Shown here piece after piece: positions 1 to 64,000 of a stretch of 64,000 nucleotides of DNA. Made by a program: the position numbers and the translations under genes. A model generated the notes under the pieces. That model was not told the DNA's origin. It saw only the letters and a program-made list of their open reading frames with translations, and did no database searches. Numbering within the stretch: position 1 is the first letter of the stretch; the number at the start of each line of letters is the position of its first letter. The stretch is from sequence record KT184315.1; one strand, written 5' to 3'. This stretch comes from Enterobacteria phage KhF3.

Positions 1-62
1 TATGAAAGCTAACATTAACAAGCAACGTAGAAAACCTTTCTAAGTTGACTAGGTAGCCTCTT

Positions 63-308
63 CGGAGGCTCCTTTTTAAAAGGTCTTTAAACAGGGTCTT
101 TTAATAAGGTGCTGTTTTGTCCGGTATGGNGGNGTNNNGTGAGGTNTGGTTTGGTAAGGTAGGGTCTGGTATGGGTAGTTAGTCTCAGCTACATTAAAAT
201 GAGACTTACCTTTTTAAAAGGTCTTTAAAAGGGTCTTTTAACAAGGTATTGTATGGTGTAGTTTGGTTAGGTATGGTTAGGTGTGGTAAGGTAAGGTATG
301 GAAGGATG
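63..308. repeat. Duplicated ~100-bp unit: conserved ~45-bp segment followed by a degenerate pentamer (GGTNN)n array; copy 1 contains ambiguous bases
   Basis: Seen directly: TTTTAAAAGGTCTTTAAA(C/A)AGGGTCTTTTAA at 66-110 and 213-258; GGT-phased 5-mers at 121-180 (with N) and 246-308. Confidence 0.6.
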
Positions 309-425
309 GCAGTAGCCTTATAAAAAATCTGCCAAATAAGCTATAAAATCTGTTGACAAGTCAGGTGTTATAGCTTATTTTTATACTCAATGTAATACAA
401 AATTTAATATAACTTTGAGGTCATT

Positions 426-809
426 ATGAAAAAGATTTTATTAGCTGCTGCAATGGTTATGGCAATGAATTTACCAGTCAATGCAACAGAACTTCCAAAT
501 GTGGACTTATCAGGTGTTCCAGAAGACACTTGCCAGATTGTTAAAGGTGTTGCCCTATCTAAAGGTGAACTACTTAAACCAATCTCTGAAGAGTCTTTAA
601 CAGAGATGACTGATAAGGTAACTGACTATCAGTATCGTGTTCTTGCAGAGTATTTCCTGCAATCTGCAAATATTAAAGAGAAGCACCCTGATGATATTGA
701 TGTACAGGCTATGCTCAATCATCGTATCCAGTTTAAAGAAGATTTGATGCAAAAAGCTATGTATGGTGTTGAGTATTTCTTAGAAAACAGAAGCTGCACA
801 GGTATTTGA
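426..809 (+). CDS. Hypothetical secreted protein (N-terminal signal peptide)
   Basis: ORF 127 aa; hydrophobic N-terminus MKKILLAAAMVMAMNLPVNA; GAGG RBS 7 nt upstream; TTGACA at 353-358. Confidence 0.5.
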   Translation: MKKILLAAAMVMAMNLPVNATELPNVDLSGVPEDTCQIVKGVALSKGELLKPISEESLTEMTDKVTDYQYRVLAEYFLQSANIKEKHPDDIDVQAMLNHRIQFKEDLMQKAMYGVEYFLENRSCTGI

Positions 810-810
810 T

Positions 811-1023
811 ATGGCTCTTAAAAAGTTACATCCCAGAAGCGGTTATGGTAAGATAATTGACGATACAGACGGCTTTACAGTCTTTACAGTCATCTGTCAG
901 GATGATTCACAGATTGAAAAGGCTCTTGACGATTATCTTAATGATGAACGTGAAAAGGTCAGAGCTACAAACATAGACTCATTAATTGATACTTCACGTA
1001 AACGGAAGAAGAAAGATGAATGA
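811..1023 (+). CDS. Hypothetical protein
   Basis: ORF 70 aa, lysine-rich C-terminus; stop overlaps next start (ATGA). Confidence 0.35.
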   Translation: MALKKLHPRSGYGKIIDDTDGFTVFTVICQDDSQIEKALDDYLNDEREKVRATNIDSLIDTSRKRKKKDE

Positions 1024-1315
1024 GGTTTTTGACCCTTATGCTCCACAAGATGATTGGGAGGCTGATAGAGAGGCTGAAATGGAGAGTTATATTTGTCCAA
1101 TGGATGTAGACGAAATGAGAGACTTCGTTGCACATCGTTTTAAGAGAGAGATTAAATCCAGAGGTCTTTCTCAAGAGCAAGTTGCTAAAATTTGTGGTAT
1201 CTCTCAGGCTCGTGTATCCAACATAATCCACCTCACTGGGAATGTTTCCCTTGAGTATATGTTGGAAGTGTGTGAAAAATTTGGTGTTAATTTTAATTTA
1301 AGGTTGGCAGACTAA
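1016..1315 (+). CDS. Helix-turn-helix (XRE/Cro-like) DNA-binding protein
   Basis: Motif GLSQEQVAKICGISQARVSNI typical of HTH_XRE; start placed at internal ATG 1016 coupled to upstream stop (track start 986). Confidence 0.5.
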   Translation: MNEVFDPYAPQDDWEADREAEMESYICPMDVDEMRDFVAHRFKREIKSRGLSQEQVAKICGISQARVSNIIHLTGNVSLEYMLEVCEKFGVNFNLRLAD

Positions 1316-1316
1316 T

Positions 1317-1676
1317 ATGAAACGTGAAAACATTATCCACTCTGAAAACTTCGCATTAGGCTTTTATGGTGTACCTACTCACCTTGAAAAGTACTATGGT
1401 GTGAAGATTCTTTCCAATCTCATTATGGCTTACAAAGATGGTAAGATTAAGCACACTGAGAAGAAACGTGTCATGGGCTATATGGCTGTAGGCTCAGCAG
1501 TCTCAAACATTAAGCTGGAAACAACTAGCAGTCAGATTGTAAAAGACCACTTCATCAAAGAGCTTTACCACAATCTTGATGGTGTAGATGTTCAGGCTGT
1601 TTGGCTGGATGTTGATGGTCACAACTACACAAGTTTTGTTTTTAAAAACGACGACATTAAGTGCTTGTTCCCATAA
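1317..1676 (+). CDS. Hypothetical protein
   Basis: ORF 119 aa, tightly packed in plus-strand operon. Confidence 0.45.
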   Translation: MKRENIIHSENFALGFYGVPTHLEKYYGVKILSNLIMAYKDGKIKHTEKKRVMGYMAVGSAVSNIKLETTSSQIVKDHFIKELYHNLDGVDVQAVWLDVDGHNYTSFVFKNDDIKCLFP

Positions 1677-1683
1677 TAGGTGA

Positions 1684-2205
1684 TTGATTATGATTGATAT
1701 CTACTTACAAGATGCTCATGCAGATTTCCTTAAAGAGATGCTTAAAAAGTTTATGGCTTCACAGTATGAGAATGAAGCATCTTTTAAAATAGTTACATGT
1801 GGCGACGAAGCTGGTTTTGTTGAGATTGAACATGAAGGTACTGGAAAGACTGTTTGCAAGTTACCTGATAGTATGTTCTCTAGCACGTTCTTAACAAAGA
1901 CTAGTATAAATATTAAGCTTGTTCCACAGATTGAAACATACTCTGGTACAGATTACCCTAAAGGCTTCAAGTCACTGATGAAACACTTCTTAGATGACTT
2001 TGTGAGTAATCTTCTAAGTGAGGTAACAGAAAGTCGTACAATATTGACTGTAGAGAACATCGGAGGGACTATCAGGGTTACTTCTGACCGCTACTCAATG
2101 AGCCTCTTCGACTTCGTTCCTAAGAATTTTGATGGTATTCTGGATGAAGAAGATGACTGTGTAGACTTTATATTGGTTCTTGAGCCAGTTTTTGAGGTTA
2201 AATAA
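1684..2205 (+). CDS. Hypothetical protein
   Basis: ORF 173 aa. Confidence 0.45.
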   Translation: MIMIDIYLQDAHADFLKEMLKKFMASQYENEASFKIVTCGDEAGFVEIEHEGTGKTVCKLPDSMFSSTFLTKTSINIKLVPQIETYSGTDYPKGFKSLMKHFLDDFVSNLLSEVTESRTILTVENIGGTIRVTSDRYSMSLFDFVPKNFDGILDEEDDCVDFILVLEPVFEVK

Positions 2206-2466
2206 ATGAAAATTGAACACTGCTATGAGTCTGATGGAACACCTATCCGTTGTCCACATTGTGGGTGTACAGACTTACAAGGTGAGGTAAGTGAAATAGT
2301 CAACGGTCATATTGCTGAAGAAAGTACCCGATGCACAGGGTGTAATGAAATTATCGCTTTCTGGGCTTATGGTTCATACCAACCATCTCCACATTTTATC
2401 TACCATCGTAGTAAAGTTGTGAAGAGTGTCATCAACTGGTTCATTAAGAAAGGGTTTACAAAATGA
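2206..2466 (+). CDS. Hypothetical zinc-ribbon protein
   Basis: CPHCGC ... CTGC cysteine pairs; ORF 86 aa. Confidence 0.45.
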   Translation: MKIEHCYESDGTPIRCPHCGCTDLQGEVSEIVNGHIAEESTRCTGCNEIIAFWAYGSYQPSPHFIYHRSKVVKSVINWFIKKGFTK

Positions 2467-3008
2467 TTAAACTAATATTTGCAAGTGGTGAAAACGGTGA
2501 ATTTGGTACACCGACTGGTATGCCGTGGCCTCGACATAAGCAAGATATGCAAGAGTTTAAGAGACTCACTAAAAATAACTTAGTAGTGATGGGTAATGAG
2601 ACTTTTAAGACTCTGGGTAGTAAGCCTTTATCAGAACGTGAAAACCTTATCTTAACAAACTCTGTGCCATATTTTGGTATAGACTTTGGTAAAGAAGATG
2701 TAATGTATGCTAAGGCCAGCAAAGAGTCCTTTGGAGCATTTTTGAAGTACCTTGATAGCTCTATTGATGAAGATATCTTTATAATTGGTGGTGCAGGTGT
2801 TCTTGTCAATGCTTTGCCGTATGCTGGTGTAGTTTTCCATACAGTTTTCCATAAGGTTACTGAAGAGGCCACTGTATATTTACCTTTTGAAAACTTCTTT
2901 GAGAAGCTGTATGATAGCCGTGTATTTGCAAAGGTGCAGTCAAGACCCTCAGATGATGGTAAAGCAACCTTTGAAATTTATGTTCCACAAGTAAAAGGAC
3001 ACTTTTGA
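2463..3008 (+). CDS. frd: Dihydrofolate reductase
   Basis: N-terminal IFA...G.PW.....D...F...T....VMG..T motif pattern of DHFR; sits immediately upstream of thymidylate synthase. Confidence 0.8.
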   Translation: MIKLIFASGENGEFGTPTGMPWPRHKQDMQEFKRLTKNNLVVMGNETFKTLGSKPLSERENLILTNSVPYFGIDFGKEDVMYAKASKESFGAFLKYLDSSIDEDIFIIGGAGVLVNALPYAGVVFHTVFHKVTEEATVYLPFENFFEKLYDSRVFAKVQSRPSDDGKATFEIYVPQVKGHF

Positions 3009-3009
3009 T

Positions 3010-3909
3010 ATGTCACAAGCAGATTCAAGTTACAAAAATATCCTGAACCATGTTTTATCCGTTGGTGAACTGCGTACTACACGAACTGGAGATGTTATCT
3101 CTGCATTTGCTCCACCACAGTTTCGTTTTGATATGCGTACTGGTTTCCCACTCTTAACATCTAAACAGGTGTTTACACGGCAAGTCATTGGGGAAGCTTT
3201 ATGGTTCCTGAATGGTGAGAATAAACTTGGTGAACTCCGTTATCGCACTTGGGGTGAAAATGATGGAGAACGTTGGACTATCTGGTCAGATGATTTTAAA
3301 CGTTGGTTAAGCTCTAACTATTCTTCTGAGCAAGACTGGTTAGAAGATGCAGGTGGGAGAATCTACGGGGTTCAGTGGAGAAACTTTGAAGGTCATAATG
3401 GTTGTGTTGTAGACCAGTTAGAAACCTTAGTAACGAAGATGAAAGGTGATATCACAGACCGTTACATGCTTGTTAATGCTTGGAATGCAGCAGATATTGC
3501 AGCAAACTCGATGGCTTTAGCACCTTGTCATGTTCTGTTTCAGATTTATATCACCAACGAGGGTGAAGTTGACTTACAATGGTATCAACGTTCTGTAGAC
3601 ACCTTTTTAGGACTTCCATTTAATATTGCGTCTTATGGTTTTATTCTGGAAGTTCTTTGTAAGATGACTGGATACACTCCACGATACTTGATAGGTGTCT
3701 TTGGAGATACTCAGATTTATCATAACCATATGAAGCAGGTTTATGAACTGATGAACAATGAAGAGTTCCATGCACCAACTTTTGAGATTGGTATTCCACT
3801 TAACACTTTAAGTGACCTAAAACATCTCACTGCAAGTGACTTTATCGGTGGTATTAGCAACTATCAACATGCAGGAAAGATTGAAGCACCTTTGTCAGTA
3901 GGTAAATAA
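3010..3909 (+). CDS. td: Thymidylate synthase
   Basis: Active-site region MALAPCHVLFQIYI (PCH cysteine motif); 299 aa. Confidence 0.9.
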   Translation: MSQADSSYKNILNHVLSVGELRTTRTGDVISAFAPPQFRFDMRTGFPLLTSKQVFTRQVIGEALWFLNGENKLGELRYRTWGENDGERWTIWSDDFKRWLSSNYSSEQDWLEDAGGRIYGVQWRNFEGHNGCVVDQLETLVTKMKGDITDRYMLVNAWNAADIAANSMALAPCHVLFQIYITNEGEVDLQWYQRSVDTFLGLPFNIASYGFILEVLCKMTGYTPRYLIGVFGDTQIYHNHMKQVYELMNNEEFHAPTFEIGIPLNTLSDLKHLTASDFIGGISNYQHAGKIEAPLSVGK

Positions 3910-3911
3910 AA

Positions 3912-3945
3912 CAAAAAAGGCTCCCGTAAAAAGGAGCCTTAAACT
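3912..3945. terminator. Bidirectional rho-independent terminator between convergent genes
   Basis: Hairpin AGGCTCC-CGTAAAAA-GGAGCCT flanked by A-run and T-rich tract. Confidence 0.6.
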
Positions 3946-4317
3946 TTATTTTTCAGTATTCTTTGTGTTCTTTTCAGTAATAGCTTGGAGGGCTGATACT
4001 GATTGAGCCAGATTGTTCACACTGTCAGAGAATTTATCAAGAGTTTTGGTAAGTTTTGCGTTTTCACCCTTAACATTCTCTAACTGAACTTTCTGGTTCT
4101 CCATCCCTAGCTGAATCAGTCTCATGTCAGACTGTAAATCACGAATAGCTGAATAGTTACTTTTGGAATAATTATCTAGCTGCTGCAACTTTGTTGTGAC
4201 AGACACTTCTTGCTTACCACTTGAAACTTGCATAGTGGTATACATCCCAATAACACTAAAAATACCAACAACAATTGCACCAATATTATTTTTAAAAGCT
4301 TCCTCTAGCCACTTCAT
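3946..4317 (-). CDS. Membrane-anchored coiled-coil protein (function unknown; holin-associated or spanin-like is possible)
   Basis: One N-terminal TM segment IGAIVVGIFSVIGMY then heptad-rich sequence; ATGA overlap with upstream gene. Confidence 0.45.
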   Translation of the reverse strand: MKWLEEAFKNNIGAIVVGIFSVIGMYTTMQVSSGKQEVSVTTKLQQLDNYSKSNYSAIRDLQSDMRLIQLGMENQKVQLENVKGENAKLTKTLDKFSDSVNNLAQSVSALQAITEKNTKNTEK

Positions 4318-4511
4318 TTATTCTCCCCCTTAAAAGCTTTTTCTAAGTTATCTACGAACTCATCATCAATAGGTGTGTCTGTTTTACTCGCAAGGTATCT
4401 TGCAAGCCTAAAGAACACTTTCTCAATCATGTATTCACTTAGAAGGGATAAAATGAGTTTCCAGAAGAAGCTACCTAGATTTTTTAGAAGAATTGCTAGG
4501 ATTGTAGGCAT
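4314..4511 (-). CDS. Small membrane protein (possible holin-like)
   Basis: 65 aa, hydrophobic N-terminal half, charged C-terminus. Confidence 0.35.
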   Translation of the reverse strand: MPTILAILLKNLGSFFWKLILSLLSEYMIEKVFFRLARYLASKTDTPIDDEFVDNLEKAFKGENK

Positions 4512-4590
4512 TTAATCACCTCATCAGCCAAGATGGTGAGAATACCCATAAAGAATATTAACACCATCTTAACAATCAGTCAACAAGGGA

Positions 4591-6975
4591 TTAAGCAGTT
4601 CTTACCCAAGCCATTAACTTGTAGAACTGGTTAGTAACACTGAATGCTGAACCAGAACCTGTACCACCAGTGTTACCACTAACTGTATGAGTGTGAGCAC
4701 CGATACCTACAGAGTGGGTGTGAGCACCAGTGTTACTTGTAGTACCAGACCATGTGTGTGTATGGTTACCAGTTGTGTTAGTGTTAGGGAATTTGTTATC
4801 TTTTCTATCAAGCCAGTCAAGAGTTCTTGTCTTGCTGTTGCTAACAGTTGTGTAACCATACTGAGCATCACCACCATTAACCAATAGCAGACCTAAGTGG
4901 TGAGCATGGTTACCCGCAGCACTTGTTGTACCACTTACAGTGTGGGTGTGACCACCAGTACTATTAGTGCTCTTCGTACCATAATCAAAAGATGAAGTGG
5001 TAGCAGAGAAGCTGTGAGTGTGTGATGGTAAGTTACCAACAGCTAATGTTACAGAATCTGAACCACCAGTTGTAGCAACATCTGAACCGTTAGCTGCTGC
5101 GATTCTGATAGTTCTACCAACACCATTGTTCAGGTACGTCCAAGTTAGACCAGGGAGTGCTGTATTAGGGTTAACATTACTGTTAAACCACGTTACAATA
5201 CCAACTGGATAGATTTTGTTAAGGTCTGTAGAGTCACTAATTGCTGTTGCAATTTTCTGGTCAGTTTCAGCTTTAGTGTATGCACCAATCTCTGAAGGGG
5301 TTGGTTTAAAATCAGTTGTGTAAAGCTGTGCCTCTCCGGCATAGTCACCATTTTTGTCATAGGCATAGGTAAATGTTGCCAGTCCATTTGAGCCATACAC
5401 AAAAGAGATTCCTCTTGCATGTGCAGCAGTCTTATTAGAGTGAGCAACATGAATTGCCAATTCTCTCAGTCCACTAGCAACCTGATTGTTTCTGACAAAA
5501 CCTGAATATCCAAGATTAAAACCTGAAGGGTTTTCAAGGTTATCTACAGAAACAGTCATTAAGGATTGGTTTAATAACTGAGTTTTAACAAAATATCTAG
5601 CATCTAAGTTAGACCAATCAGAAGGTTGAACTTGACCAGTAATGGTTAGGTTCTTATTAGCCTTAATCGCTGAAGGCATAAGAGTAATTTGAGTCCCAGA
5701 GTAGCTGTTGTTTAATGCCACATCAGTAGAATTTGTGCCACCCACACCTACCCACCACCTAGATACATTCTGGGTATCAACACCACGGATATATTGTGGC
5801 TGCCCCTGTGTTAAGTTTCTTAATACTACGCCTTCATTATTTGATACAATAGTTTGCACATTCACAAATGTGTTAGCAACATTAAGCTTAGGTAGGTTAC
5901 TCAAAGTTGCTGCCGGAATATATCTAGAGTCAATATTAGTCCAATCCGAAGGTTGAACTTGACCAGTGATTCTGAAGTTCTGGTTGACTGAGATATAGCC
6001 ATTATCAAGTCTGATATTTGAACCGTGTACATAGTTGTGTAGCAGCACAGAGGCTGTGTTATCCCCGTTCCCTACATACCACCTGTTAGTGTTCTGAGAG
6101 TCAACACCCTGAATGAATAGTGAGCTAGTTGTTGCATTTTTCAACCTTAAAGCAGCACTGTCACTGATAATAAGTAGGTTTCTGCTAAACGTGTTAGTGC
6201 CAGTGAAATTGTTATTCGCAGCTAACTGTGCAAATCTCTGATTAGCTACTGTCTGAGTAAAGTATCTAGCATCTAAGTTAGAGAAGTCAGAAGGTTGAAC
6301 TTGACCAGTGATTGCTAAAGACTTATTAACAGAGACATTACTTGCAACAGTCAAGGCTGAGTTGTATTTGTTATTGTACAGCTTTACTTCGTCAGAGCCA
6401 TTACTACCAATACCAACCCACCATCTAGCCGAGCCATCTAGGTTTACACCTTCGATATATTGTGCATTATTTGCATTTTGGTTTCTAAGGCGAAGTAAGT
6501 TAGCATCACCTTGAATATTTTGTGTTCCAGAGAATGTGTTTGTGATAGCTAGTCTTGCATACCTTGCATCATTCTCTTCATTAGTTCTCATCCCAAGTTC
6601 ATTAGGGCTTGGCTTATTCAGAGTATGATAAACAGTTGCCGACCTTGAAGTGTCTGCAATAGTCAGTTTAAGGCCATTTGCGTTGATTTTAAAAGTCTTT
6701 AAAACATCCCCAATAGTAACCTCAGAAGAGCCTGTTGGGTTAAAGACTACCTTACCACCATAAAGTAACTTAACAATCCCTAAATCACCCGTCATAGTAC
6801 TACCGGCAATCTGAACAAATCTTTCAAGTTTAAAAGATGCTAAGAAATCTTGATAGGTCATTCGACGGTCTTCATCACCTAGCATTTCAGGTCTCTTTTT
6901 AACCCTGACATGAAGAAGGTCATCTGAACGGATTGTATCGATTGAGTTTAATTCACTCAACTTGTAATCTGCCAT
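4591..6975 (-). CDS. Tail fiber protein (long)
   Basis: 794 aa; three internal ~100-aa repeats each ending ITGQVQPSDW/FxNxDxRY; C-terminal His-rich GNHTHT...GAHTHSVGIGAHTHTV motif shared with adjacent fiber. Confidence 0.75.
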   Translation of the reverse strand: MADYKLSELNSIDTIRSDDLLHVRVKKRPEMLGDEDRRMTYQDFLASFKLERFVQIAGSTMTGDLGIVKLLYGGKVVFNPTGSSEVTIGDVLKTFKINANGLKLTIADTSRSATVYHTLNKPSPNELGMRTNEENDARYARLAITNTFSGTQNIQGDANLLRLRNQNANNAQYIEGVNLDGSARWWVGIGSNGSDEVKLYNNKYNSALTVASNVSVNKSLAITGQVQPSDFSNLDARYFTQTVANQRFAQLAANNNFTGTNTFSRNLLIISDSAALRLKNATTSSLFIQGVDSQNTNRWYVGNGDNTASVLLHNYVHGSNIRLDNGYISVNQNFRITGQVQPSDWTNIDSRYIPAATLSNLPKLNVANTFVNVQTIVSNNEGVVLRNLTQGQPQYIRGVDTQNVSRWWVGVGGTNSTDVALNNSYSGTQITLMPSAIKANKNLTITGQVQPSDWSNLDARYFVKTQLLNQSLMTVSVDNLENPSGFNLGYSGFVRNNQVASGLRELAIHVAHSNKTAAHARGISFVYGSNGLATFTYAYDKNGDYAGEAQLYTTDFKPTPSEIGAYTKAETDQKIATAISDSTDLNKIYPVGIVTWFNSNVNPNTALPGLTWTYLNNGVGRTIRIAAANGSDVATTGGSDSVTLAVGNLPSHTHSFSATTSSFDYGTKSTNSTGGHTHTVSGTTSAAGNHAHHLGLLLVNGGDAQYGYTTVSNSKTRTLDWLDRKDNKFPNTNTTGNHTHTWSGTTSNTGAHTHSVGIGAHTHTVSGNTGGTGSGSAFSVTNQFYKLMAWVRTA

Positions 6976-7021
6976 TATAAATTTTCCTCTTAAAAGGGGC
7001 TATCAAGCCCCTGTAAAGAAA

Positions 7022-8209
7022 TTAAGCTGTTCTCTGCCATACATACAGTACGAAGGATGGCTGCTCAATGTTGAAAGCTTGTCCTCCACCAACACTATTA
7101 GTGTTCCCGCTATGCGTATGTTCAGAAGAAGAAACTGTTACAGTACCATTATGTGTATGCGAACCAATACCAACTGTGTGGCTATGAGCACCAATACCAA
7201 CCGTATGGTTGTGGTTACCAGTTGTGTTAGTGGTAACACTGAAAGAGTGAGTGTGTGCACCAGCTACTTCACAGACAGCATCTGCTGAGTACCATGATTG
7301 GTCATTCCTTGAAGACCAAACCATTGCAGGTCTTTCCGATAAACCACCACCTGATTCATAGGTCAATCTGTGGTTATGAGCACCAGCAGAACTTGTTGAC
7401 CCACTACCAACATGGTTGTGGTTACCAGTTGTGTTAGTGGTCTTAGTTCCATAGTCAAAAGAGTTGGTAGTCTTAGTCCCATAGTCAAAAGCTGAAATTG
7501 ACACCGTTGCATTATGAGTATGACCACCACCACTAAGAGACACAGAGTGAGAGTGTTGAGGCATGTTATTAACTGACAAAGTGACAGTTGAAGCACCAAA
7601 TACAGAACCTGCTGGTCTTGTGTCAGAGTCATAACCAACCAATGCTCTACCTTTTGAAACTAACTCCCAAGTTCCTCCACAAATTAAATACGTAGAAGGG
7701 TTTGCAGAGTTCATGGAAAGATGGATAGTACCTACTGGATAAGAAGCCTGAACAGCCTTGTACAAGTTATTTACTGCTCTTGCTGTAGCATACTTATCTG
7801 CATCTTCGTTATAAAGGTTAGATGTTGTCCAGTTCTGAACATTACTCAATCCTACCTGTGCCTTAGTTGTATTATGTGGGTTGCTCTTGTCCTGAATATG
7901 CTGTTGAACAAGATTATTAACCTCTTCTGAAGACATAATCTGTAGATTTGCTCTTGCCTGAGCTACATTAGTAACGTCTGATAAGTTATTTGCAGCAACT
8001 AACTGAAGAGCATTGATAACGTTATCTAAACCAATTTGTGTTTTAGTAACACCATGAGGGTTATTTCTTAGGCTTGAGTGTGGAGCAAGTAATTGCTCAA
8101 GAGTGCATCTCTTATCCTCAATACCTTGTTTAAGATGGAAGATATCACTAAGGTCAATTGGTAAGGCTGCTTGAGGCAAGGCACTAATTTGAATTTCACC
8201 TACTGCCAT
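7022..8209 (-). CDS. Tail fiber protein
   Basis: 395 aa; same C-terminal HxH-rich module (GNHNHTVGIGAHSHTVGIGSHTHNG) and identical last residues ...QRTA. Confidence 0.75.
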   Translation of the reverse strand: MAVGEIQISALPQAALPIDLSDIFHLKQGIEDKRCTLEQLLAPHSSLRNNPHGVTKTQIGLDNVINALQLVAANNLSDVTNVAQARANLQIMSSEEVNNLVQQHIQDKSNPHNTTKAQVGLSNVQNWTTSNLYNEDADKYATARAVNNLYKAVQASYPVGTIHLSMNSANPSTYLICGGTWELVSKGRALVGYDSDTRPAGSVFGASTVTLSVNNMPQHSHSVSLSGGGHTHNATVSISAFDYGTKTTNSFDYGTKTTNTTGNHNHVGSGSTSSAGAHNHRLTYESGGGLSERPAMVWSSRNDQSWYSADAVCEVAGAHTHSFSVTTNTTGNHNHTVGIGAHSHTVGIGSHTHNGTVTVSSSEHTHSGNTNSVGGGQAFNIEQPSFVLYVWQRTA

Positions 8210-8211
8210 TA

Positions 8212-16236
<8,025 letters not shown>

Positions 16237-16237
<1 letters not shown>

Positions 16238-16476
16238 TACATTTTTCCTGCTCTTCTAAGTTCGTTGTAAGCAATTTCCTCTTTATACGACCTCTGAATC
16301 TCAAGAAATTGTCTCAATGATAATAAATCAGAGAATGTCATAGCAAAGAGTTGGTCAAGTGTTTCTTTACACCCTTCCATACCATAAATAGCAAGCACAA
16401 ATTTCATCTCGTCTGCTTCTTCATAGGTTGCCTCTACAGCAGCATCAGTTAGTGGTGTCTGTAGAGTGTTACCCAT
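16237..16476 (-). CDS. Tail assembly chaperone (second ORF)
   Basis: 79 aa acidic ORF between tube and tape measure. Confidence 0.45.
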
Positions 16477-16478
16477 GT

Positions 16479-16877
16479 TTACTGAGAAGTTAGGCTTTTG
16501 AAAATGCTTGCTTCGAAAAAACTTCCGAAGTTTGCCTCCAGCGCAAATGCTAAGTAATCAATAAACTCACCGTAGTTTGCTTGGAAGTACGTATCAATAT
16601 TAAGTGGGAAGTCATCAACAGTTGCCCCTTGAAATAATAGGGTAGCCATTTCTTCAAGGTTAATTTCTTCAATTCTGTCAAAACAAGCTTCAACAAGTTC
16701 TTTAAATGGAACCATTGGAGCTTCTTTCTTACCCTTGTCAGTCAGACTTGACAGCATCTGTGCAAAAGTTGGAACAACAATTTTACCCAACTTCATAGAC
16801 ATCTTAATACCATCTCTTGCCCCAAGCAGAACGATATTTACTTTCTTACCATTAATTACTCTAGATTCTGTTTTCAT
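16479..16877 (-). CDS. Tail assembly chaperone
   Basis: 132 aa; conserved position upstream of tape measure. Confidence 0.5.
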   Translation of the reverse strand: MKTESRVINGKKVNIVLLGARDGIKMSMKLGKIVVPTFAQMLSSLTDKGKKEAPMVPFKELVEACFDRIEEINLEEMATLLFQGATVDDFPLNIDTYFQANYGEFIDYLAFALEANFGSFFEASIFKSLTSQ

Positions 16878-16904
16878 TGTGATTCCTTAATACTTTTAAA
16901 AGAA

Positions 16905-16942
16905 ACAAAAAAGGGGAAGACCTTTTAAAGTCTCCCCCTTAT
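16905..16942 (-). terminator. Rho-independent terminator downstream of tail tube gene
   Basis: Minus strand reads GGGGGAGAC-TTTAAAAG-GTCTTCCCC followed by TTTTTTG. Confidence 0.6.
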
Positions 16943-16950
16943 AGGATTTA

Positions 16951-17397
16951 TTAAACACTTGACGCTGGAATTGTAGAAGTGTAGTCTAGCTTCTCACAAC
17001 CAAAAATCCAAGTTTTAGAGTTCTGGTCACGACCAAGTTCAATCTGCGGTAATTCCTGCAACCAAGCATTAATACCAGTTGCCAGAACAGAGCCTGATGG
17101 GTCGTAGATTACGAAGTTAGAAGAGATATCTTCTTCAAGTTCCATATTGTCTTGTTTAGCTTGAATTGCAGAAAGCATCTGGTTAGAGAGAGAAGTCTGC
17201 ATTAACTCAATCTCAATAGTACCTGTCTTGTCTGCATTTCTTGTCAGAGCAACTTGACCACCTGCACCAACAACTGGTGTCACAAGTGGTGATGTTCTCT
17301 GTAGACGCAAGAATGAATCTGGGGCAAAGCCTTCAATGGCAATACCATTCCAGCTACATACAACGTCTTTAGGGGAATATTGCTGATACATAGCCAT
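16951..17397 (-). CDS. Tail tube protein
   Basis: 148 aa directly downstream of sheath gene. Confidence 0.6.
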   Translation of the reverse strand: MAMYQQYSPKDVVCSWNGIAIEGFAPDSFLRLQRTSPLVTPVVGAGGQVALTRNADKTGTIEIELMQTSLSNQMLSAIQAKQDNMELEEDISSNFVIYDPSGSVLATGINAWLQELPQIELGRDQNSKTWIFGCEKLDYTSTIPASSV

Positions 17398-17412
17398 TCC
17401 AATTTACCTCTA

Positions 17413-18765
17413 TTATTCGTAAGCCACTGTACCTTTCAAGTCAACATCCAAGATAGCCCCTGCTAAGATACCTGCGAAGGTAACGTCTTTCAGGATACGT
17501 GCTTTCTTGTCTGCTAAAGCAACTTGAGAGGCTTTAGGAACATTAACTGTGTAAGATGACAGGAAGTTTCTGTTGACTGCTCTTTGCAGAGAGGTTTCAA
17601 TGACTTGACGAATACGAGTAATACCAGTATCATCATAAGTAATCTTACCACCCTTCTGGTTAATTAGCAAGTCTCTCAGAGAAGTTTTCAGGTCTGATTC
17701 TAACCAGTCAACACCACGGATGATATCAATCCATTCCCCACCAGAAGTAATCCCTCTACGAACCACTGGAACACCACCATCAAGGTCAATAAAGTTACAG
17801 TGACGTGCATCTAAAGCAGACTTCTGAATACTTGTCAGAGGTCTCTGATTAGATGGTTGTAGAGAAGCTGCTACACCAGTTAGCTGAGCATTACCCCAAG
17901 CAATCGAACCTGCGTCATATGGAGCACCATAAGCAATGTATGCCATCTCTGGATAATCTTCTGCTGCTGTGTGATGCCACAAGCAAACTGTACGAGTGTA
18001 CATATTCTTAGCAAGCTGTGCTGGAACATCATTTGCACTGGCTAATTCTGTGCCTTGCAGTGCTGCTACATCTGAGTTAGCCGTAAAGAAGATTTTCTTG
18101 CGAGCCTGAATCTCAGAAGCCATTGCTAAGACAAACTGTTGAGTTCTGTCTTCTGCTGCAATGAAATACCAGTCAGTAGAATAAGCTTCGATAGCTGCCA
18201 GAGCAGTTGATGCTGTATCGGCAGTTGTACTTGCAATGTATACAGTCTGTGCTGTGGTTGTTACTTTCACAAAGTCATTATCACCAGCTTTGGTAATAAT
18301 CATTGTGGCAGAGCCATTGCTACCAGTTACATTCACAGAAACCTTATCTTTGATTGTTGGGTCAGCTTCAATCTGTGTTTTAAACTGTTGCAACACTACC
18401 TCAGCAGTGTCTGAGTCTTGTGCTGTGTACTGGTATGGTTGAGAAATTCCACCGCCAGCAGCTACAGTAATTGAGTAGTCTGTACTTTCGGTAACGGCAT
18501 CAGGAATTGATACAGTGTACTGCATAGCACGTCTACCAATATAAAGCTGAGTTACTTTAGGAGTCTGACTCCAAAGTTGTTTAGCAGCCTTATATGCAGC
18601 AGAGTTTTCATCGAAATCTTCAGCAACTTCAGTTAAGGAAGTGTAACCACGGACTCTTTCTTCAAAGTTATCTGTTGAAGCTAAGAATAGTGGCAAACCA
18701 AAACCTTCTCTTGTAGTTCCTGCGGTGTTCAATGTAATATCTACATTAACAATTGGATTCCACAT
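17413..18765 (-). CDS. Tail sheath protein
   Basis: 450 aa; position upstream of tube; myovirus gene order. Confidence 0.7.
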   Translation of the reverse strand: MWNPIVNVDITLNTAGTTREGFGLPLFLASTDNFEERVRGYTSLTEVAEDFDENSAAYKAAKQLWSQTPKVTQLYIGRRAMQYTVSIPDAVTESTDYSITVAAGGGISQPYQYTAQDSDTAEVVLQQFKTQIEADPTIKDKVSVNVTGSNGSATMIITKAGDNDFVKVTTTAQTVYIASTTADTASTALAAIEAYSTDWYFIAAEDRTQQFVLAMASEIQARKKIFFTANSDVAALQGTELASANDVPAQLAKNMYTRTVCLWHHTAAEDYPEMAYIAYGAPYDAGSIAWGNAQLTGVAASLQPSNQRPLTSIQKSALDARHCNFIDLDGGVPVVRRGITSGGEWIDIIRGVDWLESDLKTSLRDLLINQKGGKITYDDTGITRIRQVIETSLQRAVNRNFLSSYTVNVPKASQVALADKKARILKDVTFAGILAGAILDVDLKGTVAYE

Positions 18766-19365
18766 TTATTTTACCCCTTTGGAGTCTACATCTAGATGGA
18801 TAGTATATTCTGGTGGCTCTTGTCCTTCTTCATAAACTAACTCACCATCAACAATGACACGCTCAATAATACTTCCACGTTCATCTTTCAGGACTGAGTT
18901 TTTTACAAGAGTTACAACAAGAGGTGCAGAATTTTCGAAATCTGTATTGAGATAAGTGTAATCATTTGGGATTGCTCCAGTGTCCAGTACTGTAGCTCCT
19001 GTTTCTTCAAGGATTAAATCTCTGACTGAACTCATCTCTAATCGTTGTTTAAGCTCAAGCATAATACTGTGAGCACCTTTACCATTTACCGTAATTAATA
19101 CAGGAATCTGAAAAGCAATTCTGTAACAAACTACATCATCTTCAACAAACTTATCAAGAACCCAACCATAAGGTGTTGCAGCATCTTGACAATATACGGT
19201 GATAAATGGCTGGTCAGGTTTTAAACCTTTGTCATTTGAGTTATCAGAAGGGTAAGCTCTAATTACGTTTGGTCTATTATTTTTATCACGAGCTAATCTG
19301 TGACCAATAACATCCACTAAGGTTCTAACTAGACCTTTTTCAAGTTCTGCTGTTTCTAACTGCAT
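18766..19365 (-). CDS. Neck/tail completion protein
   Basis: 199 aa between head and tail modules. Confidence 0.4.
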   Translation of the reverse strand: MQLETAELEKGLVRTLVDVIGHRLARDKNNRPNVIRAYPSDNSNDKGLKPDQPFITVYCQDAATPYGWVLDKFVEDDVVCYRIAFQIPVLITVNGKGAHSIMLELKQRLEMSSVRDLILEETGATVLDTGAIPNDYTYLNTDFENSAPLVVTLVKNSVLKDERGSIIERVIVDGELVYEEGQEPPEYTIHLDVDSKGVK

Positions 19366-19741
19366 TCAGTTTATCCCTTCTAATAATGATATATTCATAA
19401 TGGGACGTATGGGCTAATTGCTGTGACCAATCCATAGTCATAAATACTTCATACTCATGACCATCAATCATAACAATATCAGACTCATTCCACTCTACAT
19501 CATCTGAAGTTCTAAGTTTATATGTGGTATACAGGATTCTTGTATCGGTAAGCCTAATACCTTCCGGTAAAGCAATCTGTGTACCATTCTTTACAGAACC
19601 TTTGATATATGGCTGGATATTACCTTTACAGTTAACCTCTACAACATCTTGTGAAGCTACCCAATCACCATCATCATTATAATAACCGTCTTCAGAGACT
19701 TTACGCTTTACTACAAAGCTGTGTCTGTTTAAGAGTCTCAT
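19340..19741 (-). CDS. Head-tail joining protein
   Basis: 133 aa; position. Confidence 0.4.
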   Translation of the reverse strand: MRLLNRHSFVVKRKVSEDGYYNDDGDWVASQDVVEVNCKGNIQPYIKGSVKNGTQIALPEGIRLTDTRILYTTYKLRTSDDVEWNESDIVMIDGHEYEVFMTMDWSQQLAHTSHYEYIIIRRDKLNAVRNSRT

Positions 19742-20220
19742 TTCTTAATACCCTTCTTAGTAGAAATTTTATAAGCAAGGTTATCCCTTAAGTCACCTGT
19801 CTCAACAAGAGGTGCATTAAAGCCTTTTTTCTTGACTGTGGAAGGTGCGTTAGGAGGGAGGATAGCAGAATTACCAAAACCTCTTTTAATTACCTTTTGA
19901 GCATTCTTTGCAAATGCTTCTAAGGTATTTGAAGGGTCTGTGTTGAGACTGCTAAGTTGCTTATATAGATTCTTCTTAGTCTGCTCTAACAAGGTCTGTC
20001 TGTTTAGCATCATAGTGATTTCAAACAACCTACGATATACTTTACCAGAAGCTGAAGGGATTCCAATAACTTCTTGTAAATACATTAAAGCAGGATAAGA
20101 AAAACCAGAGCTATGTTGACCTTGTTCTTGAAAATACCCAACTTGAGCATTAGCCGTTTGCAAGTTCTTCATAGCCCCGACTAATTTTGCTCTAGCGGGG
20201 TGAATAACCCTTTTAACCAT
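19738..20220 (-). CDS. Head-tail connector/completion protein
   Basis: 160 aa; position. Confidence 0.4.
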   Translation of the reverse strand: MVKRVIHPARAKLVGAMKNLQTANAQVGYFQEQGQHSSGFSYPALMYLQEVIGIPSASGKVYRRLFEITMMLNRQTLLEQTKKNLYKQLSSLNTDPSNTLEAFAKNAQKVIKRGFGNSAILPPNAPSTVKKKGFNAPLVETGDLRDNLAYKISTKKGIKK

Positions 20221-20669
20221 TATTCATCTCGCTCGATAATAAATACGCCATTAACACGGTTGCAGTAATCTCTGCCTTCGTATCTGGCAGCATCACCATA
20301 TTCTGTGTATTTCTTGACAGAGCAAGGATTCTGACGACGCATGTCAATATCACACTGATTAATACCACCTGCATAGGGTAGTCCTGAAACAGAGCTTTTA
20401 ACAAGGTCGTCATAAACAGCTTTCAGAGATTTGAATCTGGAAGAGTTACGTAAATAGACACCACCAACTTTCTCATCTCCCATCTTGGCTACTTGAAAGA
20501 GTAAATATTTAAGAGCTTTGATGGCTGCTTTCTTTTCATCCTTTCCAGATTCTAGATAGAACCACTCTAGCACAGACTGCTCAATAAGAATTTCATCATT
20601 ATTGGTGTCTGTGCAGAGGATTCTTACTCTATCAAGAGGGTTATTGGCTGGGTCGCCTGTATAACACAT
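20220..20669 (-). CDS. Head completion/adaptor protein
   Basis: 149 aa; directly downstream of major capsid gene. Confidence 0.4.
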   Translation of the reverse strand: MCYTGDPANNPLDRVRILCTDTNNDEILIEQSVLEWFYLESGKDEKKAAIKALKYLLFQVAKMGDEKVGGVYLRNSSRFKSLKAVYDDLVKSSVSGLPYAGGINQCDIDMRRQNPCSVKKYTEYGDAARYEGRDYCNRVNGVFIIERDE

Positions 20670-20690
20670 TCATAACCCTCCTTAAGAATA

Positions 20691-21797
20691 TTAGTCTGGT
20701 TTAGCGTCAGAACGAACGTCTACCAGCAACTGAGGACGTGTGCAGTATGGCAGCATGTAAGAGTGAGCTTCAAAGTCAATACCTTCGTCACGGTCTTTTT
20801 CGTATTCGAATACGTACAGTTCCTGACCAAGTGTATTTGCATAACCCATCTTAGGACATGGACCATATGCCACTTCGAAGATGTTGTTTGCTTCACCCAG
20901 CATAGAAACGTTAGGGAAAGCATGACCTACACCAACAGTTGCTGCTACACTATCAATACTCACCAGAGTGTGAACCTTACCACGCTTATCTTTGAACTTA
21001 CCGTTGTACTGGACAAACTTAACACCACCGTAGTAGAAAGTGTTCATGTGAGCCTGAACGCCGTCAGTACCACCAGTTCTCAGAGAACCAGTAATCTGTT
21101 GCCAAGCCAGCGGAGTCTGCTGTGCAAGATAAGCGTCACGAATCTTAGGATGTTTAGTAAGCTTGCTGAAGAACACACGGTCAACAACTACGTGAATTTC
21201 TTCACCGTTGATTACAGTGCCAGTCTTAGCTTCATCTTCCATGTGCATACGCAGTTCTTCAATAGAAGCGTCGATGTCAGCATTAGGGTTGTCAAGGTCG
21301 AAGTAAATAGTCTTCTTCTCAACGTCGAACTGCTTGTACAGGTCAGCGTACAGAGTACCACGAGCATCAACAACTTTACCCTTCAGAGCTTGCATAAACA
21401 GGAACTCACGAGTAATATCGAACTTGGTACGAATCTTCATCAGCTTCTTGGCACGTACTACAGCTTCAGTAGTCAGTTCGTTTGCAGTGCCTGGCTGACG
21501 TACACCCTGAATCTCATCAGGAGTAATGCTTTCAACTTCTTTGAAGTACATCATTGGGAAGCTGATTTGACGAACACGCTCAGGTGCGCTAGTCTCTGCT
21601 TTACGGCTATCACGGTCTACCGCATCAAGCAAGCTAACATCCCAATCAGTCAAGTCCATAAGGAAAGTAGTTTGGGTGATTGGTGCTGAACGGAATAGAC
21701 CTAAGTTGGAAATATACCCATAAGTATTTGGGATAGACTGGACTTCACCAGTCAGGTCAGCAAGGAAAAATCTGCTTTTTTCAGAATTAGTCAACAT
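20691..21797 (-). CDS. Major capsid protein
   Basis: 368 aa; follows protease/scaffold and small decoration-like gene; strong codon usage. Confidence 0.7.
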   Translation of the reverse strand: MLTNSEKSRFFLADLTGEVQSIPNTYGYISNLGLFRSAPITQTTFLMDLTDWDVSLLDAVDRDSRKAETSAPERVRQISFPMMYFKEVESITPDEIQGVRQPGTANELTTEAVVRAKKLMKIRTKFDITREFLFMQALKGKVVDARGTLYADLYKQFDVEKKTIYFDLDNPNADIDASIEELRMHMEDEAKTGTVINGEEIHVVVDRVFFSKLTKHPKIRDAYLAQQTPLAWQQITGSLRTGGTDGVQAHMNTFYYGGVKFVQYNGKFKDKRGKVHTLVSIDSVAATVGVGHAFPNVSMLGEANNIFEVAYGPCPKMGYANTLGQELYVFEYEKDRDEGIDFEAHSYMLPYCTRPQLLVDVRSDAKPD

Positions 21798-21830
21798 TGT
21801 AAAATTCTCCAGAATGTCTTATTATTGTTA

Positions 21831-22208
21831 TTACAGGCCAGTTGGTACGAAATCAATACCTTTAGCAGCCAGAGCTGTCTTGACTGCATCAGCATCAACA
21901 CCTGATTCAAGAGTAAGCAGGTCTTTTAGTTCTGCGTCACGGTAAATACCAACAACTTTCAACTGACCGTGGTAAGACAGTTGTAGGTCTGCATAAAAGT
22001 TAACGATACATACAGAATCAGCCTGAGCTTCTTCCCCTGCTGCAACTTTAGTACCATCTGCTTTCAGGACTTCACCTACACGGTATTCTGTTGAAGCAAC
22101 TGGAGTGTACTCTTTACGAGAGTGGCCTGTTGGGGTAATCTGTTCCCAAAGAATGATATCATTCAGAGGTTCTCTGTTACCTAACTTAGTAAAACCTTGA
22201 TATGCCAT
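21831..22208 (-). CDS. Head decoration-like protein
   Basis: 125 aa between protease/scaffold and capsid gene (lambda gpD-like position). Confidence 0.4.
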   Translation of the reverse strand: MAYQGFTKLGNREPLNDIILWEQITPTGHSRKEYTPVASTEYRVGEVLKADGTKVAAGEEAQADSVCIVNFYADLQLSYHGQLKVVGIYRDAELKDLLTLESGVDADAVKTALAAKGIDFVPTGL

Positions 22209-22219
22209 TATTGTGTTCC

Positions 22220-23566
22220 TTATTTGATAAGAGATTTTAGAGCATTCTGGAGAGCCAGTTTGCGTTGTTCAGCGGTGTCTTCGGAAGCATTCTTAGCTGG
22301 TTCTTTTTCTTCTTCAACCAAATCAGCTTCGCCGTCATTACCCATTTCTTCCATAGCATTAGAATGTTCAAGAACAGCACCAGCAGTTTCTTTCAGCTTG
22401 GTAATTTCTGATTCTTTTTCTTCCATTGCAGAAGCATGGGACGCGATAGTTTCATTAAGTTTCTGGTTAGCACCTTCCATAGCATTCATAAACAGAACAC
22501 TCAGAGGGTTATCAAGACCAGCACCTAAAATAGTCGTTGCAGCTTCTTTTGCATCAAATCCAAAAGCTTCAGCAGAAGCAGAAATCTTATTAGTCAAATC
22601 TGACAAAGCAGCTTCCTGTTCTTTAGCTTTCATTTGAGCAACCTGAAGACGCAAAGCTTCTAGTTCTTGCTTTTCTTGTTCAGTCATTTCTTCACCTGAA
22701 TTGTTAACGTTTAAACTTACAGGAGCCTCTTCAGAACCTTGTAAGTAATTTAAGAAATCATCTTGAGACATGATTGAGTTAATTAAACCAAGTTCAAGAG
22801 CTTCCTGAGCAGAATAAACATTCGCCTCAGTATTCTTTACAGCTTCTTCAGAGAGATTACGAGATTCGGCTACAAAACCTGTAAAGGTTGCGTAGGTATC
22901 ATTAATTCTCTTTTGAAGTCTTTCTTTGCTTTCTTCTGAGAGTGCTTGGAATGGTGAACCCATACCTTTAAACTCACCAGCTTTGATGACGTTAATTGTT
23001 ACGCCATTCTTTTCAAATGCCTTAGTTAATTCCTGATGAACCATGATTACACCAATAGAACCAACATCTGCATCTGGTGATGCAATAATTTCTTCAGCAG
23101 AAGATGCAAGAGCGTATGCAGCGGAACAAGCGAACTCATCTACATAAGCAATAATTTTCTTTTGGCCTCTTGAAGCCATAATGTGACGTGCTAATTCAAA
23201 GCAACCTGAAGCTTCACCACCACCAGAATCAATGTGCAGAACGATAGTCTTAATTGACTCATCTGCTAAAGCTTCGTCAAAGCCTCTACGCAAACCTTCA
23301 TAAGAGCTTAATCCACCTGTACACATTGCATCAATGAATGTCATACGATGGGTTAAACCACCCATAATAGGGATAATAGCAATGTCATCTTTCACTTTTA
23401 AAAGACTTCTTGCTTCACCTTTGGGTTTATCAAAGTTTACTGCTGCTTGGACATCACCCAGCAATCTGTTATTCACATAAGTTGCTGCTGAGTGAGCTAA
23501 TGATTCAGTGGCTAGTAAAGGTTGGTTGAATAATCTATCAGCAAGTCTGAAGATATTCGAACTCAT
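22220..23566 (-). CDS. Prohead protease (S49/SppA-ClpP-like) fused to scaffold domain
   Basis: N-terminal half peptidase-like (IIPIMGGLT..., GGEASG...); C-terminal E/A/K-rich coiled coil. Confidence 0.65.
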   Translation of the reverse strand: MSSNIFRLADRLFNQPLLATESLAHSAATYVNNRLLGDVQAAVNFDKPKGEARSLLKVKDDIAIIPIMGGLTHRMTFIDAMCTGGLSSYEGLRRGFDEALADESIKTIVLHIDSGGGEASGCFELARHIMASRGQKKIIAYVDEFACSAAYALASSAEEIIASPDADVGSIGVIMVHQELTKAFEKNGVTINVIKAGEFKGMGSPFQALSEESKERLQKRINDTYATFTGFVAESRNLSEEAVKNTEANVYSAQEALELGLINSIMSQDDFLNYLQGSEEAPVSLNVNNSGEEMTEQEKQELEALRLQVAQMKAKEQEAALSDLTNKISASAEAFGFDAKEAATTILGAGLDNPLSVLFMNAMEGANQKLNETIASHASAMEEKESEITKLKETAGAVLEHSNAMEEMGNDGEADLVEEEKEPAKNASEDTAEQRKLALQNALKSLIK

Positions 23567-23577
23567 TTTTACTCACC

Positions 23578-23910
23578 CTATTTGTTTAAATCTACAGAGA
23601 CTGAAGAGATAACATAGATACCTTCTTCAGCGAAGAATTGAGGTTTGCTAAGAGCACCAGTTGCCACGCATTTATCGTTAGCATCCCACAAGCTATAGTG
23701 TGAGACCGTTGCAGAAGCTGGAACAGTAATATTAACTGTATCTTCTGAGGCAATTAAGCCATTATCCGGTTCAGAAAAATAAATAGCCACTGGCTGAGTA
23801 ACCTTATTTGCTGTAGGGTCTGCCGTTGGGTCTACATTGTGTAAAATAATAGTCGTTGGGGTTAGCGTGGCGAGGATTTTATTCTTACCATCAATAGTTA
23901 ATGTTCCCAT
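23578..23910 (-). CDS. Hypothetical protein
   Basis: 110 aa ORF in head module. Confidence 0.4.
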   Translation of the reverse strand: MGTLTIDGKNKILATLTPTTIILHNVDPTADPTANKVTQPVAIYFSEPDNGLIASEDTVNITVPASATVSHYSLWDANDKCVATGALSKPQFFAEEGIYVISSVSVDLNK

Positions 23911-24410
23911 TAATTAAACCTTACTTTTTGTTTAAGGACTGTTGAATGGTTACCAGATTCATCTACCACATTTACAATCATATCATATACTTTACCTTTG
24001 ACAAGTACTTTGTAATCATTTTGTGAAAAAATGTATTCAAGTCTGTTTGTTTCTTTATTAACTGTCATTGGAGATTGAAATGCAGTATCGAGGGTAATGA
24101 AAGCGGCTTCAATGCTATTAACATTGATACGTTTATTCTCGCAGTTATATAACTTTACACCCAAAAGGCATGAGCTGTCAAATGGAATTTTAACAATTTC
24201 ACTACAATTTCCTGAAATAAACGGTTTTCCACTCATTGGTGCATCAAGTAACCTGCAAATAGTGAAAACGTCAGAGACTCCACCATCACTAACATAACCT
24301 GAAAGGCTGACCCTTGAGCCAGCCTCTACAGATAACTTGTCAGTAATGATAAGGACACCCCTATACGAATGCACTCGTGTAGCATTTGAAATAGAGATAA
24401 CTTCAGCCAT
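23910..24410 (-). CDS. Hypothetical protein
   Basis: 166 aa ORF downstream of portal. Confidence 0.4.
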   Translation of the reverse strand: MAEVISISNATRVHSYRGVLIITDKLSVEAGSRVSLSGYVSDGGVSDVFTICRLLDAPMSGKPFISGNCSEIVKIPFDSSCLLGVKLYNCENKRINVNSIEAAFITLDTAFQSPMTVNKETNRLEYIFSQNDYKVLVKGKVYDMIVNVVDESGNHSTVLKQKVRFN

Positions 24411-25885
24411 TATTTATTTGCCTTATTTGCTGTGCTTGGGTCTTTCGCTGAAGGTGTCTTTGCAGTACCTTCTCCAGCGGTCTTATAACCATCTCCTGAG
24501 CGGCTTTGGCTATTTGGAGAAAGCTTTTCAGATACTGGCTGAGACTCATCAGCAGGAGGAAGACCAATATGCTCTCTAAGTTTGTTAGATAGCTCTTTGT
24601 CAACTTCCAAAGCACCTACTGCAACAGTCTTCTGAATATAAGAACCAATTGCTTCAAGGTCTGGAGTTTCGATATCATCATATGTGATTTGTACATGTTC
24701 TTCATCATCCCACATATTAAGAGCATAAGTCTGTGCAACTAAATCACGGTTAATTACGTTCTTAATTTGCTTCAGCAGAATATCTACTGACATTGCTAGT
24801 AAACTCGTCTTAGAATCTGCAAGAGAGAATGAACCATATTTTGACTGACCCATAGCAAGAACATCTGACATAAATGCCATCATAATCTGCTTGGAATATC
24901 TGTCAATAATAGAACCTGTATCGTATGCTTTAGCACCCTGTCTAGAAACTAATGAGAACTCAAAAATATCCTCTTTAGTATCTGGGTCGATATATCTAGG
25001 CCAGATTAAACCTGCTCTATCATTAGCAATCATATCGTTAACAACAGTTTTGCAGTATTGTACGAAAGCTTTCTTTTCAGGTTCTGCATTTTCATCTAGA
25101 TAGTCTGGTGGTAAACCAATCTTTGGCATACCTACTAAGTCTCTTGAAACGCCAACAGCCTCATACTCTTCAATCTGTACTTTATATTTCCACGGTACAT
25201 AAGCATTAAGTAGTGGTGAACGACCTTCTGGATTTCCATATTCATCGTCATACTTAAACAGCATGAATTTAGCTCGTGGAAGTTTTCTTGTTAGAGGTCT
25301 TTCTCCAAGATTAATTGCTCCAGCAATATGTGAAACATTTCTCAGATTCTGTCTAACACCAGTAACTTTCCTAAAGTCTTCGTCAAAATACCACTTATCA
25401 AGTGTTGATTGGTTTCTGATTGGTAATTTAGCCCATCCAATTAGACCATCATCAAATTTAGACTGGTACTTTCCTTTTTTACCCTGACGTTTCTTATAAA
25501 CCTTTTCGTTAACACAGAACCCATAAGTGCAGAATGACATTACAGAGTTAATAAAATCTGCCCAATCATGCTCCATGTCATCCATTAAAGAATTAAAGAA
25601 GTCTGCTCTTTCAAGCATTTTAGGGTCTTGCTCTTTTCCCTTTGGAGGTACGAATCTCCAGTTGACTTTTCTGACAAACATCTTAATAATATTTACAGAT
25701 GCTGCTACAGCAGGGTCACGCATCATTAATTGGAAAGTTTTAATACTTTCAGGGAACCTTAGTGCCTGACGAGGTTCTTCATAGATTCTTCCATTCTTAA
25801 CCTTCAGACCCAAAGAACCTACTTCACCCATTCTAAATGGTGGTAAGCTTTCTTGTGTTTCTGTAATATCTGCCATTCTTCTCAC
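24410..25885 (-). CDS. Portal protein
   Basis: 491 aa immediately downstream of large terminase. Confidence 0.7.
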   Translation of the reverse strand: MRRMADITETQESLPPFRMGEVGSLGLKVKNGRIYEEPRQALRFPESIKTFQLMMRDPAVAASVNIIKMFVRKVNWRFVPPKGKEQDPKMLERADFFNSLMDDMEHDWADFINSVMSFCTYGFCVNEKVYKKRQGKKGKYQSKFDDGLIGWAKLPIRNQSTLDKWYFDEDFRKVTGVRQNLRNVSHIAGAINLGERPLTRKLPRAKFMLFKYDDEYGNPEGRSPLLNAYVPWKYKVQIEEYEAVGVSRDLVGMPKIGLPPDYLDENAEPEKKAFVQYCKTVVNDMIANDRAGLIWPRYIDPDTKEDIFEFSLVSRQGAKAYDTGSIIDRYSKQIMMAFMSDVLAMGQSKYGSFSLADSKTSLLAMSVDILLKQIKNVINRDLVAQTYALNMWDDEEHVQITYDDIETPDLEAIGSYIQKTVAVGALEVDKELSNKLREHIGLPPADESQPVSEKLSPNSQSRSGDGYKTAGEGTAKTPSAKDPSTANKANK

Positions 25886-25892
25886 CTAGCTA

Positions 25893-27509
25893 TCAACGTC
25901 TAAGCCCCTCATACGGGTTTCCTCTCACTAAATCTGTGTGAGCACCCATTGATGGTGGCTTGAATAATTTAACTTCGTTAAGACTGTTGAAAGCATCACT
26001 GGTAGCATCCACTTGGTCATCTTTAGTTTTGCCGTCACCACAAAAACCTTCAAGTTCTTGAAAGTAAGCTTCATTCCAACTACCTCTCAAGACTTTTACA
26101 AGTCCAGCTTCAGAAGCAGCAGAAAATCCCGCAAAGCGGGTAACTTTATCTTTATTTGTTGGTTTGGCTCTTGCTCGATAACCTTTCTCGGCAAGTTTCC
26201 TGATTAGGGATGTTGCGTAGGATTTACCAGCAGCGCCTGGGTCTTGAGGGATAAAAATACCAGTTCGCTTACCGTCACTTTCAGCAGTCAAATTAATTTG
26301 TGTTTCGACTCCAGAGGGTCTATCTCTAAATCTTACTACATCAATGATATAATAGCAACCGTCTTTTTTAGATTTACCCATCTTAACACCTGCTGTCCAG
26401 TCTGGATTAGGGTTAATCTCAGATGGTAAAGTTGCTGCTAAGTCCCATGCTCTAACATCGAATACATCTTCTGGGAGTGAATCAACAATCTCACACCATT
26501 GTCTTTGCCAATAGTTTGAACCTTCTGCACGAGCCTTCCAGTTACCGAAACGAAGTCTTGCAACGTTTACAGGGGTGTTGTTTTCCAACTTACCACGGTA
26601 CTTAGGCTCTAAGAAGTCAAGGATTGGGTTATCATCAATCGTACCAGAGATGAATGTATATGTTTGAGGAATCTCAAGAGGAAACATTTCAAGAATCTTG
26701 TCTCTCTCCCAATCAGAAACCATAACACCATCATTCATTACATACCAACGAATACGACCACACTTTTCAGGGTCTGGGTAGCCTTCTTCATCTAAGAATG
26801 GTTCTACCCAATCGTAAATAAAGTGGTCTCTGTCTGGGTTCATAGAAATCTTCATGTATGAATCACCTTCAGCCCCAGAACGTAGACGAGTCTGTAGGTA
26901 TGAAATCTGTGAAGCAGAGAAGTGTGTACCTTCGTCAAAGTAAATAGCTGAGTATTCAATACCCTGATGACCTTCAGCGTGCTTTTCAAGTTCTAGATAG
27001 GTAAACTTGATAGTTGCCCCAGAAGGGAATGTGATAGTCATCTTCTGCTCGTGAGGAACCCCACCAAACTTACCAAATAGTTTCTTTGCAGCAGGCCATA
27101 AACCACCTTGTAACTGTGTTGTATTTCGACGGAAATATACAGCATTATAGTTAGGGTCTTCAATAAACCTTAAAGAGTCCATTAACAATGCAGCAGTCTT
27201 ACCAGCACCCGCAGCACCACCATAGAGAACCAAGTCAGCATTAGTATTTAAAAAGACCTCTTGAGAACCCGGCTGAGGGGCTACATAGTTCTTATCAGTC
27301 ATCAATTTGAAGATAAGTCTAACTTGGTCTGGTGTGTATCTTAATAAAGTCAGAATTTGAGTTGGAAGGAATTTAGAGGGGTCTTTACCGAATGATTTGA
27401 TAATTTCTTTTACTTCATCAGAAAGCCCCAACTCTCCAGCTAGGACTTTCCTAACATCTTCCACTCGCTTCTGCTTAACAGCATTTAAGTCCATTAAGCA
27501 CCTCCGCAA
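25893..27509 (-). CDS. Terminase large subunit
   Basis: Walker A LYGGAAGAGKT; 538 aa; ATPase plus nuclease architecture. Confidence 0.85.
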   Translation of the reverse strand: MRRCLMDLNAVKQKRVEDVRKVLAGELGLSDEVKEIIKSFGKDPSKFLPTQILTLLRYTPDQVRLIFKLMTDKNYVAPQPGSQEVFLNTNADLVLYGGAAGAGKTAALLMDSLRFIEDPNYNAVYFRRNTTQLQGGLWPAAKKLFGKFGGVPHEQKMTITFPSGATIKFTYLELEKHAEGHQGIEYSAIYFDEGTHFSASQISYLQTRLRSGAEGDSYMKISMNPDRDHFIYDWVEPFLDEEGYPDPEKCGRIRWYVMNDGVMVSDWERDKILEMFPLEIPQTYTFISGTIDDNPILDFLEPKYRGKLENNTPVNVARLRFGNWKARAEGSNYWQRQWCEIVDSLPEDVFDVRAWDLAATLPSEINPNPDWTAGVKMGKSKKDGCYYIIDVVRFRDRPSGVETQINLTAESDGKRTGIFIPQDPGAAGKSYATSLIRKLAEKGYRARAKPTNKDKVTRFAGFSAASEAGLVKVLRGSWNEAYFQELEGFCGDGKTKDDQVDATSDAFNSLNEVKLFKPPSMGAHTDLVRGNPYEGLRR

Positions 27510-27515
27510 ATAGAA

Positions 27516-27716
27516 TTATTCAGAGTCTGTAGCAGTCTCTTCTTTCTTAACTTCGAACTTTGCATCAACAGCATCAAGAAGTGCATCCATAGATGCTTCT
27601 TTAATATCAATGCCTGTTGCTACAGATAATCTGTCTGCAATTGCCATGATAGTATTCTGCATAAATTCTAGCTTCTTGTTAGCTTCATAAAGTTCTTTAT
27701 AAACGGTCTCGCTCAT
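27516..27716 (-). CDS. Hypothetical protein
   Basis: 66 aa ORF upstream of terminase; GGAGA RBS. Confidence 0.4.
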   Translation of the reverse strand: MSETVYKELYEANKKLEFMQNTIMAIADRLSVATGIDIKEASMDALLDAVDAKFEVKKEETATDSE

Positions 27717-27751
27717 TATGTTTTCTCCAAATAATTAACCATGTTTCCCCT

Positions 27752-27777
27752 TAAAAAAGACGGCACAGAGACCGTCA
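27752..27777 (-). terminator. Candidate rho-independent terminator
   Basis: Minus strand GACGGTCTCTGTGCCGTC followed by TTTTTT. Confidence 0.45.
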
Positions 27778-27941
27778 AGGAGAAACCACAATGTACGTCA
27801 GAGACATACTGTATAAGTCTTCTTATAAAGTATAGCTCTGTAAAAAAGCCCTGTCTAAAAATACTCTTCGGTAGCGAAAGGAAGAATACTTATAGCAGGG
27901 CATTATTATTATTTTAATTGAGAGAGAGTAAAATAACTTGG

Positions 27942-28014
27942 AGAATCCGAAGGGACTCGAACCCTTATAAACCTGTTTTGCAGACAGGAACATAGCCATT
28001 TCTGTCACGGATTC
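27942..28014 (-). tRNA. tRNA-Cys (anticodon GCA)
   Basis: Manual fold: T-arm AAGGG-ACTCGAA-CCCTT (plus view), 7-bp acceptor, anticodon loop CTGCAAA, U73, CCA encoded. Confidence 0.7.
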
Positions 28015-28021
28015 AAATTGG

Positions 28022-28111
28022 AGGAAGATACCAGACTTGAACTGGTACACCGATTTCTCAGCTACTGGCAGTTTAGCAAACTGCTCCCTTACCTTTTAGG
28101 GTTAATCTTCC
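28022..28111 (-). tRNA. tRNA-Ser (anticodon GCT), class II
   Basis: T-arm ACCAG-ACTTGAA-CTGGT, 21-nt variable arm, anticodon loop TTGCTAA, perfect 7-bp acceptor. Confidence 0.7.
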
Positions 28112-28112
28112 A

Positions 28113-28847
28113 TTATTTCTGTAATGCGTTCTTCATTTCTGGTGTTGCAATAGTGTCAATCACACCAGTTTTACAAGCATCATCAAACCAGTCTGGTAAG
28201 ATACCTGCTAAGAACCCATTGATATTCGTTTTAAGGTACTCTGCAATAAGAGCAGCTTCTTCTTCAATCATCTGCACAACTTCATCTGCATAAGCTGTAA
28301 TCTTCGAAATACCTTCATTAATCTTACTAACAGCTTGGTTAGCTAAATCAGAAATAGTATCAAGACCTTTGTCAATAGCATCTTGTAAGTCACTTAATAC
28401 ATCATTAACGACATCTAGTGCACTGTTAATTGTGTCAATAGCTTTTTGACCATATTCTGTAGCAACGCCCATAATACCACTAAACGGTGTACAGCCAACT
28501 TGTTCCCCTGCTGCACCCATAACATTGGAATACCCCTTTGCTACCTGCATACGTGATGAAAACTCATCAATAGACTTTTGACCATAGTCTGTTAAGGTCT
28601 TAGTAGTCGCTGTAGTGCTTGTAAGGCTTGTTGTAAAGCTGTTTAGAAGGACTGTTGTAAGTCCAGCAGCAACAAGTTTCTCCTTCATTGTAGGGTCTGT
28701 TACAGAGCTAATAGAACTTACAAGTGATGTAGAGGCAGCTACGGTTCCACCGAGAACTGCTGCACCAGTAATAAGGGGATTAGAAAACCCTCTACCGGTT
28801 TTTAAGAGATTAAAAATCTCCTTACCTTGTTCTGTCATCTCTTTCAT
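28113..28847 (-). CDS. Hypothetical protein (Ser/Thr-rich) embedded in tRNA region
   Basis: Start moved to internal ATG at 28847 because track start 28910 overlaps tRNA-Phe. Confidence 0.4.
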   Translation of the reverse strand: MKEMTEQGKEIFNLLKTGRGFSNPLITGAAVLGGTVAASTSLVSSISSVTDPTMKEKLVAAGLTTVLLNSFTTSLTSTTATTKTLTDYGQKSIDEFSSRMQVAKGYSNVMGAAGEQVGCTPFSGIMGVATEYGQKAIDTINSALDVVNDVLSDLQDAIDKGLDTISDLANQAVSKINEGISKITAYADEVVQMIEEEAALIAEYLKTNINGFLAGILPDWFDDACKTGVIDTIATPEMKNALQK

Positions 28848-28865
28848 TAAGCACCTTTGTAATTG

Positions 28866-28940
28866 GTAGTCCAGTGGGATTTGAACCCTCTTCTCATGTT
28901 TTTCAGACACGCGCTTTAACCATATAAGCTACTTGGACTA
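28866..28940 (-). tRNA. tRNA-Phe (anticodon GAA)
   Basis: T-loop ATTTGAA (plus view), 7/7 acceptor pairing, anticodon loop CTGAAAA. Confidence 0.65.
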
Positions 28941-28948
28941 TAAATTGG

Positions 28949-29021
28949 GGTGACCTACGGGATTTGAACCCGTATAGACCATGTTCACAGCATGGGTCAT
29001 TACCATTTATGATAAGGCCAC
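28949..29021 (-). tRNA. tRNA-His (anticodon GTG)
   Basis: Perfect T-stem and anticodon stem, loop CTGTGAA, discriminator C73, CCA encoded. Confidence 0.7.
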
Positions 29022-29055
29022 ATTTAAGGACTCTCGTAAGAATCCTTAGAAGTGG

Positions 29056-29128
29056 CAGCGGCATAAGGATTTGAACCTTAATAGGACAGCTTCAGAGACT
29101 GTTGCATTGCCAGTTATGCTATACCGCT
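29056..29128 (-). tRNA. tRNA-Gln (anticodon CTG)
   Basis: T-arm TAAGG-ATTTGAA-CCTTA, anticodon loop CTCTGAA, G73. Confidence 0.65.
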
Positions 29129-29136
29129 AAATTTGG

Positions 29137-29212
29137 TACTCCATATCGGATTCGAACCGATACATAACACAGATTTTAAGTCTGGCCTCTCTGCCAATTG
29201 GAGTAATGGAGC
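29137..29212 (-). tRNA. tRNA with anticodon TAA (Leu codon UUA) but class-I length
   Basis: Perfect T-arm ATCGG-ATTCGAA-CCGAT, A73, CCA encoded; anticodon loop CTTAAAA; 7-nt variable region only. Confidence 0.55.
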
Positions 29213-29217
29213 ATTGG

Positions 29218-29290
29218 CGGGGGATGTTGGAATTGAACCAACTTCTTCGATTTCAAAGACCGAGGTTTTAACCTTGTAAACTAATCCCCT
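29218..29290 (-). tRNA. tRNA-Gln (anticodon TTG)
   Basis: T-arm GTTGG-AATTGAA-CCAAC, anticodon loop CTTTGAA, G73. Confidence 0.65.
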
Positions 29291-29298
29291 TTAAATCT

Positions 29299-29856
29299 TT
29301 ACTTTCTCAGTGGATGAATAAAGAATGCCAACATAACTCTTTCCCTTGAGAATGCTCTTTCTTCTGGGACAACACTTTTTAGTTTCCATCCAATATAAAT
29401 TCTCCAGTAAAACTGTTTACCAAAGACTTTAATTGATGGGATAAAGGCGAATAATCCCCAAGCATTACTGTTCCACATTAGGAGATAACCAGTCTGATTA
29501 TCTTCAGGGTCAGAACTTACGTTGATATTACCTTTCCACTTAGTAACATCTTTTACATCTCTTCCTAATACATGGTAAGAGAAGTTATAAGCTTTGTTTC
29601 TCCAGAGCCATCCGACTCTTTGCATGTAGACGCCTAGTTTACCAATCCATCTAATATTAGCCCATCTTTTAACGTGACCTTCATCACCATCAATTGGGTT
29701 GTCATATGTCTCCATCCATCTGAACCCGAAAGGTAAGTGTCCTTTCTTCTCACTGTAGAATGGAACTACAAAAGGTGCTAAGATAACTGCTAAGATTGCT
29801 GCAAATGGTTCTAACAAAGCTAAGAAAATCCATGAAGCATACTTTAAGTATCTCAT
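29299..29856 (-). CDS. Hypothetical membrane protein
   Basis: 185 aa; N-terminal TM WIFLALLEPFAAILAVILAPFVV; Trp-rich. Confidence 0.4.
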   Translation of the reverse strand: MRYLKYASWIFLALLEPFAAILAVILAPFVVPFYSEKKGHLPFGFRWMETYDNPIDGDEGHVKRWANIRWIGKLGVYMQRVGWLWRNKAYNFSYHVLGRDVKDVTKWKGNINVSSDPEDNQTGYLLMWNSNAWGLFAFIPSIKVFGKQFYWRIYIGWKLKSVVPEERAFSRERVMLAFFIHPLRK

Positions 29857-30095
29857 TGTCTAATCCTCGTAAGGAGGTAAATGTTATTATTCGTTTCTAA
29901 ACCTTCTGGTAAAACTATCTCAAAAATAACACTCTTCAGATGTCTACCACCAAAACAATCACGTATAAATCTTTCTACTCTAGCGGGGTCACATAAGTAT
30001 CCCACTTTTAAGAAAATGTGGTGTTCAACACCAATGACCCTGACAAACTCAATACTCTCACAGTTTTCATGTTCAACTACTGTTAATGTTTGCAT
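29853..30095 (-). CDS. Hypothetical protein
   Basis: 80 aa ORF coupled to downstream gene. Confidence 0.4.
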   Translation of the reverse strand: MQTLTVVEHENCESIEFVRVIGVEHHIFLKVGYLCDPARVERFIRDCFGGRHLKSVIFEIVLPEGLETNNNIYLLTRIRQ

Positions 30096-30115
30096 AGTAT
30101 CACCTTTTTATCTGG

Positions 30116-30188
30116 CGCAGGATAAGGGATTCGAACCCCTATTAACAGCTTCGTAGACTGTTGCTCTTTCCATTTGAACTAATCCTGC
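30116..30188 (-). tRNA. tRNA-Arg (anticodon ACG)
   Basis: 7/7 acceptor pairing, T-loop ATTCGAA, anticodon loop CTACGAA. Confidence 0.7.
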
Positions 30189-30196
30189 AAAATTGG

Positions 30197-30271
30197 TGTT
30201 CCAAGACGGATTCGAACCGTCACTAATACAAGGTTTGAGCTTGCATCCTCTGCCAATTGGGATACTGGAAC
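30197..30271 (-). tRNA. tRNA with anticodon CAA (Leu codon UUG) but class-I length
   Basis: Perfect T-arm GACGG-ATTCGAA-CCGTC, A73, anticodon loop CTCAAAC, 6-nt variable region. Confidence 0.55.
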
Positions 30272-30275
30272 ATGG

Positions 30276-30347
30276 TACTCACTAAAGGACTTGAACCTTT
30301 TTCTTCATCTTGTAAGGGTGATGTTTTACCATATAAACTAAGCGAGT
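30276..30347 (-). tRNA. tRNA-Val (anticodon TAC)
   Basis: T-arm AAAGG-ACTTGAA-CCTTT, anticodon loop CTTACAA, A73. Confidence 0.65.
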
Positions 30348-30443
30348 ATGAAAGAGGTCTGGAGTTGTGCCGCTAACTCAACTCCGTGGAATTTGTTACG
30401 GTCTTCAGTTGACTCAAAGCGGTCTTTCACTTGACCTCTGAAT
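30348..30443 (-). ncRNA. Structured non-tRNA spacer (candidate small RNA or processing element)
   Basis: No T-loop signature; hairpin GGAGTTG-N11-CAACTCC at 30361-30385; long-range GAGGTC/GACCTC; contains ACGGTCTTC motif. Confidence 0.3.
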
Positions 30444-30446
30444 TGG

Positions 30447-30519
30447 TGCTCCCACAAGGACTCGAACCCTGATAAGTTGCTTACAAGGCAACCGTAATAA
30501 CCAATTATACGATAGGAGC
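30447..30519 (-). tRNA. tRNA-Thr (anticodon TGT)
   Basis: Perfect anticodon stem GTTGC/GCAAC, loop CTTGTAA, A73. Confidence 0.7.
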
Positions 30520-30529
30520 ATTAATTTGG

Positions 30530-30601
30530 AGCATCCAGAGGGAATCGAACCCTCAACCTCAGTTTGGAAGACTGTAATTTTCCCGTTTAAACTATGGATG
30601 C
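30530..30601 (-). tRNA. tRNA-Gly (anticodon TCC)
   Basis: Perfect acceptor and T-stem, loop CTTCCAA, U73. Confidence 0.7.
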
Positions 30602-30610
30602 ACTAATTGG

Positions 30611-30683
30611 TGGAGTCACCGAGAATTGAACTCGGTTCCCAAGTTTGCAAAACTCGAATTTTAACCATATAAACTATGACCCC
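30611..30683 (-). tRNA. tRNA-Ala (anticodon TGC)
   Basis: G3:U70 wobble pair in acceptor stem (Ala identity element), A73, anticodon loop TTTGCAA. Confidence 0.75.
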
Positions 30684-30692
30684 ATTGTTTGG

Positions 30693-30765
30693 TACAGGTG
30701 GAGGGAATTGAACCCATCGTCTTACTGATTAAGAGTCAGCCGCATAACCATTTTGCTACACCTGC
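30693..30765 (-). tRNA. tRNA-Lys (anticodon CTT)
   Basis: T-loop AATTGAA with weak 3-bp T-stem, anticodon loop CTCTTAA, A73. Confidence 0.6.
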
Positions 30766-30775
30766 ATTAATTTGG

Positions 30776-30849
30776 TACACCTAGAGAGATTCGAACTCAC
30801 ACTGAGCAGATTCTAAGTCTGCTGCCTCTACCAGTTGGGCTATAGGTGC
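30776..30849 (-). tRNA. tRNA with anticodon TAG (Leu codons CUA/CUG) but class-I length
   Basis: Perfect anticodon stem GCAGA/TCTGC, loop CTTAGAA, A73, 5-nt variable region. Confidence 0.55.
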
Positions 30850-31104
30850 ATTAAATCTTTTTAGAGAACTTCTAAGAACCTAAGCAACAAGGCTCCACAA
30901 CAAGCTGTAATAACCTTAGAAGCCCTCTAAAAAGACCTAAATAGGTCTTTGCATAGTCTTGTTTAATCCGGTGACTAGAACCTTTGGAGAGCTTGATATT
31001 ATCTCTTCTCCGTGACACCTACTAGGTGCTTTGACAGTGTACGACAATACACGAGGGATAAACCGACAATGCGAACAAGCATGGACGGAGTAAATCTTAT
31101 TAGG

Positions 31105-31192
31105 CGGTAAGTAAAGGAGTCGAACCCTCACCGTATCTCTACAGTGGCAACTGTTTTCAAGACAGTTTGGCTACCATTAGCCGCTACCTACC
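31105..31192 (-). tRNA. tRNA-Ser (anticodon TGA), class II
   Basis: Perfect anticodon stem ACTGT/ACAGT, loop CTTGAAA, 20-nt variable arm, G73. Confidence 0.7.
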
Positions 31193-31208
31193 CCTAATAA
31201 GACTTTGG

Positions 31209-31288
31209 CATGGGACGGAGGAGTTGAACCCCTTTGAAACGGTTTTGGAGGCCGTTGCTCATGCCTTAGAGTCTTAACATCGTCCCAT
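31209..31288 (-). tRNA. tRNA-Trp (anticodon CCA) with enlarged D-loop
   Basis: Perfect 7-bp acceptor, G73, anticodon loop CTCCAAA; about 7 extra nt in D region. Confidence 0.6.
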
Positions 31289-31433
31289 ATTATAATTCGA
31301 AGCTTACCCTGTTATCTCAACACTGTCAAGCTTCTTCTCAGATTATTTACATGTTCTGGAAAACATGAGATACAGACCACCTCCCTACAGGAAGACCCGC
31401 TAAGGCCGTCTAAGTAATCTGCTAACTATTTGG

Positions 31434-31507
31434 TACACCCTACAGGATTCGAACCTGTAACTAACGATTTAGAAGACCGTTGCTCTATCCAATTGAACTA
31501 AGGGTGC
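31434..31507 (-). tRNA. tRNA-Arg (anticodon TCT)
   Basis: Perfect T-arm ACAGG-ATTCGAA-CCTGT, anticodon loop CTTCTAA. Confidence 0.7.
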
Positions 31508-31756
31508 ATTATCTTTAAAGACTCTCTTAGAAAGCCCTTAAAGATGCCCACCTTATTAATCATACCGTGGGCGAGTACGCCAAATTCTTTGATGAGGGAT
31601 TGGAAGACCTCACTGGTGTTTAGCCTATCAAGCTACTGCCAGAAAAACATTGTCGTTTGCATTTATTTTAAATTTGCAAAATAGACGCTACGCAACGAAA
31701 ACTAAGGTTACTATAAAGTAGTCACATCTCAATGTCAACAACTTTATTGAAATTGG

Positions 31757-31829
31757 TACTGGTAGGTGGAATCGAACCACCGATGTTCCCTTATCAGGGG
31801 AGTGTTATAACCTTCTTAACTATACCAGC
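31757..31829 (-). tRNA. tRNA-Ile (anticodon GAT)
   Basis: Perfect T-arm GGTGG-AATCGAA-CCACC, anticodon loop CTGATAA, A73. Confidence 0.7.
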
Positions 31830-31833
31830 TTGG

Positions 31834-31907
31834 AGGTTCAGATGGGAATCGAACCCACATTCATAGGGCTTATGAGACCCTTGCATTACCTTATCTGCGA
31901 CTGAACC
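31834..31907 (-). tRNA. tRNA-Met (anticodon CAT)
   Basis: Perfect 7-bp acceptor, anticodon loop CTCATAA, three G-C pairs in anticodon stem. Confidence 0.65.
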
Positions 31908-31988
31908 AGAATAAGTACCCTAGTTAGAGAAACTGTTGAGTGGGTGTTTCCAGCCGCGCAGGTGTTTCTCAGTTAAGGGTGAATTTGG

Positions 31989-32061
31989 TAGAAGTGGAGG
32001 GATTCGAACCCATCGCCTGTCAGATTAAAAGTCTGCCGCATCACCATTCTGCTACACTTCC
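31989..32061 (-). tRNA. tRNA-Lys (anticodon TTT)
   Basis: Anticodon loop CTTTTAA, A73, T-arm similar to the other Lys tRNA. Confidence 0.65.
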
Positions 32062-32065
32062 ATTA

Positions 32066-32209
32066 AATTATCTTTGTAGATAAGCTACCCAGACTTGCTT
32101 AAGGTCTGTAGCGATGTGCCTTTTTGGGTTTAAATCTAGAATTTACCCTTTCACCCTTTGTGGTCGCATACTCACAGGTAAGCTTAATAACTTATCTACA
32201 AAGATAATT
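32066..32209. repeat. 19-bp perfect inverted repeat (AATTATCTTTGTAGATAAG) with arms about 106 nt apart
   Basis: Left arm 32066-32084, right arm 32191-32209 (reverse complement identical). Confidence 0.7.
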
Positions 32210-32234
32210 ACCAGACCGTTGTTTATCATCTTAA

Positions 32235-32307
32235 GTGCTACCATTACACCAACTCGACATCTGCCGAGTGAAGGAATCGAACCTTCGCCTTTTCTTTACC
32301 GGAGAAA
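32235..32307 (-). ncRNA. tRNA-like element with all tRNA arms present in circularly permuted order (anticodon GGT)
   Basis: Minus-strand order: anticodon arm TTTCT-CCGGTAA-AGAAA, 4-nt variable, T-arm GAAGG-TTCGATT-CCTTC, 3' acceptor ACTCGGC, linker AGAT, 5' acceptor GTCGAGT, U8, D-arm GTGT-AATGGTA-GCAC; bracketed by 8-bp helix (plus 32213-32220 with 32331-32338). Confidence 0.4.
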
Positions 32308-32524
32308 TAGATTGTTTAAGTTTTGCTGTAAACGGTCTTCTGTAAAATTGTTGAGCCAGACCAAGTTTTATAAATTTTTTCAAAATTAAATTGGCTTGAA
32401 AATATCATACGTACTTGCTGAATTTGGTCTTCTGCTCCTTTAAAGAATACTCGTAAGAACTCTTTAAGGGAGGGGCTAAAATAGCCCTCTCAAACATCAT
32501 TTTGAAATACTTATTATAATTTGG

Positions 32525-32599
32525 CGGTTACGAAGGGATTTGAACCCTCATCATCTCCCGTGACAGGGGAGTATTTTAACCAGATTAAACTACATAACC
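32525..32599 (-). tRNA. tRNA-Asp (anticodon GTC)
   Basis: Perfect anticodon stem CTCCC/GGGAG, loop CTGTCAC, T-loop ATTTGAA, CCA encoded. Confidence 0.7.
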
Positions 32600-32608
32600 T
32601 TTATTTGG

Positions 32609-32693
32609 TGTGCCGTGTAGGAGTCGAACCTACCGAGTCTCAATGACAAGGGATTTACAGTCCCCACCGCTACCATCTACGGGATAACGACAC
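32609..32693 (-). tRNA. tRNA-Tyr (anticodon GTA), class II
   Basis: Perfect T-arm GTAGG-AGTCGAA-CCTAC, 15-nt variable arm, anticodon loop CTGTAAA, A73. Confidence 0.7.
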
Positions 32694-32705
32694 ATTTAAA
32701 TTTGG

Positions 32706-32779
32706 CGGTTAGTCAGGGATTCGAACCCTGTGCCATTCGCTTAACAGGCGACCGCACATACCTTATGTGCTTCCTAACC
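32706..32779 (-). tRNA. tRNA-Asn (anticodon GTT)
   Basis: Perfect T-arm CAGGG-ATTCGAA-CCCTG, anticodon loop CTGTTAA, G73. Confidence 0.7.
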
Positions 32780-32856
32780 TTAATACATTGCCAGACCGTG
32801 TTTTTTCTTTTATCCGCAAAAAGTATTTTGTTGCTGAATACGGTCTTCTGCAAAAT
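32780..32856 (-). ncRNA. Repeated hairpin spacer element (CAGAAGACCGT ... ACGGTCTGG family)
   Basis: 7-bp stem AGACCGT/ACGGTCT enclosing about 40 nt that begins ATTCAGCAA; same arms recur at 32211/32331, 32356/32426, 32943/33008. Confidence 0.35.
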
Positions 32857-32859
32857 TGG

Positions 32860-32933
32860 AGGCGGGTGCAGGAGTCGAACCTGCCGATACCATGCTAATG
32901 AGACATGTGAGACGCCCTTTCTCTATACCCGCA
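32860..32933 (-). tRNA. tRNA with anticodon CAT (Met- or Ile2-type) and unpaired 1:72
   Basis: Perfect T-arm GCAGG-AGTCGAA-CCTGC, D-stem GAGA/TCTC, anticodon loop CTCATTA, first acceptor pair mismatched. Confidence 0.55.
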
Positions 32934-33027
32934 ATTCTTAATGACCAGACCAAATCTATTCTTTGTCCGATTTACCTTCAGATGAATAAGATTAAGTTTG
33001 CTGTAATTGGTCTTCTGTCAAAACTGG

Positions 33028-33102
33028 CGTTCCAGAAGGGATTTGAACCCTCAGATATCCACTTTGAAAGAGTGGTGACTTTACCATTTTGTCTACTGGA
33101 AC
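33028..33102 (-). tRNA. tRNA-Glu (anticodon TTC)
   Basis: 7/7 acceptor pairing, perfect anticodon stem, loop CTTTCAA, G73. Confidence 0.7.
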
Positions 33103-33112
33103 ATTAATTTGG

Positions 33113-33186
33113 TCTCTGTTGGAGGACTTGAACCTCCGGCCTTACCGCCCCAAACGGAACGCTCTACCAAGCTGAGCTAAACAGAG
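33113..33186 (-). tRNA. tRNA-Pro (anticodon TGG)
   Basis: 7/7 acceptor pairing, perfect T-arm GGAGG-ACTTGAA-CCTCC, loop TTTGGGG, A73. Confidence 0.7.
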
Positions 33187-33304
33187 ATAAACTTTTCAAA
33201 CTCTATGTAACCACTTTAACATTATTTTTTAGTGGTTGTCAAGAACTTTTTTAAAATATTTTTCAGTATCTTAGAAAAGCTCTCATTTCGTTTCTATGTA
33301 GAAC

Positions 33305-33333
33305 ATATTAAAGGGTATTAAACACATTGTCAA
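33305..33333 (-). promoter_or_regulatory. Sigma70-type promoter (TTGACA-17-TAATAT) reading into the tRNA array; embedded in a 9-bp-stem hairpin
   Basis: Minus strand AAGGGTATTGACAATGTGTTTAATACCCTTTAATAT; -35 at 33333-33328, -10 at 33310-33305. Confidence 0.5.
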
Positions 33334-33351
33334 TACCCTTTTTAAAACTTT

Positions 33352-34767
33352 TTACCAGATGTAACGGTCAATCATTACTGCTTTGAGCATTACGCTGGTT
33401 GGGTCAAACTTCTCACCACCAAGCAGAGCTTTTAAAGTGGCTGGAGAGAACCCTGATACCATTGCTACACCGTTATCCTTAACAGACACTTCGCAAGTAC
33501 CACTACGGTTTGCTAAGTACCAGAATACCAGTTGTGGCATTTCGTATCCAGCTTTTTTGTACTTACTACGAATTGCTTCAAAGTTTGTACGACCATTTGC
33601 ACCGTCAACCTGATTGAACTCCATATCAGAGAAGATGATAAGCTTACTTGGCATATCTTTCTGAGTCAAGTTGTTTCTCTTACCTGTCTCAAGAATGCGG
33701 TCAAAAGCTGCTTGTAAGTTAGTTGAACCGTATTCAACATGACGCATTACCTGACGATGACGGTTTCGTAAATCACCACTCAGTTCAATGAAGTGAGGGT
33801 TTGTTGAATAAACCATCAACTCATTCTTAAAGCAACCTGTATTACGTTCTGCTACATACAATGCAAGTGAAACACCAATATCAAGAGCAGTAATTGAACC
33901 AAAATTCACCCAAGACATTGAACTTGAAACATCAGACATACATAGAATGTTTTCACCCTCTGCCATCCAGTTTGGTAGTGCTTTCCACTGCTCATTAGCA
34001 ACATCTGCATTACCATACTTAACAGATTTAATCACATCGTATGGGTAAACAGCACCAGCATTAATCTTAGTCTCACCCTTTGATAAGGACTCGATGTAAG
34101 CTTTGTAGCGCTCTCCATCTTTACGGTTAAACAGTTTTTGGTAACGTGCAGCAGCAAGTGAAGGAATCTTGCTGTAATCAATCTTACCAAACTCATTAGC
34201 AGAGATTTTTTGCTCAACTGTATCAGATAGTGCAGACAACAGTGTGCGGTACTCTTTCTCACTCAAGTTGGCAAACTTGCAGAAACGTTTTACAAACTGT
34301 TTGTGGCGTGGTTTTACTCGTGGCAACCACTTAGCTGCTAAACCTGCTGTTGCAGGGTCTAGTAATGCTGCTTCTAAATGTTTGAAGGCATCTGTCTCGA
34401 AACGAGTACCTACGAAGATTTTGAAGTCATCAAAGCGACCAAGTTCTGCAATCTTATCCATAATGCGAAGAACCTGTGTAGGTTCTAAAACTTTATCTTC
34501 AATCGCTTGAAGCAAAACAGTTCTGAAGGCTTTACGCTCACCCATACCTTCTCGTACATCTCGCATATGCAGTAAAATACGAACTGCAACATCAACATCC
34601 TCACGCAAAGCTTTGTAGAACAAGTCTGGTAAGATTTCTACATTGCTACGGCTTGAACCAGCAGCTTTGTAAAAATCTACAAGAGCAGACATTGATGAAG
34701 TATGGTTTACAGCACCATTTTCAGTTCGACCTGCATGAAGGTGCGCATGTTTAAATAACTCGCTCAT
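33352..34767 (-). CDS. vWA-domain protein (MIDAS motif DxSxS) with helical N-terminal domain
   Basis: CMSDVSSSMS (DxSxS) followed by beta-strand LIIFSDMEF; 471 aa. Confidence 0.5.
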   Translation of the reverse strand: MSELFKHAHLHAGRTENGAVNHTSSMSALVDFYKAAGSSRSNVEILPDLFYKALREDVDVAVRILLHMRDVREGMGERKAFRTVLLQAIEDKVLEPTQVLRIMDKIAELGRFDDFKIFVGTRFETDAFKHLEAALLDPATAGLAAKWLPRVKPRHKQFVKRFCKFANLSEKEYRTLLSALSDTVEQKISANEFGKIDYSKIPSLAAARYQKLFNRKDGERYKAYIESLSKGETKINAGAVYPYDVIKSVKYGNADVANEQWKALPNWMAEGENILCMSDVSSSMSWVNFGSITALDIGVSLALYVAERNTGCFKNELMVYSTNPHFIELSGDLRNRHRQVMRHVEYGSTNLQAAFDRILETGKRNNLTQKDMPSKLIIFSDMEFNQVDGANGRTNFEAIRSKYKKAGYEMPQLVFWYLANRSGTCEVSVKDNGVAMVSGFSPATLKALLGGEKFDPTSVMLKAVMIDRYIW

Positions 34768-34805
34768 ATTTTACTCTCTTCTCTCATTTGTTGTTTGATG
34801 TGACA

Positions 34806-34840
34806 GACTTTAGAGCAACTTTGTAGAGTCTGTCAACACC
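34806..34840 (-). promoter_or_regulatory. Hairpin containing TTGACA; candidate promoter/terminator between convergent-to-tandem genes
   Basis: GACAGACT ... AGTCTGTC inverted repeat; minus strand TTGACA-N18-TAAAGT. Confidence 0.35.
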
Positions 34841-34848
34841 TTTTAAAA

Positions 34849-35220
34849 TTATTTTTTGAGGGTTGCAACAGCAGAGAACGTTGGTTTGTTATCTGTCTGA
34901 GACTGACCGCCGTTATCAGGGGTCTTCTTAGTGTCTGCTGCAATTGCTTTCATCTCACCTGCTGAGTGAGTCATGATAGTTTTACCGACCTCAATCATAC
35001 TCTTGATGGTTACGTCATCTGTGTTTAACCCGAACTCTGCAAGCTTAGCAGCATCCCTTGTAACAATCGCTTCAAATAACTTTGCAGCAAACTCAGCAGA
35101 ATTGTCAATGGTCAGTTGAGCTTTTACAAGTGAGCTTTTGTTACGAGAGCCTTTTGGTCTTCCAGATGGGTTTCCAGACTGGCCTTTTTTAAACTGGCCT
35201 TTGTTTGTTCTGTTTTTCAT
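34849..35220 (-). CDS. Hypothetical protein with N-terminal basic GNPSGRPKG motif
   Basis: 123 aa; KKGQSGNPSGRPKGSRNK N-terminus. Confidence 0.45.
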   Translation of the reverse strand: MKNRTNKGQFKKGQSGNPSGRPKGSRNKSSLVKAQLTIDNSAEFAAKLFEAIVTRDAAKLAEFGLNTDDVTIKSMIEVGKTIMTHSAGEMKAIAADTKKTPDNGGQSQTDNKPTFSAVATLKK

Positions 35221-35394
35221 TGGTATGCCTCTTATAAGACCTCTTAAAAGGCTTTTAAGATAAAAGATAGATATCCAGAAAGATATCTGTTTAAATAGCC
35301 TTTTTAGAGGAACCTTTTAAGTTATCTTCTAAGTATTTATAAGCCTACACCTTGTCAAGTACTTTGTCAACAACTTTTTAACTTGCAATAGTTC

Positions 35395-35423
35395 TTGACT
35401 TGTTGTATGGATTACTGTACCAT
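35395..35423 (+). promoter_or_regulatory. Candidate sigma70-type promoter for plus-strand operon
   Basis: TTGACT-17-TACCAT about 45 nt upstream of first ATG. Confidence 0.3.
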
Positions 35424-35468
35424 CTTAGTTAAAGCTGTAGGTCTGCCTTGTTCTACAAAGGAGACTTA

Positions 35469-35630
35469 ATGAGAAAATCAAATAAACCGAAGAAAGGTAA
35501 GAATACCAATCACTGTAAGGAATCAAAAAGGGTAGAGTTAATCTACTATTCATCCTCTGAAATTGGTCTGTACCTGTTCTTTCAAAATTACAGAAGACAA
35601 GAGGATTATCTATGTGTAGTTCCCAATTAG
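35469..35630 (+). CDS. Hypothetical basic protein
   Basis: ATG at 35469 preceded by AAGGAGA; track start 35448 is a non-ATG codon. Confidence 0.4.
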   Translation: MRKSNKPKKGKNTNHCKESKRVELIYYSSSEIGLYLFFQNYRRQEDYLCVVPN

Positions 35631-35845
35631 AAATCGCAGATATTATAGATTTATATCAAACTGCAAAGAGTCATGGCTATATAACCTCAATTGGAAAGAA
35701 TAGTCACTATGATGCTTTGACTGGAATGTATTTCAGGGCAATGGCTCAATCTAGTGAACAACACTTAATGGTTTCTTCCAGTGAGTTTACTTCGTTTCTC
35801 TATTGCAGCAAAATTATAAATCGCAGGAGAACTGAAAAATGTTAA
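35612..35845 (+). CDS. Hypothetical protein
   Basis: 77 aa; AGAGGA RBS. Confidence 0.4.
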   Translation: MCSSQLEIADIIDLYQTAKSHGYITSIGKNSHYDALTGMYFRAMAQSSEQHLMVSSSEFTSFLYCSKIINRRRTEKC

Positions 35846-36429
35846 CAGTAAGTTTTAATTACAATAGTGATGGCTCTGTATCAATTAATTCACCATATGC
35901 AAATGACCTTCTTAAAGAGCTAGTCAATCAGTGTGATAGAGGTCTTCACTATGTTCAAAATTCTTTTAAACAGAAGACTATTGCTAATAACTTGATGCGT
36001 GTAACAGTGACGGCATCTAATCCAAATTATGACTTTGATAGTGAAAGTCCGTATTCATTAGTTGCGCTTGGAGAGAGCAGCCAATTCAAACTTGTTTGCC
36101 ACGACTCAGAAACATTCCTTAAGGTATTTTCCAACCTTATCCATAATAATAAGTACAGCTACGTTGATGGTAGTGTAAATTTCTATCCAGCAAACTATAC
36201 ATGTTTGTTGGTTGATAATATGAGAAAAAGTAAGCAAGAGCCTACGGAAATTTCATTTGATGTGAACTCTAGTCCAGATGCAGAAACAAGTAAGAACTTT
36301 GATATGAGTTACGCATTGTCACTCAGTAAGAAATCCGAGTTCATTGATTATGTCAATGGATTTGGTTTTAAGTTTGATGAGAGTATGAATCTTAAAAAAC
36401 TTAAGAACCTACTTAAGACCAAAGCTTAA
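35839..36429 (+). CDS. Hypothetical protein
   Basis: 196 aa. Confidence 0.45.
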   Translation: MLTVSFNYNSDGSVSINSPYANDLLKELVNQCDRGLHYVQNSFKQKTIANNLMRVTVTASNPNYDFDSESPYSLVALGESSQFKLVCHDSETFLKVFSNLIHNNKYSYVDGSVNFYPANYTCLLVDNMRKSKQEPTEISFDVNSSPDAETSKNFDMSYALSLSKKSEFIDYVNGFGFKFDESMNLKKLKNLLKTKA

Positions 36430-36476
36430 GTGTGAATAGGGGCTTATGCCCCTTTAACTATTTATAAGGATACTTA

Positions 36477-36848
36477 ATGAAAGCTAAGAGTGCAAAAGAC
36501 TTTTATTGCTTCCTACAATCCTATATCAATTCCGTGCAAAATGGTGAAAGGTACAACCTTAATGATGTTATCCCAACACCTTTGACATGGAGACTCAGTA
36601 AATGGCCTGAAGAAGATATTACACCAACAATCGAACAGCGTACCTACAAACCTGAAATCAATATTCCAGACTCTGAGAATCTATTATACCCAATGTTCCA
36701 TATTGTTGGTCTTGGAAGATTCCTTATGGATATCCAGTATGTAATTGGTAAAGGTTATAAGGTTAAAGGTATTGTCGTTGGTGATGTATCTCCGAATCAC
36801 AAAGGTTATTTTAGACTAAACGCACATTTAGAGGCTGAAAAGAAATGA
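36477..36848 (+). CDS. Hypothetical protein, paralog of N-terminal domain of next gene
   Basis: Shared pattern KAK..DF.......RY....WPE.DI....YKP....LLY....MD.QY with 36845-37978. Confidence 0.5.
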   Translation: MKAKSAKDFYCFLQSYINSVQNGERYNLNDVIPTPLTWRLSKWPEEDITPTIEQRTYKPEINIPDSENLLYPMFHIVGLGRFLMDIQYVIGKGYKVKGIVVGDVSPNHKGYFRLNAHLEAEKK

Positions 36849-37978
36849 TTAAAGCAAAGACTTACCCAGACTTCAAAGAGTTTGTGAAGGGCTTCATTGC
36901 AAACGTAAAGGCTGGTAAGAGATATGATTTTAGAACATATCAAGAGGCTATTTTACCACTTACCTATAGTTCATATTGGCCTGAAGCTGATATTGCAGAA
37001 GTTGAGAAGTTTGACTACAAACCAGACTACAAAGTCCCATTTAGTGATGAGTTGCTTTACAGCGTTGGTGCTCAAATGAGAACTTCTGACTTCTTCATGG
37101 ACTTACAATATGCAATTATCAATGGTAAAGATGTTGATACAGTTTATTGTGAATGGCTGGCAAGGGTTAAACCATTCTCAATGTTGAATGCTAAGTTGAA
37201 GGATGCTATCAAGCCACCAGCAATTACTCAGCAGCCAACAGGTCAAACAGTTAATGAGGGTGGCACACTTACTCTAACCATTCTAGCAACTAACGCCACT
37301 GGATATCAGTGGAAAAAGGATGGTGAGGACATCCCTAGTGCCAATTCTGCAACTTACACAAAACAGTCAGTAGCACCTTCTGACGCTGGTTCATACACTT
37401 GTGTTGTATCTGGAGAAGGTGGAACAAGTGTTACCTCAGATGCAGCAACAGTGACTGTGAACGCACTACCTGTGATTACCAAGCAACCTTCTAACCAGAC
37501 TATTAATGAAGGTGGAAACATCAACTTAGCAGTTACTGCAACAGGTGCAACAGGTTACCAGTGGAAGAAAGATGGCTCTGACATTCCTTCAGCTACAAAT
37601 GATACCTATAGCAAGTCTGGTGCTCTGCCAGCAGATGCAGGTTCATACACTTGCGTTGTAACAGGTGCAGGTGGCTCTGTAACGTCTAACGCAGCAACAG
37701 TTACTGTGAATGCACTTCCGGTAATCACTCAACAGCCAACCAATCAAGAAATCAATGAAGGTGAGACCTTAACACTGAATGTTGTGGCAACAGGTGCAAC
37801 AGGTTACCAGTGGAAGAAAGGTGAGGAAGATATCCTTGATGCAACCGCTGCAACTTACACTAAAGAAGGTGCAACCGCTGCTGATTCAGGAAGCTACACC
37901 TGTGTAGTTACTGGTGCAGGTGGCTCTGTAACATCTAATGCAGCAACAGTTACAGTTAACCCAGCAGGGGAGGCATAA
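36845..37978 (+). CDS. Protein with N-terminal paralogous domain and three tandem Ig-like repeats
   Basis: Three ~80-aa repeats: ATGYQWKKDGxDIPSA...TYT...AGSYTCVVxGxGGxSVTSxAATVTVN. Confidence 0.55.
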   Translation: MIKAKTYPDFKEFVKGFIANVKAGKRYDFRTYQEAILPLTYSSYWPEADIAEVEKFDYKPDYKVPFSDELLYSVGAQMRTSDFFMDLQYAIINGKDVDTVYCEWLARVKPFSMLNAKLKDAIKPPAITQQPTGQTVNEGGTLTLTILATNATGYQWKKDGEDIPSANSATYTKQSVAPSDAGSYTCVVSGEGGTSVTSDAATVTVNALPVITKQPSNQTINEGGNINLAVTATGATGYQWKKDGSDIPSATNDTYSKSGALPADAGSYTCVVTGAGGSVTSNAATVTVNALPVITQQPTNQEINEGETLTLNVVATGATGYQWKKGEEDILDATAATYTKEGATAADSGSYTCVVTGAGGSVTSNAATVTVNPAGEA

Positions 37979-38442
37979 TGCAACTCTCAAGAAAAGGTTT
38001 AGAGGCTATTAAGTTCTTTGAAGGTCTGAAGTTAGAGGCTTACGAAGACTCTGCCGGAATCCCAACAATCGGGTATGGGACAATCCGTATTGACGGAAAA
38101 CCTGTTAAGATGGGTATGAAAATTACTGCTGAACAAGCTGAACAGTATCTTCTTGCAGATGTTGAGAAGTTCGTTGCAGCAGTGAATAAATCTATCAAGG
38201 TTCCAACTTCTCAGAACGAGTTCGATGCACTTGTAAGTGAAACATACAACATCGGTATCACAGCTATGCAGGATTCTACATTTATCAAGCGCCACAATGC
38301 TGGTAATAAGGTCGGTTGTGCAGAAGCTATGCAGTGGTGGAACAAGGTTACAGTCAAAGGTAAGAAGGTCACTTCAAACGGCCTGAAAAACAGACGTAGA
38401 ATGGAAGCTGACATTTATCTTGACAGTGTATATCCAAAGTAA
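37978..38442 (+). CDS. Endolysin, T4-type lysozyme (GH24)
   Basis: N-terminal catalytic region EGLKLEAYEDSAGIPTIGYGT matching T4 lysozyme E..D..T pattern; 154 aa. Confidence 0.8.
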   Translation: MQLSRKGLEAIKFFEGLKLEAYEDSAGIPTIGYGTIRIDGKPVKMGMKITAEQAEQYLLADVEKFVAAVNKSIKVPTSQNEFDALVSETYNIGITAMQDSTFIKRHNAGNKVGCAEAMQWWNKVTVKGKKVTSNGLKNRRRMEADIYLDSVYPK

Positions 38443-38451
38443 TATCTTCAT

Positions 38452-38480
38452 AGGCTCCTTCGGGAGCCTTTTTTATTTTC
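38452..38480 (+). terminator. Rho-independent terminator after endolysin
   Basis: AGGCTCC-TTCG-GGAGCCT followed by TTTTTTATTTT. Confidence 0.65.
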
Positions 38481-38493
38481 TAAGGAGAAAATT

Positions 38494-38892
38494 ATGAAAC
38501 TTTGGGCTAGTGACTTTGGAACTTTTAAGTACACTCGTAATGGCTCTATGGTGAGAATCATTGGTAGTAACATTGTTACAGTTGGTGATAGGGTACACAC
38601 AATGTTCACTGTTGAGTTGGCTGAACTCTCACCTATTGAATCTGCTAACAACGGTCTGTTCAAGTTTGAAACTTACCATGTAAATGAGCACGGGCAGTTT
38701 AATACCCTGGGTGAAAGCGGACTTGATATTATTTCAGAACACCCCTTGACAAGAGAGCAGCTTGCGAGTTACTATAAAACAGTTCTTGAAAGGACTTTGG
38801 CAACACATGAGCATGAGGCCAGATATCACATAGAACGATGTGAAGTTTTAAGAGCAAAAATAGAACAAGCAGAGAGAGGTTTTTATGAATAA
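38494..38892 (+). CDS. Hypothetical protein
   Basis: 132 aa; AAGGAGA RBS. Confidence 0.45.
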   Translation: MKLWASDFGTFKYTRNGSMVRIIGSNIVTVGDRVHTMFTVELAELSPIESANNGLFKFETYHVNEHGQFNTLGESGLDIISEHPLTREQLASYYKTVLERTLATHEHEARYHIERCEVLRAKIEQAERGFYE

Positions 38893-39274
38893 AGAGATTC
38901 AAGTAAAAGTTGACACCTTTGGCCATGATGGTCGAGAAGATGCTGGACTTGCTGACGCAGTGATTTTTGAGTGTAATGGGAATATTAGTCTTCGCTTTAC
39001 AGGCTCAGGTAGCACCCTTCACAGAATGCGAGATGATGCAGATGGTTGCCCTGTATTTGGCTGGTATGACATGGAGTTTCCTCTTTACGCCATCCATTAT
39101 CCAGATGGTGGAGAAGACTGGACAACTCAATCAATCCGCGATGAGCTTAATGGCATTCCAGTTGAGCAAGAAGAGCAAGAGCCTGTTGAACTCACCTTCA
39201 CTTTTATCAAAGAAGAGAAAGTTGGTGATTTGTCTGTAACTGAAGCAATTCAAGTCTCACAGGTTGTTCGTTAA
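38885..39274 (+). CDS. Hypothetical protein
   Basis: 129 aa, overlapping start/stop with neighbours. Confidence 0.45.
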   Translation: MNKEIQVKVDTFGHDGREDAGLADAVIFECNGNISLRFTGSGSTLHRMRDDADGCPVFGWYDMEFPLYAIHYPDGGEDWTTQSIRDELNGIPVEQEEQEPVELTFTFIKEEKVGDLSVTEAIQVSQVVR

Positions 39275-39567
39275 TGAGTAAAGTACAGGTTGTTTTCCCT
39301 ATTTGTGACTTCTCACTAGAGCGTGAACTTGACCTGTACGAAGAAATTACTGACGAAATTATCTGGTCTGTTGTAGAAGAGGCTATCAAGAAGCTGTATG
39401 GTGGCCTCTTAAATCCATCAAGTAAGAAGTTAAGCACTAAGCAAGTAGCTGACCCATATGTTTCATACGATGCCTGCAACAAGCCTTTTGAAAATACCTG
39501 CTTTGACCTTATGGTAGGTAATAACAAAGTCAACTATTTCTTCGTCAGAGAGTTTAACGATGAGTAA
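39274..39567 (+). CDS. Hypothetical protein
   Basis: 97 aa. Confidence 0.4.
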   Translation: MSKVQVVFPICDFSLERELDLYEEITDEIIWSVVEEAIKKLYGGLLNPSSKKLSTKQVADPYVSYDACNKPFENTCFDLMVGNNKVNYFFVREFNDE

Positions 39568-39904
39568 GCTCCATGTCACAGTTTACAAAAACTTCTCAGA
39601 TATCAAAGAGTCTTTAACAAACAAGCTTGATATGCAACGGAAAAGACTCTTTTTAATGTATGACATAGACAACTACAACCATCCTAAAGAGTTTAACTAC
39701 AAAGATGGTACAAAGGTTGTTGAGTTTGAAGATTCTGTGACGGTGTATGTAAAATATGACTTACCAGCAAAGTATATAGGGATGTTAGAGTACTACATAT
39801 TCAAACATACTGGTATGCGTGGTGAGTCTGTCAAGATATCTTCTATAGAAGTTTTTGAGAAACCTAACACACAACTTAAAAAGTATTTAATGAGGAAACT
39901 GTAA
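39560..39904 (+). CDS. Hypothetical protein
   Basis: 114 aa. Confidence 0.4.
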   Translation: MSKLHVTVYKNFSDIKESLTNKLDMQRKRLFLMYDIDNYNHPKEFNYKDGTKVVEFEDSVTVYVKYDLPAKYIGMLEYYIFKHTGMRGESVKISSIEVFEKPNTQLKKYLMRKL

Positions 39905-40494
39905 TGTCCGAAGAGCAACAGAATATTACCCCACAAGTAACACTAGTCCAACATTTTGGAAACATTGAAGGGTGTGTTGCACTTTTTCAACCAAGTATCA
40001 ATTCTCCTGCAAAAGTCTGTAAGTTGACTATGAATGTCAACAATATCAGTGTTTGCCTTGTTGATGAAGTACAATACTTCAAATTCAATGACAGAGAAGT
40101 TGATGCTGCACTATTGAAGTATCGAGCAAGCCTCGAAAAAGACATTGACCATAAAGAGCTTGTCACACTGTTTGGTGACCTACACAAGCTTCTTGAAAAG
40201 GTTATTAAGCGTACATACTACATGAACAATGGTTCAATCATCACAACTTTGATTTCTCCATGTATCTCAGAGCCAATTCTGACTGATGAAGGTGGATACT
40301 ACGTAGTGGCATCAGCAGATTCTGATTGGTGGATGAAAAATACAGCACTTAAGACGGTTATTGAGGCTATTCGTGAGCATATCCCTTCATTCAGCCCGTG
40401 GAAAGGTAAAGGTGATGACTTTATCGCACTATTGAGTGAAGAAAGTAGCAAACGCAGTGCATTAATGCCTAAGAAGTACTCTTGCCGAGTATAA
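39904..40494 (+). CDS. Hypothetical protein
   Basis: 196 aa. Confidence 0.45.
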   Translation: MSEEQQNITPQVTLVQHFGNIEGCVALFQPSINSPAKVCKLTMNVNNISVCLVDEVQYFKFNDREVDAALLKYRASLEKDIDHKELVTLFGDLHKLLEKVIKRTYYMNNGSIITTLISPCISEPILTDEGGYYVVASADSDWWMKNTALKTVIEAIREHIPSFSPWKGKGDDFIALLSEESSKRSALMPKKYSCRV

Positions 40495-40566
40495 AATATT
40501 GACTATAATGGGAGCTATCGAGAGGTAGTTCCCTTTTTAGCTTCTTAAGAAGATGCGTGGTGAAAA

Positions 40567-40785
40567 ATGAAAAAACTAACTACAGTTGAAGACTACTACA
40601 AACTGTCCCTATTAGAACAATATCGTAGGAGTCAGAATATCAGAAAATGCTATGGTAAACACGCTGAAGGTGACTTTTACCGTTGCTACGATGCAGATTT
40701 AAAAGGTGTAACACCTAGAGGGAAAGTCCTGCAAAGACTTGTTGACCTTGAGTGGAACAAACGATTGAGAGGGGTTGGGAAATGA
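40567..40785 (+). CDS. Hypothetical protein
   Basis: 72 aa. Confidence 0.4.
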   Translation: MKKLTTVEDYYKLSLLEQYRRSQNIRKCYGKHAEGDFYRCYDADLKGVTPRGKVLQRLVDLEWNKRLRGVGK

Positions 40786-41285
40786 TTTACGAAGAAAGAT
40801 ACAAGATAGATTATCAGAAGACTGGTCATCATACTTCACTAAGAGTAACCAAACCAAATGGGGATACTGGTATCATAGCACATTTTGGTGGTGATTATTG
40901 GTACGGTACAGGTTGCTTTGAAGGCTACACTCAAGAATACTTGAAAGCTTTCTACAGAGACTTTACAAATGACTACAACAGTGTTGTTGAAGAGAAGAAT
41001 AAGTGCATTAAGCATGAATACCATGCCAGAGGTTGTCTGAATATTGCTATGATACTGGTTTTCTTCTTAGCAACATTACTAGCCGTATCAGCAATCAGCT
41101 ACATAGCTCAAGACTTGACTATTACACAGATTACTGCAAAGGTATATGATGTTTGGTACTTGTATGCTGTTCCTTTAGCTGGTATCATAATCTCACTACT
41201 AAGATTCAGAGTTCATAAGAAACGACTTAAGGACTCTGAAGTTAAACTTGAAGAGGTAAGTAAAGAATGCAACCTACAATTATAG
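40782..41285 (+). CDS. Hypothetical membrane protein
   Basis: ATGA-coupled start at 40782; two C-terminal TM segments (LNIAMILVFFLATLLAVSAI..., LYAVPLAGIIISLL). Confidence 0.45.
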   Translation: MIYEERYKIDYQKTGHHTSLRVTKPNGDTGIIAHFGGDYWYGTGCFEGYTQEYLKAFYRDFTNDYNSVVEEKNKCIKHEYHARGCLNIAMILVFFLATLLAVSAISYIAQDLTITQITAKVYDVWYLYAVPLAGIIISLLRFRVHKKRLKDSEVKLEEVSKECNLQL

Positions 41286-41361
41286 CTGTATGTGTTCGTT
41301 TTGCAATCGCTGAAATGATTAACAAGGCAATCTTAAAAGATGCCTATGGAGAGACTAAGTA

Positions 41362-41586
41362 ATGATTAAGACACCTGTACCAATTTTTGGATTTCCATCT
41401 ATTGAAGAGTTCAAAGTTTATCTTGACAAAAACTTCTACAACGAGCAGCCTGTTACTTTGCTGAAGAGTGACTTATCAGAGCTTCTTGATATGGTTATTA
41501 AGGCAACTTCTGAGAAGGAGCCTGAACAGAAAGCTGAGAAGAAGACTAGCAAGAAATCCGATAAGAAGACTGAAAAGTCTGAGTAA
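41362..41586 (+). CDS. Hypothetical protein (lysine-rich C-terminus)
   Basis: 74 aa. Confidence 0.4.
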   Translation: MIKTPVPIFGFPSIEEFKVYLDKNFYNEQPVTLLKSDLSELLDMVIKATSEKEPEQKAEKKTSKKSDKKTEKSE

Positions 41587-41639
41587 TAGCTTGAGGGGTT
41601 ACTTGATAGCCCCTTTGTAGGAACTTAGAAGGTAGCGAA

Positions 41640-42062
41640 ATGAAAGAGCTTATTGGTAAAAGATTGACAGTTTACTGCTCTAAAACAAAGAAACCACTTA
41701 CTTCTGTGAAGGTCTTTGATGTTGACACCACTGGTGTAGAGTACCCAATCCAATGCACAATAATTACTCCATTCCATGCAGATGATATGGATTTTAAAGA
41801 GTGTGAAGTGATATCTTTTAATGCTGATGGGTATTGGAGAGGTAAGTTAAACAAGCAATCAGAAGATTTTGATATGCAAATCCTTATCAATGAAGGCTAT
41901 ATCGGTGTAAAAGATATCCTCGTAGAAGCCTATGAAGAAGGTATAATTGATATTGTGCATGATGTTGAAAAAGCTTTAAAGCTTGTTATGCCGCATTTAG
42001 AATCTGGAAAGCTGACTTTAGAGATGCTTAATAGGGTTATTCGGAGAGCTTATGAAAATTAA
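41640..42062 (+). CDS. Hypothetical protein
   Basis: 140 aa. Confidence 0.45.
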   Translation: MKELIGKRLTVYCSKTKKPLTSVKVFDVDTTGVEYPIQCTIITPFHADDMDFKECEVISFNADGYWRGKLNKQSEDFDMQILINEGYIGVKDILVEAYEEGIIDIVHDVEKALKLVMPHLESGKLTLEMLNRVIRRAYEN

Positions 42063-42516
42063 AGAAGTAGTGCAAAGAGCAATGCTTGACAATTCTACTA
42101 AAGATGAGATGTACACAGAAATTTGTGATAAGTTGAACTGCTCAAGACATGCTGCTAAGGTTCTTGTACACTGTTTTATCTGGGAATGCTCAGAAGCTTA
42201 TATGAAACACGTAGCTTTTGAGAGTTCTCATTTACTCGGTGATGCAAAAATAGGTGTAGCACTAAAAGAGCCTGAGATGAAAACAGTACCTAAAGTTGGT
42301 AATGTGTATAAACTAAAAAATTTTATTACAGGCGAGATTGTTGCAGAAGGTGAAGTGCAACAGGTTTATCATGATGGTAAATATCTGTTTAAGATATTCG
42401 AGTATGATAGTCGTTACAGACACTTATGTGGTATTACATTTTTAGTTTCAGAGGATGACCTCATCAAGAACAATAGTAATAAATTCGCAGTACCAGAATA
42501 TCAAGTTTTACGATAA
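42052..42516 (+). CDS. Hypothetical protein
   Basis: 154 aa. Confidence 0.45.
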   Translation: MKIKEVVQRAMLDNSTKDEMYTEICDKLNCSRHAAKVLVHCFIWECSEAYMKHVAFESSHLLGDAKIGVALKEPEMKTVPKVGNVYKLKNFITGEIVAEGEVQQVYHDGKYLFKIFEYDSRYRHLCGITFLVSEDDLIKNNSNKFAVPEYQVLR

Positions 42517-42529
42517 TGGTGTGATAGAT

Positions 42530-43078
42530 ATGGAAAAAGATAACTTAAAAGAAGTTGAAGGTAACTACTTAGTACTTGACTGGAAGGATGTTCGGGAAGC
42601 ACTCTCCGAAGAAAATCTTGACTGGTTCGAACAAATTATCTTTGCAGTACGGCATAACCGAGAAGTTGAAAATGGTAAAGAGCCACTTGAAGGAATCTTT
42701 GTAGAAAGGTCTTATCCATTCTATGAAGACACTTTGCAGAAAGTTAAGATGTACTTTAAACAGAAGAACCGTAAAGTGGTCACTATGGTATCTCTTGGTG
42801 GACAGAGTATGTCTGTGATGGAAGATATCAACCCTAAGAGACCGAGTAAAGGTGTTTGTATAAAAATCACAGGACATGAAGAGTATATCTCAGTGGCTGA
42901 CTTTAGTGCATTCTGTAGTGGTTCTTGTGTCTTTAATGGTTTTCACTATGATATCCGAGTGTACCCAATCAAGGGAGATGCTGTTATGATGCAGATATTC
43001 GATAACAATAATGGATTTACTCATTTTTATCAGACAACTAAGTCATCCCTAAAAACAGTTCTGGAAACACTGATTTAA
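42530..43078 (+). CDS. Hypothetical protein (start uncertain; track start 42455)
   Basis: First ATG after upstream stop; 182 aa. Confidence 0.4.
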   Translation: MEKDNLKEVEGNYLVLDWKDVREALSEENLDWFEQIIFAVRHNREVENGKEPLEGIFVERSYPFYEDTLQKVKMYFKQKNRKVVTMVSLGGQSMSVMEDINPKRPSKGVCIKITGHEEYISVADFSAFCSGSCVFNGFHYDIRVYPIKGDAVMMQIFDNNNGFTHFYQTTKSSLKTVLETLI

Positions 43079-43087
43079 AATATCTTA

Positions 43088-43114
43088 AGAGCCTCCTTAA
43101 TTGGGGGCTTTTTA
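43088..43114 (+). terminator. Rho-independent terminator ending plus-strand operon
   Basis: AGCCTCC-TTAATT-GGGGGCT followed by TTTTT. Confidence 0.6.
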
Positions 43115-43199
43115 TTGAGTAAAATTTACGAAATTTATATTTTTTATAAAATTTTATCGGTTGTTCCAACCTCTGGGTCACCATCATATGTGAACAAAA

Positions 43200-44300
43200 T
43201 ATCTATCCTTCTTAACAGCCTTCTTAATCTTATTCTCTATATAGTTATATAGTACTATATAGTATCTTAGTAACTATCTAGTGGTCTTAATAGCCCTCTG
43301 TATAGCCCTTCTAAATAGCCCTCTAAACACTCTTCTAACAAGCCTTCTTAACAACCTATACAATCACCTTAACCATCTCTCTACACTCTCTTAGAAGCTC
43401 CTATACACCTCTTAATCTCTATGTCAGCTATGATACTCTCTATAGGTGTTCACTAGGTGCTACTAAGCCTCTATATAGACTGTTTTAACAAACTTAACAG
43501 GAATATCTTTACAGACCTTATCTCACAAGGTCTAACACGGTACTAACAAGGTATCTTATAAGCCTGTTATTACCTGTATTTTAGAAAGACTGTATAGGTA
43601 ATTATTCAGATTTTTAAAATTTTTATAAAATAGGACTATCAAGTCATTTTTTAGGGTCTTTGAAGGAACTGAAAAATATCTGTAGAAGATGTATATCTGC
43701 TTGGTAGCCCTTAACATCCCTGTAACATCCCCTTTGCAAAATTTTAAAATATCCTTAACAATCTCTTAACAGTTCTCACATCTTCTTAATAACTCTTCAA
43801 AGTTCTTAACAGATTCTTAACAGAACTAACAAGGGCTTAACAGTTTTCTAACAAGTGCTGAATAGACTTTACAGAATCTTAACAGATTCCTAACAAGAGC
43901 TCAGTAGTTAAATGTTAAGAGTTATTTTGTTAAGATAATTAACAAGTTTCTAACAAGTGTTTAATCTTTTTAACAAGCTATTAACATGGTCACTACTCTT
44001 TTCTTATCGTTCCCTTTCCTTTCTTAGTGATTCCTTAAACATACCTCTTAAAAGCTCTGTATAGCTCTGTATAACCCCTTTTAAGCCTCTTCCTAGTAAT
44101 TACACCCCAACTATACAGATACCTCTTTATAGGGCTTTACAGGGGCTTTAAAGGCTATGTCAAAGGTTCTTACAAGGCTTTTACGTGGTTTTAACAGAGA
44201 TTTAACAAGGGGCTAACAAGTCTCTAACAAGTGCCTTAAAAGCATAACTATGTAGGGATTGTTAAGAAATTGTTAAGAAAATGTTAAGGGGGCTAGCATT
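43200..44300. repeat. Iteron array: more than 30 copies of (C)TTAACAG / CTAACAAG, several runs phased at about 11 bp; no ORF in any frame
   Basis: Examples: 43805-43858 five consecutive copies; 44191-44232 four copies; 44259-44289 three copies in inverse orientation (TGTTAAG). Confidence 0.75.
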
Positions 44301-44693
44301 TACGTAACTTTTAAGCAACTTTGAAGTAACTTTATAACCCCTATAACATACTTTTCAGTTACTATCAAGGGGCTTGTTTAGTAGTTCACAAGATAGCTAA
44401 CGAGATAATAAAACTTACACCCTTATAAGATTCTTTTAAGGTTCTAGGAAGCTTTATAAAGGGCTTTTTAGAGCAGGTTAATATGATTGCTTAAGTTAGG
44501 TTGATAAGGCTGTTATAGAGCTTTATAGAGCGTTTTAGTGGTTGCCCTTCCCTTTCGGGTTATGGGCTTATATTTAAGTTGATTTGATAAGAAGATATAG
44601 AGTAGACTATAGAGTTATTGCTTTTAAGGTCTGGTAAGATTCTAACTTGTTAGGGGAGTCTGGGAAGATTCTGGGAAGGGATTGGATAGACGT

Positions 44694-44746
44694 AAAAAAG
44701 CCCCTATGAGAAGGAGCTTTTCAGGTATCTGGGGCTAAATAGCCCC
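44694..44746 (-). terminator. Candidate terminator hairpins at end of early minus-strand gene array
   Basis: GGGGCTAAATAGCCCC at 44731-44746; second hairpin plus A-run at 44694-44722. Confidence 0.4.
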
Positions 44747-44756
44747 GTTGCGTCGA

Positions 44757-53270: not shown

Positions 53271-53735
53271 TTAACCGAGGACTTTAGCAAGGATATTCGC
53301 AGCCATCGAAGAAGCTTTTGCAGCAGCAACTACGCCAGCTTTGACAGTGCTATCCTTAATAGCAGATACCGTTGCAGCATCAGTAAAGAGATAAGTGATT
53401 GTTTTGGAACCACTTGTAAAGGAAAGCATAAGGGTAGTTTCCAGATTGAAAGAGCGATACGGAGCACCTTCTTTAACGATACCTTCAGCACCTAACTCTG
53501 AAGCCTTACCCATATCATAGATAGTCATCAGGTTTTCTTTGTGTGCAGTCGTTGAACCAACACCTTTTACGTGCTTCTTAACGTTCAACAATGCACGATA
53601 TTCACGAATGCTGCCATCAGCTTTTACATTAACAGCACGGAAAATTTTACCTTCAAAGTTACCTTGAATCATTTTACGAACTACTTCAGATTTGTTTGCC
53701 GTATCGTCCAGTGCTACCGTAATGATATTGTTCAT
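53271..53735 (-). CDS. Hypothetical protein
   Basis: 154 aa; strong terminator downstream suggests high expression. Confidence 0.45.
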   Translation of the reverse strand: MNNIITVALDDTANKSEVVRKMIQGNFEGKIFRAVNVKADGSIREYRALLNVKKHVKGVGSTTAHKENLMTIYDMGKASELGAEGIVKEGAPYRSFNLETTLMLSFTSGSKTITYLFTDAATVSAIKDSTVKAGVVAAAKASSMAANILAKVLG

Positions 53736-53745
53736 AAGTTTTCTC

Positions 53746-54441
53746 TCAATGTTTAACTAACATGGTTTTAATGTGTGGAAGGATTCTGTTCACCTTCTGC
53801 ACATTCTTCTCTGTATCTTCTATAAAACATACTATATTAAAGTAAGGAAGAATGCAAGACTGAATCATCCTCACTTTCAAACTTTCTGCATTTATAGAGT
53901 TAGTTCCAAAACCACGCATAAAAAGCATGTAATCATGCTCTATGTAATGCCTTAAAAACATCTCAGTAGGGATTCTCTGAGATTCACCTCTAGCTGTCAA
54001 GAGTCCAATGGCAGCATGATTAGCAATTGCATCAATGATATTGAAAACATACGTCGGCTTTGCACTTACAGAGTCAAGCAAATTAGTGTACTGTGAAAAT
54101 GACCCATCAATCAATTCCGTTGAGTAATCTTCGTGATTAAAATTTGTAAGAACACCATCAATGTCTGCTAAGATAAGGTTACCTTTTTCTACAAGGTCTT
54201 TATTGACTATGACTAAGCTGTCACGCCTTACACCTACAGTTTGTCCAGTCTCTTTGTCCACAACGCTCACAATTGGTTCTGATGTGTGGAACTCTTCAAG
54301 TGAACATACAACTTCTCTTGCAGTATCTTCAAAATCCCTGCACTGTTCTGGAGTCCATACACAGGAATCAAGACCTAACTCATGAGGGTGCAAGTCGTAA
54401 GCATGGCACAGTACTTCATCAGACTTTCTTAATTTTTTCAT
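53746..54441 (-). CDS. HAD-superfamily hydrolase, 5'-nucleotidase-like
   Basis: Motif ILADIDGVLTNF (DxDGV) and downstream FIEDTEKN; 231 aa. Confidence 0.45.
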   Translation of the reverse strand: MKKLRKSDEVLCHAYDLHPHELGLDSCVWTPEQCRDFEDTAREVVCSLEEFHTSEPIVSVVDKETGQTVGVRRDSLVIVNKDLVEKGNLILADIDGVLTNFNHEDYSTELIDGSFSQYTNLLDSVSAKPTYVFNIIDAIANHAAIGLLTARGESQRIPTEMFLRHYIEHDYMLFMRGFGTNSINAESLKVRMIQSCILPYFNIVCFIEDTEKNVQKVNRILPHIKTMLVKH

Positions 54442-54967
54442 GGTTTACCTTAGAAATGTTTGTTGCAAATTCACATTGAGCAATAACTTTCATGTTGTTA
54501 TAGACATCTTGAGAATATTTCTTAGCTTTAGGGATTTTGTACGAATACCCAGCATTATATGATGCTAAAACTTTTTGTAAAGTCTTCTTTGACTTTGGCT
54601 GACCATGCACCTTTGTCCAAAACTCAAGCTCTTTATGTGTTTCTTTAGCGGCATAATCAAAATCTTTTAAGAGTTTCTTTTTAGCAACATTAGGACTAAT
54701 TTTGTTACGCTTTACAACAGTCTTCAAGTGATTCTGGAAGATACCATAGTCATGGGTCTTTTTATTTTCTACCTTCAGACCTAACTCTGACTCTTGTAAG
54801 GCTATAGCTGCTAGAGTGATACCCCAACCTTTACCCATGTTATTCTCACCATACTGGTAAGCTTTTAACATGTTCACTTTTTGGCTAATTGATAGCTCTG
54901 GGCAGTCAACTGCATAAGATAAGTGTGCTGTAAACATTAAGCACAAACCTAGAATCAATTTCTTCAT
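54419..54967 (-). CDS. Secreted lytic transglycosylase (SLT domain)
   Basis: Signal peptide MKKLILGLCLMFTAHLSYA; motifs AIALQESELG, HDYGIFQ, ASYNAGYS. Confidence 0.65.
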   Translation of the reverse strand: MKKLILGLCLMFTAHLSYAVDCPELSISQKVNMLKAYQYGENNMGKGWGITLAAIALQESELGLKVENKKTHDYGIFQNHLKTVVKRNKISPNVAKKKLLKDFDYAAKETHKELEFWTKVHGQPKSKKTLQKVLASYNAGYSYKIPKAKKYSQDVYNNMKVIAQCEFATNISKVNHEKIKKV

Positions 54968-55020
54968 TGGTTCTCCTGTTTAGTTTATCGTGACAACAAT
55001 TATACAGCACTCTGCACAAA

Positions 55021-55048
55021 ATACAAATAAAAAAGGCCGCCGAAGCAG
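55021..55048 (-). terminator. Terminator downstream of rIIB-like gene
   Basis: GGCCGCCGAAGCAGCC hairpin flanked by A-run/T-run. Confidence 0.5.
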
Positions 55049-55067
55049 CCTTTTAAGAAATTACTTA

Positions 55068-56177
55068 TTAGATTTCACGTTTACGTTGAGAGATGAGTTC
55101 ACCAGCAGTGCCAACGATGACATGCAAAGCTTCAGTCTTACCGTCCCATGCTTCCAGCACTTTACGTTGATTATCAACGATTGCTGCAACTTCATAACGA
55201 GAGGAACGCATCTTCATATCGTTGTAATCAGTTGGAACAGATACAACATCTCGTGGATGTACGCGAACCTTCAGGATTGTATCACCTGAGAAGCAACGAA
55301 CATAATCCCAAGCACCAACATGAAGACCTTGAGAGCAAGTTACGTTACGGTTATTATCAACCATCCAACGTGGCATTTCTACAATGTTACCCAAATCATT
55401 AGGCACTTTGTAGGTGTGAGAGTCAACCAGCTTGCCTTCACGAGTAGAGACTTTCTTCCAACCAATGATGTAGCCTTCTTCATCAATTTCAACATCAAGG
55501 TGAGATACAAATCCCCAAAGTTGTTCTACAGAATCTTTAGATGGGTTTTCCATCAGTTTTTCGAAGAACATTACAAGTCGTTCAAAACCTTTATCGCCAG
55601 TTTTCATCATGTGAAGAATACGGTCAACCAGAGTAGAACGCATCTCAACAGTACCGTAGAATAGCTTGTCACCTTTGATTGTGATAGTACCCTGAGTGAA
55701 GTTTTCGATAGACTTACGAATGTTCATCAGTTCAAATGCTTTCTTGAACTCACCTTTCACAACATGAACTACAATCTCTTGATAGTTCGGATGAGTAGAC
55801 TCAACAATTTCAGATTCTGAACCATAAGTCATAATTACAGAATCACCAGTAATCATGTACTCAATCTTGTCATCTTTCTGCATAGCTTCGTGCAGTTTAT
55901 TTACTGGAGCTTTCTGTACAGTGTCTTTAACGACATTTTCAACTGGTTTGCCAGCTTTCTTTTTAAAAGTCTTAGCAACTTGCTTCAAAGTCTTCGTAGC
56001 TGGTGTAGAAGTTGCCTTTTTATTCCCTTTTAGGGTTGCTTCATGACGCTCTACAGCACGACCAACTGAACGGGTTGAAGTGTTAAATTTCTGTGCAATA
56101 GCTGTTTTGGTCAGCTTACCTTCTTTTACCAGTTTGTAAATTTCTGCGTCAATCTGTGCTTTAGTTTTAGTAGTCAT
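55068..56177 (-). CDS. rIIB: rIIB-like protein
   Basis: 369 aa immediately downstream of rIIA-like gene; N-terminal HTH-like segment. Confidence 0.5.
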   Translation of the reverse strand: MTTKTKAQIDAEIYKLVKEGKLTKTAIAQKFNTSTRSVGRAVERHEATLKGNKKATSTPATKTLKQVAKTFKKKAGKPVENVVKDTVQKAPVNKLHEAMQKDDKIEYMITGDSVIMTYGSESEIVESTHPNYQEIVVHVVKGEFKKAFELMNIRKSIENFTQGTITIKGDKLFYGTVEMRSTLVDRILHMMKTGDKGFERLVMFFEKLMENPSKDSVEQLWGFVSHLDVEIDEEGYIIGWKKVSTREGKLVDSHTYKVPNDLGNIVEMPRWMVDNNRNVTCSQGLHVGAWDYVRCFSGDTILKVRVHPRDVVSVPTDYNDMKMRSSRYEVAAIVDNQRKVLEAWDGKTEALHVIVGTAGELISQRKREI

Positions 56178-56256
56178 CTTATTACTCTCTCTTGTTAGTT
56201 AATCAATCAATTTGTGAGGCTATTCTAAGGGGCTTCAAAGCCCCTTGTCAAACACT

Positions 56257-58623
56257 TTAATCGTAAATTGTTGTACCTTCTGGAACACATTTCACATCAA
56301 AGCCTAAAAACTTACTCACTTCGATAGGTGATACTTTATTCCAATCTAAGTGTGAAAGCAAGAAGTTTTCTTGTTTTCTTTTTGAAAGATAGTTTGTCAG
56401 CTTGATAACCATGCGGTCACCTGCTTTCTTAATCTTTTTGTACAGTTTTGTGTCATTATCAAGGCATGACTTCAAATCCTGAAGAACACTGATAGTGTAA
56501 GTGTATGCAAACGGTGCAGCCACATACTGAATCTTACCAAACATTGCCTCAACAGCATCTTCATTCCCTTCTAAGAAGATTGTCTTAATAGTATCCCTTG
56601 AATAACAATACCCGCGAGAAATCTTCCTGTTATTAAACGTAAAGTTTCTGGCAATAATCCAACTGCTTGTAAGGTCAAGGACACCATTCATATAGATACG
56701 TGTCATATATCTGTTATGGTTAATCCAGTGAACATCAGTTAAGCTGTCGTTCAAGAGTTTCTCATCTACTTCAATCCAATCTTCTGGTATCTTTTTCCAA
56801 TTTGCTTTTCGGAAAACATAGACTGTCTTACCTGTAACATTAGCAACTGACTTAGCTACATCTTCTGGAGATGAGCAAAAACATCTACCATCAACTGTGT
56901 CGCCTACTGCCTTAATATAAAGCTGAGGTTCTTCAATTGTGTCTAAGTCCTCTGACACCTCTTTGTAGGAGGCTACACCTTCTGCTGGAACAGCTTTCCA
57001 GAGTTTTACAACACCTCTTACAGCTTCTTTACGCTGGTAATGGTGTTCCTTATCAGACATTTTCACAATCTTTAACAAGCTTTTATCAAGTTTGTGCAGA
57101 TTGATTAAGTCATCTAACTCTTTTTCAGTCGAGAATACAAAGACAATACCATTGTATCTGTGAAACAGACTTGACTCACTGGCATAGTCTCGACATGCAC
57201 CACGCAAGATTTGGTTGCGTCCTACAGTCTTCTCAGTACCATTTTTATTGCGACGGTCATTTATAACAAACAAAAACTGTTCAATTTGGCTTTTACGCAT
57301 TGCGCCAAAGATATTGAACATACTTGCCTCTTGAGTGTAGGAAAGTGCTGTTGCACGAATCTTACTCTCTAAAGAGTTGAACTTGACATAAGCAACTGGG
57401 TCATAAAGATAATCTACTTTAGGGATGTTGTTTCCGTTCCTATCAACCTTAATATTACCTTTACCGTCACGTTCATAAATGACTGAGCCGTCTTCTGCGT
57501 AGATAATTCCACGACGAATGTTTAGTAATTCTTCTTCCAGAGAATCAAGCTTAACGCCTCCCCACTCTAACTTTGGACACACAGCATTAAACATCTCTCG
57601 TGAGTTCAAACGTAACTCAGCATAAGCCTGTGCAGCATCCATGAGTGTAGGTTGACTGTTAACTTTCTTGATAACATCCTTTGTAATTGCTTCAGTTATC
57701 TTTTTAGTAGCCTCAATGATAACATTTTTTGTCGTGTCATTCATCTGCAATGCTTCACGAGAAGCTGCAATAGCGACTGAACCAATAGGCATGTAGATGT
57801 TTACAAGGTCTACGCTCCTACGGAAAAATTCTGGCAATACTTTGAAGAAATTATCACCAAGTAATGCTTCCATGTTAACAGGGTAGGCAATGTTACCCAT
57901 CACCACATTAAACTCTGTCCTGTTATCACTAGAACGCCAGCTGTGCTTATGAATCATGGCATCATAAACACCTTCTTCACGGGCAATGACGTTCATATCT
58001 GCTAATACATCGTCGTACTCAATATTACTTTCTGGTTTTACAGTGAAGTATGAGTACACATTCCCAGCTTCTTCAAAGAACTTTGAGATACGGTGGTCAG
58101 CAACCGCCACACGTACAGCTAAACCATTAGGTTCTTTTGTTGGGTTAGTTGTCAGCTTAGTTACTTGAGGGATACCATTCTCAAGATAAACAGAGTACTT
58201 ATTAACAACACCATCAACATAGCTAGATACTGTGAATGACTGAGCAATTGCAAATGGTGACTTTGAGCCGATACCCATTGCACCAATGTAGTCATTAGAG
58301 TCATTCTTCGTAGAAGCTCCATAGTTTAGGTACAAACTCATAACTTTATCATGAGTCAATCCAGTTCCAAAATCACGAACTTCGAAGTAAGGCTCAAAAC
58401 GAGTAGGTAAATGCACATGGAATGGGATGTTCTCTTTTCCAGCTTCTTTCTGAGCATCTACTGCGTTACATGACAGTTCACGAATCACTGCCCTTTCTTT
58501 AAAGGTATATACACCAGAACTCAAAAGGCTGAACATCTCAGGTGTCATTGTAATCTGTGCTTGAGACGTCTCTAAAGAAGTTGAACTCTTAATCACTTCT
58601 GCGTGGTCATTTACCATGCGCAT
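56257..58623 (-). CDS. rIIA: rIIA-like protein with N-terminal GHKL-type ATPase domain
   Basis: IRELSCNAVDAQ (N box) and RDFGTGL (G1 box); 788 aa. Confidence 0.65.
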   Translation of the reverse strand: MRMVNDHAEVIKSSTSLETSQAQITMTPEMFSLLSSGVYTFKERAVIRELSCNAVDAQKEAGKENIPFHVHLPTRFEPYFEVRDFGTGLTHDKVMSLYLNYGASTKNDSNDYIGAMGIGSKSPFAIAQSFTVSSYVDGVVNKYSVYLENGIPQVTKLTTNPTKEPNGLAVRVAVADHRISKFFEEAGNVYSYFTVKPESNIEYDDVLADMNVIAREEGVYDAMIHKHSWRSSDNRTEFNVVMGNIAYPVNMEALLGDNFFKVLPEFFRRSVDLVNIYMPIGSVAIAASREALQMNDTTKNVIIEATKKITEAITKDVIKKVNSQPTLMDAAQAYAELRLNSREMFNAVCPKLEWGGVKLDSLEEELLNIRRGIIYAEDGSVIYERDGKGNIKVDRNGNNIPKVDYLYDPVAYVKFNSLESKIRATALSYTQEASMFNIFGAMRKSQIEQFLFVINDRRNKNGTEKTVGRNQILRGACRDYASESSLFHRYNGIVFVFSTEKELDDLINLHKLDKSLLKIVKMSDKEHHYQRKEAVRGVVKLWKAVPAEGVASYKEVSEDLDTIEEPQLYIKAVGDTVDGRCFCSSPEDVAKSVANVTGKTVYVFRKANWKKIPEDWIEVDEKLLNDSLTDVHWINHNRYMTRIYMNGVLDLTSSWIIARNFTFNNRKISRGYCYSRDTIKTIFLEGNEDAVEAMFGKIQYVAAPFAYTYTISVLQDLKSCLDNDTKLYKKIKKAGDRMVIKLTNYLSKRKQENFLLSHLDWNKVSPIEVSKFLGFDVKCVPEGTTIYD

Positions 58624-58651
58624 AATACTTTCCTCTTAGTTTACTGTTAAA

Positions 58652-58828
58652 TTACTTATTAAACATTTTACCAGAACCACCACAAATAGGGCAACAACCT
58701 GCTCTTGTATACCCTTCTCCGTTACAGTAGTCACACTTTTTGTGTTCTGCAAAGTACTTACAAAGAAGGCAAACAAATATTGCTACACTACCAAGTGACA
58801 GTAAAATTTCTATCCAATATGCTTGCAT
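58652..58828 (-). CDS. Unannotated small ORF: membrane-anchored zinc-ribbon protein (58 aa)
   Basis: MQAYWIEILLSLGSVAIFVCLLCKYFAEHKKCDYCNGEGYTRAGCCPICGGSGKMFNK; GAGAGGTGAG RBS; below track size cut-off. Confidence 0.4.
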   Translation of the reverse strand: MQAYWIEILLSLGSVAIFVCLLCKYFAEHKKCDYCNGEGYTRAGCCPICGGSGKMFNK

Positions 58829-59145
58829 GACTCACCTCTCATGTTTTTGTAAAGGATAAAGCTTCTGTCATGAACGATACTTGTAGATACTGCAAAGTTA
58901 CTTTCAAGCATCTGTTTGTTTGGATTGTAGAAGCTTTTTTTAAACTCGTCAAGCGCAAACTGGTGATGTTGTGGAAGACCTTTTACACAAACCTTTATTG
59001 TGATTGCTGCTGCAACCTTTCCAGTCAGTTCTTCTTTAGCTGCTACTAAAATTTTGTTGAGGAACTTATGACCATCTTCAGTCTTCTTGATGTTCTCCCA
59101 ACGTTCTTCTAAGACAATGTTGATGTTCATTTCTTTGATTTTCAT
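58810..59145 (-). CDS. Hypothetical protein
   Basis: 111 aa. Confidence 0.45.
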   Translation of the reverse strand: MKIKEMNINIVLEERWENIKKTEDGHKFLNKILVAAKEELTGKVAAAITIKVCVKGLPQHHQFALDEFKKSFYNPNKQMLESNFAVSTSIVHDRSFILYKNMRGESCKHIG

Positions 59146-59159
59146 AGTTTCTCCAGAAA

Positions 59160-59184
59160 TTAAAAAGGCTCCCGTAGGAGCCTC
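59160..59184 (-). terminator. Rho-independent terminator downstream of NAMPT-like gene
   Basis: Minus strand AGGCTCC-TACG-GGAGCCT followed by TTTTT. Confidence 0.6.
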
Positions 59185-59197
59185 TTATCATATACTT

Positions 59198-60979
59198 TTA
59201 AAGCTGCTTGTCAATATTATTTCGAATATCACCAAGCGTTGTGTAACCGAACTGCTCAGAGTCGCTAAAGACTAAACGTAAAGCACAAGCTGGATGTTCA
59301 AGTACATCTGCAAAGCTCTGGAATCCATAGCCATCTACAGCTTTCAACTTATCACCATCCCACATAGGTGCTACACCACCAAAAGCAGACTTCTTAACAC
59401 CACTATCTGTTTTAGGGTCTTTTGCAAGCATAATCTCTTTACCACCAATGCTTGCAAGAGTTGCTTTAACAGCAAATGCAAAGGTGTCACGAGTCATGTA
59501 CTGGTAAGTGTAAGAGCCTACGCCAAACACTACGTTAGAGCTTGCAAAACCCATTTCATACAGACGCTTCAGGATTTCGTTTGCACGTTCCAGCGTGATA
59601 GAGTCGCCATAGATAAGGCCAATGTGCTCATCCAGTACCTTAAAACCTTTAGAGTTAATAGTTCCTCCAAAGATGTTGTACAGTGTCTTAATAGCTCCAT
59701 CAATCTCAGCTACAGGACGTGTTACAACGTTTGCAGAACCAACCATATAAGCGTTTTTCAACAGCACTGTATCAGCAACTTCAAAGTCTTCTCTGTCAAC
59801 AACCATTTCGTAGCCTTCTGACAGTAGCCATCCAGCAATACCATAATTGATGTTTTCAAGCTTCATGTTCAGAACAGCATTCAACATTGTGTCGCTGGCT
59901 TCCAGCTTGCTAAGGTGCTCATAATAAGCCTTTTTAGCACATTCTAAGTGGATTGCTTTATAACCTGTGACAATATGTACAGGGTCTCCAGAGTCAGGGC
60001 GAATTACCAGTTTACCGTCACGTTCCATAATTTCTTTACGAAGTGCTGGTAAGATTTCTGACACAGTTCTCCAGAAGTTATAAGTATCTGAAACAATGCT
60101 TGCAATACCTGTTGGGTAAGTTTCTGTTAAGAAACGACGGAAGGTTTGTAACTCACCTTTAAAGCGTCTTTCTTCTTCAACCAACTCATTACCACCTTCC
60201 CAAGCAATGTTTGCACACATTACAGAGTGCTCAGTGGCTGGTACAGAACTACCAATATCAGAGATTGGGTAGGACTGTCCATAGATTCGTTTAGCCGTGT
60301 ATACAGCAGGGAAGCTATCAGTCCCTTTAAAGCTGGTTAAGTGACCTACAGCGTTAAATGCGTCATCAGTAAAGCCGGACATACCACGCATAGCAAAATC
60401 ATGGCACTGATAAGGTAAATGTAAGTCATTGTCACAAGTAAGGTCAGCCCACTTCTTACAGATGCGTTTGTAATGCAATGCAATAGTTGCAATGGTGCAA
60501 GCCTTCCAAATTTCAGCAGAGAAAGCATCTTCCAGATAACCTGCTACCCAATGAAAACCTGAAACAGTGTTCTGAAAGACAATCATCGGGACACGCATTG
60601 GAACAACTGTGCCTTCTTCTACAGCGTATACTTCAACTGGTAGATAACCTAAGTCGTGAAGTGCTTCCCAATGCTCTCGACCGATAGCATCTTTACCCAG
60701 AACACCATTCATGACTTCTAAGATTTCATCAATGGCTTCTTTTTTATCACGTTCAAAGAAAGTGGCATTCCAGTGGTCTATCAAGTAATCTTTAACAAAA
60801 CGTTGAATACCAAAAGCCACTACACCGTCAATTGCTAAGGGGCTGTTAAACCATTTGTCGCTACGTGGTGTCAGATTGAACATCAAGTACTCTGTTGCGC
60901 TAGGATACTGGTAAACATGACCAGATTTGTAAGCATCTGCATTTAAACCTGCTGGTACTGCATAAAGTGATTTAGTCAT
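59198..60979 (-). CDS. nadV: Nicotinamide phosphoribosyltransferase (NAMPT/NadV) family protein
   Basis: 593 aa; N-terminal AYKSGHVYQYP region and overall length typical of NAMPT. Confidence 0.75.
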   Translation of the reverse strand: MTKSLYAVPAGLNADAYKSGHVYQYPSATEYLMFNLTPRSDKWFNSPLAIDGVVAFGIQRFVKDYLIDHWNATFFERDKKEAIDEILEVMNGVLGKDAIGREHWEALHDLGYLPVEVYAVEEGTVVPMRVPMIVFQNTVSGFHWVAGYLEDAFSAEIWKACTIATIALHYKRICKKWADLTCDNDLHLPYQCHDFAMRGMSGFTDDAFNAVGHLTSFKGTDSFPAVYTAKRIYGQSYPISDIGSSVPATEHSVMCANIAWEGGNELVEEERRFKGELQTFRRFLTETYPTGIASIVSDTYNFWRTVSEILPALRKEIMERDGKLVIRPDSGDPVHIVTGYKAIHLECAKKAYYEHLSKLEASDTMLNAVLNMKLENINYGIAGWLLSEGYEMVVDREDFEVADTVLLKNAYMVGSANVVTRPVAEIDGAIKTLYNIFGGTINSKGFKVLDEHIGLIYGDSITLERANEILKRLYEMGFASSNVVFGVGSYTYQYMTRDTFAFAVKATLASIGGKEIMLAKDPKTDSGVKKSAFGGVAPMWDGDKLKAVDGYGFQSFADVLEHPACALRLVFSDSEQFGYTTLGDIRNNIDKQL

Positions 60980-61024
60980 CTCTTAATCTCTCTCAAAATG
61001 GGGCTTGGAAGCCCCTATAAAGTT

Positions 61025-61921
61025 TTAATCAAGGTTTGCTACAGTAACTTGGCTATAATGTGTTAAGCCACGGTCTTTAGCTTCCCCTAAAGAGTTTGTA
61101 GTGTAGATATGGTCAATACCATTGTCAAGCAAGTTTTCAACATCTTTAGAGAAAATACCATGAGTTACATAGAGTTCCACACGTTTTGCACCTGCTTCAC
61201 GAAGATGTTTGGCTGCTTCTATGAAGGTTCGACCTCCATCACAAATATCATCCAGAATCATGACAGTTTTATCTGTCAAATCAACATCGTCAAGGATTCG
61301 CATACCAGTAATTTCACCAGTCTTAAGGTTACGCACCTTAGACATTGTGATGTATGGTTTATCCACCTCTTTAGCAGTCTCTGCAATCTTCTTAGCAGCA
61401 CCTGCATCTGGGGCTACTAAGTAATCAATCAGTGGGTCATTTGCGTAGTGAACTGCAATCTCCTTTTGAGGAATACTCTGGAAGCAGTTAAACAGGTTAT
61501 CTGGAACGTAACTGTGAGGGTCAACTGCACAGACTGCACCAAATCCCATTGCATTTACCTGTTTAGCAAAAACCTTTAAAGCTGCTGCGTCGCCTTTAAA
61601 CATGTGACGGTCATAACGTGCATTTGGTAAGTAGTAAAAGATGACAGTCTTTAAAGCATAATCATGAGGAATTAAATCATCAATTGCTTCTTTAGCAAGT
61701 GCCACAGCAAATAATGTATCCTTATCATAACCTTTTACAATCATAATCACATTGTTGATGGATGATGCTGCATAAGCAGTGAAATCAACAAACTCTGGAG
61801 AAAAGTGTCCACCAATCTCACCAGAAGGAAATTGGATGATGTTAAACTCTTCTTCATGAGTTCCTTTAGTTGGTGAATGAACTGTAACACGGATAGATGT
61901 TTTCATAGTTTTCTCTCTCAA
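61025..61921 (-). CDS. Ribose-phosphate pyrophosphokinase (Prs)-like protein
   Basis: PRPP-binding loop MILDDICDGGRTF; 298 aa; adjacent to NAMPT-like gene. Confidence 0.65.
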   Translation of the reverse strand: MREKTMKTSIRVTVHSPTKGTHEEEFNIIQFPSGEIGGHFSPEFVDFTAYAASSINNVIMIVKGYDKDTLFAVALAKEAIDDLIPHDYALKTVIFYYLPNARYDRHMFKGDAAALKVFAKQVNAMGFGAVCAVDPHSYVPDNLFNCFQSIPQKEIAVHYANDPLIDYLVAPDAGAAKKIAETAKEVDKPYITMSKVRNLKTGEITGMRILDDVDLTDKTVMILDDICDGGRTFIEAAKHLREAGAKRVELYVTHGIFSKDVENLLDNGIDHIYTTNSLGEAKDRGLTHYSQVTVANLD

Positions 61922-62196
61922 TCAAAAGTTACGTTTGTTACTGCCATTGCAGATTTGCATTTTGCAGGGTCTACAACGTGATAAAGTACACTACAGTTAC
62001 CTGTGCTGTCTGGTACAGGTTTAACCCATTGTTGCTTGACAGTTGGTTCGCCTAAGTCTTTGTAAGAACCATCTGTAAAGTTGTTTACCATCTCAAGTGC
62101 AATTGGCTCTGGAACATGACCACGTATCATGTACATTTCACAACCATTACCTCCTTCACTGACTAATGGTAAAATCTCCCACTTTTCTTTAGCCAT
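61918..62196 (-). CDS. Hypothetical protein
   Basis: 92 aa. Confidence 0.4.
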   Translation of the reverse strand: MAKEKWEILPLVSEGGNGCEMYMIRGHVPEPIALEMVNNFTDGSYKDLGEPTVKQQWVKPVPDSTGNCSVLYHVVDPAKCKSAMAVTNVTFD

Positions 62197-62704
62197 TATA
62201 AGTTGCCCTATAAACTGTCTCGAACTTCAACAGGAGAGATATTGCCAAATCTGTATAGTTGTTGTCAAGCACATCTGGCATATTATTTTTGATATATTTC
62301 TCTTGCTCTTCATAGGTCATCTTAGGGATACTTAGGAGGCTATCTCCTTGCTTCTGGTTATCAGTTTTAGTTTGGATAAACCAGTTTGCACAGTGATGTT
62401 CACCACCTTTTGTAACAGGTTTGTGATGACCTAATGTAAATGTTTGCTTACCCGTATACCTGCAAAGATTGTTCAGTGTTGCAATGGTGTTCTTCACAAC
62501 ACACCATTCATACAGGTTATCTATTGTGTAGTGTGGGTAATAACGGACAAGTGCTCTTTCACGGAAGTTATCACGATTCCAAAGAACCATGTGATTAGAA
62601 TTTGAAGGGTCATATTTGTGGGAGTCTATAAACTCTTGACGCTCATCAAAGCTGAGTCTTAGAACTGACATTGCAACCGAACGTTTCAGGTTTGACAGAT
62701 ACAT
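62189..62704 (-). CDS. Hypothetical protein, possible HNH-type nuclease
   Basis: GHHKPVTKGGEHHCANW region resembles HNH His/Asn spacing; weak. Confidence 0.3.
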   Translation of the reverse strand: MYLSNLKRSVAMSVLRLSFDERQEFIDSHKYDPSNSNHMVLWNRDNFRERALVRYYPHYTIDNLYEWCVVKNTIATLNNLCRYTGKQTFTLGHHKPVTKGGEHHCANWFIQTKTDNQKQGDSLLSIPKMTYEEQEKYIKNNMPDVLDNNYTDLAISLLLKFETVYRATYNG

Positions 62705-62755
62705 TTTACCTCCAAAATAAAAAGGGAACCTTTACAGTCCCCTTATAGTATCTGT

Positions 62756-63076
62756 TTACTGAGCTACTTTCAAGATGCTTGTGAATGAAATATCACTCTC
62801 ATCCATAAACTCTTTTGCTTCTCCAGTAACTTTCACAAAGTTATCTAGGCAGATAATCTTCTTATCTTTCTTGCTGTAGGTTAGCTTAACCTTTTCAATA
62901 TCTTTCTTAGAGCTTTTCTCTTCATTAAAGAGTTTTACAGCTTCTTTGAATGGGAGGTATGAGCCATCATCATCGCTAATAAAACCTGTACCACAATAGT
63001 AGAAGTTGTATTCTTTAGCCATAAACTGGCACAGTACGAAAATCTGTAATTTACGAGTGTTATAAACTTTGCTCAT
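62756..63076 (-). CDS. Hypothetical protein
   Basis: 106 aa. Confidence 0.4.
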   Translation of the reverse strand: MSKVYNTRKLQIFVLCQFMAKEYNFYYCGTGFISDDDGSYLPFKEAVKLFNEEKSSKKDIEKVKLTYSKKDKKIICLDNFVKVTGEAKEFMDESDISFTSILKVAQ

Positions 63077-63078
63077 GG

Positions 63079-64000: not shown

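Follow-up and report, generated by a model that had tools for sequence, protein, structure and literature searches.

Positions 1-333 of the 64,000-nt stretch of the Enterobacteria phage KhF3 genome analysed here (KT184315.1; hereafter the window) very probably represent the downstream end of a type II (SUSP1-clade) VIPR locus in a Felixounavirus, with two vrRNA genes, a system that the phage most likely uses to silence an E. coli satellite. The system is already known, and the experimentally studied locus of phage SUSP1 is nearly identical.

VIPR (Viral Interference Programmable Repeat) was reported in two 2026 preprints, which describe a system composed of Vipr, a minimal RAMP protein of ~20 kDa, an accessory protein Vap, and ~100-nt vrRNAs, which in SUSP1 were recovered as RNAs of that size co-purifying with Vipr (10.64898/2026.04.26.720920; 10.64898/2026.04.26.720927). 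According to the same text, each vrRNA consists of 9-16 YNNGG repeats, in which GGY is conserved and NN is hypervariable, followed by a constant tail that forms a pseudoknot in the SUSP1 clade, as seen by cryo-EM for SUSP1. Vipr is described as a right-handed filament with one protomer per repeat and each GGY flipped out, the NN bases pairing with double-stranded DNA so that every third target base is skipped, and binding of the Vipr-vrRNA complex silences transcription. The SUSP1 guides are reported to be aimed mostly at a satellite found in E. coli genomes (10.64898/2026.04.26.720920; 10.64898/2026.04.26.720927).

Positions 1-333 of the window contain two tandem units, in each of which a conserved leader hairpin is followed by 11-13 degenerate GGYNN pentamers and then by a 3' end that includes a hairpin; all features lie on the + strand. 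The reading frame at 1-43 is the 3' end of a homologue of vap1, the gene of the VIPR accessory protein (last 13 codons MKANINKQRRKPF, stop codon at 41-43), and the residues encoded there are identical to the C-terminus of AYO145A orf089. The terminator scan placed an intrinsic terminator of the vipr-vap operon at 55-77 (stem AGCCTC-TTCG-GAGGCT at 55-70, T-run at 71-77), an element kept in all related loci. The first unit comprises leader hairpin 1 (71-109; stem of ~16 bp with its 3' arm reaching the first GGY; RNAfold -11.3 kcal/mol), the vrRNA1 guide tract of 13 GGY/NN units (108-172) and a 3' tail pseudoknot (173-206; stem 1 at 175-178/189-192, stem 2 at 181-187/200-206) supported by covariation. 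The second comprises leader hairpin 2 (207-248; RNAfold -14.0 kcal/mol; aligned to copy 1), the vrRNA2 guide tract of 11 GGY/NN units (245-299) and a 3' tail pseudoknot with a terminal-type sequence (300-333; stem 1 at 302-305/316-319, stem 2 at 308-312/329-333). The predicted vrRNAs are 99 nt (108-206) and 89 nt (245-333) long. With the register set backward from the conserved 3' end, the unit counts of 13 and 11 both fall within the published range of 9-16 repeats, and they are accompanied by a 3' pseudoknot and an adjacent vap. The pattern of three GGTNN units followed by GGT (GGTNNGGTNNGGTNNGGT, at most one mismatch) was found 12 times in the 64-kb window, always on the + strand and always at 138-302, against an expected count of 0.11 (100 shuffles). 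No ORF of at least 40 aa was present within 44-403, and no Rfam family matched the array region at E ≤ 1.

The duplicated segment and the two pentamer arrays had already been noticed in a reading made from the sequence only, and both were confirmed here with some correction of their limits. The duplication is an exact 21-nt repeat (71-91 and 209-229) extending to ~40 nt (71-110 and 209-247), the two copies differing by one indel and one mismatch; the earlier limits of the second copy (213-258) were off by a few bases and entered the array. The arrays themselves, formerly placed at 121-180 and 246-308, run from 108 to 172 and from 245 to 299.

Immediately downstream of the second unit, at 334-381, a 19-nt inverted repeat (AAATAAGCTATAAAATCTG and CAGGTGTTATAGCTTATTT, 89% complementary) surrounds the -35 element (TTGACA) of the promoter that precedes the next gene (426-809), and it resembles an operator. 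The window also encodes a Cro/C1-type HTH protein (1016-1312). In AYO145A, a similar inverted repeat (GGTGAGTA...TACTCACC; L003 1590-1640) lies over the promoter upstream of the first vrRNA.

The window was assigned to Felixounavirus and matched 251 phage records, the best being XTG1 (95.7% identity over 3 kb) and AYO145A (94.9%). It also holds a cluster of 24 tRNA genes (27942-33186, - strand), typical of Felix O1-like phages. In annotated relatives the array site is internal, between AYO145A orf089 and orf088, and a second intergenic region, from the DNA ligase gene to orf090, holds one to three more units with a TTGACA/TATACT promoter ahead of them. The resulting gene order (ligase, vrRNA(s), 195-aa gene, 146-aa gene, vrRNAs) was found in AYO145A, XTG1, tootiki and SUSP1; in the last (L018/L142), the ligase gene, one array, agp039, agp038 and three arrays follow each other, in agreement with the published layout of one vrRNA upstream and three downstream. 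Within a comparative set composed of the window and 21 related loci, each locus contained 2-5 units, every one of them on the sense strand; conservation was 99-100% in the flanks and in the enclosed gene pair, and the pentamer tracts were almost wholly different. No cas1 or cas2 was annotated in the related loci. Some GenBank records mark the arrays as plain repeats (DR_4 in wV8; repeat_region in tootiki, heid, Andreotti, momo and nataliec), these features covering identical DNA stretches but being descriptive only, with no function assigned there; the arrays are absent from the direct-repeat list of the Felix O1 genome paper. The XTG1 record carries unrelated speculative labels near the arrays ('StbAB binding site', 'cos site').

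The two enclosed genes correspond to the protein components of VIPR. AYO145A orf090 (195 aa) is 98% identical to SUSP1 agp039 (Vipr), and orf089 (146 aa) is 99% identical to SUSP1 agp038 (Vap1). The RAMP fold and the RNA-contact residues were both recovered for Vipr, with all of the GGY and skip-base contacts named from the cryo-EM structure (H17, K33, E71, M72, R138, C173, D177, W178 and R179) present in the AYO145A and SUSP1 proteins; position 175 is V in both, and the cryo-EM text prints T175. Pfam returned nothing for the two proteins, and PHROGs returned only 'unknown function'. The vipr gene was found in 131 phage records (117 at ≥90% identity) and occupied the same place in 22 of the 22 related loci. 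From the vap 3' end and this synteny, we infer that the KhF3 vipr gene would lie upstream of window position 1.

The association between arrays and RAMP genes was independently replicated outside this phage group. Viral contigs were scanned for seven GGTNN units in a row, and 120 unrelated viral loci were compared. A Vipr-family ORF was present in 35 of the 53 loci with degenerate arrays and in 1 of the 67 loci with simple repeats (microsatellites; Fisher p = 8e-16), and in 77 of 80 cases the array lay on the same strand as the Vipr-family ORF. In several unrelated viral contigs (L031, L041, L119, L038, L030, L118, L126, L141), degenerate GGTNN arrays are clustered, up to 11 together; these arrays have constant ends of their own (e.g. 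AAGGC, AAGGAATGGT and GGGCAGTT), most of the contigs carry a Vipr-family ORF on the same strand, and they probably represent other VIPR types.

The constant parts of the units bear the marks of structured RNA. The 3' ends (~34 nt) fell into four sequence types that aligned without gaps and supported an H-type pseudoknot: among 30 distinct tails, pairing held in 92.7% of cells (28-40% with slid partners), 9 of the 11 pairs were changed on both sides, and covariation reached 0.54 compared to 0.22 in shuffled alignments. In the other terminal tail type, the AAGG/CCTT and GGCAG/CTGCC helices of the vrRNA2 tail are replaced by the covarying pairs GTGG/CCAC and GGTAG/CTACC. The AGTCTCA...TGAGACT hairpin that had been seen between the two copies is likewise real, its arms (181-187/200-206) being stem 2 of the vrRNA1 pseudoknot. 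The leader hairpin forms in 64 of 64 distinct copies, whose sequences fall into two unrelated versions and show both G.U pairs and compensating changes. Like the covarying pseudoknot, these are marks of an RNA read from the + strand. As a guess, the leader hairpin could act in processing, perhaps as a site for RNase III. A canonical terminator separates the downstream vrRNAs from vap, and a search for a sigma-70 promoter of their own gave none. In two related loci (L017 3598-3660 and L012 3604-3665), the loop of one leader hairpin carries an insertion of ~26 nt (AAATTATATTCGATAGAGTATCTCAT), with both arms retained.

The guide tracts combine a rigid scaffold with free dinucleotides. In the position weight matrix built from 1025 pentamers of 70 distinct arrays, the frequencies were.76 for G,.89 for G and.84 for T (C.09) at the first three positions, with N4 and N5 near random; position 3 was a pyrimidine at.92 and A at only 0.014. 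Between orthologous guides of equal length, the median NN identity was 0.35 (random 0.28) compared to 0.89 for GGY. The number of units ranged from 5 to 20 over the 91 clade guides parsed.

Targets of these guides were searched for in E. coli. When the whole AYO145A VIPR locus was the query of a permissive BLAST (E ≤ 1), vrRNA-like stretches of ~90 nt were recovered from 153 chromosomes among the complete E. coli genomes; two other queries, window positions 60-345 and the capsid-protease region (20600-24500), recovered nothing from E. coli. The vrRNA-like stretches lie in a satellite island of ~11 kb (L166 8352-19070; variants L167-L184). Besides small ORFs and a non-coding stretch of ~2 kb, this island holds genes for a large serine recombinase, for proteins named 'phage baseplate protein' and 'tape measure protein', for an HNH endonuclease and for a small recombinase. 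Of 5426 complete E. coli genomes, 567 (about a tenth) contained relatives of the island, at no fewer than four insertion sites (wrbA/ymdF, tonB/yciI, a yecD-adjacent DUF72 gene and lpxL/mdtG). The island is often struck by IS elements.

Guides were scored by the fraction of NN bases matched with a 1-nt skip on 19 satellite variants, taken from the 567 satellite-bearing genomes. At a threshold of 80%, 48 of 62 Felix-clade guides matched the 19 variants, compared to 1 of 186 shuffled guides; 34 matched at ≥85% and 16 at ≥90%. With skips of 0, 2 or 3, at most 2 of the 62 guides reached 0.80 (run on 11 variants). Twenty-six of the 34 best guides lie in ORFs of at least 80 aa, and in 23 of the 30 overlaps with ORFs, on either strand, the skipped base fell on codon position 3. 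No self-targets were detected in the 64-kb window, where the best guide match (0.80) equalled the shuffled-guide maximum (means 0.687 and 0.681, respectively). Exact 1-nt-skip scans of IMG/VR with vrRNA1, vrRNA2, two other Felix guides and two SUSP1 guides gave no match.

Five of the 19 islands possess one GGTNN array of their own (L166 17988-18075, L167 11642-11714, L169 10977-11054, L174 11252-11329, L184 10410-10482), ~78-81% identical over ~90 nt to a phage vrRNA with its tail. No Vipr homologue was found in these array-carrying islands (HMM, E ≤ 1), and their arrays would have to borrow the Vipr protein of the helper phage.

Concerning the window itself, the clearest target is that of vrRNA2 (NN = AT AT GT TT TA AT TA GT AA AA AT), a guide that six of the 22 loci carry in identical form. 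At positions 9551-9520 (- strand) of satellite variant L171 it has two mismatches (20/22), a score equalled by none of 500 shuffles, and the homologous site in two other variants matches at 18/22 and 17/22. The L171 site extends from just ahead of an extended -10 (TGcTAGTAT) through the start region of a TTGACA-N17-TAGTAT promoter, 26 nt upstream of the first ATG of the leftward operon of the island, which ends in the tape measure and baseplate genes. From this position, vrRNA2 would be expected to occlude the satellite promoter. The promoter region of L171 (9542-9607) is divergent, with a rightward TTAACA-N18-TATAAT promoter starting 8 bp away from the leftward one, an arrangement that suggests a regulatory switch. 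Outside the satellite, the vrRNA2 seed gave 15 matches in one-genome-per-species contigs, all from unrelated taxa, and the full pattern gave 8 matches in metagenomes on contigs of 20-41% G+C; both sets were judged to be chance matches, three identical metagenome matches coming from a pelagiphage-like contig.

Taken as a VIPR locus, the start of the window would hold the last vap1 codons, the operon terminator and two vrRNA genes of ~90-100 nt. By analogy with SUSP1, Vipr, as a minimal Cas7-like RAMP, would place one protomer on each pentamer, flip each GGY and present the NN bases, which would pair with double-stranded DNA while skipping every third base, leading to repression of transcription. 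The guides of the clade would be aimed at the ~11-kb satellite island, and vrRNA2 in particular at the -10 and start region of its leftward promoter, and the phage would in this way silence its parasite. The sequence-only reading had considered a protein-binding array, and in spirit this holds, except that Vipr protomers bind the RNA transcript, one GGY each, in the service of RNA-guided DNA recognition.

An element acting as DNA, whether curved DNA, iterons, an R-loop or G-quadruplex replication origin, or a slippage-prone contingency repeat, has features of the arrays in its favour and is nevertheless highly improbable. The arrays are G-rich and C-poor (2270 G and 432 C over 70 arrays), in relatives they lie downstream of a sigma-70 promoter beside the DNA ligase gene, and the GGN3GG spacing could in principle form two-tier quadruplexes. 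Moreover, the pentamer number varies among phages, and the members of one guide family vary by a single GGTCA unit. The 5-bp period, however, alternates GGT between opposite faces of the duplex and is unsuited to curvature or to binding on one face, while the constraint of the third base to a pyrimidine would be needless for quadruplexes. The G.U pairs and compensatory changes in the flanking helices, on the + strand only, are RNA features, and they also argue, with the confinement of the arrays to one strand, against the curvature-inducing role that had been suggested; phase variation, suggested as well, does not agree with units that are non-identical and hence form no microsatellite. Readings at the DNA level are disfavoured because the NN bases carry target information, matching foreign DNA under the 1-nt-skip rule and under no other spacing, because the covariation is of the RNA type, and because viruses of unrelated groups also combine the array with a RAMP gene. 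T7-type primase sites (GGGTC) and a G-quadruplex or R-loop origin were dropped as candidates after the VIPR preprints and the tests of this analysis.

The variation in unit number is illustrated by a guide family (GT AC AA TA AG CA CA CA ...; L004 3623, L005 3623, L006 3637, L011 3627) whose members differ by whole pentamers, with three or four GGTCA and one to three GGTAA. One guide of this family matches the satellite at 23 of 24 bases, and array slippage in the family would track the codon-repeat length of the target.

A second alternative, in which the GGU repeats wind round a ring protein and act as an RNA decoy or attenuator, controlling termination or titrating a host protein like the TRAP-bound trp leader or CsrB, has very little probability. 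TRAP binds 11 (G/U)AG triplets with a spacing of 2-3 nt, and the window resembles such a leader in its 11-13 GGU units with 2-nt spacing, followed by two overlapping helices and a T-run. Both systems rely on an oligomeric protein that recognises conserved triplets in single-stranded RNA, set roughly five nucleotides apart and separated by free spacers. The triplet is (G/U)AG in the TRAP leader but GGY in VIPR, however, and the protein is an 11-mer ring in the former and a helical RAMP filament in the latter. The overlapping helices covary jointly as a pseudoknot and not as alternative hairpins, for which, together with the GGY triplet, a TRAP-type (G/U)AG leader was rejected, and tail type 2 has no T-run after stem 2. 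Spacers are irrelevant in the TRAP leader and would be free to drift in a decoy, whereas in VIPR they bear information, and the NN bases match satellite DNA far above shuffled controls. The partner is a Cas7-like RAMP that has been shown to assemble as a helical filament and not as a ring. A Shine-Dalgarno-like decoy was also rejected, as the base before GG shows no purine preference.

The VIPR reading extends less directly to the other guide of the window. For vrRNA1 (NN = GC TT CC AT GG NN GA NT TT AA AG CT AT), the best match on the satellite variants was 17/23, equalled by 91 of 200 shuffles and not above chance, so that a 1-nt-skip target was found for one of the two window guides, vrRNA2. 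The vrRNA1 guide is a mosaic: its first seven units are identical to those of the XTG1 guide and its last seven to those of the wV8 guide. The XTG1 guide matches the small recombinase gene of the island at 23 of 26 bases, and on that site vrRNA1 matches over its first seven units and then at 3 of 11 bases. The switch from the XTG1 to the wV8 allele falls within the 17-nt stretch 130-146, and five of the six N calls in the first array (130, 133, 136-138 and 146), several of which had been noted earlier, occupy the only positions of this stretch where the two alleles differ. A mixed stock, a true recombinant and an assembly chimera would each account for the mosaic, and the earlier suggestion that the Ns come from a heterogeneous or hard-to-assemble repeat is plausible. 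A tentative and rather unlikely extension is that the GGY scaffold doubles as in-register microhomology, guides recombining by segment, in which case vrRNA1 would be such a mosaic and the Ns at its junction would reflect two alleles coexisting in the sequenced lysate. If true, VIPR guides would diversify by built-in shuffling within phage populations, a primitive path to new specificities that is left open by the preprints (10.64898/2026.04.26.720920; 10.64898/2026.04.26.720927).

That the duplication and the Ns come from a mis-assembled repetitive genome end, as the six Ns in the first array and the location at the window start might suggest, is extremely unlikely, since the comparison with related phages proposed in the sequence-only reading recovered the two-unit structure, free of Ns, in the independently sequenced XTG1, AYO145A and wV8 and in 18 IMG/VR contigs, only the 17 nt at 130-146 lack resolved bases, and mapped Felix-type termini lie elsewhere. 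The physical termini of the related phage UAB_Phi87 were mapped beside the homologue of wV8 gp055, unlike the array site, which adjoins the homologue of wV8 gp095, and the window begins at a mere cut of a longer genome. The earlier proposal of a nearby genome terminus does not stand up to these termini or to the location of the site between two genes in every relative; a packaging end or direct terminal repeat was likewise rejected, with genes on both sides in all complete relatives.

Compared with the type II VIPR of SUSP1, the KhF3 locus and its relatives are alike in gene order, vrRNA build, the 1-nt-skip match to a satellite and the absence of self-targets. They differ in that SUSP1 is a Suspvirus while the window phage is a Felixounavirus, in their guide sequences, in the number of downstream vrRNAs (two in the window, three in SUSP1), and in that one guide of the window is mosaic and includes ambiguous bases. 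The available parts of the preprints discuss neither the leader hairpin that precedes each vrRNA nor the promoter that vrRNA2 would target. With respect to class 1 CRISPR, whose backbones (Cas7/Csm3/Cmr4 on crRNA) have a 6-nt period with one base flipped, VIPR has a period of 5 nt with three bases flipped; it also differs in its non-contiguous pairing, in being phage-encoded, and in lacking CRISPR repeats, cas1/cas2, a PAM and a second RRM domain. A CRISPR array was rejected for the window, where nothing but the leader hairpin (~40 nt) forms a long repeat, a 5-nt scaffold makes up the variable part itself, and no Rfam CRISPR direct repeat matched.

VIPR, a class of RNA-guided DNA recognition that came to light only recently, has been proposed as an ancestor of CRISPR effectors, and the present analysis shows it in the large and much-used Felix O1 phage group. 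Three of its central claims were reproduced from sequence alone, namely the association of the array with a RAMP gene, the pseudoknot and the 1-nt-skip satellite code. To these is added the prediction that vrRNA2, a guide common to six or more phages, covers the -10 and start region of the main promoter of the satellite. The presence of the satellite and the guide repertoire may affect the host range and yield of the therapy and typing phages of this group.

Follow-up and report, generated by a model that had tools for sequence, protein, structure and literature searches.

Textbooks and the single dedicated study (PMC6614811) regard bacterial tRNA-Leu as essentially always long-armed, a view from which Felix O1-like phages depart. 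The identity set of E. coli leucyl-tRNA synthetase (LeuRS) consists of A73, U8-A14, A15-U48, G18G19, A20a and the T-loop; the enzyme does not read the anticodon, which sets decoding (PMC9976931, PMC6614811). In the account that PMC9976931 gives of Asahara 1993/1998 and Larkin 2002, E. coli LeuRS charges armless tRNA-Leu when A73 and the D/T-loop contacts are intact. Such charging without the long arm is the mechanism proposed here for phage tRNA-Leu, with the difference that those constructs were laboratory-made, whereas nature supplies the phage genes, which are conserved and widespread. Yan et al. 2013 showed that both the loop size of the variable arm and nucleotide 20 are sensed, with 2-3 fold effects, by the leucine-specific domain of the E. 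coli enzyme, and stated that its C-terminal domain touches the variable arm (PMC3643597). Fan et al. 2019 found that E. coli LeuRS failed to leucylate the type I, i.e. short-armed, tRNA-Leu(CAA) of Streptomyces coelicolor and described the enzyme as charging type II tRNA-Leu only (PMC6614811). The literature is divided on charging in that armless E. coli constructs are charged and the Streptomyces type I tRNA is not charged by the E. coli enzyme (PMC9976931, PMC6614811).

The S. coelicolor tRNA is charged by a bacterial-type LeuRS and resembles the phage genes described here in A73, A14 and a 5-nt variable loop, ACAGC as compared with NCAGU in many phage genes; its good activity requires a variable loop of at least 5 nt including N48 (PMC6614811). 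It differs in being chromosomal and in having C48, whereas the phage-borne genes have U48 with the E. coli-type A15-U48, and in its LeuRS, which does not use A73 and requires a particular leucine-specific domain (PMC6614811). S. coelicolor has one short tRNA-Leu, whereas the three tRNA-Leu genes identified in the 64-kb stretch of phage KhF3 DNA analysed here (hereafter the window) are short-armed without exception. Animal mitochondrial tRNA-Leu, for instance human mt-tRNA-Leu(UUR), also combines a short variable loop with identity via A73 and A14 (PMC9976931), but its core is loose and atypical and it is served by a mitochondrial LeuRS of its own, whereas the phage elbow is canonical bacterial.

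The tRNA-Leu of E. coli (leuZ, leuX and leuW, taken by genome coordinates) and of phage T5 align end to end with the phage genes, the sole gap being 8-10 nt in the variable arm (8 nt for Leu(UAA) against leuZ, 10 nt for Leu(UAG) against leuW and T5); Leu(CAA) aligns with leuX except for the variable arm. Shared features are the 3-bp D stem, the AAYYGGYAGA D loop, U48 and A73, while leuZ has G1.U72 in common with two of the three short tRNAs. The phage anticodons are those of the three minor host tRNA-Leu species. Host and T5 forms differ in their length of 85-87 nt, with a stem-loop arm of 13-15 nt, and host leuW has G37 where Leu(UAG) has A37 (30812), position 32 differing as well. The tRNA-Leu of T4 is a canonical class II tRNA, comparable to the E. 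coli and T5 forms.

Structure of the three genes and their array

Felix O1 relatives are well-known phages of E. coli and Salmonella that are used in typing and biocontrol. The window belongs to a Felixounavirus and is 99.8% identical to phage XTG1. It contains a tRNA array (Table 1) that is interrupted by a few small ORFs and in which nearly all tRNAs have an encoded CCA. Two small ORFs within the array gave no functional assignment. The array had initially been taken to decode all 20 amino acids, which had to be corrected to 19, given that tRNA-Trp was not found at normal thresholds: neither ARAGORN (normal and 85% thresholds) nor Rfam (E<=1) detected it in the array spacers. ARAGORN calls at 75-80% inside the array overlap known tRNAs or ORFs, and two Trp calls fall outside the array. 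Related phage Sf14 has been described likewise as having 26 tRNAs for 19 amino acids and no Trp (PMC12482277). Rfam matches to tmRNA, tRNA-Sec and Plastid-ycf2 in the array were rejected, all being sub-threshold and nearly all overlapping tRNA genes on either strand.

Table 1. Position of the tRNA array and of the parts of the three short-armed tRNA-Leu genes in the window
Feature	Position	Strand	Length	Anticodon	Variable loop	Method
tRNA array, 26 genes, 19 amino acids (no Trp)	27939..33186	-				ARAGORN, Rfam
tRNA-Leu(UAA), type I	29134..29212	-	76 nt + encoded CCA	29176-29178	7 nt, GTTATGT, 29162-29168	ARAGORN, Rfam RF00005
tRNA-Leu(CAA), type I	30194..30271	-	75 nt + encoded CCA	30235-30237	6 nt, ATTAGT, 30222-30227	ARAGORN, Rfam RF00005
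tRNA-Leu(UAG), type I	30773..30849	-	74 nt + encoded CCA	30813-30815	5 nt, TCAGT, 30801-30805	ARAGORN, Rfam RF00005

The three genes are genuine tRNA-Leu without the long variable arm. ARAGORN and Rfam agree on the TAA, CAA and TAG anticodons that the earlier note, made from the letters alone, had proposed, and its coordinates, which left out the CCA, proved exact: RF00005 matches 29137-29212 with 47.5 bits, 30197-30271 with 44.0 bits and 30776-30849 with 57.3 bits, the gathering threshold being 29 bits and the encoded CCA lying outside the matches. ARAGORN strings and a fold by hand concur in a 7-bp acceptor, a 3-bp D, a 5-bp anticodon and a 5-bp T stem, consistent with the good acceptor stems and T-arms seen at first reading, and in an 11-nt D loop, CAAYTGGYAGA, in all three. 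The T loop and elbow are fully canonical bacterial (GTTCGAATC); the T arm fits GTTCRANYC, and the anticodon arm has a loop of 7 nt with U33, in keeping with RF00005. Mismatches occur at C27-U43 in Leu(UAA) and U50-U64 in Leu(UAG). Variable regions had been estimated at 5-7 nt, and measure 7, 6 and 5 nt in both the ARAGORN structures and the hand fold. This falls short of a class II region, which has more than 10 nt with a stem-loop; all three instead show the type I combination of a leucine anticodon, a short variable loop of at least 5 nt and A14. The two tRNA-Ser and the tRNA-Tyr of the array keep long arms, with lengths of 88-93 nt and variable regions of 15-21 nt.

The suspicion that the anticodon stem had been misplaced, or that a long arm was hidden, was dismissed: genes of this length leave no room for an arm, and a single register emerges from ARAGORN, Rfam and covariation alike, with ARAGORN returning the same leucine anticodons and no extended variable arm. 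The register is secure since U33 and A35 are invariant and the four helices covary in 32 distinct tRNAs of the same architecture, where 96.7% of the cells are paired (slid controls 34-46%) and 19 of the 20 pairs change on both sides.

Leucine identity elements and conservation

Discriminator A73 is present in all three tRNAs, as originally claimed, and likewise in every one of 56 short phage tRNA-Leu and in 113/114 long ones. All three also have the hinge elements U8-A14, the A15-U48 trans-Levitt pair, G18G19, A20a and U54-A58/U55/C56, where G18G19 sits at the Leu-specific position in the enlarged D loop. Leu(UAA) carries G1.U72, C2-G71, U8, A14, A15, G18G19, A20a, U48 and A73, and Leu(CAA) and Leu(UAG) have the same D-arm signature, U48 and A73. 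A resemblance of the D-loops to the Leu or Trp type had been suggested and was borne out for Leu: the 11-nt signature reads C13-A14-A15-Y-U-G18-G19-Y-A20a-G21-A22, and only these three of the 26 array tRNAs combine a 3-bp D stem, this 11-nt loop, U48 and A73. The Leu D-arm signature together with U48 and A73 is found in 47/56 short and 106/114 long tRNA-Leu as compared with 21/633 other tRNAs. The anticodons UAA, CAA and UAG all conform to the leucine pattern NAA/NAG.

For the Sf14 orthologues of all three, the best-scoring isotype model in tRNAscan-SE 2.0 is Leu, with 67.4, 49.1 and 60.2 bits, although 14 of the 26 Sf14 tRNAs do not agree with the model of their own isotype (PMC12482277). The GenBank annotation of the three genes is already tRNA-Leu, likewise in hundreds of records. 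The leucine identity that the earlier note had offered conditionally is thereby favoured, as judged by the LeuRS identity set, the isotype scores of the orthologues and these annotations.

Among the 32 distinct short tRNA-Leu, T8, A14, A15, G18, G19, A20a, U48 and A73 are invariant, as are the T-loop and the other hinge elements, while the stems vary freely. Alignment with tRNA-Leu of related phages identified orthologues of Leu(UAA) and Leu(CAA) with 99-100% identity in other Ounavirinae, across Felixounavirus and Mooglevirus: Leu(UAA) shows 99-100% identity in Sf15, Maleficent and vB_Si_35FD, and Leu(CAA) 100% in three other Ounavirinae. The short Leu tRNAs of phiEa21-4 have the same D arm and different but compensated stems. 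With Leu(UAG), short tRNA-Leu from phages that infect Bacillus, Mycobacterium and Streptomyces share 77-82% identity. The nearest neighbour is another short gene for 40/56 of the phage short tRNA-Leu. A blastn search of 5,426 E. coli genomes with Leu(UAG) gave no match, which says little because 77 nt are too few for a significant hit in a database of 28 Gb.

Occurrence in phages and bacteria

A tRNA-Leu census was made by a length-neutral scan of viral contigs and a matched sample of bacterial genomes. Short tRNA-Leu amounted to 46/170 (27%) in the viral contigs versus 0/120 in the matched bacterial genomes (p=1.5e-12) and, within the viral contigs, to 40/104 in large tRNA arrays versus 6/66 otherwise. 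Besides many IMG/VR contigs, unrelated phages that infect Bacillus, Enterococcus, Mycobacterium, Streptomyces and Erwinia have them, and the phages with this architecture have hosts from at least three bacterial phyla. The core reading of the earlier note therefore stands, its 20-amino-acid coverage does not, and the feature is not peculiar to KhF3, since it recurs in unrelated phages. CAA is the commonest short-form anticodon in phages (17 short vs 10 long). Arm loss was never seen for tRNA-Ser in the length-neutral scan, and tRNA-Ser and tRNA-Tyr in the same arrays as short tRNA-Leu keep their arms. The short form is common in phage tRNA clusters, which suggests the short-armed tRNA-Leu as a marker of phage tRNA arrays. 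Extrapolation from the sample would put short forms at roughly 20-40% of tRNA-Leu in lytic phages that have arrays, at essentially none in cells other than Streptomyces, and at none for tRNA-Ser.

In the one full-text collection searched, no mention of short-armed tRNA-Leu in phages was found, which is no proof of novelty; the word "variable" is absent from the paper on the genome of Felix O1 and from that on the tRNAs of Sf14. For annotation, it follows that a phage tRNA of 74-77 nt with a leucine anticodon is not to be dismissed as a miscall.

Charging, decoding and loss of the arm

To judge from their sequences, the three genes are very probably working leucine tRNAs of the rare type I, charged most likely by host LeuRS and serving leucine codons favoured by the phage. 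Transcription would be together with the rest of the 26-tRNA array; with CCA present in the genes, the transcripts should require end processing only. A scan of the array for promoters and terminators did not exceed the expectation from shuffled sequence, promoter-like sites being no commoner than there, and hence gave nothing direct on transcription. Host LeuRS would then charge the short tRNAs with leucine. In the window, which covers about three quarters of the genome, neither a phage LeuRS nor another synthetase was found when the ten largest ORFs were searched; these ORFs encode structural proteins, a terminase, a portal and domains of unknown function. The arm would be dispensable in tRNA-Leu and not in tRNA-Ser or bacterial tRNA-Tyr because Ser and Tyr synthetases read the arm.

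Leu(UAA) is predicted to read UUA/UUG, Leu(CAA) UUG, and Leu(UAG) CUA/CUG and probably CUU too. Leucine codons in the window are TTA (29.5%), CTT (26.8%), CTG (13.1%), TTG (12.8%), CTA (11.7%) and CTC (6.1%); the phage is AT-rich (39% G+C) and the codons read by the three tRNAs are most of its leucine codons. By standard codon-usage figures these codons are poorly served in the E. coli host, and phage translation would presumably benefit from the three tRNAs. In Sf14 the RSCU of TTA and CTA is above that of the host (PMC12482277). Terminase TTA/TTG/CTA codons correspond in the phiEa21-4 orthologue to Leu at 17/27 and to Ile/Val/Met at 8/27 positions; such alignment with Leu and aliphatic residues indicates that the codons keep their standard meaning.

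Cells always keep the arm and phages often drop it, which raises the question why, and also whether arm loss protects from tRNA-directed defences. That the loss is not neutral decay but an adaptation specific to phages and widespread among them, seems unlikely; it would hide tRNA-Leu from arm-recognising antiviral effectors of the host, bacterial counterparts of MenT3/AbiEii-type nucleotidyltransferases or Schlafen-type tRNases, and let phages with big tRNA arrays go on decoding leucine. Were it true, ordinary bacterial LeuRS, that of E. coli included, would charge natural type I tRNA-Leu, against the published view. We consider it quite improbable that arm loss serves as counter-defence, by which short tRNA-Leu would escape host effectors recognising the class II arm and leucine decoding would be kept up while host tRNA-Leu is inactivated during infection. 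The enrichment of short tRNA-Leu in viral contigs and large arrays and their absence from matched bacteria do suggest phage-specific selection, and the anticodon loops of Leu(UAG) and Leu(CAA) differ from those of the host. The same data are, however, explained if tRNA-Leu simply lost a part dispensable for LeuRS, and class II effectors would still disable the tRNA-Ser and tRNA-Tyr that retain arms in the same arrays. T4 and T5 do well with long-armed tRNA-Leu, and none of E. coli, Salmonella and Shigella is known to have an effector that attacks tRNA-Leu through its arm. Elsewhere, MenT3 prefers long-armed tRNAs and a like preference of the abortive-infection toxin AbiEii was inferred by the authors from the size of the modified tRNA, but AbiEii left M. 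tuberculosis tRNA-Leu unmodified in vitro (preprint 10.64898/2026.01.19.700257). Human SLFN11 restricts viruses via type II tRNA cleavage and cuts arm-deleted tRNA-Leu less (PMC11615386).

It is very doubtful that the LeuRS of E. coli or Salmonella charges these genes poorly or not at all, and that they are decaying or have a non-decoding role as decoys, regulators or processing signals. The failure of the E. coli enzyme on the sole natural bacterial type I tRNA-Leu tested (PMC6614811) would fit this, as would the fact that Leu(UAA) and Leu(CAA) have Rfam scores among the lower ones of the array, and the mismatches in Leu(UAA) and Leu(UAG). Against it, conservation between genera is 99-100%, the nucleotides read by LeuRS are invariant and the stems covary in the 32 sequences, the three anticodons match leucine codons favoured by the phage, and phages with hosts from at least three bacterial phyla retain the architecture, a pattern that decay would not preserve. 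The Streptomyces tRNA has C48, whereas the phage tRNAs have the U48 of the A15-U48 pair needed by E. coli LeuRS, a difference that may be the reason for the discrepancy in charging. Strictly conserved genes with every nucleotide read by LeuRS offer a natural and easily tested substrate for the purpose of the arm.

Charging by another synthetase, such that phage leucine codons would partly be read as another amino acid, has hardly any probability. A73 is common to many class I tRNAs; among class I-type synthetases, however, those accepting tRNAs with A73 mostly read the anticodon, and leucine anticodons would not fit. For the UAG and UAA species of Sf14 the Lys, Ile2 and Arg models score a few bits under Leu, but the Leu model comes first for all three orthologues (PMC12482277). 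The combination of D-arm, U48 and A73 in 84-93% of tRNA-Leu and about 3% of other tRNAs, the position of terminase TTA/TTG/CTA codons at conserved Leu or aliphatic residues, and the lack of a synthetase domain in the window's ten largest ORFs all speak for leucine. Genome economy was rejected as the cause of arm loss, as the approximately 27 nt saved in a genome of about 88 kb would be negligible.

The leucine tRNA genes and their array

By ARAGORN, the minus strand of the window holds 26 tRNA genes within 27939-33186, among them three with the leucine anticodons UAA, CAA and UAG and variable loops of 5-7 nt: GTTATGT (7 nt) in Leu(UAA), ATTAGT (6 nt) in Leu(CAA) and TCAGT (5 nt) in Leu(UAG). 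All three were also identified by the Rfam tRNA model (threshold 29 bits), of which the match bounds equal the coordinates of the earlier note exactly, the encoded CCA lying outside them. The ARAGORN structure strings and a fold made by hand agreed on a common architecture, consisting of a 7-bp acceptor stem, U8, a 3-bp D stem with an 11-nt D loop (CAAYTGGYAGA), a 5-bp anticodon stem with a 7-nt loop, a 5-bp T stem with loop TTCGAAT, and A73 followed by CCA. The short-armed class I fold with A73 and leucine anticodons, as described in the earlier note, was thus correct in every structural detail by ARAGORN, Rfam and hand fold.

Features of the tRNA array and its flank, in window coordinates
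Feature	Position	Strand	Evidence or remark
tRNA-Leu(UAA)	29134-29212	minus	ARAGORN; Rfam tRNA model 47.5 bits
DUF7338/phrog_2143 ORF, 185 aa	29299-29856	minus	inside tRNA array; labelled 'holin' in record MZ327261
phrog_14202 ORF, 80 aa	29853-30095	minus	inside tRNA array; function not assigned
tRNA-Leu(CAA)	30194-30271	minus	ARAGORN; Rfam tRNA model 44.0 bits
tRNA-Leu(UAG)	30773-30849	minus	ARAGORN; Rfam tRNA model 57.3 bits
DUF2828 + DUF7788 ORF, 471 aa	33352-34767	minus	immediately upstream of array

Long arms are kept in the two tRNA-Ser and the tRNA-Tyr of the array (88-93 nt). No tRNA-Trp was found in the array at normal thresholds (ARAGORN, Rfam), therefore 19 amino acids are covered and not all 20, as had been claimed; the set of close relative Sf14 has been described in the same way, with 19 amino acids and no Trp (PMC12482277). 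The related Erwinia phage phiEa21-4, unlike this array, has a tRNA-Trp (comparison stretch L251, 4087-4162). TGG occurs at 10.9 per 1000 codons in the window ORFs.

The region shares 99.8% identity with Enterobacteria phage XTG1 and matches 314 phage records, mainly of Felixounavirus and other Ounavirinae (hosts Escherichia, Salmonella, Shigella and Citrobacter). Since matched records already carry the annotation "tRNA-Leu (x3)" the isotype assignment is not new; the Sf15 record names tRNAscan-SE as the source of its tRNA calls. Shigella phage Sf15, Citrobacter phage Maleficent and Salmonella phage vB_Si_35FD carry Leu(UAA) and Leu(CAA) at 99-100% identity; for the 13 tRNA genes of the interval the mean identity in those relatives is 84-88%, a rough value since the alignment is upset by indels and rearrangements. 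The Leu(UAG) slot contains two very different alleles within Ounavirinae, one in the window and Maleficent, the other, one nucleotide longer ahead of the D stem, in Sf15 and vB_Si_35FD (stretches L249 and L252, both 2083-2160); they are only 57-61% identical and have the short arm in common.

Leucine identity and the host synthetase

E. coli LeuRS does not use the anticodon, and the sequence and fold of the long arm are uncorrelated with activity, arm-less constructs still being active (Giegé and Eriani, PMC9976931; Fan et al., PMC6614811). The identity set of E. coli LeuRS comprises A73, U8-A14, the A15-U48 pair, G18G19, A20a and T-loop positions (same sources). All of it is found in the three phage tRNAs, which are the only ones among the 26 of the array to combine a Leu-type D arm with U48 and A73. 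The long-armed tRNA-Leu of E. coli (leuZ, leuX, leuW) and of phage T5 match the phage genes end to end, the sole gap being 8-10 nt of the variable arm. In this alignment A14, A15, G18, G19, A20a, G21, A22, G47-U48 and A73 are invariant. An independent classifier agrees: in Sf14 the Leu isotype model comes out top in tRNAscan-SE 2.0 for all three (67.4, 49.1 and 60.2 bits), in a set where 14 of 26 tRNAs contradict their own isotype model (PMC12482277).

phiEa21-4, from another genus of the same subfamily, has three short tRNA-Leu (UAA, AAG and CAA) with the D arm as in the window and quite different, compensated stems. When 32 distinct short tRNA-Leu genes of 74 nt, taken from many phages, are aligned without gaps, 96.7% of alignment cells are paired, both sides change in 19 of 20 pairs and the covariation score is 0.987 vs 0.24 in shuffles; control structures slid by 1-3 columns have a paired share of only 34-46%. 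Outside the T loop the invariant positions are T8, A14, A15, G18, G19, A20a, U33, A35, U48 and A73, which are the LeuRS identity set; invariance of G18 and G19 was partly imposed by the search pattern, that of A14, A15, U48 and A73 was free of it.

Leucine codons number 1,354 among the 17,096 codons of 79 window ORFs and are distributed over TTA (29.5%), CTT (26.8%), CTG (13.1%), TTG (12.8%), CTA (11.7%) and CTC (6.1%). In E. coli about half of the leucine codons are CUG and about 4% CUA. Mean RSCU of host vs phage was 1.06 vs 1.63 for TTA and 0.43 vs 0.69 for CTA in the Sf14 study (PMC12482277). Leu(UAA) decodes UUA/UUG, Leu(CAA) UUG and Leu(UAG) CUA/CUG and, by analogy with its host counterpart, in which U34 is modified, probably CUU too; the codons read by the three are the set favoured by the phage and least supplied by the host. 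Of the 27 TTA, TTG and CTA codons compared in the terminase, 17 fall opposite Leu and 8 opposite Ile, Val or Met in the phiEa21-4 orthologue. Their meaning is therefore leucine, which any tRNA that reads them must carry in order to be harmless. None of the window's ten largest ORFs has a synthetase domain, so that the host enzyme must do the charging. There is good support for the leucine reading, and that these are leucine tRNAs charged by host LeuRS we consider likely.

This sits awkwardly with the published specificity of the E. coli enzyme, and here lies the main reason why the genes matter beyond routine annotation. Fan et al. 2019 (PMC6614811), who do not mention phages, worked on tRNA-Leu(CAA) of S. 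coelicolor (variable loop ACAGC), so far the only natural bacterial tRNA-Leu of type I, i.e. without long arm, to be described; EcLeuRS did not charge it, and they described this enzyme as one that "only charges type II" and Streptomyces LeuRS as the sole prokaryotic one to charge both. An E. coli phage in which all three detected tRNA-Leu are type I is hard to square with that claim. The leucine-specific domain of the E. coli enzyme senses arm-loop size and nucleotide 20, with effects of 2-3 fold (Yan et al. 2013, PMC3643597); position 20 is U in the E. coli tRNA-Leu species and C in two of the three phage tRNAs. E. coli LeuRS requires an A15-U48 pair (PMC9976931, PMC6614811). Since the Streptomyces tRNA has C48 and short phage tRNA-Leu have U48 (54 of 56), this difference possibly resolves the conflict which, as far as we found, is unreported. 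The three genes are new members of type I tRNA-Leu, known from mitochondria and Streptomyces, in a new setting.

The anticodon loop of Leu(UAG) is CUUAGAA vs UUUAGGU in host leuW, with A37 (window 30812) for G37, the m1G37 site of CUN-reading tRNA-Leu; given A37, TrmD would not accept the phage tRNA as a substrate. In Leu(CAA) the A36-A37-A38 motif for recognition by TrmL (PMC9976931) is broken by C38.

Short tRNA-Leu in phages and cells

A distant blastn search with the region matched annotated tRNA-Leu genes of unrelated phages, four of which were fetched. Bacillus phage P59 has two short tRNA-Leu (77 nt), Mycobacterium phage Tonenili three (74-76 nt), Streptomyces phage MulchMansion two (75-76 nt) and Enterococcus phage Bop one of 76 and one of 86 nt; tRNA-Ser is long in all four arrays, and tRNA-Leu of T5 is long. 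The array of Bop also contains a tmRNA (tag AKNEELLAVA; L004, 2412-2759), adjoining one short and one long tRNA-Leu.

A length-neutral pattern (GGTAGA-N9-YTNARR-N14-32-GTTCRANNC, allowing a variable region of 4 to 22 nt) was used to scan 120 IMG/VR viral stretches and 120 stretches of GTDB representative genomes; among the matches listed, 25 of 137 viral and 0 of 120 cellular ones were short (Fisher p = 9e-8). Counting all ARAGORN tRNA-Leu of these loci, each required to have one or more tRNAs with a GGTAGA D loop, 46 of 170 (27%) were short in viral vs 0 of 120 in cellular loci (p = 1.5e-12), again among the matches listed. The viral fraction is conservative because IMG/VR includes prophage ends carrying host tRNAs. 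Within the same listed viral matches, short forms were commoner in loci with at least five tRNAs (40/104 vs 6/66 with fewer; p = 1.6e-5), and short tRNA-Ser (0/44) and tRNA-Tyr (1/18) were absent or rare. A literature search in full text found no remark on the missing arm of these phage tRNA-Leu; their frequency in phage arrays and absence from the cellular sample are, as far as found, unreported.

The leucine signature is common to short and long phage tRNA-Leu: A73 occurs in 56/56 and 113/114, U48 in 54/56 and 113/114, and D arm, U48 and A73 together in 47/56 and 106/114, vs 21 of 633 other tRNAs. With anticodon and variable region masked, the nearest neighbour was a short gene from another locus for 40 of the 56 short genes (short genes form 19% of the set; binomial p ~1e-17), and those nearest to the three of the window come from Bacillus, Mycobacterium and Streptomyces phages. 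It therefore seems that short lineages circulate from phage to phage, the 16 short genes with a long neighbour leaving room for several origins.

Arm loss confined to tRNA-Leu fits the needs of the synthetases: SerRS reads the size of the long arm, Ser, Leu and Tyr are told apart by G73 or A73 plus the arm, and the arm is dispensable for LeuRS (PMC9976931). As sampled cells always keep the tRNA-Leu arm and phages often drop it, the selective regime differs, and the armless form might escape effectors that favour long-armed tRNAs, as do MenT3 and, by the authors' inference, the abortive-infection toxin AbiEii (preprint 10.64898/2026.01.19.700257); human SLFN11 likewise cleaves tRNA-Leu more weakly after arm deletion (PMC11615386). 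However, tRNA-Ser and tRNA-Tyr would stay vulnerable to such effectors and none acting on tRNA-Leu is known in enterobacteria. We consider an escape form improbable.

The reverse of bacterial expectation was seen in IMG/VR viral contigs L103, L108 and L114, where a tRNA with UAU (isoleucine) anticodon is long-armed (variable region of 21-22 nt), and in survey stretch L030, where one with tyrosine anticodon has class I length.

Neighbours of the array

The DUF7338/phrog_2143 protein has no assigned function despite its label. In Mooglevirus relatives Sf15 and Maleficent, tRNA-Arg(ACG) directly follows tRNA-Gln(UUG), at the place of this ORF in the window. The position of the DUF2828/DUF7788 ORF beside tRNA genes may or may not be meaningful.

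tRNA-Ser(UGA) (31103-31192) scores only 33 bits with the Rfam model and ends in CC, not CCA. tRNA-Tyr and the second tRNA-Met (32606-32693 and 32857-32933) are called by ARAGORN, yet fall under the Rfam gathering score; tRNA-Tyr of Felix O1 was entered as 'pseudo' in the Felix O1 paper. No tRNA was detected in spacers 30348-30443 (96 nt) and 30850-31102 (253 nt), and at the place of the latter Maleficent has an HNH endonuclease gene (L250, 2161-2613).

Follow-up and report, generated by a model that had tools for sequence, protein, structure and literature searches.

A putative tmRNA-derived RNA with a 5' domain antisense to host tmRNA in the tRNA array of a Felixounavirus

The tRNA array of Enterobacteria phage KhF3 (KT184315.1), analysed here as a window of 64,000 nucleotides, is interrupted by four long gaps, the fourth of which is predicted to encode an RNA that is, judged by its sequence, derived from tmRNA. 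This RNA retains the resume context, tag frame, stop hairpin and pseudoknots of tmRNA and carries a 5' domain antisense to host tmRNA, a composition absent from the options raised in a first-pass annotation of the same DNA. Our best reading is that it would pair with host tmRNA and either swap in its own tag template or just block tagging. Homologues are widespread in phages and unannotated, and the novelty of the element lies in the retention of only the template half of tmRNA together with complementarity to the tmRNA of the host.

The window represents a Felixounavirus (99.9% to phage XTG1). The tRNA genes were located on the minus strand with ARAGORN, and the gaps are delimited by those calls:

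30348-30443, minus strand: gap 1, 96 nt; structured RNA with the invariant core GUCAACUGAAGACCGUAACAAAUUCCA
30850-31102, minus strand: gap 2, 253 nt; variable 5' part, nearly invariant core at ~30955-31035, and a hairpin
31193-31430, minus strand: gap 3, 238 nt; 31291-31430 after subtraction of a tRNA-Trp-like gene (see below), with two stable hairpin domains and a weak promoter-like site at 31320-31292
31508-31753, minus strand: gap 4, 246 nt

These limits agree to 1-3 nt with the intervals by which the first-pass annotation had seen the array interrupted. It had also described them as holding stem-loops with no tRNA signature, and folding and Rfam searches show this to be right for all four. 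Compared with 200 dinucleotide shuffles, the transcribed (minus) strand folded with z-scores of -3.8, -3.3, -3.0 and -3.8 for gaps 1 to 4, with 0, 0, 1 and 0 shuffles, respectively, folding as well, and an Rfam scan, suggested earlier as a check, returned no family above threshold in the four intervals. Of two hairpins singled out previously, GGAGTTG/CAACTCC lies exactly where it had been placed (arms 30361-30367 and 30379-30385), and GAAGCTT/AAGCTTC is present but 2-3 nt away from its reported position (arms 31299-31305 and 31328-31334). The conservation in related genomes on which the earlier proposal had been made to depend was found, as the four gaps are kept in Felix-like relatives and match the flanking tRNAs in conservation, while their short ORFs are not conserved across homologues. 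Most modules end in a long hairpin abutting the next tRNA. On these grounds the long gaps do not appear to be junk spacers: each is, as far as sequence can tell, a conserved structured non-coding module. Two further suggestions found no counterpart, since no terminators were predicted in the four intervals and the evidence does not support degraded tRNA genes inside them; tRNA-like sequences adjoin them instead (31207-31290 and ~32230-32330). The proposed small RNAs fared better at the sequence level, through covariation and homologues in many phage families for gap 4 and through conservation and compensatory changes for gap 1.

Gap 4 comprises the following elements, listed in the direction of transcription:

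31710-31738, minus strand: sigma-70-type promoter with a -35 TTGACA (31738-31733), a 17-nt spacer and a -10 TATAGT (31715-31710)
31676-31704, minus strand: 5' domain UAGUUUUCGUUGCGUAGCGUCUAUUUUGC, complementary to host tmRNA nt 76-107
31661-31675, minus strand: A/U-rich single-stranded linker AAAUUUAAAAUAAAU, from the Rfam tmRNA and tmRNA_permuted alignments and E. coli ssrA
31628-31660, minus strand: tmRNA-like tag frame GCA AAC GAC AAU GUU UUU CUG GCA GUA GCU UGA
31613-31642, minus strand: hairpin containing the end of the tag frame and its stop codon, like tmRNA helix 5, from covariation
31580-31612, minus strand: pseudoknot a, stem UGAGG/CCUCA, whose loop CCAA pairs with a downstream UUGG
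31546-31579, minus strand: pseudoknot b, CGUACU/GGUAUG and GCCCAC/GUGGGC, from covariation analysis
31511-31545, minus strand: 16-bp terminal hairpin AUCUUUAAGGGCUUUC-UAA-GAGAGUCUUUAAAGAU, followed by AAU and tRNA-Arg(UCU)

The promoter supports, for gap 4, the earlier suggestion of internal promoters. It matches the consensus at 11 of 12 positions, is the best site within 7.5 kb and is 96-100% conserved in Felix-like relatives, and in siphovirus-type copies a separate promoter (TTGACA-17-TAGATT) stands at an equal distance. Transcription is predicted to start at about A31703, and gap 4 would encode an RNA of ~196 nt expressed from its own sigma-70 promoter. Release of this RNA probably occurs at the 5' end of tRNA-Arg, with the terminal hairpin as a likely processing site (for RNase III, or for RNase P at the tRNA). 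The same hairpin is homologous to a long 'spacer hairpin' downstream of the element in other phages, and its P7 copy covaries (GGGCGC/GCGUCC).

The relationship to tmRNA is most evident in the tag frame, which translates as ANDNVFLAVA followed by a stop, has no start codon and is preceded by an in-frame stop. The linker ends in AUAAAU immediately 5' of the resume-like codon, and its U at -5 and A at -4 are the same as in E. coli tmRNA. Gap 4 thus has the mRNA-like domain of a tmRNA, namely a resume codon with no start and a short tag with a hydrophobic end. Among homologues, exactly 10 codons plus a stop are kept in 31 of 32 distinct frames, and of 79 upstream contexts 70 lack ATG, GTG and TTG. 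Of the single-nucleotide codon differences in the tag frame 55% are synonymous, the other two frames giving 4% and 16%, and all four third bases are used in the last Ala codon. The 18 tag peptides are of the AND/ANE...AA or ...VA type, and every variant seen lacks Leu at -3, as found in the ClpX-recognised LAA end.

Rfam tmRNA and permuted-tmRNA models match the resume and tag region weakly and consistently in the window and in homologues. The tmRNA family RF00023 (clan CL00001) scores 11.9-15.7 bits in gap 4, below its 47-bit threshold, and the permuted two-piece family RF04321 scores 29.2 bits against 47, with the aligned T-arm belonging to tRNA-Ile. ARAGORN, which recovered E. coli ssrA, called no tmRNA in the window or in 17 homologous loci. 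T-loop motifs sought within 330 nt on either side showed none at a fixed distance from the element, and an Rfam search for a tRNA-like domain at E-values up to 10 gave nothing consistent. Since the gap 4 RNA lacks a tRNA-like domain, it could not be charged with alanine or enter the ribosome alone. A full-text literature search for the tag peptides and for phage tmRNA-like or anti-tmRNA RNAs found nothing relevant.

A tmRNA normally carries three pseudoknots 3' of its tag. In the gap 4 RNA the stop codon likewise lies in a helix 5-like hairpin, which is followed by two H-type pseudoknots. This hairpin consists of an outer stem CUGG/CCAG, which is 93% paired and in which all four pairs show changes on both sides, and an inner stem UAGC/GCUA. 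The helices of pseudoknot a are 99% paired, with CG/UA, GC/AU and AU/GC swaps. Over the whole structure 93.5% of cells are paired, compared with ~40% when the structure is slid along the alignment; both-sided changes occur at 18 of 27 pairs, and none of 500 shuffles reached the observed values. The pseudoknot b loop AUUAAUAA is invariant in the collected sequences, of which GATTAATAA formed part of the search pattern; this pattern was fixed as ATAAATGCAAACGA plus GATTAATAA, so that the invariance of both motifs partly reflects the pattern itself. A closing helix pairing an upstream CAGUGCUCUUUCC with a downstream GGUAAGAGCAUUG was considered and rejected, as cognate and non-cognate pairs score alike, the 5' strand is absent from promoter-bearing copies and, in P7, the covarying partner lies downstream, making it a hairpin 3' of the element instead.

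The 5' domain is complementary to the part of host tmRNA comprising the A-rich linker, the resume codon and tag codons 1-6 (nt 76-107). All pairing tests used E. coli ssrA as the host tmRNA. For the Felix-type domain, RNAduplex gave -27.3 kcal/mol, a value equalled by 2 of 300 shuffles, and among 5118 windows taken from this phage DNA its complementarity falls in the top 0.14%. The domain includes an exact 10-mer complement to ACGAAAACUA, and UAGUUUUCGU is a gap 4 stretch predicted to pair with ssrA. Taken alone, the Felix-type copy is only moderately significant in its complementarity to tmRNA. In most other families the antisense extends over ssrA nt 54-107, thereby also spanning pseudoknot 1 of the host tmRNA, at -42 to -50 kcal/mol (0 of 100 shuffles), and all 53 homologues compared prefer host tmRNA over their own tag region (-39.6 versus -19.2 kcal/mol). 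The complementarity is thus extended and beyond chance. Indels and variable columns sit where the duplex is predicted to be unpaired. The domain is nearly invariant and a search for internal covariation found none, which together point to a fixed external partner. Its derivation from a tmRNA helix-2 strand or pseudoknot 1 was rejected given this lack of internal covariation, antisense pairing being the better fit.

The gap 4 element has homologues in many phage families (at least six, with more than 800 records), including lambdoid HK620/HK633, P1/P7, N4-like phages, Ackermannviridae, siphoviruses and Felix-like phages, where they lie repeatedly in tRNA or late-leader regions. At least 147 of 5426 E. 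coli genomes carry the element. A scan of a genome collection found it in five species only, one being a false positive in a coding region, and copies were obtained from Rosenbergiella and Pantoea. The element would consequently bear on the annotation of therapeutic phages and of prophages, including those in the at least 147 complete E. coli genomes.

We propose that during infection the gap 4 RNA would anneal to host tmRNA and cover the host tag template, bringing the phage linker, resume codon and tag frame beside the host tRNA-like domain. Host and phage RNA would then form a 'two-piece' tmRNA, and a tag set by the phage, with no Leu at -3, would be added to rescued proteins, perhaps to the benefit of the phage. 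This reading, in which a tmRNA-derived RNA supplies its own template after annealing, is held tentatively and falls just short of an even chance. Homology to the coding part of tmRNA, the covarying structure, the coding-type constraint on the tag, the pairing potential with E. coli tmRNA, the promoter and the broad occurrence stand on sequence results; expression, annealing in vivo, template use and any gain for the phage are inferred. The broader proposal that many enterobacterial phages turn host tmRNA into a chimeric two-piece tmRNA via a docked antisense arm is doubtful at present. It would require the ribosome and SmpB to thread a template that is held in place through an intermolecular duplex of 30-45 bp. 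If true, the degradation tag on rescued proteins would be rewritten, and viruses would have a new route to manipulating both ribosome rescue and protein quality control. We know of no case of a tmRNA template supplied in trans; this would be the first, and also the first parasite to re-program ribosome rescue.

A plain antisense inhibitor or sponge, whose pairing with host tmRNA only blocks trans-translation or tagging, is a somewhat unlikely alternative that draws on the identical complementarity evidence. Its tmRNA-like 3' part would be untranslated and would act as a scaffold, stabilise the RNA, or be a decoy for tmRNA-binding proteins such as S1, RNase R or SmpB. That the RNA has no tRNA-like domain suits one that never enters the ribosome, and there is precedent for phage proteins acting on host tmRNA (PMC11662646). 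However, inhibition leaves unexplained why the frame has a constant 10 codons plus stop, why 55% of its differences are synonymous with all four third bases in the last Ala codon, and why the resume context retains -5U/-4A.

The gap 4 RNA could instead supply the coding piece for a genuine two-piece tmRNA, with an acceptor piece elsewhere in phage or host and an incidental complementarity to host tmRNA. Natural permuted two-piece tmRNAs exist, the phage contig L083 encodes one (92 bits) that shares the AUAAAUGCAAACGA motif, and the window holds both a weak permuted-tmRNA match (29 bits) and tRNA-like pieces in the array. That match, however, uses the T-arm of a genuine tRNA-Ile, the 5' end has no GGGG-type acceptor strand, and many copies, among them those of HK620/HK633 and the siphovirus types, lack a T-loop within 330 nt and occupy loci without tRNAs. 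The near-invariant 5' domain without internal covariation further argues for a fixed external partner, and we consider a separate acceptor piece improbable.

We assign a similarly low probability to the gaps being processing spacers (RNase III/RNase P hairpins), promoters and homing-endonuclease scars with no RNA function of their own, the tmRNA-like piece being a captured fragment in decay. Long hairpins ending in ...AAAGAU(A/U)AAU stand directly 5' of three tRNAs, HNH endonuclease genes are gained and lost in the gaps across relatives, and tRNA content differs between these relatives, all as a spacer origin would predict. Decay is nevertheless at odds with more than 800 phage records in at least six families, compensatory changes and a constrained tag frame, and gap 1 is conserved above its neighbouring tRNAs and recurs in another subfamily. 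Ordinary translation of small proteins is very improbable: short ORFs are annotated in several records (e.g. wV8 genes 49, 51 and 51A), but the 64-aa ORF of gap 2 is interrupted by stops or frameshifts in the majority of homologues, the ATG-frame peptide of gap 4 is 5 to 9 aa long and unconserved with 4% synonymous differences, the plus-strand ORF 31544-31684 overlaps covarying RNA helices, and conventional ORFs in gaps 2 and 4 were accordingly rejected.

The remaining gaps have features of their own. Gap 1 retains 95-98% identity even where the flanking tRNA-Val falls to 85%, and a homologue adjoins tRNA-Gly in the Vequintavirinae phage Av-05, in which AGAGGUC/GACCUCU is replaced by the compensatory AGAUGUC/GACAUCU. 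Gap 2 forms a 26-bp hairpin (30851-30940) immediately before tRNA-Leu(UAG), which is kept in homologues. In phage Michonne an HNH endonuclease gene is inserted at the gap 2 site, which on this comparison is a putative homing-endonuclease insertion hotspot. Gap 3 is 89-98% identical among homologues, its stems being preserved via G-U changes. Homologues of gaps 2 and 3 contain no conserved ORF and have conserved hairpins instead. Covariation in gaps 1-3 was sought within Felix-like phages, where divergence is too low (89-100% identity).

Two tRNA-like elements and a protein gene neighbour the gaps:

31207-31290, minus strand: tRNA-Trp-like gene missed by ARAGORN; tRNA-clan match of 23 bits, acceptor stem
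~32230-32330: Y-RNA-like permuted tRNA mimic, in the gap 32062-32521 and outside the four intervals

A cloverleaf check of the Trp-like gene, which scores 23 bits and is negative by ARAGORN, found the acceptor, anticodon and T arms, with an atypical D arm. It has an A1-U72 pair, G73 and an encoded CCA end, as well as the anticodon loop CUCCAAA (anticodon CCA) and the T-loop UUCAACU, and Trp is the sole amino acid for which ARAGORN called no tRNA in the array. The gene is 86-100% conserved in relatives and absent in wV8. The Y-RNA-like module, read directly from the sequence, contains T- and D-arms plus a loop-closed acceptor stem, and its region also contains the closing helix AGACCGUU/AACGGUCU. 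The acceptor hairpin covaries (ACUCGGC/GUCGAGU to CCUUC/GAAGG). The module adjoins a Ro60-like gene, as is characteristic of bacterial Y RNAs, which lie beside a gene for a Ro60/TROVE plus vWA protein. The AlphaFold model of this protein (pLDDT 87.6) returned Ro60/Rsr or TROVE proteins as the top ten Foldseek matches, over the full length and with TM-scores up to 0.64. A sequence search of this DUF2828 protein against the PDB gave nothing significant, the match being found by fold search only, and a full-text literature search on DUF2828 found nothing relevant. Together with this gene and its Y-RNA-like neighbour, the tRNA array could be a hub of RNA-based host manipulation.

The Y-RNA-like module resembles YrlA with Ro60/Rsr as a tRNA mimic encoded beside a Ro60-like gene, with the same T- and D-arms and loop-closed acceptor. 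It differs in that the phage protein belongs to a DUF2828/DUF7788 branch and matches Ro60 by fold only (13-17% identity).

Stable non-tRNA RNAs are long known from the T4 tRNA cluster as 'species 1 and 2' (bands C and D), with a function long unknown. Like these, the gap 4 RNA is a non-tRNA RNA within a phage tRNA array, and would probably be co-processed with the tRNAs. We know of no tmRNA resemblance in species 1 and 2, and the likeness drawn here is one of position. If our proposal is correct, it would suggest a function for some of the long-puzzling non-tRNA RNAs of phage tRNA clusters.

The prophage anti-sRNAs AgvB and AsxR, reportedly described by Tree et al. in 2014 from the Q-to-lysis region of lambdoid phages, are phage RNAs that base-pair with a host regulatory RNA, as the gap 4 RNA is predicted to, and lambdoid copies of the gap 4 element lie in the same pR' late-leader region. 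Unlike them, the element has tmRNA rather than an Hfq-dependent sRNA as its predicted target, is far longer and includes a template-like module.

The closest known system is tmRNA (SsrA) itself, including its permuted two-piece forms and the tmRNAs that some phages encode. All bacteria have tmRNA, and descriptions have always shown either a single self-contained molecule or two pieces from one gene. The gap 4 RNA shares with it a GCA resume codon whose A/U-rich upstream stretch places U at -5 and A at -4, a 10-codon tag with an AND start and small hydrophobic end residues, a stop codon inside a hairpin, and H-type pseudoknots downstream. It differs in size (~196 nt versus ~360 nt), in Rfam scores of 12-29 bits against a 47-bit threshold, in tags with no Leu at -3, and in lacking the acceptor stem, T-arm, CCA end and pseudoknot 1, whereas its 5' domain is antisense to the tmRNA of the host.

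The region shares 99.9% identity with Enterobacteria phage XTG1 and 93-98% with many Felixounavirus genomes. ARAGORN places 26 minus-strand tRNA genes between 27939 and 33186, in an array flanked by genes for a large terminase, several DUF proteins and a DUF2828/DUF7788 protein. The ARAGORN positions bear out the first-pass annotation's claim that four long intervals (gaps 1-4) genuinely interrupt the tRNAs. Features of the array are as follows.

30348-30443, minus strand: gap 1, between tRNAs
30850-31102, minus strand: gap 2, between tRNAs
31207-31290, minus strand: tRNA-Trp-like gene not called by ARAGORN (A1-U72, G73, CCA anticodon, encoded CCA end, odd D arm)
31291-31430, minus strand: gap 3, beginning after the Trp-like gene
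31508-31753, minus strand: gap 4, between tRNAs
30851-30940, 31511-31545 and 32065-32215, minus strand: long near-perfect hairpins ending ...AAAGAU(A/U)AAU, immediately 5' of tRNA-Leu(UAG), tRNA-Arg(UCU) and tRNA-Lys(UUU)
31908-31985, minus strand: 78-nt hairpin element between tRNA-Met and tRNA-Lys(UUU), folding z -4.3
32221-32345, minus strand: permuted tRNA mimic, within the gap 32062-32521
33352-34767, minus strand: DUF2828/DUF7788 gene adjoining the array

On the transcribed strand, all four gaps fold better than dinucleotide shuffles (z -3.8, -3.3, -3.0 and -3.8 for gaps 1 to 4; in no gap did more than 1 of 200 shuffles reach the same stability), in agreement with the stem-loops reported there; both named pairs of hairpin arms are present, the first exactly as placed and the second 2-3 nt off. 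The intervals were also said to hold no tRNA signature, and an Rfam 15 scan returned no above-threshold match in any of them. The gaps are 89-100% identical among Felix-like relatives, about the same as the tRNAs. The overall observation is confirmed, and its interpretation as small RNAs, internal promoters or terminators, or degraded tRNA genes proves correct in part.

Gap 4 holds a tmRNA-derived RNA that lacks a tRNA-like domain and is predicted to target the host tmRNA. It is composed of the following parts.

31738-31710, minus strand: promoter TTGACA-17-TATAGT (11 of 12 consensus positions; the best site within 7.5 kb)
near A31703, minus strand: predicted transcription start
31704-31676, minus strand: 5' domain, then an A/U-rich linker ending AUAAAU
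31660-31628, minus strand: tag frame GCA AAC GAC AAU GUU UUU CUG GCA GUA GCU UGA
3' of the tag frame, minus strand: stop-codon-containing hairpin, then two H-type pseudoknots
31545-31511, minus strand: perfect 16-bp hairpin, then AAU and tRNA-Arg(UCU)

The tag frame would yield ANDNVFLAVA (the E. coli tmRNA tag is ANDENYALAA), has no start codon and is preceded by an in-frame stop. Ten codons and then a stop (TAA, TAG or TGA) make up 31 of 32 distinct 33-nt frames, and the 18 peptides all begin AND or ANE and end AA or VA, with all four third bases in use at the last Ala codon. Synonymous changes account for 55% of single-nucleotide codon differences in the tag frame; the corresponding shares for the two other frames are 4% and 16%. 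In 70 of 79 upstream contexts, the stretch back to the nearest in-frame stop, usually seven codons away, lacks ATG, GTG and TTG. This pattern of substitutions and missing start codons marks a frame that is translated yet has no conventional means of starting, as in tmRNA. The Rfam tmRNA and permuted-tmRNA models align precisely to the resume/tag stretch, with scores (12-29 bits) far below the threshold of 47. Across 53 aligned sequences, pairing in the stop-codon hairpin and both pseudoknots is 93.5% (about 40% with partner columns slid), and two-sided changes occur at 18 of the 27 pairs (149 cells); none of 500 shuffles attains the observed covariation values.

ARAGORN called a tmRNA neither in the window nor in homologous loci, while detecting E. 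coli ssrA, the tmRNA gene. Near the gap-4 elements, T-loop motifs are either missing or found at inconsistent distances; the gap-4 RNA falls outside tmRNA membership. A true member is exemplified by one hit of the pattern scan, a 146-kb IMG/VR viral contig (L083), which encodes a genuine permuted two-piece tmRNA at 1494-1841 on the minus strand (RF04321, 92 bits; tag ANDNFAPSDYALAA; no ARAGORN call) and may be a source of the shared AUAAAUGCAAACGA motif.

The 5' domain of most families, UAGUUUUCGUAAGCGACUUUGCGGGUUUUUAGAAACUGACCACA, is nearly invariant and is predicted to pair with E. coli ssrA nt 54-107, comprising the 3' part of pseudoknot 1, the A-rich linker, the resume codon and tag codons 1-6 (-42.7 kcal/mol; shuffles -26.8 +/- 2.8). 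Seven variants from different families pair at this site with predicted energies of -42 to -50 kcal/mol, equalled by 0 of 100 shuffles. The Felix-type domain in the window is predicted to pair with ssrA nt 76-107 through UAGUUUUCGU/ACGAAAACUA (10/10) and GCGUCUAUUUUGC/GCAAAA(AA)UAGUCGC (12/13); its duplex energy of -27.3 kcal/mol is equalled by 2 of 300 shuffles and ranks within the best 0.14% of 5118 windows of equal length taken from the same phage DNA. Host tmRNA is a better partner for the 5' domain than the element's own tag region in 53 of 53 sequences (mean -39.6 vs -19.2 kcal/mol). Variable columns and indels coincide with bases that the duplex prediction leaves unpaired, and the first antisense base coincides with the predicted transcription start.

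The gap-4 RNA most likely works through the tmRNA system. We propose that it would dock on host tmRNA and mask the host template, and that it may further present its own. The main rival is a plain inhibitor of host tmRNA; own-template presentation would account for both the coding constraint and the retention of the -5U/-4A context. ClpX recognises the LAA end of the tag, including position -3, and since Leu at -3 is absent from all phage tags seen, the fate of the phage tag may differ from that of the host tag. We found no published description of such a tmRNA-targeting phage RNA in the literature; cleavage of host tmRNA by a phage protein has been described (PMC11662646).

A sensitive BLAST search found similarity of ~31545-31669 to unrelated phages. 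With the HK633 copy as query, 837 phage records matched, none annotating the element, and these span lambdoid and P22-like phages (HK620, HK633), Ackermannviridae, Klebsiella/Salmonella siphoviruses, and N4-like, P1/P7 and Felix-like phages. A pattern scan of IMG/VR found at least 120 contigs, and the element is also present, unannotated, in chromosomal prophages of at least 147 of 5426 complete E. coli genomes. In HK620 and HK633 it is placed between pR'/qut and the late terminator; in P7, between C1-controlled Op(ban) operator sites and tRNA-Asn/Thr; in N4-like PhAPEC7, upstream of a tRNA; and in Serratia phage IME250, near tRNAs. Within the IME250 tRNA region, ~1 kb downstream of the element, L004 1301-1514 (minus strand) matches the enterobacterial sRNA STnc100 above the Rfam threshold (48.7 bits vs 47). 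In lambdoid late leaders (pR'/qut to lysis genes; L003, L006, L008, L010, L013, L015, L024), the element is one unit of an RNA-module array parted by long hairpins CAACAGGUAAGAGCAUUG...CAGUGCUCUUUCC with varying inserts, some holding tRNA-like minihelices (hairpin plus T-arm GGGUUCGAAUCCC) without an ARAGORN tRNA call.

In other phages, a homologous long hairpin always follows the gap-4 element, may carry large inserts and covaries in P7. The three pre-tRNA hairpins of the window look like a repeated processing signal, plausibly RNase III or RNase P processing punctuation.

Gap 1 (96 nt) is a conserved structured RNA, with 95-98% identity even where the adjoining tRNA-Val has 85%. A 79% identical copy beside tRNA-Gly in Vequintavirinae phage Av-05 retains a 27-nt invariant core and shows compensatory changes (AGAGGUC/GACCUCU to AGAUGUC/GACAUCU; GGAGUUG/CAACUCC to GGGGUUG/CAACCCU). 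Gap 2 has an annotated 64-aa ORF that is broken in most homologues, a nearly invariant ~80-nt core, and a 26-bp hairpin adjoining tRNA-Leu(UAG). Gap 3 keeps two hairpin domains, in part via G-U changes, and a weak promoter-like site lies ahead of the Trp-like gene, which would complete a tRNA set for all 20 amino acids. Of the Felix-like genomes compared, only this phage and XTG1 have the complete 31908-31985 hairpin, and Michonne matches part of it; 79-100% similar sequences occur in 120-150-kb phages of Escherichia (Av-05), Klebsiella, Acinetobacter and Salmonella, the Av-05 copy lying directly before tRNA-Cys with compensatory changes.

HNH homing-endonuclease genes occupy differing array sites across relatives (L001 and L129; region of window 30850-31290), in gap 2 directly before tRNA-Leu(UAG) in Michonne and in the interval of the absent Trp-like gene in wV8, and single tRNA genes are replaced by ~75%-identical alleles; these insertions and swaps mark the array as a recombination hotspot. 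The record GU169904.1, 'Staphylococcus phage SA1' (147 kb; matches H28, H33 and H187), includes the Felix O1-like tRNA array at 93-96% identity, which suggests a chimeric or contaminated assembly.

The DUF2828/DUF7788 product has Ro60, Rsr and Thermus phage phiLo Ro60 as top PDB matches, and models as a full-length Ro60 (TROVE + vWA) homologue. The tRNA mimic runs from a T-arm GAAGGUUCGAUUCCUUC through a loop-closed acceptor hairpin (ACUCGGC-AGAU-GUCGAGU), which covaries in divergent relatives (CCUUC/GAAGG), to a D-arm GUGUAAUGGUAGCAC; closed as a whole by the helix AGACCGUU/AACGGUCU, it shares the architecture of the bacterial Y RNA YrlA.

What the first reader, a model, noticed from the sequence alone, without database searches (positions are those of the whole stretch)
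32205..32345. tRNA-like element with all arms present in circularly permuted order, closed by an 8-bp helix
On the minus strand the region reads: anticodon arm (TTTCT-CCGGTAA-AGAAA, anticodon GGT), 4-nt variable loop, canonical T-arm (GAAGG-TTCGATT-CCTTC), 3' acceptor strand ACTCGGC, 4-nt linker AGAT, 5' acceptor strand GTCGAGT (7/7 pairing including one G-U), U8, D-arm (GTGT-AATGGTA-GCAC). That is every tRNA part in the order 27-73 then 1-26. The flanks (plus 32213-32220 AGACCGTT and 32331-32338 AACGGTCT) pair and would bring positions 26 and 27 together. Permuted tRNA genes are known in a red alga and a few archaea; I am not aware of a described phage example. It could be a substrate for RNA ligase/repair-type processing, or a scrambled pseudogene.
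Basis: inference. Interest (0 to 1): 0.8.

Follow-up and report, generated by a model that had tools for sequence, protein, structure and literature searches.

The report
Phage Y RNA that mimics tRNA
The "permuted tRNA" is real, but it is best read as a tRNA-mimicking Y RNA, one of four small RNAs sharing a protein-binding stem, encoded just downstream of a divergent Ro60-like protein that in a near-identical phage is a proven anti-defence factor whose RNA partners had not been identified.

Summary
On the minus strand at 32345-32208 there is a hairpin resembling an anticodon arm, a canonical T-arm, a closed 7-bp acceptor hairpin and a canonical D-arm, enclosed by a bipartite stem. ARAGORN and Rfam miss it and no related record annotates it correctly. 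It is not a pseudogene: across Ounavirinae genera the acceptor hairpin has three unrelated sequences, all paired. It is unlikely to be a decoding tRNA: the "anticodon" loop has C33 and varies from 5 to 7 nt. The topology is that of bacterial YrlA Y RNAs. A 471-aa protein 1 kb upstream on the same strand (33352-34767; Pfam DUF2828+DUF7788) is a full-length distant Ro60 homologue by profile comparison and predicted structure. It is 97.7% identical to Bas63 gp130, reported as Ro60-like and as a counter to the ppl defence, with its Y RNAs only guessed at. The window holds four modules sharing the same stem, AGA/G internal loop and UUACAGCAA motif; only the flagged one carries the tRNA-like insert. 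Such modules accompany the protein in 60 of 80 independently fetched viral loci. The module also resembles Dictyostelium Class I RNAs, which is an untested lead. Verdict: a new variant of a known kind.

The parts
32208..32345 (-). Module 4, the finding: a YrlA-like Y RNA. Order of parts: P0, AGA/G internal loop, P1, UUACAGCAA motif, V hairpin, T-arm, closed acceptor hairpin, D-arm, A-rich linker, P1 3' strand, G, P0 3' strand.
   Evidence: Sequence; MFE fold; RNAalifold on six Ounavirinae homologues recovers P1, T, AS and D, with 3 of 7 AS pairs changed on both sides; regex with pairing test.
32235..32286 (-). tRNA-like core: T-arm 32286-32270, closed acceptor hairpin 32269-32252 (loop AGAU), U8-G9 32251-32250, D-arm 32249-32235.
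   Evidence: Strict scanner hit. In a 68-member alignment the invariant or near-invariant core positions are U8, A14, a D-loop G, A21, G52, G53, U54, U55, C56, A58 and C61. Scores 57 bits with covariance model R1 in near-identical Felix-like contigs.
32291..32307 (-).
   Evidence: Loop length and sequence vary among homologues: CUGGUAA, CGGUAA, and GGGUA with no variable loop. It corresponds to the 'V' stem-loop of YrlA.
32323..32345 (-). 5' half of the shared stem: P0 UUAC 32345-32342, loop AGA 32341-32339, P1 AGACCGUU 32338-32331, U, motif ACAGCAA 32329-32323.
   Evidence: Motif consensus N-N-U-U-W-C-A-G-C-A-A in 83 non-redundant modules from other phages.
32208..32220 (-). 3' half of the shared stem: P1 AACGGUCU 32220-32213, unpaired G 32212, P0 GUAA 32211-32208.
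32353..32437 (-). Module 3: mini Y-like RNA without a tRNA-like domain. P0 GAGC/GCUC, AGA/G loop, P1 AGACCAA/UUGGUCU, AUUCAGCAA, 50-nt interior.
   Evidence: Conserved in FelixO1, Bas63, SUSP1, Sf13, Mordin and Michonne; the GAGC/GUUC variant keeps pairing through a G-U.
32788..32853 (-). Module 2: mini Y-like RNA in the tRNA-Met/tRNA-Asn spacer. P0 UUGC/GCAA, AGA/G loop, P1 AGACCGU/ACGGUCU, AUUCAGCAA, 31-nt interior.
   Evidence: Full-length sub-threshold match to Rfam RF01414 (24.0 bits).
32942..33020 (-). Module 1: mini Y-like RNA in the tRNA-Glu/tRNA-Met spacer. P0 UGAC/GUCA, AGA/G loop, P1 AGACCAA/UUGGUCU, UUACAGCAA, 44-nt interior.
   Evidence: Sub-threshold match to RF01414 (19.8 bits).
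33352..34767 (-). Ro60-like protein gene (471 aa; Pfam DUF2828 + DUF7788; PHROG 850 'RNA-binding protein'), directly upstream of the tRNA cluster on the same strand. Orthologue of Bas63 gp130.
   Evidence: Pfam; PHROG 850 also matches a true TROVE Ro60; hhalign against a Ro60 profile 96.8%, E 2e-10, 408 columns; AF2 pLDDT 90; Foldseek top 10 PDB hits are all Ro60/TROVE, TM up to 0.67; 97.7% identical to bas63_0130.

Best explanation
The element is a Y RNA of the YrlA type: a non-coding RNA whose 5' and 3' ends form a protein-binding stem and whose interior folds into a tRNA mimic with a closed acceptor stem. It is one of four paralogous small RNAs in the first ~900 nt of the phage tRNA operon. 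All four share a bipartite stem (P0, an AGA/G internal loop, then P1) followed by UUACAGCAA. Proposed mechanism: the RNAs are transcribed with the tRNAs and released from the polycistronic precursor when RNase P and 3' trimming free the flanking tRNAs. The shared stem, bulge and motif are bound by the Ro60-like protein encoded immediately upstream. The variable interior specifies what the ribonucleoprotein contacts, and in module 4 that interior is a tRNA mimic. By analogy with bacterial Ro60/Y RNA/PNPase complexes and Thermus phage phiLo, the target could be host PNPase or other tRNA-recognising proteins, serving RNA turnover or counter-defence. Shown here: the structure and its conservation, the four-module architecture, the Ro60 homology of the protein, and the genomic association across many phages. 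Inferred: transcription and processing, protein-RNA binding, the effector, and the biological role.
For: Structure: all arms present. The cross-genus alignment, made by homology and not selected for pairing, keeps P1, T, AS and D. The AS occurs as ACUCGGC/GUCGAGU, ACACGU/GCGUGU and ACCCUUC/GAAGGGU. tRNA tertiary-core nucleotides are invariant across 68 family members. Same part order as published YrlA: 5' strand, V, T, closed AS, D, 3' strand (Rfam consensus). A Ro60-linked unit in L040 has the same anticodon-arm-like V hairpin. Protein partner: the gene at 33352-34767 ends 1,006 nt upstream on the same strand. It is a full-length Ro60 homologue with an invariant MIDAS motif. Association: P1-plus-motif modules are found in 60 of 80 loci fetched by the protein alone; 105 of 107 are on the protein's strand and 77 lie within 3 kb, against 2-12 hits in shuffles. 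tRNA-like versions are found in 20 of 80 loci, all 25 on the same strand, with 0 in shuffles. Some abut the gene, for example L261 17 nt and L298 35 nt away. L148 has a true TROVE Ro60 directly downstream of three tandem elements, one of them with ACAGCAA. Four paralogous modules in the window have covarying P0 and P1 and an invariant AGA/G loop, with 0 hits in 200 shuffles. This is the YrlA/YrlB pattern of a shared binding stem with different inserts. Independent experiment in the literature: Bas63 gp130 is reported as structurally Ro60-like, sits upstream of the tRNAs and counters ppl, and its authors predicted that Y RNAs hide among the tRNA genes (PMC11482910). Bas63 carries the identical element. 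Thermus phage phiRo60 binds two phage Y-like RNAs and host PNPase (PMC12135203).
Against: There is no expression, processing or binding data for these RNAs. Rfam's YrlA model does not hit the element even at E<=10; a relative, L265, reaches only 24.7 bits against a cut-off of 69. The YrlA hallmark GNCGAAN0-1G is absent and replaced by UUACAGCAA. Pfam does not call the protein TROVE, and sequence searches against PDB find nothing, so homology rests on profile-profile and fold comparison. gp130 alone, expressed from a plasmid or from the T7 genome, rescues phage growth on ppl, so the RNAs are not needed for that phenotype, or host RNAs substitute. Single-sequence folding z-scores are modest, -1.4 to -2.3. 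20 of 80 protein loci show no module with my scanner. P1 is invariant within Ounavirinae, so its support comes from the paralogues and from other phages, and my scanners selected those for pairing.
Confidence: 0.75

Rival explanations
1. A tRNA-like RNA that acts independently of the Ro60-like protein, for example as a decoy for host tRNA-targeting nucleases or tRNA-modifying enzymes, or as an RNase P/RNase E processing and stability element for the polycistronic tRNA transcript. Its closeness to the protein gene would then simply reflect operon layout.
For: It lies inside a 26-tRNA operon. The acceptor/T minihelix is the minimal RNase P recognition unit (established knowledge). gp130 alone suffices against ppl. 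The Mordin/Michonne acceptor loop reads G-CCA-AACA, like a real 3' end followed by a leader, and M. smegmatis YrlA is cut there by RNase P.
Against: It does not explain why the same stem, bulge and motif recur in three modules that lack any tRNA-like part. It also does not explain why such modules follow the protein in phage loci with no tRNAs at all, for example L262, L263, L266, L269, L274, L275, L278 and L279, with 105 of 107 on the same strand.
Confidence: 0.15
2. A genuine permuted tRNA-Thr(GGU) gene. The precursor would be cut in the flanks, joined between positions 26 and 27 (or held together by the closing stem as a two-piece tRNA after RNase P cuts the acceptor loop), receive CCA, be charged and decode ACC/ACU.
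For: All arms and tertiary-core nucleotides are present. An automated annotation in REP6 calls a 131-nt tRNA-Thr_GGT from the same 3' half. The Mordin loop encodes GCCA. E. coli hosts have RtcB and a CCA-adding enzyme (established knowledge).
Against: C33 instead of the near-universal U33 in the window. The loop is 6 nt in FelixO1 and 5 nt with no variable region in Mordin. UACG tetraloops or 3-nt loops close the acceptor in relatives, and the acceptor is absent in L285. There is no bulge-helix-bulge motif; linkers of 15 and 14 nt separate the tRNA body from P1. No ligase or endonuclease is annotated in the genome. The Levitt pair is A15-C48 here. The phage already has tRNA-Thr(UGU).
Confidence: 0.04
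3. A decaying remnant of a tandem tRNA duplication (3' half of copy 1 plus 5' half of copy 2) with no function.
For: Tandem duplication followed by loss of the outer halves is the standard model for how permuted tRNA genes arise (established knowledge). The 3' half still scores 22 bits with the tRNA model.
Against: It is conserved across at least three genera. The acceptor sequence is fully replaced yet pairing stays perfect, and the T- and D-arms are invariant. More than 60 non-redundant examples in unrelated phages share the flanking stem and motif. There were 0 chance hits in shuffles.
Confidence: 0.03

Closest known systems
YrlA (Y RNA-like A) of bacteria and mycobacteriophages; Rfam RF02553; Chen et al. 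2014 RNA 20:1715 (PMC4201824)
   Same: Terminal stem formed by the 5' and 3' ends. Interior tRNA mimic in the order V, T, closed acceptor stem-loop, D, with the tRNA tertiary-core nucleotides. Encoded on the same strand within a few kb of a Ro60-family gene. Accompanied by sibling RNAs that share the binding stem but lack the tRNA-like part (YrlB). The acceptor loop sometimes carries CCA and is cut by RNase P (M. smegmatis; compare Mordin).
   Different: No GNCGAAN0-1G motif; it has an AGA/G internal loop plus UUACAGCAA instead. Not detected by RF02553. The partner protein belongs to the DUF2828/DUF7788 branch, not Pfam TROVE. It is embedded in a phage tRNA array. Long linkers (15 and 14 nt) separate the closing stem from the tRNA body, whereas in the Rfam consensus a 4-bp 'anticodon stem' follows the D-arm directly.
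Bas63 gp130 (Felixounavirus), Ro60-like counter of the ppl defence; PhageMaP preprint PMC11482910
   Same: The window's protein is 97.7% identical to it and in the same position directly upstream of the tRNAs. Bas63 carries the identical element and modules.
   Different: That work identified the protein's fold and phenotype and only speculated that 'some tRNA genes are possibly Y RNAs'. The RNAs found here are not among the annotated tRNAs. They lie in the spacers, partly under spurious opposite-strand CDSs (bas63_0137 and bas63_0138).
Thermus phage phiLo phiRo60 with Yrl1/Yrl2; NAR 2025 (PMC12135203; PDB 9KOP)
   Same: A phage-encoded Ro60 homologue with two or more adjacent Y-like RNAs built as stem, bulge, stem. 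It forms a complex with host PNPase. 9KOP is the second-best structural match to the window's protein.
   Different: In phiLo the RNAs carry a CGAA motif and lie upstream of the gene, and no tRNA-like domain is reported. The protein is a recognisable Ro60.
Dictyostelium Class I RNAs; Rfam RF01414; Kjellin et al. 2021 (PMC7919456)
   Same: A terminal stem of about 6 bp with compensatory variation. A conserved motif immediately 3' of the 5' strand: CCUUACAGCAA there, against (G/A)UUUACAGCAA or AUUCAGCAA here, with all five near-invariant positions matching. A conserved G at the stem base paired to the C of a 3' CUG(U). A variable A/U-rich interior. Median length ~60 nt there and 64 nt in the phage family. 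Full-length sub-threshold model matches of 24.0, 23.4 and 19.8 bits.
   Different: Below Rfam's cut-off of 41.5 bits. Class I RNAs are eukaryotic genes with a DUSE promoter, reported as unique to Dictyostelia, and their known direct binder is the RRM protein Rnp1A/CIBP. No link to a DUF2828 protein is known. Whether the resemblance is homology, convergence or chance is untested.
Permuted tRNA genes of Cyanidioschyzon merolae, some green algae and Thermofilum (from my own knowledge; not checked in a paper here)
   Same: The 3' half precedes the 5' half, with the acceptor strands joined by a short linker and the termini paired.
   Different: Those precursors have a bulge-helix-bulge motif, are circularised by the splicing endonuclease and ligase, and yield functional decoding tRNAs. 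Here there is no BHB, the 'anticodon' loop is not conserved, and the closed acceptor appears to be the final state.

Membership tests
YrlA / bacterial Y RNA (RF02553) | tRNA-like domain in the order T stem-loop, closed acceptor-like stem-loop, D stem-loop, enclosed by a stem formed by the RNA's 5' and 3' regions | tested here: met
YrlA / bacterial Y RNA (RF02553) | Conserved nucleotides corresponding to tRNA tertiary interactions (U8-A14, G18-U55, G19-C56, U54-A58, G53-C61; Levitt pair 15-48) | tested here: met
   U8, A14, G18, G19, A21, G53, U54, U55, C56, A58 and C61 are present, and the corresponding core columns are invariant or near-invariant in 68 members. The Levitt pair is not canonical in the window (A15-C48). 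It is A15-U48 in REP6 and A15-A48 in FelixO1 and SUSP1.
YrlA / bacterial Y RNA (RF02553) | Less-conserved V stem-loop upstream of T | tested here: met
   UUUCU-CCGGUAA-AGAAA at 32307-32291. The stem is kept and the loop varies among homologues.
YrlA / bacterial Y RNA (RF02553) | GNCGAAN0-1G motif near the 5' end (the proposed Ro60 contact) | tested here: not met
   The only such string, GGCGAAGG at the variable/T junction, is not conserved: it is GGUGAAGG in REP6 and GGAGAAGG in SUSP1. The conserved 5' features are the AGA/G loop and UUACAGCAA.
YrlA / bacterial Y RNA (RF02553) | Encoded within ~4 kb of a Ro60 orthologue, on the same strand | tested here: met
   The Ro60-like gene at 33352-34767 ends 1,006 nt upstream on the same strand. 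Caveat: the protein is a distant homologue (DUF2828/DUF7788), not a Pfam TROVE hit.
YrlA / bacterial Y RNA (RF02553) | Scores at or above the Rfam gathering cut-off (69 bits) | tested here: not met
   No hit at E<=10 on a 500-nt stretch or on 841 nt. The related element in L265 scores 24.7 bits.
YrlA / bacterial Y RNA (RF02553) | Bound by Ro60 in vivo; carries pseudouridine-55 and dihydrouridine made by TruB and DusA | not testable with these tools
   Needs RIP/EMSA and modification mapping.
Ro60 / TROVE protein family (the partner protein) | HEAT-repeat ring plus C-terminal vWA domain with a MIDAS motif | tested here: met
   AF2 model pLDDT 90, pTM 0.89. Foldseek top 10 PDB hits are all Ro60/TROVE over the full length, TM up to 0.67. 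D279-x-S-x-S283, T349 and D381 are invariant. hhalign 96.8% over 408 columns.
Ro60 / TROVE protein family (the partner protein) | Match to Pfam TROVE (PF05731) | tested here: not met
   Pfam gives DUF2828 (PF11443) and DUF7788 (PF25043) only. phmmer and hmmsearch against PDB sequences find no Ro60.
Permuted tRNA genes (Cyanidioschyzon/archaeal type) | 3' half upstream of 5' half, with acceptor strands complementary across a short linker | tested here: met
   ACUCGGC-AGAU-GUCGAGU, 7/7 pairs.
Permuted tRNA genes (Cyanidioschyzon/archaeal type) | Bulge-helix-bulge motif at the paired termini for the splicing endonuclease | tested here: not met
   The termini form P0 (4 bp), an AGA/G asymmetric loop and P1 (8 bp). 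There is no 3-nt/4-bp/3-nt BHB, and linkers of 15 and 14 nt lead to the tRNA body.
Permuted tRNA genes (Cyanidioschyzon/archaeal type) | Conserved 7-nt anticodon loop (U33, purine 37) giving a decoding tRNA | tested here: not met
   C33 in the window. The loop is 6 nt in FelixO1 and 5 nt in Mordin/Michonne.
Permuted tRNA genes (Cyanidioschyzon/archaeal type) | Circular intermediate and a mature aminoacylated tRNA | not testable with these tools
   Needs RNA-seq or northern blots.
Dictyostelium Class I RNA (RF01414) | Short terminal stem joining the 5' and 3' ends, with structure kept but not sequence | tested here: met
   P1 differs in nearly every phage locus but stays paired. Caveat: the scanner selected for pairing. 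Controls: shuffles gave 2-12 hits against 107.
Dictyostelium Class I RNA (RF01414) | Conserved 11-nt motif adjacent to the 5' strand of the stem (CCUUACAGCAA; U3, C6, C9, A10, A11 near-invariant) | tested here: met
   The window's module 4 reads GUUUACAGCAA. Family profile: N N U(48%) U(88%) W C A(82%) G C A A. Rfam consensus; published positions. Caveat: my scanner required [AT]C[ACT]GCAA, so only positions 1-4 of the profile are unselected.
Dictyostelium Class I RNA (RF01414) | Invariant 5' G pairing with the C of a 3' CUGU | tested here: inconclusive
   Phage stems begin A-G-R and end Y-C-U followed by G, then A or U (the G was required by the scanner). True RNA ends are unknown.
Dictyostelium Class I RNA (RF01414) | Scores at or above the Rfam gathering cut-off (41.5 bits) | tested here: not met
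   24.0, 19.8 and 23.4 bits, all full-length. It was the only RF01414 hit in the whole window at E<=10.
Dictyostelium Class I RNA (RF01414) | Dictyostelid genes with an upstream DUSE promoter element | tested here: not met
   This is a phage locus inside a tRNA operon.
Two-piece (permuted) tmRNA | tRNA-Ala-like acceptor with G3-U70 and a tag reading frame | tested here: not met
   Position 3-70 is C-G. ARAGORN reports no tmRNA. No Rfam tmRNA hit on the element.

The most novel reading that the evidence does not exclude
The terminal stem, AGA/G bulge and UUACAGCAA module is the recognition element of a separate, very large branch of the Ro60 family (DUF2828/DUF7788), found in phages, giant viruses and plants. 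On this reading the enigmatic Class I RNAs of Dictyostelium, reported as unique to dictyostelids and of unknown mechanism, are eukaryotic members of the same RNA class. They would be Y-like RNAs whose missing partner is a DUF2828-type protein, possibly DDB_G0281243, the uncharacterised protein pulled down with Class I RNA DdR-21. That would define a cross-kingdom RNP family parallel to Ro60/Y RNA.
Probability: 0.3. Interest if true: 0.85.

Novelty: new variant of a known kind. Interest (0 to 1): 0.7.

Why it matters
Four points.

1. It supplies concrete, testable candidates for the RNA partners of a phage protein with a demonstrated anti-defence phenotype (Bas63 gp130 against ppl). The original authors could only guess that these partners were hidden among the tRNA genes.

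2. It extends Ro60/Y RNA biology to a protein branch that Pfam files as two domains of unknown function. This branch has thousands of members, and its RNA signature is different from the known one. Current Y RNA searches, which are anchored on TROVE annotation and the GNCGAA motif, have therefore missed it.

3. It corrects the annotation of a much-used phage genus, where records carry spurious small CDSs and a 131-nt "tRNA-Thr" over these RNAs.

4. If the resemblance to Dictyostelium Class I RNAs is real, it would give a mechanistic handle on an RNA class that has gone unexplained since its discovery.

Tried and rejected
**An ordinary tRNA split by an insertion.** Rejected. ARAGORN and Rfam find no matching 5' half upstream. 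The REP6 "tRNA-Thr" pairs the 3' acceptor strand with a poor 5/7 upstream strand.

**Annotations of tRNA-OTHER, pseudogene, Val or His in related records.** All of these fall on the neighbouring tRNA-Tyr.

**Protein-coding explanation.** The plus-strand 91-aa ORF at 32114-32389 and the small minus-strand ORFs overlap the element, and some records annotate them. I judged them spurious, because conservation follows RNA pairing and the ORFs run through T-arm and D-arm sequences. I ran no formal coding test.

**Trivial tandem copies of identical tRNAs.** These would explain complementary acceptor strands, but 72 of 80 scanner hits overlap no predicted tRNA.

**A canonical Ro60 in the phage.** Not found by tblastn, and a small Ro60 HMM gave only a borderline fragment hit. 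That hit led to the DUF2828/DUF7788 protein.

**Core-only covariance model R1.** Below ~40 bits it is not specific, because junctions between adjacent tRNAs score 20-37 bits. I replaced it with motif-plus-stem scanners.

**AFDB fold search for eukaryotic homologues.** The library was unavailable.

**Identity of DDB_G0281243.** Avesson et al. 2011 is not held, and the identifier appears in only one paper, so the question is unresolved.

**PhageMaP supplements.** These might hold fitness scores for g137 and g138, which overlap the element, but they are not held.
Full report
**1. What the window is.** The window is 100% identical over the tested stretch to Enterobacteria phage XTG1, a Felixounavirus (FelixO1-like myovirus). 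ARAGORN finds 26 tRNA genes on the minus strand between 27939 and 33186, and Rfam confirms 24 of them. The finding lies in a 460-nt spacer between tRNA-Asp (32522-32599) and tRNA-Lys (31986-32061).

Read on the minus strand, the region contains, in order:
- a 5-bp hairpin with a 7-nt loop, UUUCU-CCGGUAA-AGAAA (32307-32291);
- four nucleotides, AGGC;
- a canonical T-arm, GAAGG-UUCGAUU-CCUUC (32286-32270);
- ACUCGGC, AGAU, GUCGAGU (32269-32252), forming a 7-bp hairpin with one G-U;
- U8 and G9;
- a canonical D-arm, GUGU-AAUGGUA-GCAC (32249-32235);
- AGACCGUU (32338-32331) pairing with AACGGUCU (32220-32213).

The minimum-free-energy fold reproduces exactly this arrangement, though its z-score against shuffles is only about -1.5. 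Standard detectors miss the element. ARAGORN and Rfam at gathering threshold report nothing, and the Rfam tRNA model matches only the 3' half at 22 bits.

A strict structural scanner that I wrote finds one hit in the window and none in shuffled sequence totalling more than 3 Mb. It looks for a T-arm abutted by a perfect hairpin, then 2 nt, then a D-arm with GG.

**3. It is conserved and under structural selection.** The spacer is found in 251 phage records. None annotates the element correctly:
- Labels such as tRNA-OTHER or pseudogene fall on the neighbouring tRNA-Tyr.
- One record calls a 131-nt "tRNA-Thr_GGT" that uses the same 3' half with a poor upstream partner.
- Others place small hypothetical CDSs over it.

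Across genera the acceptor hairpin has three unrelated sequences, all paired:

| Group | 3' strand | Loop | 5' strand |
|---|---|---|---|
| Felixounavirus | ACUCGGC | AGAU | GUCGAGU |
| Sf13, SUSP1 | ACACGU | UACG | GCGUGU |
| Mordin, Michonne | ACCCUUC | GCCAAACA | GAAGGGU |

RNAalifold on this alignment, which was made by homology and not selected for pairing, recovers P1, the T-arm, the acceptor stem and the D-arm. Three of the seven acceptor pairs change on both sides. This rules out a decaying pseudogene.

**4. It is not a decoding tRNA.**
- The "anticodon" loop has C33 in the window, is CUGGUAA in Sf13 and SUSP1, is 6 nt in FelixO1, and is 5 nt with no variable loop in Mordin and Michonne.
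- In relatives the acceptor hairpin is capped by a UACG tetraloop or a 3-nt loop, and in one phage it is missing.
- There is no bulge-helix-bulge motif.
- The complete XTG1 genome has no annotated RNA ligase or splicing endonuclease.

**5. The topology is that of YrlA.** Chen et al. 2014 (PMC4201824) describe bacterial and mycobacteriophage Y RNAs whose interior mimics tRNA. The order is a less-conserved V stem-loop, then T, then a closed acceptor-like stem-loop, then D, all enclosed by the RNA's termini. These RNAs are encoded within 4 kb of Ro60 on the same strand. In M. smegmatis the acceptor loop is cut by RNase P and CCA is added, which recalls the G-CCA-AACA loop of Mordin.

Rfam holds this family as RF02553. 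Its consensus has the same order of parts. Viral contigs L040 and L095, found by my pattern scan, are canonical loci with a TROVE/vWA Ro60 gene beside the RNAs. One L040 unit has a V hairpin that looks just like an anticodon arm. RF02553 does not hit the window's element, and the YrlA motif GNCGAAN0-1G is absent.

**6. The partner protein.**
- tblastn with Ro60 found nothing in the window, and no Ounavirinae phage appeared among 121 Ro60-bearing phage records.
- A small Ro60 HMM weakly hit ~480-600-aa ORFs beside many elements, plus a fragment in a Felix-like contig.
- Pfam shows that all of these, and the window's 471-aa ORF at 33352-34767 (minus strand, directly upstream of tRNA-Pro), are DUF2828 + DUF7788.
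- PHROG 850 ("RNA-binding protein") matches the window protein end to end, and it also matches a true TROVE Ro60 over nearly the whole profile.
- hhalign between 54 family members and six Ro60 proteins gives 96.8% probability, E 2e-10, over 408 columns spanning both domains.
- An AlphaFold2 model (pLDDT 90, pTM 0.89) has Ro60/TROVE structures as its ten best PDB matches: 2I91, 9KOP, 1YVR, 9NFA, 2NVO, 1YVP and others, with TM-score up to 0.67. After those come only isolated vWA domains.
- The MIDAS residues are invariant.

So the phage encodes a divergent, full-length Ro60 homologue that ends 1,006 nt upstream of the element on the same strand.

**7. Prior art.** A 2024 preprint (PMC11482910) reports the following for Bas63 gp130. 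It is structurally similar to Ro60, it lies directly upstream of the tRNAs, and it counters the ppl defence system. Its deletion gives small plaques on ppl hosts, and gp130 alone rescues T7 on ppl. [quoted passage not shown]

bas63_0130 is 97.7% identical to the window's protein. Bas63 carries the identical element under two tiny opposite-strand CDSs.

A 2025 paper shows that Thermus phage phiRo60 binds two adjacent Y-like RNAs and host PNPase (PMC12135203).

I found no paper on DUF2828 function.

**8. Four modules, not one.** The 5' closing-stem sequence recurs. A pattern with a pairing test finds four minus-strand modules, with 0 hits in 200 shuffles:

| Module | Coordinates | Location | P0 | P1 |
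|---|---|---|---|---|
| 1 | 33020-32942 | Glu/Met spacer | UGAC/GUCA | AGACCAA/UUGGUCU |
| 2 | 32853-32788 | Met/Asn spacer | UUGC/GCAA | AGACCGU/ACGGUCU |
| 3 | 32437-32353 | Asp/Lys spacer | GAGC/GCUC | AGACCAA/UUGGUCU |
| 4 | 32345-32208 | Asp/Lys spacer (the finding) | UUAC/GUAA | AGACCGU/ACGGUCU |

All four fold the same way. There is a 4-bp outer helix P0 that covaries perfectly between copies, an invariant internal loop (AGA opposite G), a 7-8-bp helix P1 that occurs in two covarying versions, and then WU-WCAGCAA. Only module 4 contains the tRNA mimic. The others have 31-50-nt interiors.

A shared stem-bulge-stem with different inserts is what one expects of a common protein-binding site. 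It parallels YrlA/YrlB.

**9. Association across phages.** I fetched 80 viral loci by the protein alone.
- Stem-plus-motif modules occur in 60 of the 80 loci, giving 107 hits. Of these, 105 are on the protein's strand and 77 lie within 3 kb. Shuffles gave 2-12 hits.
- Versions that also contain a T-loop occur in 20 of the 80 loci. All 25 are on the same strand, and shuffles gave none.
- Several modules abut the gene, including in loci that contain no tRNAs at all.
- L148 links the ACAGCAA type to a true TROVE Ro60.
- The family consensus from 83 non-redundant non-Felix modules is AA | A-G-R…Y-C-U | G for the stem base, then N-N-U-U-W-C-A-G-C-A-A. Median length is 64 nt.

Caveat: these scanners require the core motif, the pairing and the trailing G. 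Only the flanking positions, the strand bias, the proximity to the gene and the shuffle contrast are independent evidence.

**10. An unexpected resemblance.** Modules 2 and 1, and a module in an unrelated contig, match Rfam RF01414, the Dictyostelium Class I RNA. The matches are full-length but below the cut-off: 24.0, 19.8 and 23.4 bits against 41.5. Module 2 is the only RF01414 hit in the whole window at E<=10.

The Rfam consensus is GAUCUC-CUUACAGCAA-variable-GAGAUC-UG. Kjellin et al. 2021 (PMC7919456) describe Class I RNAs as follows:
- about 60 nt long, with a terminal stem kept by compensatory change;
- an 11-nt motif next to the 5' strand, with U3, C6, C9, A10 and A11 near-invariant;
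- an invariant 5' G pairing with the C of a 3' CUGU;
- a variable interior.

All of these features are mirrored in the phage modules. The authors report the class as unique to Dictyostelia. Proteins pulled down with Class I RNA DdR-21 include DDB_G0281243, of unknown function.

DUF2828 proteins are recorded in plants and in mimivirus-like sequences. I could not test whether Dictyostelium has one. This remains a lead, not a finding.

**11. Mechanism and confidence.** I consider it most likely (0.75) that the flagged element is a YrlA-type Y RNA. It would be released from the tRNA operon transcript and bound through its stem, bulge and motif by the upstream Ro60-like protein, with the tRNA mimic serving as the effector-recruiting module.

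Shown: the structure, its conservation, the paralogous modules, the protein homology and the genomic association. Inferred: transcription and processing, binding, the effector (PNPase by analogy) and the role in counter-defence.

The main counter-evidence:
- No RNA-level data exist for these elements.
- The element fails both sequence-defined criteria of YrlA.
- gp130 alone suffices against ppl.

**12. Verdict.** Its interpretation is partly right. The element is best classed as a new variant of a known kind, the Ro60/Y RNA ribonucleoproteins. What is distinct is the protein branch, the RNA signature and the setting inside a tRNA operon. It bears directly on an experimentally characterised anti-defence protein.

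Noticed in passing
window 32066-32209, minus strand: A second kind of structured RNA lies immediately 3' of the element. It is a ~28-bp stem (32209-32181 pairing with 32095-32066) with 4 compensatory pairs between Felixounavirus and Mooglevirus/Suspvirus. The ~85-nt interior differs between genera except for an invariant AUUCUAGAUU. It could be another RNA partner or a second domain of the same transcript.
   Followed up: partly
window 31628-31812, minus strand: Sub-threshold full-length match to Rfam tmRNA_permuted (29.2 bits, cut-off 47, E 0.044), spanning part of tRNA-Ile and the 246-nt Ile/Arg spacer. ARAGORN reports no tmRNA. Other long spacers in the tRNA cluster (31193-31430, 30850-31102) were not examined.
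   Followed up: no
window 27939-33186: The 26 phage tRNAs cover every amino acid except tryptophan.
   Followed up: no
window 32114-32389 (+), 32231-32383 (-); Bas63 bas63_0137 and bas63_0138; AYO145A_047; FelixO1 ORF94; REP6 'tRNA-Thr_GGT': Small hypothetical CDSs and a 131-nt 'tRNA-Thr' annotated in public records overlap the Y-like RNAs and are probably annotation artefacts. In gene-knockout screens such as PhageMaP, 'g137' and 'g138' would actually report on these RNAs.
   Followed up: partly
L007 (Mordin) 524-579; L009 (Michonne) 495-550; also L040 and L042: In some relatives the closed acceptor loop reads discriminator + CCA + a short leader (GCCAAACA, ACCAGAACAA, UCCAAUAU). This suggests RNase P cleavage and a free CCA end, as shown for M. 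smegmatis YrlA. Felixounavirus (AGAU) and Sf13/SUSP1 (UACG) have tight tetraloops instead.
   Followed up: no
L040 6597-7589 (-); L034 534-1463 (+): An SPFH/Band-7 protein gene sits next to the Ro60 gene or the tRNA-like element in two unrelated viral contigs, hinting at a recurrent three-part neighbourhood.
   Followed up: no
L285 9833-9870; L261 3310-3354: Variants of the tRNA-like module lie directly upstream of the Ro60-like gene with a very short acceptor hairpin or none at all, while keeping the T-arm, the D-arm, P1 and the motif.
   Followed up: partly
window 32468-32491, minus strand: A conserved GC-rich hairpin, GAGAGGGCUAUUUUAGCCCCUCCC, lies just after tRNA-Asp with no U-tract. Its role is unknown.
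   Followed up: no
window 33213-33333, minus strand: Two sigma-70-like promoter matches (10 of 12 each) and a terminator-like hairpin lie between the Ro60-like gene and tRNA-Pro. However, the number of promoter-like sites in the region is no higher than in shuffles. Whether the protein gene and the RNAs are co-transcribed is open.
   Followed up: no

What the first reader, a model, noticed from the sequence alone, without database searches (positions are those of the whole stretch)
32211..33020. Family of repeated hairpin spacers in the tRNA array (CAGAAGACC... / ...GGTCTGG)
At least four spacers share the same closing stem: minus-strand 5' arm CAGAAGACC(G/A)(T/A)T and 3' arm (A/T)ACGGTCTGG. 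They sit at plus 32211-32342, 32356-32436, 32791-32850 and 32943-33018. The enclosed loops of 40-110 nt begin ATTCAGCAA or TTACAGCAA, and each element starts directly after an encoded tRNA CCA end. Related GGTCTTC motifs also occur at 30399-30427. These look like a structured RNA family (small RNAs, processing signals, or a mobile mini-element) rather than random spacer. T4 also carries stable non-tRNA RNAs of unknown function in its tRNA cluster.
Basis: seen in the sequence. Interest (0 to 1): 0.65.

Follow-up and report, generated by a model that had tools for sequence, protein, structure and literature searches.

The report
Y-RNA-like partners of phage Ro60-like protein
The four repeated hairpin spacers are genes for small structured RNAs of a widespread family, absent from Rfam, that always sits beside and on the same strand as a phage gene for a Ro60-like RNA-binding ring protein, so they are most likely that protein's Y-RNA-like partners, and one of them carries a circularly permuted tRNA mimic.

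Summary
Four minus-strand elements (32945-33017, 32791-32850, 32356-32434, 32211-32342) share CAGAAGACC...GGTCTGG and a loop starting (A/U)CAGCAA. The window is a Felix O1-like phage. The gene directly upstream (33352-34767, DUF2828+DUF7788) has a full-length Ro60 fold.

A covariance model of the elements finds only these four in the window. Across 173 other loci that encode homologues of this protein, plus the window, it gives 216 reported matches (E-value cut-offs 1-10 in the different searches). 213 lie on the gene's strand; the other 3 are weak window matches (about 12 bits, E 2.4-3) lacking the CAGCAA loop. Hosts range from enterobacteria to Listeria, Bacillus and Mycobacterium. The stem sequence changes freely but stays paired; CAGCAA and a 3' G are invariant.

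Element D encloses a permuted tRNA-like module (V, T arm, acceptor-like hairpin, D arm), the layout of bacterial YrlA Y RNAs.

Rfam's YrlA model does not match the window, and my model does not match a canonical phage Ro60/YrlA locus. I read this as a new Y-RNA-like variant.

A preprint found the Bas63 homologue Ro60-like and anti-defence, and guessed that some "tRNAs" were Y RNAs. These spacers are the better candidates. Binding and function are inferred.

The parts
33352..34767 (-). Gene for a 471-aa Ro60-like protein (helical ring plus vWA domain with MIDAS motif), the proposed protein partner of the RNAs
   Evidence: Pfam DUF2828 and DUF7788. PHROG 850 'RNA-binding protein'. AlphaFold2 model with pLDDT 89.7. 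The top 11 Foldseek PDB hits are all full-length Ro60/TROVE: 2i91 at E 1.3e-8 and TMq 0.66, plus 2nvo, 9l5y and 9kop. D279xS281xS283, T349 and D381 are invariant in 38 homologues. hhalign against a canonical phage Ro60 gives 49.5% probability, E 1.7e-4, across the VYPYDV/MIDAS region.
33305..33333 (-). Sigma-70-like promoter (TTGACA-17-TAATAT) between the Ro60-like gene and the RNA/tRNA array
   Evidence: Consensus scan, 10 of 12 matches. The total number of such sites in the region is no higher than in shuffles, so activity is inferred from position only.
33213..33242 (-). Second sigma-70-like promoter (TTGACA-18-TAAAGT, with TG extension) just upstream of tRNA-Pro
   Evidence: Consensus scan, 10 of 12 matches. 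Activity is inferred.
32945..33017 (-). Element A: short Y-RNA-like hairpin. Stem 33007-33013 / 32947-32953 (AGACCAA/UUGGUCU); loop starts UUACAGCAA (32998-33006).
   Evidence: Model R1 scores 44.6 bits, E 9e-8. It lies 7 nt after tRNA-Glu and 11 nt before tRNA-Met.
32791..32850 (-). Element B: short Y-RNA-like hairpin. Stem 32840-32846 / 32793-32799 (AGACCGU/ACGGUCU); loop starts AUUCAGCAA (32831-32839).
   Evidence: Model R1 scores 46.3 bits, E 4e-8. Fold z-score is -3.2. It lies 6 nt after tRNA-Met and 11 nt before tRNA-Asn.
32356..32434 (-). Element C: short Y-RNA-like hairpin. Stem 32424-32430 / 32358-32364 (AGACCAA/UUGGUCU); loop starts AUUCAGCAA (32415-32423).
   Evidence: Model R1 scores 33.9 bits, E 3e-5. 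It lies 87 nt after tRNA-Asp and 13 nt before element D.
32211..32342 (-). Element D: long YrlA-like member. Closing stem 32331-32338 / 32213-32220 (AGACCGUU/AACGGUCU), motif UACAGCAA 32323-32330, enclosing a circularly permuted tRNA-like module.
   Evidence: Model R1 scores 23 bits on the 5' part. The fold shows four inner hairpins. ARAGORN calls a complete cloverleaf across the junction of a tandem duplicate. Alignment of seven Ounavirinae shows 97% of cells paired.
32291..32307 (-). Element D: variable-arm-like hairpin (UUUCU CCGGUAA AGAAA)
   Evidence: 91% paired in seven Ounavirinae
32270..32286 (-). Element D: T-arm mimic (GAAGG UUCGAUU CCUUC)
   Evidence: The stem is invariant in Ounavirinae; one sequence differs at one loop base.
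32252..32269 (-). Element D: acceptor-stem-like hairpin, 7 bp (ACUCGGC AGAU GUCGAGU), closed by a loop where a tRNA has its ends
   Evidence: It is 100% paired, with 3 of 7 pairs changed on both sides among seven Ounavirinae: ACUCGGC/GUCGAGU, ACACG/CGUGU and ACCCUUC/GAAGGGU.
32235..32249 (-). Element D: D-arm mimic (GUGU AAUGGUA GCAC)
   Evidence: The stem is invariant in Ounavirinae.

Best explanation
The four spacers are genes for small non-coding RNAs of one family. That family is the dedicated partner of the Ro60-like protein encoded immediately upstream, making it a phage counterpart of the Ro60/Y-RNA ribonucleoprotein.

Shown:
- The family core is a 7-9 bp stem formed by the RNA's two ends. 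Its base is usually A-U, G-C, G-C, its interior is free to vary, and an unpaired G follows the 3' arm.
- A single-stranded (U)(U)(A/U)CAGCAA follows the 5' arm directly, and an A-rich stretch precedes the 3' arm.
- Between these lies a variable insert. It is short in A, B and C. In D it is a permuted tRNA mimic ordered V, T, acceptor-like hairpin, D arm, as in bacterial YrlA.

Inferred:
- The array is transcribed with the tRNAs from the two promoter-like sites at 33213-33333.
- The elements are released by the tRNA-processing machinery: RNase P at the next tRNA's 5' end, and endonuclease plus 3' exonuclease trimming back to the stem.
- The invariant stem end plus CAGCAA is the binding site for the Ro60-like ring.
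- The variable inserts act as adaptor or decoy modules that bring the ring to other factors. D would engage tRNA-recognising enzymes or nucleases. By analogy with Ro60-Y RNA-PNPase complexes, the particle would remodel RNA decay or repair during infection.
- That activity would underlie the anti-defence phenotype reported for the Felixounavirus Bas63 protein gp130, which I take to be this gene's homologue from its description.
For: 1. Specificity in the window. Model R1 finds only the four elements (46.3, 44.6, 33.9 and 23.0 bits). The next best match scores 12.7 bits.

2. Association with the gene.
- 94 of 94 matches lie on the gene's strand in 80 IMG/VR loci whose proteins are mostly 38-47% identical to the window's (5 loci are 98% identical). 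81 are within 1 kb of the gene and none lies inside it.
- 25 of 25 lie on the gene strand in 10 GenBank phages, including Listeria LMSP-25, Bacillus Tsamsa, Mycobacterium Lolly9, Staphylococcus, Enterococcus, Aeromonas LAh_6 and Klebsiella FBKp34.
- 79 of 79 lie on the gene strand in an independent set of 80 loci from genome assemblies.
- The motif [AT]CAGCAA occurs at 0.93 per kb downstream and 0.66 per kb upstream on the gene strand, against 0.17-0.27 per kb elsewhere.

3. Structure.
- In 45 non-seed matches, 99.7% of cells pair and all 7 pairs change on both sides (137 cells). Versions slid by 1-3 columns pair at only 38-44%.
- CAGCAA is present in 44-45 of 45 and the 3' G in 43 of 45.
- A stem of at least 7 bp accompanies 60 of 115 gene-proximal motifs against 42 of 296 background motifs, p = 2.6e-14.

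4. Protein. Full-length Ro60 fold with an intact MIDAS motif.

5. tRNA mimicry.
- Element D is a permuted cloverleaf, with compensatory changes in the acceptor-like helix.
- The same architecture recurs in unrelated loci L024, L048, L069 (three copies) and L075.
- Some of these get sub-threshold Rfam YrlA matches of 26.7-38.9 bits.

6. Independence from tRNAs. At least 20 loci have elements but no tRNA within 5 kb.

7. Literature.
- YrlA layout and adjacency to Ro60 (PMC4201824).
- Bas63 gp130 is Ro60-like, counters the Ppl defence, and its authors guessed at Y RNAs among the tRNAs (10.1101/2024.10.10.617714).
- A canonical phage Ro60 binds adjacent Y-like RNAs and host PNPase (PMC12135203).
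Against: - No expression, processing or binding data exist for these RNAs. Everything beyond structure and co-location is inference.
- The protein matches Ro60 by fold only. A profile of the family finds no Ro60 chain in the PDB, and it fails Pfam TROVE.
- The Y-RNA motif GNCGAAN0-1G is not conserved in the family.
- Rfam YrlA does not match the window.
- About a third of homologous loci gave no model match: 25 of 80 IMG/VR loci, Campylobacter F367 and phage CBB. So either the partnership is not universal or the model misses variants.
- In some lineages a ~40-nt copy sits 7-60 nt before the start codon, which fits a cis-regulatory role.
- The covariation figures for the seed alignment are circular, because the seeds were chosen for having a stem. 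The non-seed alignment was fitted to the model.
- I did not confirm that Bas63 gp130 is this gene's orthologue by sequence.
Confidence: 0.72

Rival explanations
1. The elements are cis-acting operator sites. The Ro60-like protein, or another factor, binds them on its own or neighbouring transcripts to autoregulate translation or stability. They would not be free-standing trans-acting RNAs.
For: In several lineages a short copy ends 7-60 nt before the start codon of the gene, for example L007 4949-4991, L012 1759-1800, L014 2854-2895, L049 and L070. Adjacency on the same strand is what a UTR element would show.
Against: In the window the elements lie downstream of the gene, beyond two promoter-like sites, and interleaved with tRNAs. 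Copies number up to 7 per locus and can lie 1-3 kb away. Some carry complete tRNA-like modules, which an operator does not need. The two roles could coexist.
Confidence: 0.1
2. They are independent phage small RNAs, such as antisense regulators or decoys. They share an ancestral scaffold and are co-inherited with the gene, but they do not bind the Ro60-like protein.
For: Structure and conservation prove an RNA, not its partner. No binding data exist.
Against: The gene-RNA pairing is kept across phages of Proteobacteria, Firmicutes and Actinobacteria while the rest of the neighbourhood changes. The invariant parts are a helix end plus a single-stranded heptamer, which is a typical protein-recognition site. 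The variable parts have no conserved sequence to base-pair with a target. The Ro60 fold of the neighbour and YrlA-like tRNA mimicry match the known Ro60/Y-RNA rule.
Confidence: 0.1
3. They are processing signals or structural spacers of the polycistronic tRNA precursor, such as RNase III/E/P guide hairpins, with no function after cleavage.
For: A and B sit 6-7 nt after one tRNA and 11 nt before the next. tRNA arrays adjoin the gene in about 22 of 60 related loci and in Klebsiella, Bacillus, Enterococcus and Listeria phages.
Against: At least 20 loci carry elements with no tRNA within 5 kb. Thirty-three tRNAs in the T4 and T5 arrays, and the other 20 tRNA junctions in this window, lack them. 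An invariant CAGCAA and embedded tRNA mimics are not expected of a spacer.
Confidence: 0.04
4. They are miniature mobile elements, or decayed tRNA or homing-endonuclease remnants, bounded by inverted repeats.
For: There are inverted terminal arms and four near-identical arm cores in one genome. Copy number varies between related phages. Element D contains tRNA-derived sequence.
Against: There are no copies elsewhere in the 64 kb window. 213 of 216 reported matches lie on one strand, next to one gene family; the three exceptions are about 12-bit window matches without the motif. Arms differ between copies within a genome while staying complementary. No target-site duplications were seen. The acceptor-like helix of D evolves by compensatory change, so it is under selection as RNA.
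Confidence: 0.03

Closest known systems
Bacterial and phage YrlA Y RNAs (Rfam RF02553; Chen et al. 2014, PMC4201824), partners of Ro60/Rsr
   Same: YrlA is encoded next to, and on the same strand as, a ring-shaped Ro60-type protein. Its 5' and 3' ends pair into a stem that carries the presumed protein site. Its inner module mimics tRNA in the permuted order V, T arm, acceptor-like hairpin, D arm. Shorter siblings without the mimic (YrlB) lie beside it. Element D and relatives in L024, L048, L069 and L075 have exactly this layout. Some of these relatives score 26.7-38.9 bits with RF02553.
   Different: The protein is DUF2828/DUF7788, not Pfam TROVE/vWA_Ro60. The conserved site is (A/U)CAGCAA after an A-G-G-based stem, not GNCGAAN0-1G. 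RF02553 does not match the window at E up to 10, and all its matches to relatives are below the gathering score of 69. My model gives zero matches at a canonical Ro60/YrlA locus where RF02553 does match.
Thermus phage phiLo Ro60 with Yrl1/Yrl2 (PMC12135203; PDB 9KOP, 9L5Y)
   Same: A phage-encoded Ro60-fold protein has small hairpin RNAs encoded beside it. In that system, binding to the RNAs and to host PNPase is shown. 9l5y and 9kop are among the top structural matches of the window protein.
   Different: phiLo Ro60 is a canonical TROVE protein, and its RNAs were picked by a CGAA motif in a bulge. No tRNA-like module is reported there. The window RNAs have a different motif and are interleaved with tRNA genes.
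Bas63 gp130 (Felixounavirus), a Ro60-like counter of the Ppl defence system (PhageMaP preprint 10.1101/2024.10.10.617714)
   Same: It is a Ro60-like protein in a Felixounavirus, described as lying directly upstream of the tRNA array, so it is very probably the orthologue of the window gene. The authors proposed associated Y RNAs.
   Different: They suggested that some annotated tRNA genes are the Y RNAs, and they identified none. Here the candidates are the non-tRNA spacers, defined by a motif shared with distant phages. Orthology to gp130 was not checked by sequence.
Metazoan Y RNAs and nematode sbRNAs
   Same: Both are small RNAs whose ends form a conserved protein-binding stem, with variable internal loops acting as modules.
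   Different: They bind through a bulged GGUCCGA/UUGACC helix, are made by RNA polymerase III, and have no tRNA mimic. There is no sequence or model similarity.
Stable non-tRNA RNAs of phage tRNA clusters (T4 rnaC/rnaD; T5 RNAI, RNAIII, RNA1, RNA2 and others)
   Same: They are small stable RNAs, some annotated as tRNA-like, embedded in phage tRNA arrays and of unknown function.
   Different: The family model has no credible match there: the best scores are 20.8 and 18.1 bits, on the wrong strand or inside a CDS, and without CAGCAA. No DUF2828 gene lies in the T4 and T5 stretches examined.

Membership tests
YrlA / bacterial Y RNA (RF02553) | Encoded close to, and on the same strand as, a Ro60 (TROVE) orthologue | tested here: inconclusive
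   The element is adjacent and on the same strand. The neighbour has a Ro60 fold but fails Pfam TROVE and shows no sequence-level PDB match to Ro60. hhalign against a canonical Ro60 gives only 49.5% probability.
YrlA / bacterial Y RNA (RF02553) | 5' motif GNCGAAN0-1G overlapping the Ro60 binding site (Chen et al. 2014) | tested here: not met
   The window has CAGAAG, a near-match with one extra base. Across the family the flank is A-rich and variable. The invariant block is CAGCAA instead.
YrlA / bacterial Y RNA (RF02553) | tRNA-like domain in the order V, T arm, acceptor-like stem-loop, D arm, between paired 5' and 3' ends | tested here: met
   Met for element D. Not present in A, B or C, which would correspond to YrlB-type short partners.
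YrlA / bacterial Y RNA (RF02553) | Score at or above Rfam's gathering threshold (69 bits) | tested here: not met
   No match in the window at E up to 10. Relatives score 26.7-38.9 bits. The positive control, phage McGee, scores 36.1 bits.
YrlA / bacterial Y RNA (RF02553) | Physical association with the Ro60 protein | not testable with these tools
   This needs immunoprecipitation or gel-shift experiments.
DUF2828-associated RNA family defined here (model R1) | Terminal 7-bp stem, (A/U)CAGCAA immediately 3' of the 5' arm, A-rich 3' loop side, unpaired G after the 3' arm | tested here: met
   All four elements match. The features are conserved in 45 independent members.
DUF2828-associated RNA family defined here (model R1) | Located within about 1.5 kb of, and on the same strand as, a DUF2828/DUF7788 gene | tested here: met
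   In the window the elements lie 335-1141 nt downstream of the gene end, on the same strand. Elsewhere, all 209 reported matches in loci that hold such a gene lie on its strand. In the IMG/VR set, 89 of 94 lie within 1.6 kb of it.
Ro60 / TROVE protein family (for the neighbouring gene) | Ring of helical repeats followed by a vWA domain with a MIDAS motif | tested here: met
   Full-length Foldseek matches to Ro60 with TMq up to 0.66. DxSxS...T...D is invariant.
Ro60 / TROVE protein family (for the neighbouring gene) | Match to Pfam TROVE (PF05731) and vWA_Ro60 (PF25045) | tested here: not met
   Only DUF2828 and DUF7788 match. The canonical phage Ro60 control matches both TROVE families.
Canonical tRNA | Contiguous cloverleaf with free acceptor ends | tested here: not met
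   ARAGORN calls nothing in element D. The Rfam tRNA model gives only a partial 22-bit match. The cloverleaf appears only after circular permutation. GenBank records variously label this spot tRNA-Thr, tRNA-His, tRNA-OTHER or hypothetical protein.
Miniature inverted-repeat mobile element | Dispersed copies in both orientations with near-identical ends | tested here: not met
   The four copies cluster in 0.8 kb on one strand. Across loci the copies are gene-linked, and 213 of 216 reported matches are on one strand.

The most novel reading that the evidence does not exclude
DUF2828/DUF7788 proteins are a second, very widespread branch of Ro60-like rings. They occur in phages of Gram-negative, Gram-positive and actinobacterial hosts, and Pfam's description places the domain in eukaryotes too. 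This branch would have its own undescribed class of Y-like RNAs, recognised through a terminal stem plus CAGCAA. The RNAs would carry swappable inserts: short loops, permuted or normal tRNA mimics, and 250-nt structured domains. The resulting particles would be programmable phage tools that redirect host RNA decay, repair or tRNA-targeting immunity, which would explain the anti-Ppl activity of Bas63 gp130.
Probability: 0.45. Interest if true: 0.85.

Novelty: new variant of a known kind. Interest (0 to 1): 0.74.

Why it matters
Ro60/Y-RNA particles are known from animals, some bacteria and a few phages, but what they do is still debated. This finding matters for four reasons.

1. It pairs a much larger protein family with a concrete RNA partner. 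At least 709 GenBank phage records encode the protein, which is usually annotated only as 'vWFA protein', 'RNA-binding protein' or 'hypothetical'. The RNA has a defined binding-site candidate.

2. It gives the missing RNA candidates for a protein already shown genetically to counter a bacterial defence system in a Felix O1-like phage.

3. tRNA mimicry recurs in two Ro60-type systems whose RNAs are not detectably alike in sequence, which argues that the mimic is central to function.

4. It corrects annotation. These spacers are currently unannotated, or called as pseudo-tRNAs or short ORFs.

The system is directly testable in E. coli with existing phages and knockouts.

Tried and rejected
- Rfam scans of the region at permissive thresholds found no Y-RNA, YrlA or other family on the elements. 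The only matches were chance-level: Dictyostelium class I RNA at 20-24 bits and a partial tRNA match.
- Sequence searches of the protein and of its family profile against the PDB found nothing relevant. The Ro60 link came only from the predicted fold.
- A naive 'motif plus 6-bp stem within 450 nt' scan gave many false positives across the window. I replaced it with a covariance model and a matched background control.
- Minimum-free-energy z-scores of the single elements are weak (-0.6 to -3.2), so thermodynamics alone would not have settled the question.
- T4 rnaC/rnaD and the T5 stable RNAs as relatives: rejected.
- The 30348-30443 spacer as a fifth member: rejected.
- I tried to fetch the Bas63 record by guessing its accession. 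The guess returned Bas51 instead, so orthology to gp130 rests on the paper's description.
- The Annual Review on bacterial Ro60 is not held in the library, and the supplement of Chen et al. 2014 is not held as text.
Full report
**What is there**

The window is a Felix O1-like phage (Felixounavirus): 1.3 kb around the finding is 98.8% identical to Escherichia phages ECP2307, CL1 and others. ARAGORN finds 26 tRNA genes on the minus strand between 27939 and 33186.

On that strand the nonamer CAGAAGACC occurs four times and nowhere else in 64 kb. Shuffles expect 0.51, and 0 of 100 reach four. Each copy is followed 50-120 nt later by GGTCTGG.

The four elements are A 32945-33017, B 32791-32850, C 32356-32434 and D 32211-32342. 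The paired core is AGACC plus two or three more pairs. These differ in a compensatory way: AGACCAA/UUGGUCU in A and C, AGACCGU/ACGGUCU in B, and AGACCGUU/AACGGUCU in D. The loop begins UUACAGCAA or AUUCAGCAA.

Two details are not.
- Only A and B follow a tRNA CCA end closely (7 and 6 nt). C is 87 nt from tRNA-Asp, and D follows C.
- The GAAGACC-containing spacer at 30348-30443 is a different hairpin without the loop motif.

**The longest element is a permuted tRNA mimic**

Element D folds into its closing stem plus four inner hairpins:
- UUUCU-CCGGUAA-AGAAA
- GAAGG-UUCGAUU-CCUUC, a textbook T arm
- ACUCGGC-AGAU-GUCGAGU, a 7-bp acceptor-like stem closed by a loop
- GUGU-AAUGGUA-GCAC, a D arm

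When the element is duplicated in tandem, ARAGORN calls a complete cloverleaf across the junction. So D is a tRNA-like module whose ends sit where the anticodon loop would be.

In seven Ounavirinae (Felixounavirus, Suspvirus, Mooglevirus) the T and D stems do not vary. The acceptor-like helix is 100% paired, with three of seven pairs changed on both sides: ACUCGGC/GUCGAGU, ACACG/CGUGU and ACCCUUC/GAAGGGU.

The order V, T, acceptor-like, D between paired ends is the published layout of bacterial YrlA Y RNAs (PMC4201824).

**The neighbouring gene**

Directly upstream on the same strand lies a 471-aa ORF (33352-34767). It matches Pfam DUF2828 and DUF7788 and PHROG 850 'RNA-binding protein'.

Neither the sequence nor a family profile finds anything relevant in the PDB. 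An AlphaFold2 model built on 38 homologues (pLDDT 89.7) tells a different story. Its eleven best Foldseek hits are all full-length Ro60/TROVE structures:
- Xenopus Ro60, 2i91, E 1.3e-8, TMq 0.66
- Deinococcus Rsr, 2nvo
- Thermus phage phiLo Ro60, 9l5y and 9kop

Only isolated vWA domains follow these. A complete MIDAS motif (D279xS281xS283, T349, D381) is invariant in the family. Profile comparison with a canonical phage Ro60 gives a weak but sensible match, 49.5% probability and E 1.7e-4, over the VYPYDV/VHPINV and DVSGSM region. The protein is thus a Ro60-like ring by fold and a remote relative at best by sequence.

**The RNA family follows the gene across the phage world**

I fetched 80 IMG/VR loci encoding homologues. 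Apart from five near-identical Felixounavirus loci, their proteins are 38-47% identical to the window's.

Many of these loci carry, next to the gene, elements of the same form but with entirely different arms, such as GGUUCC/GGAACC, GGAUCG/CGAUCC and AGGAUAG/CUAUCCU. The heptamer [AT]CAGCAA occurs at 0.93 per kb within 1 kb downstream and 0.66 per kb within 1 kb upstream on the gene strand. Elsewhere and on the other strand it occurs at 0.17-0.27 per kb. A stem of at least 7 bp accompanies 60 of 115 gene-proximal motifs against 42 of 296 background motifs, p = 2.6e-14.

I built a covariance model, R1, from 26 short members. Its results were:
- **Window:** only the four elements, with the next best match at 12.7 bits.
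- **80 IMG/VR loci:** 94 matches at E up to 1, all on the gene strand, 81 within 1 kb of the gene and none inside it. 53 loci have a match at E up to 0.1.
- **Ten GenBank phages:** 25 matches, all on the gene strand. They include Listeria LMSP-25, Bacillus Tsamsa, Mycobacterium Lolly9, a Staphylococcus phage, Enterococcus VRE9_1, Klebsiella FBKp34 and Aeromonas LAh_6, which has seven copies.
- **80 independent loci from genome assemblies:** 79 matches, again all on the gene strand.

Over all R1 searches there are 216 reported matches at cut-offs of E 1-10, and 213 lie on the gene's strand. The other three are about 12-bit window matches without the motif.

In 45 matches that were not seeds, 99.7% of cells are paired and all seven pairs show changes on both sides (137 cells). 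Structures slid by 1-3 columns pair at only 38-44%. CAGCAA is present in 44-45 of 45, and an unpaired G follows the 3' arm in 43 of 45.

Two caveats apply. The seed alignment was chosen for having stems, and the second alignment is fitted to the model. The strand and position statistics and the invariant unpaired residues do not share that circularity.

**Controls**

- The T4 tRNA region with rnaC/rnaD, and 42 kb of T5 with eight annotated 'stable RNAs of unknown function', give no credible match.
- Only about 22 of 60 related loci have any tRNA within 5 kb. At least 20 loci carry elements without tRNAs. The elements therefore track the protein gene, not tRNA arrays.
- At a canonical locus, mycobacteriophage McGee gp233 (Pfam TROVE plus vWA_Ro60), Rfam's YrlA model (RF02553) matches just upstream at 36.1 bits. 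R1 finds nothing in 18 kb there.
- Conversely, RF02553 does not match the window at E up to 10.
- The two RNA families are still architecturally akin. tRNA-mimic members of the new family in other phages get sub-threshold RF02553 matches: L069 9497-9612 at 38.9 bits, L069 6816-6928 at 28.7 bits and L075 4715-4780 at 26.7 bits. The first of these has UAGGACUA...UUUCAGCAA...UAGUCCUG around a T arm, acceptor hairpin and D arm.
- Permuted mimics also occur in L024 and L048. L045 holds a tRNA-like insert in normal topology.

**Most likely mechanism**

Shown: this is a conserved RNA structure with an invariant single-stranded motif. It is obligately linked in position and strand to a Ro60-fold gene. 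Its inserts are modular and repeatedly include tRNA mimics.

Inferred:
- The array is transcribed from the two sigma-70-like sites at 33305-33333 and 33213-33242. No terminator-like site was found between the elements on the minus strand.
- The tRNA-processing enzymes excise the elements, which lie 6-13 nt from their neighbours.
- The stem end, the CAGCAA motif and the 3' G form the docking site for the ring protein.
- The inserts act as adaptors or decoys.

The analogy is to Ro60-Y RNA-PNPase particles in Deinococcus and Salmonella, and to phiLo Ro60, which binds its adjacent Y-like RNAs and host PNPase (PMC12135203). Gene neighbourhoods point the same way. RtcB lies near the Listeria phage gene, an RNA ligase lies next to the CBB gene, and tRNA arrays are frequent.

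For Felixounavirus specifically, a preprint reports that Bas63 gp130 is Ro60-like and lies directly upstream of the tRNAs. Its deletion sensitises the phage to the Ppl defence system. The authors guessed that 'some tRNA genes are possibly Y RNAs'. The four spacers are better candidates than the tRNAs.

**Rivals**

- A cis-regulatory operator role is plausible for the short copies that sit just before the start codon in some lineages. It does not fit the window's arrangement or the tRNA mimics.
- Pure processing signals, mobile mini-elements and tRNA debris are each contradicted by the distribution, the strand bias and the compensatory evolution.

**Novelty**

The Ro60-likeness of the protein is already in some annotations ('Ro-like RNA binding protein') and in the Bas63 preprint. 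Phage Y RNAs are known for canonical TROVE proteins.

I found no description of this RNA family in Rfam 15 or in the searchable literature. I classify it as a new variant of a known kind: a Y-RNA-like class with a different recognition module, tied to a divergent Ro60-like clade.

Noticed in passing
window 32062-32210 (minus strand): The 149-nt spacer directly 3' of element D folds into a roughly 24-bp closing stem with several inner hairpins (MFE -48.3 kcal/mol, z -7.2). The homologous spacer of Shigella phage Sf14 keeps the long stem with a different sequence: UCUUUGUAGAUAAG/CUUAUCUACAAAGA versus UCUUUGCAGUGAC/GUUACUGCAAAGA. It is probably another structured RNA. The family model does not match it.
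   Followed up: partly
window 31908-31985 and 30348-30443 (minus strand): Two more inter-tRNA spacers fold better than shuffles (z -4.3 and -3.8). It lacks CAGCAA.
   Followed up: partly
window 31212-31286 and 31508-31812 (minus strand): There is a weak tRNA-like match (Rfam tRNA-Sec, 23 bits) that ARAGORN does not call. There are also sub-threshold tmRNA and permuted-tmRNA matches (29 and 16 bits) overlapping tRNA-Ile. These may be pseudo-tRNAs or chance matches.
   Followed up: no
L009 6471-6720, L011, L013, L018, L022, L025, L026 (IMG/VR loci): In one phage group the second element has a 230-260 nt insert between the conserved arms. The insert has blocks conserved among these loci and no tRNA features, so it is a large structured domain of unknown kind on the same scaffold.
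   Followed up: no
L045 4734-4833: One family member encloses a tRNA-like sequence in normal, non-permuted topology. ARAGORN calls it tRNA-Thr at L045 4753-4824. The family's closing stem flanks it like an extended acceptor stem.
   Followed up: partly
L007 4949-4991, L012 1759-1800, L014 2854-2895, L049 4902-4948, L070 4901-4944: Very short (about 42 nt) members end 7-60 nt before the start codon of the Ro60-like gene. This suggests possible autoregulation through the same binding site.
   Followed up: no
L082 (Listeria phage LMSP-25), L088 (Pectobacterium phage CBB), L086 (Staphylococcus phage), L089 (Enterococcus phage): The Ro60-like gene often lies near RNA-repair or RNA-processing genes: RtcB 'tRNA-splicing ligase', an RNA ligase, an exonuclease and a phosphoesterase. 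In L089 a 'hypothetical protein' CDS (2823-2939) is annotated over the RNA element.
   Followed up: no
window 32231-32383 (minus) and GenBank records: A 50-aa ORF overlaps elements C and D and is probably spurious. Public records label the element D position variously as tRNA-Thr, tRNA-His, tRNA-OTHER, hypothetical protein or nothing.
   Followed up: partly
GenBank MG065664.1 'Campylobacter phage A132': This 70.7-kb record matches element D at 98.6% identity, like the E. coli and Salmonella Felixounaviruses. That suggests a mislabelled or contaminated record.
   Followed up: no
L105 (contig JBBACR010000001.1, binned as Candidatus Pacearchaeota archaeon, 425 kb): A homologue of the Ro60-like gene, with three family-model matches just upstream, sits on a contig assigned to a DPANN archaeon. 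This could be an archaeal virus, a giant phage or a binning error.
   Followed up: no
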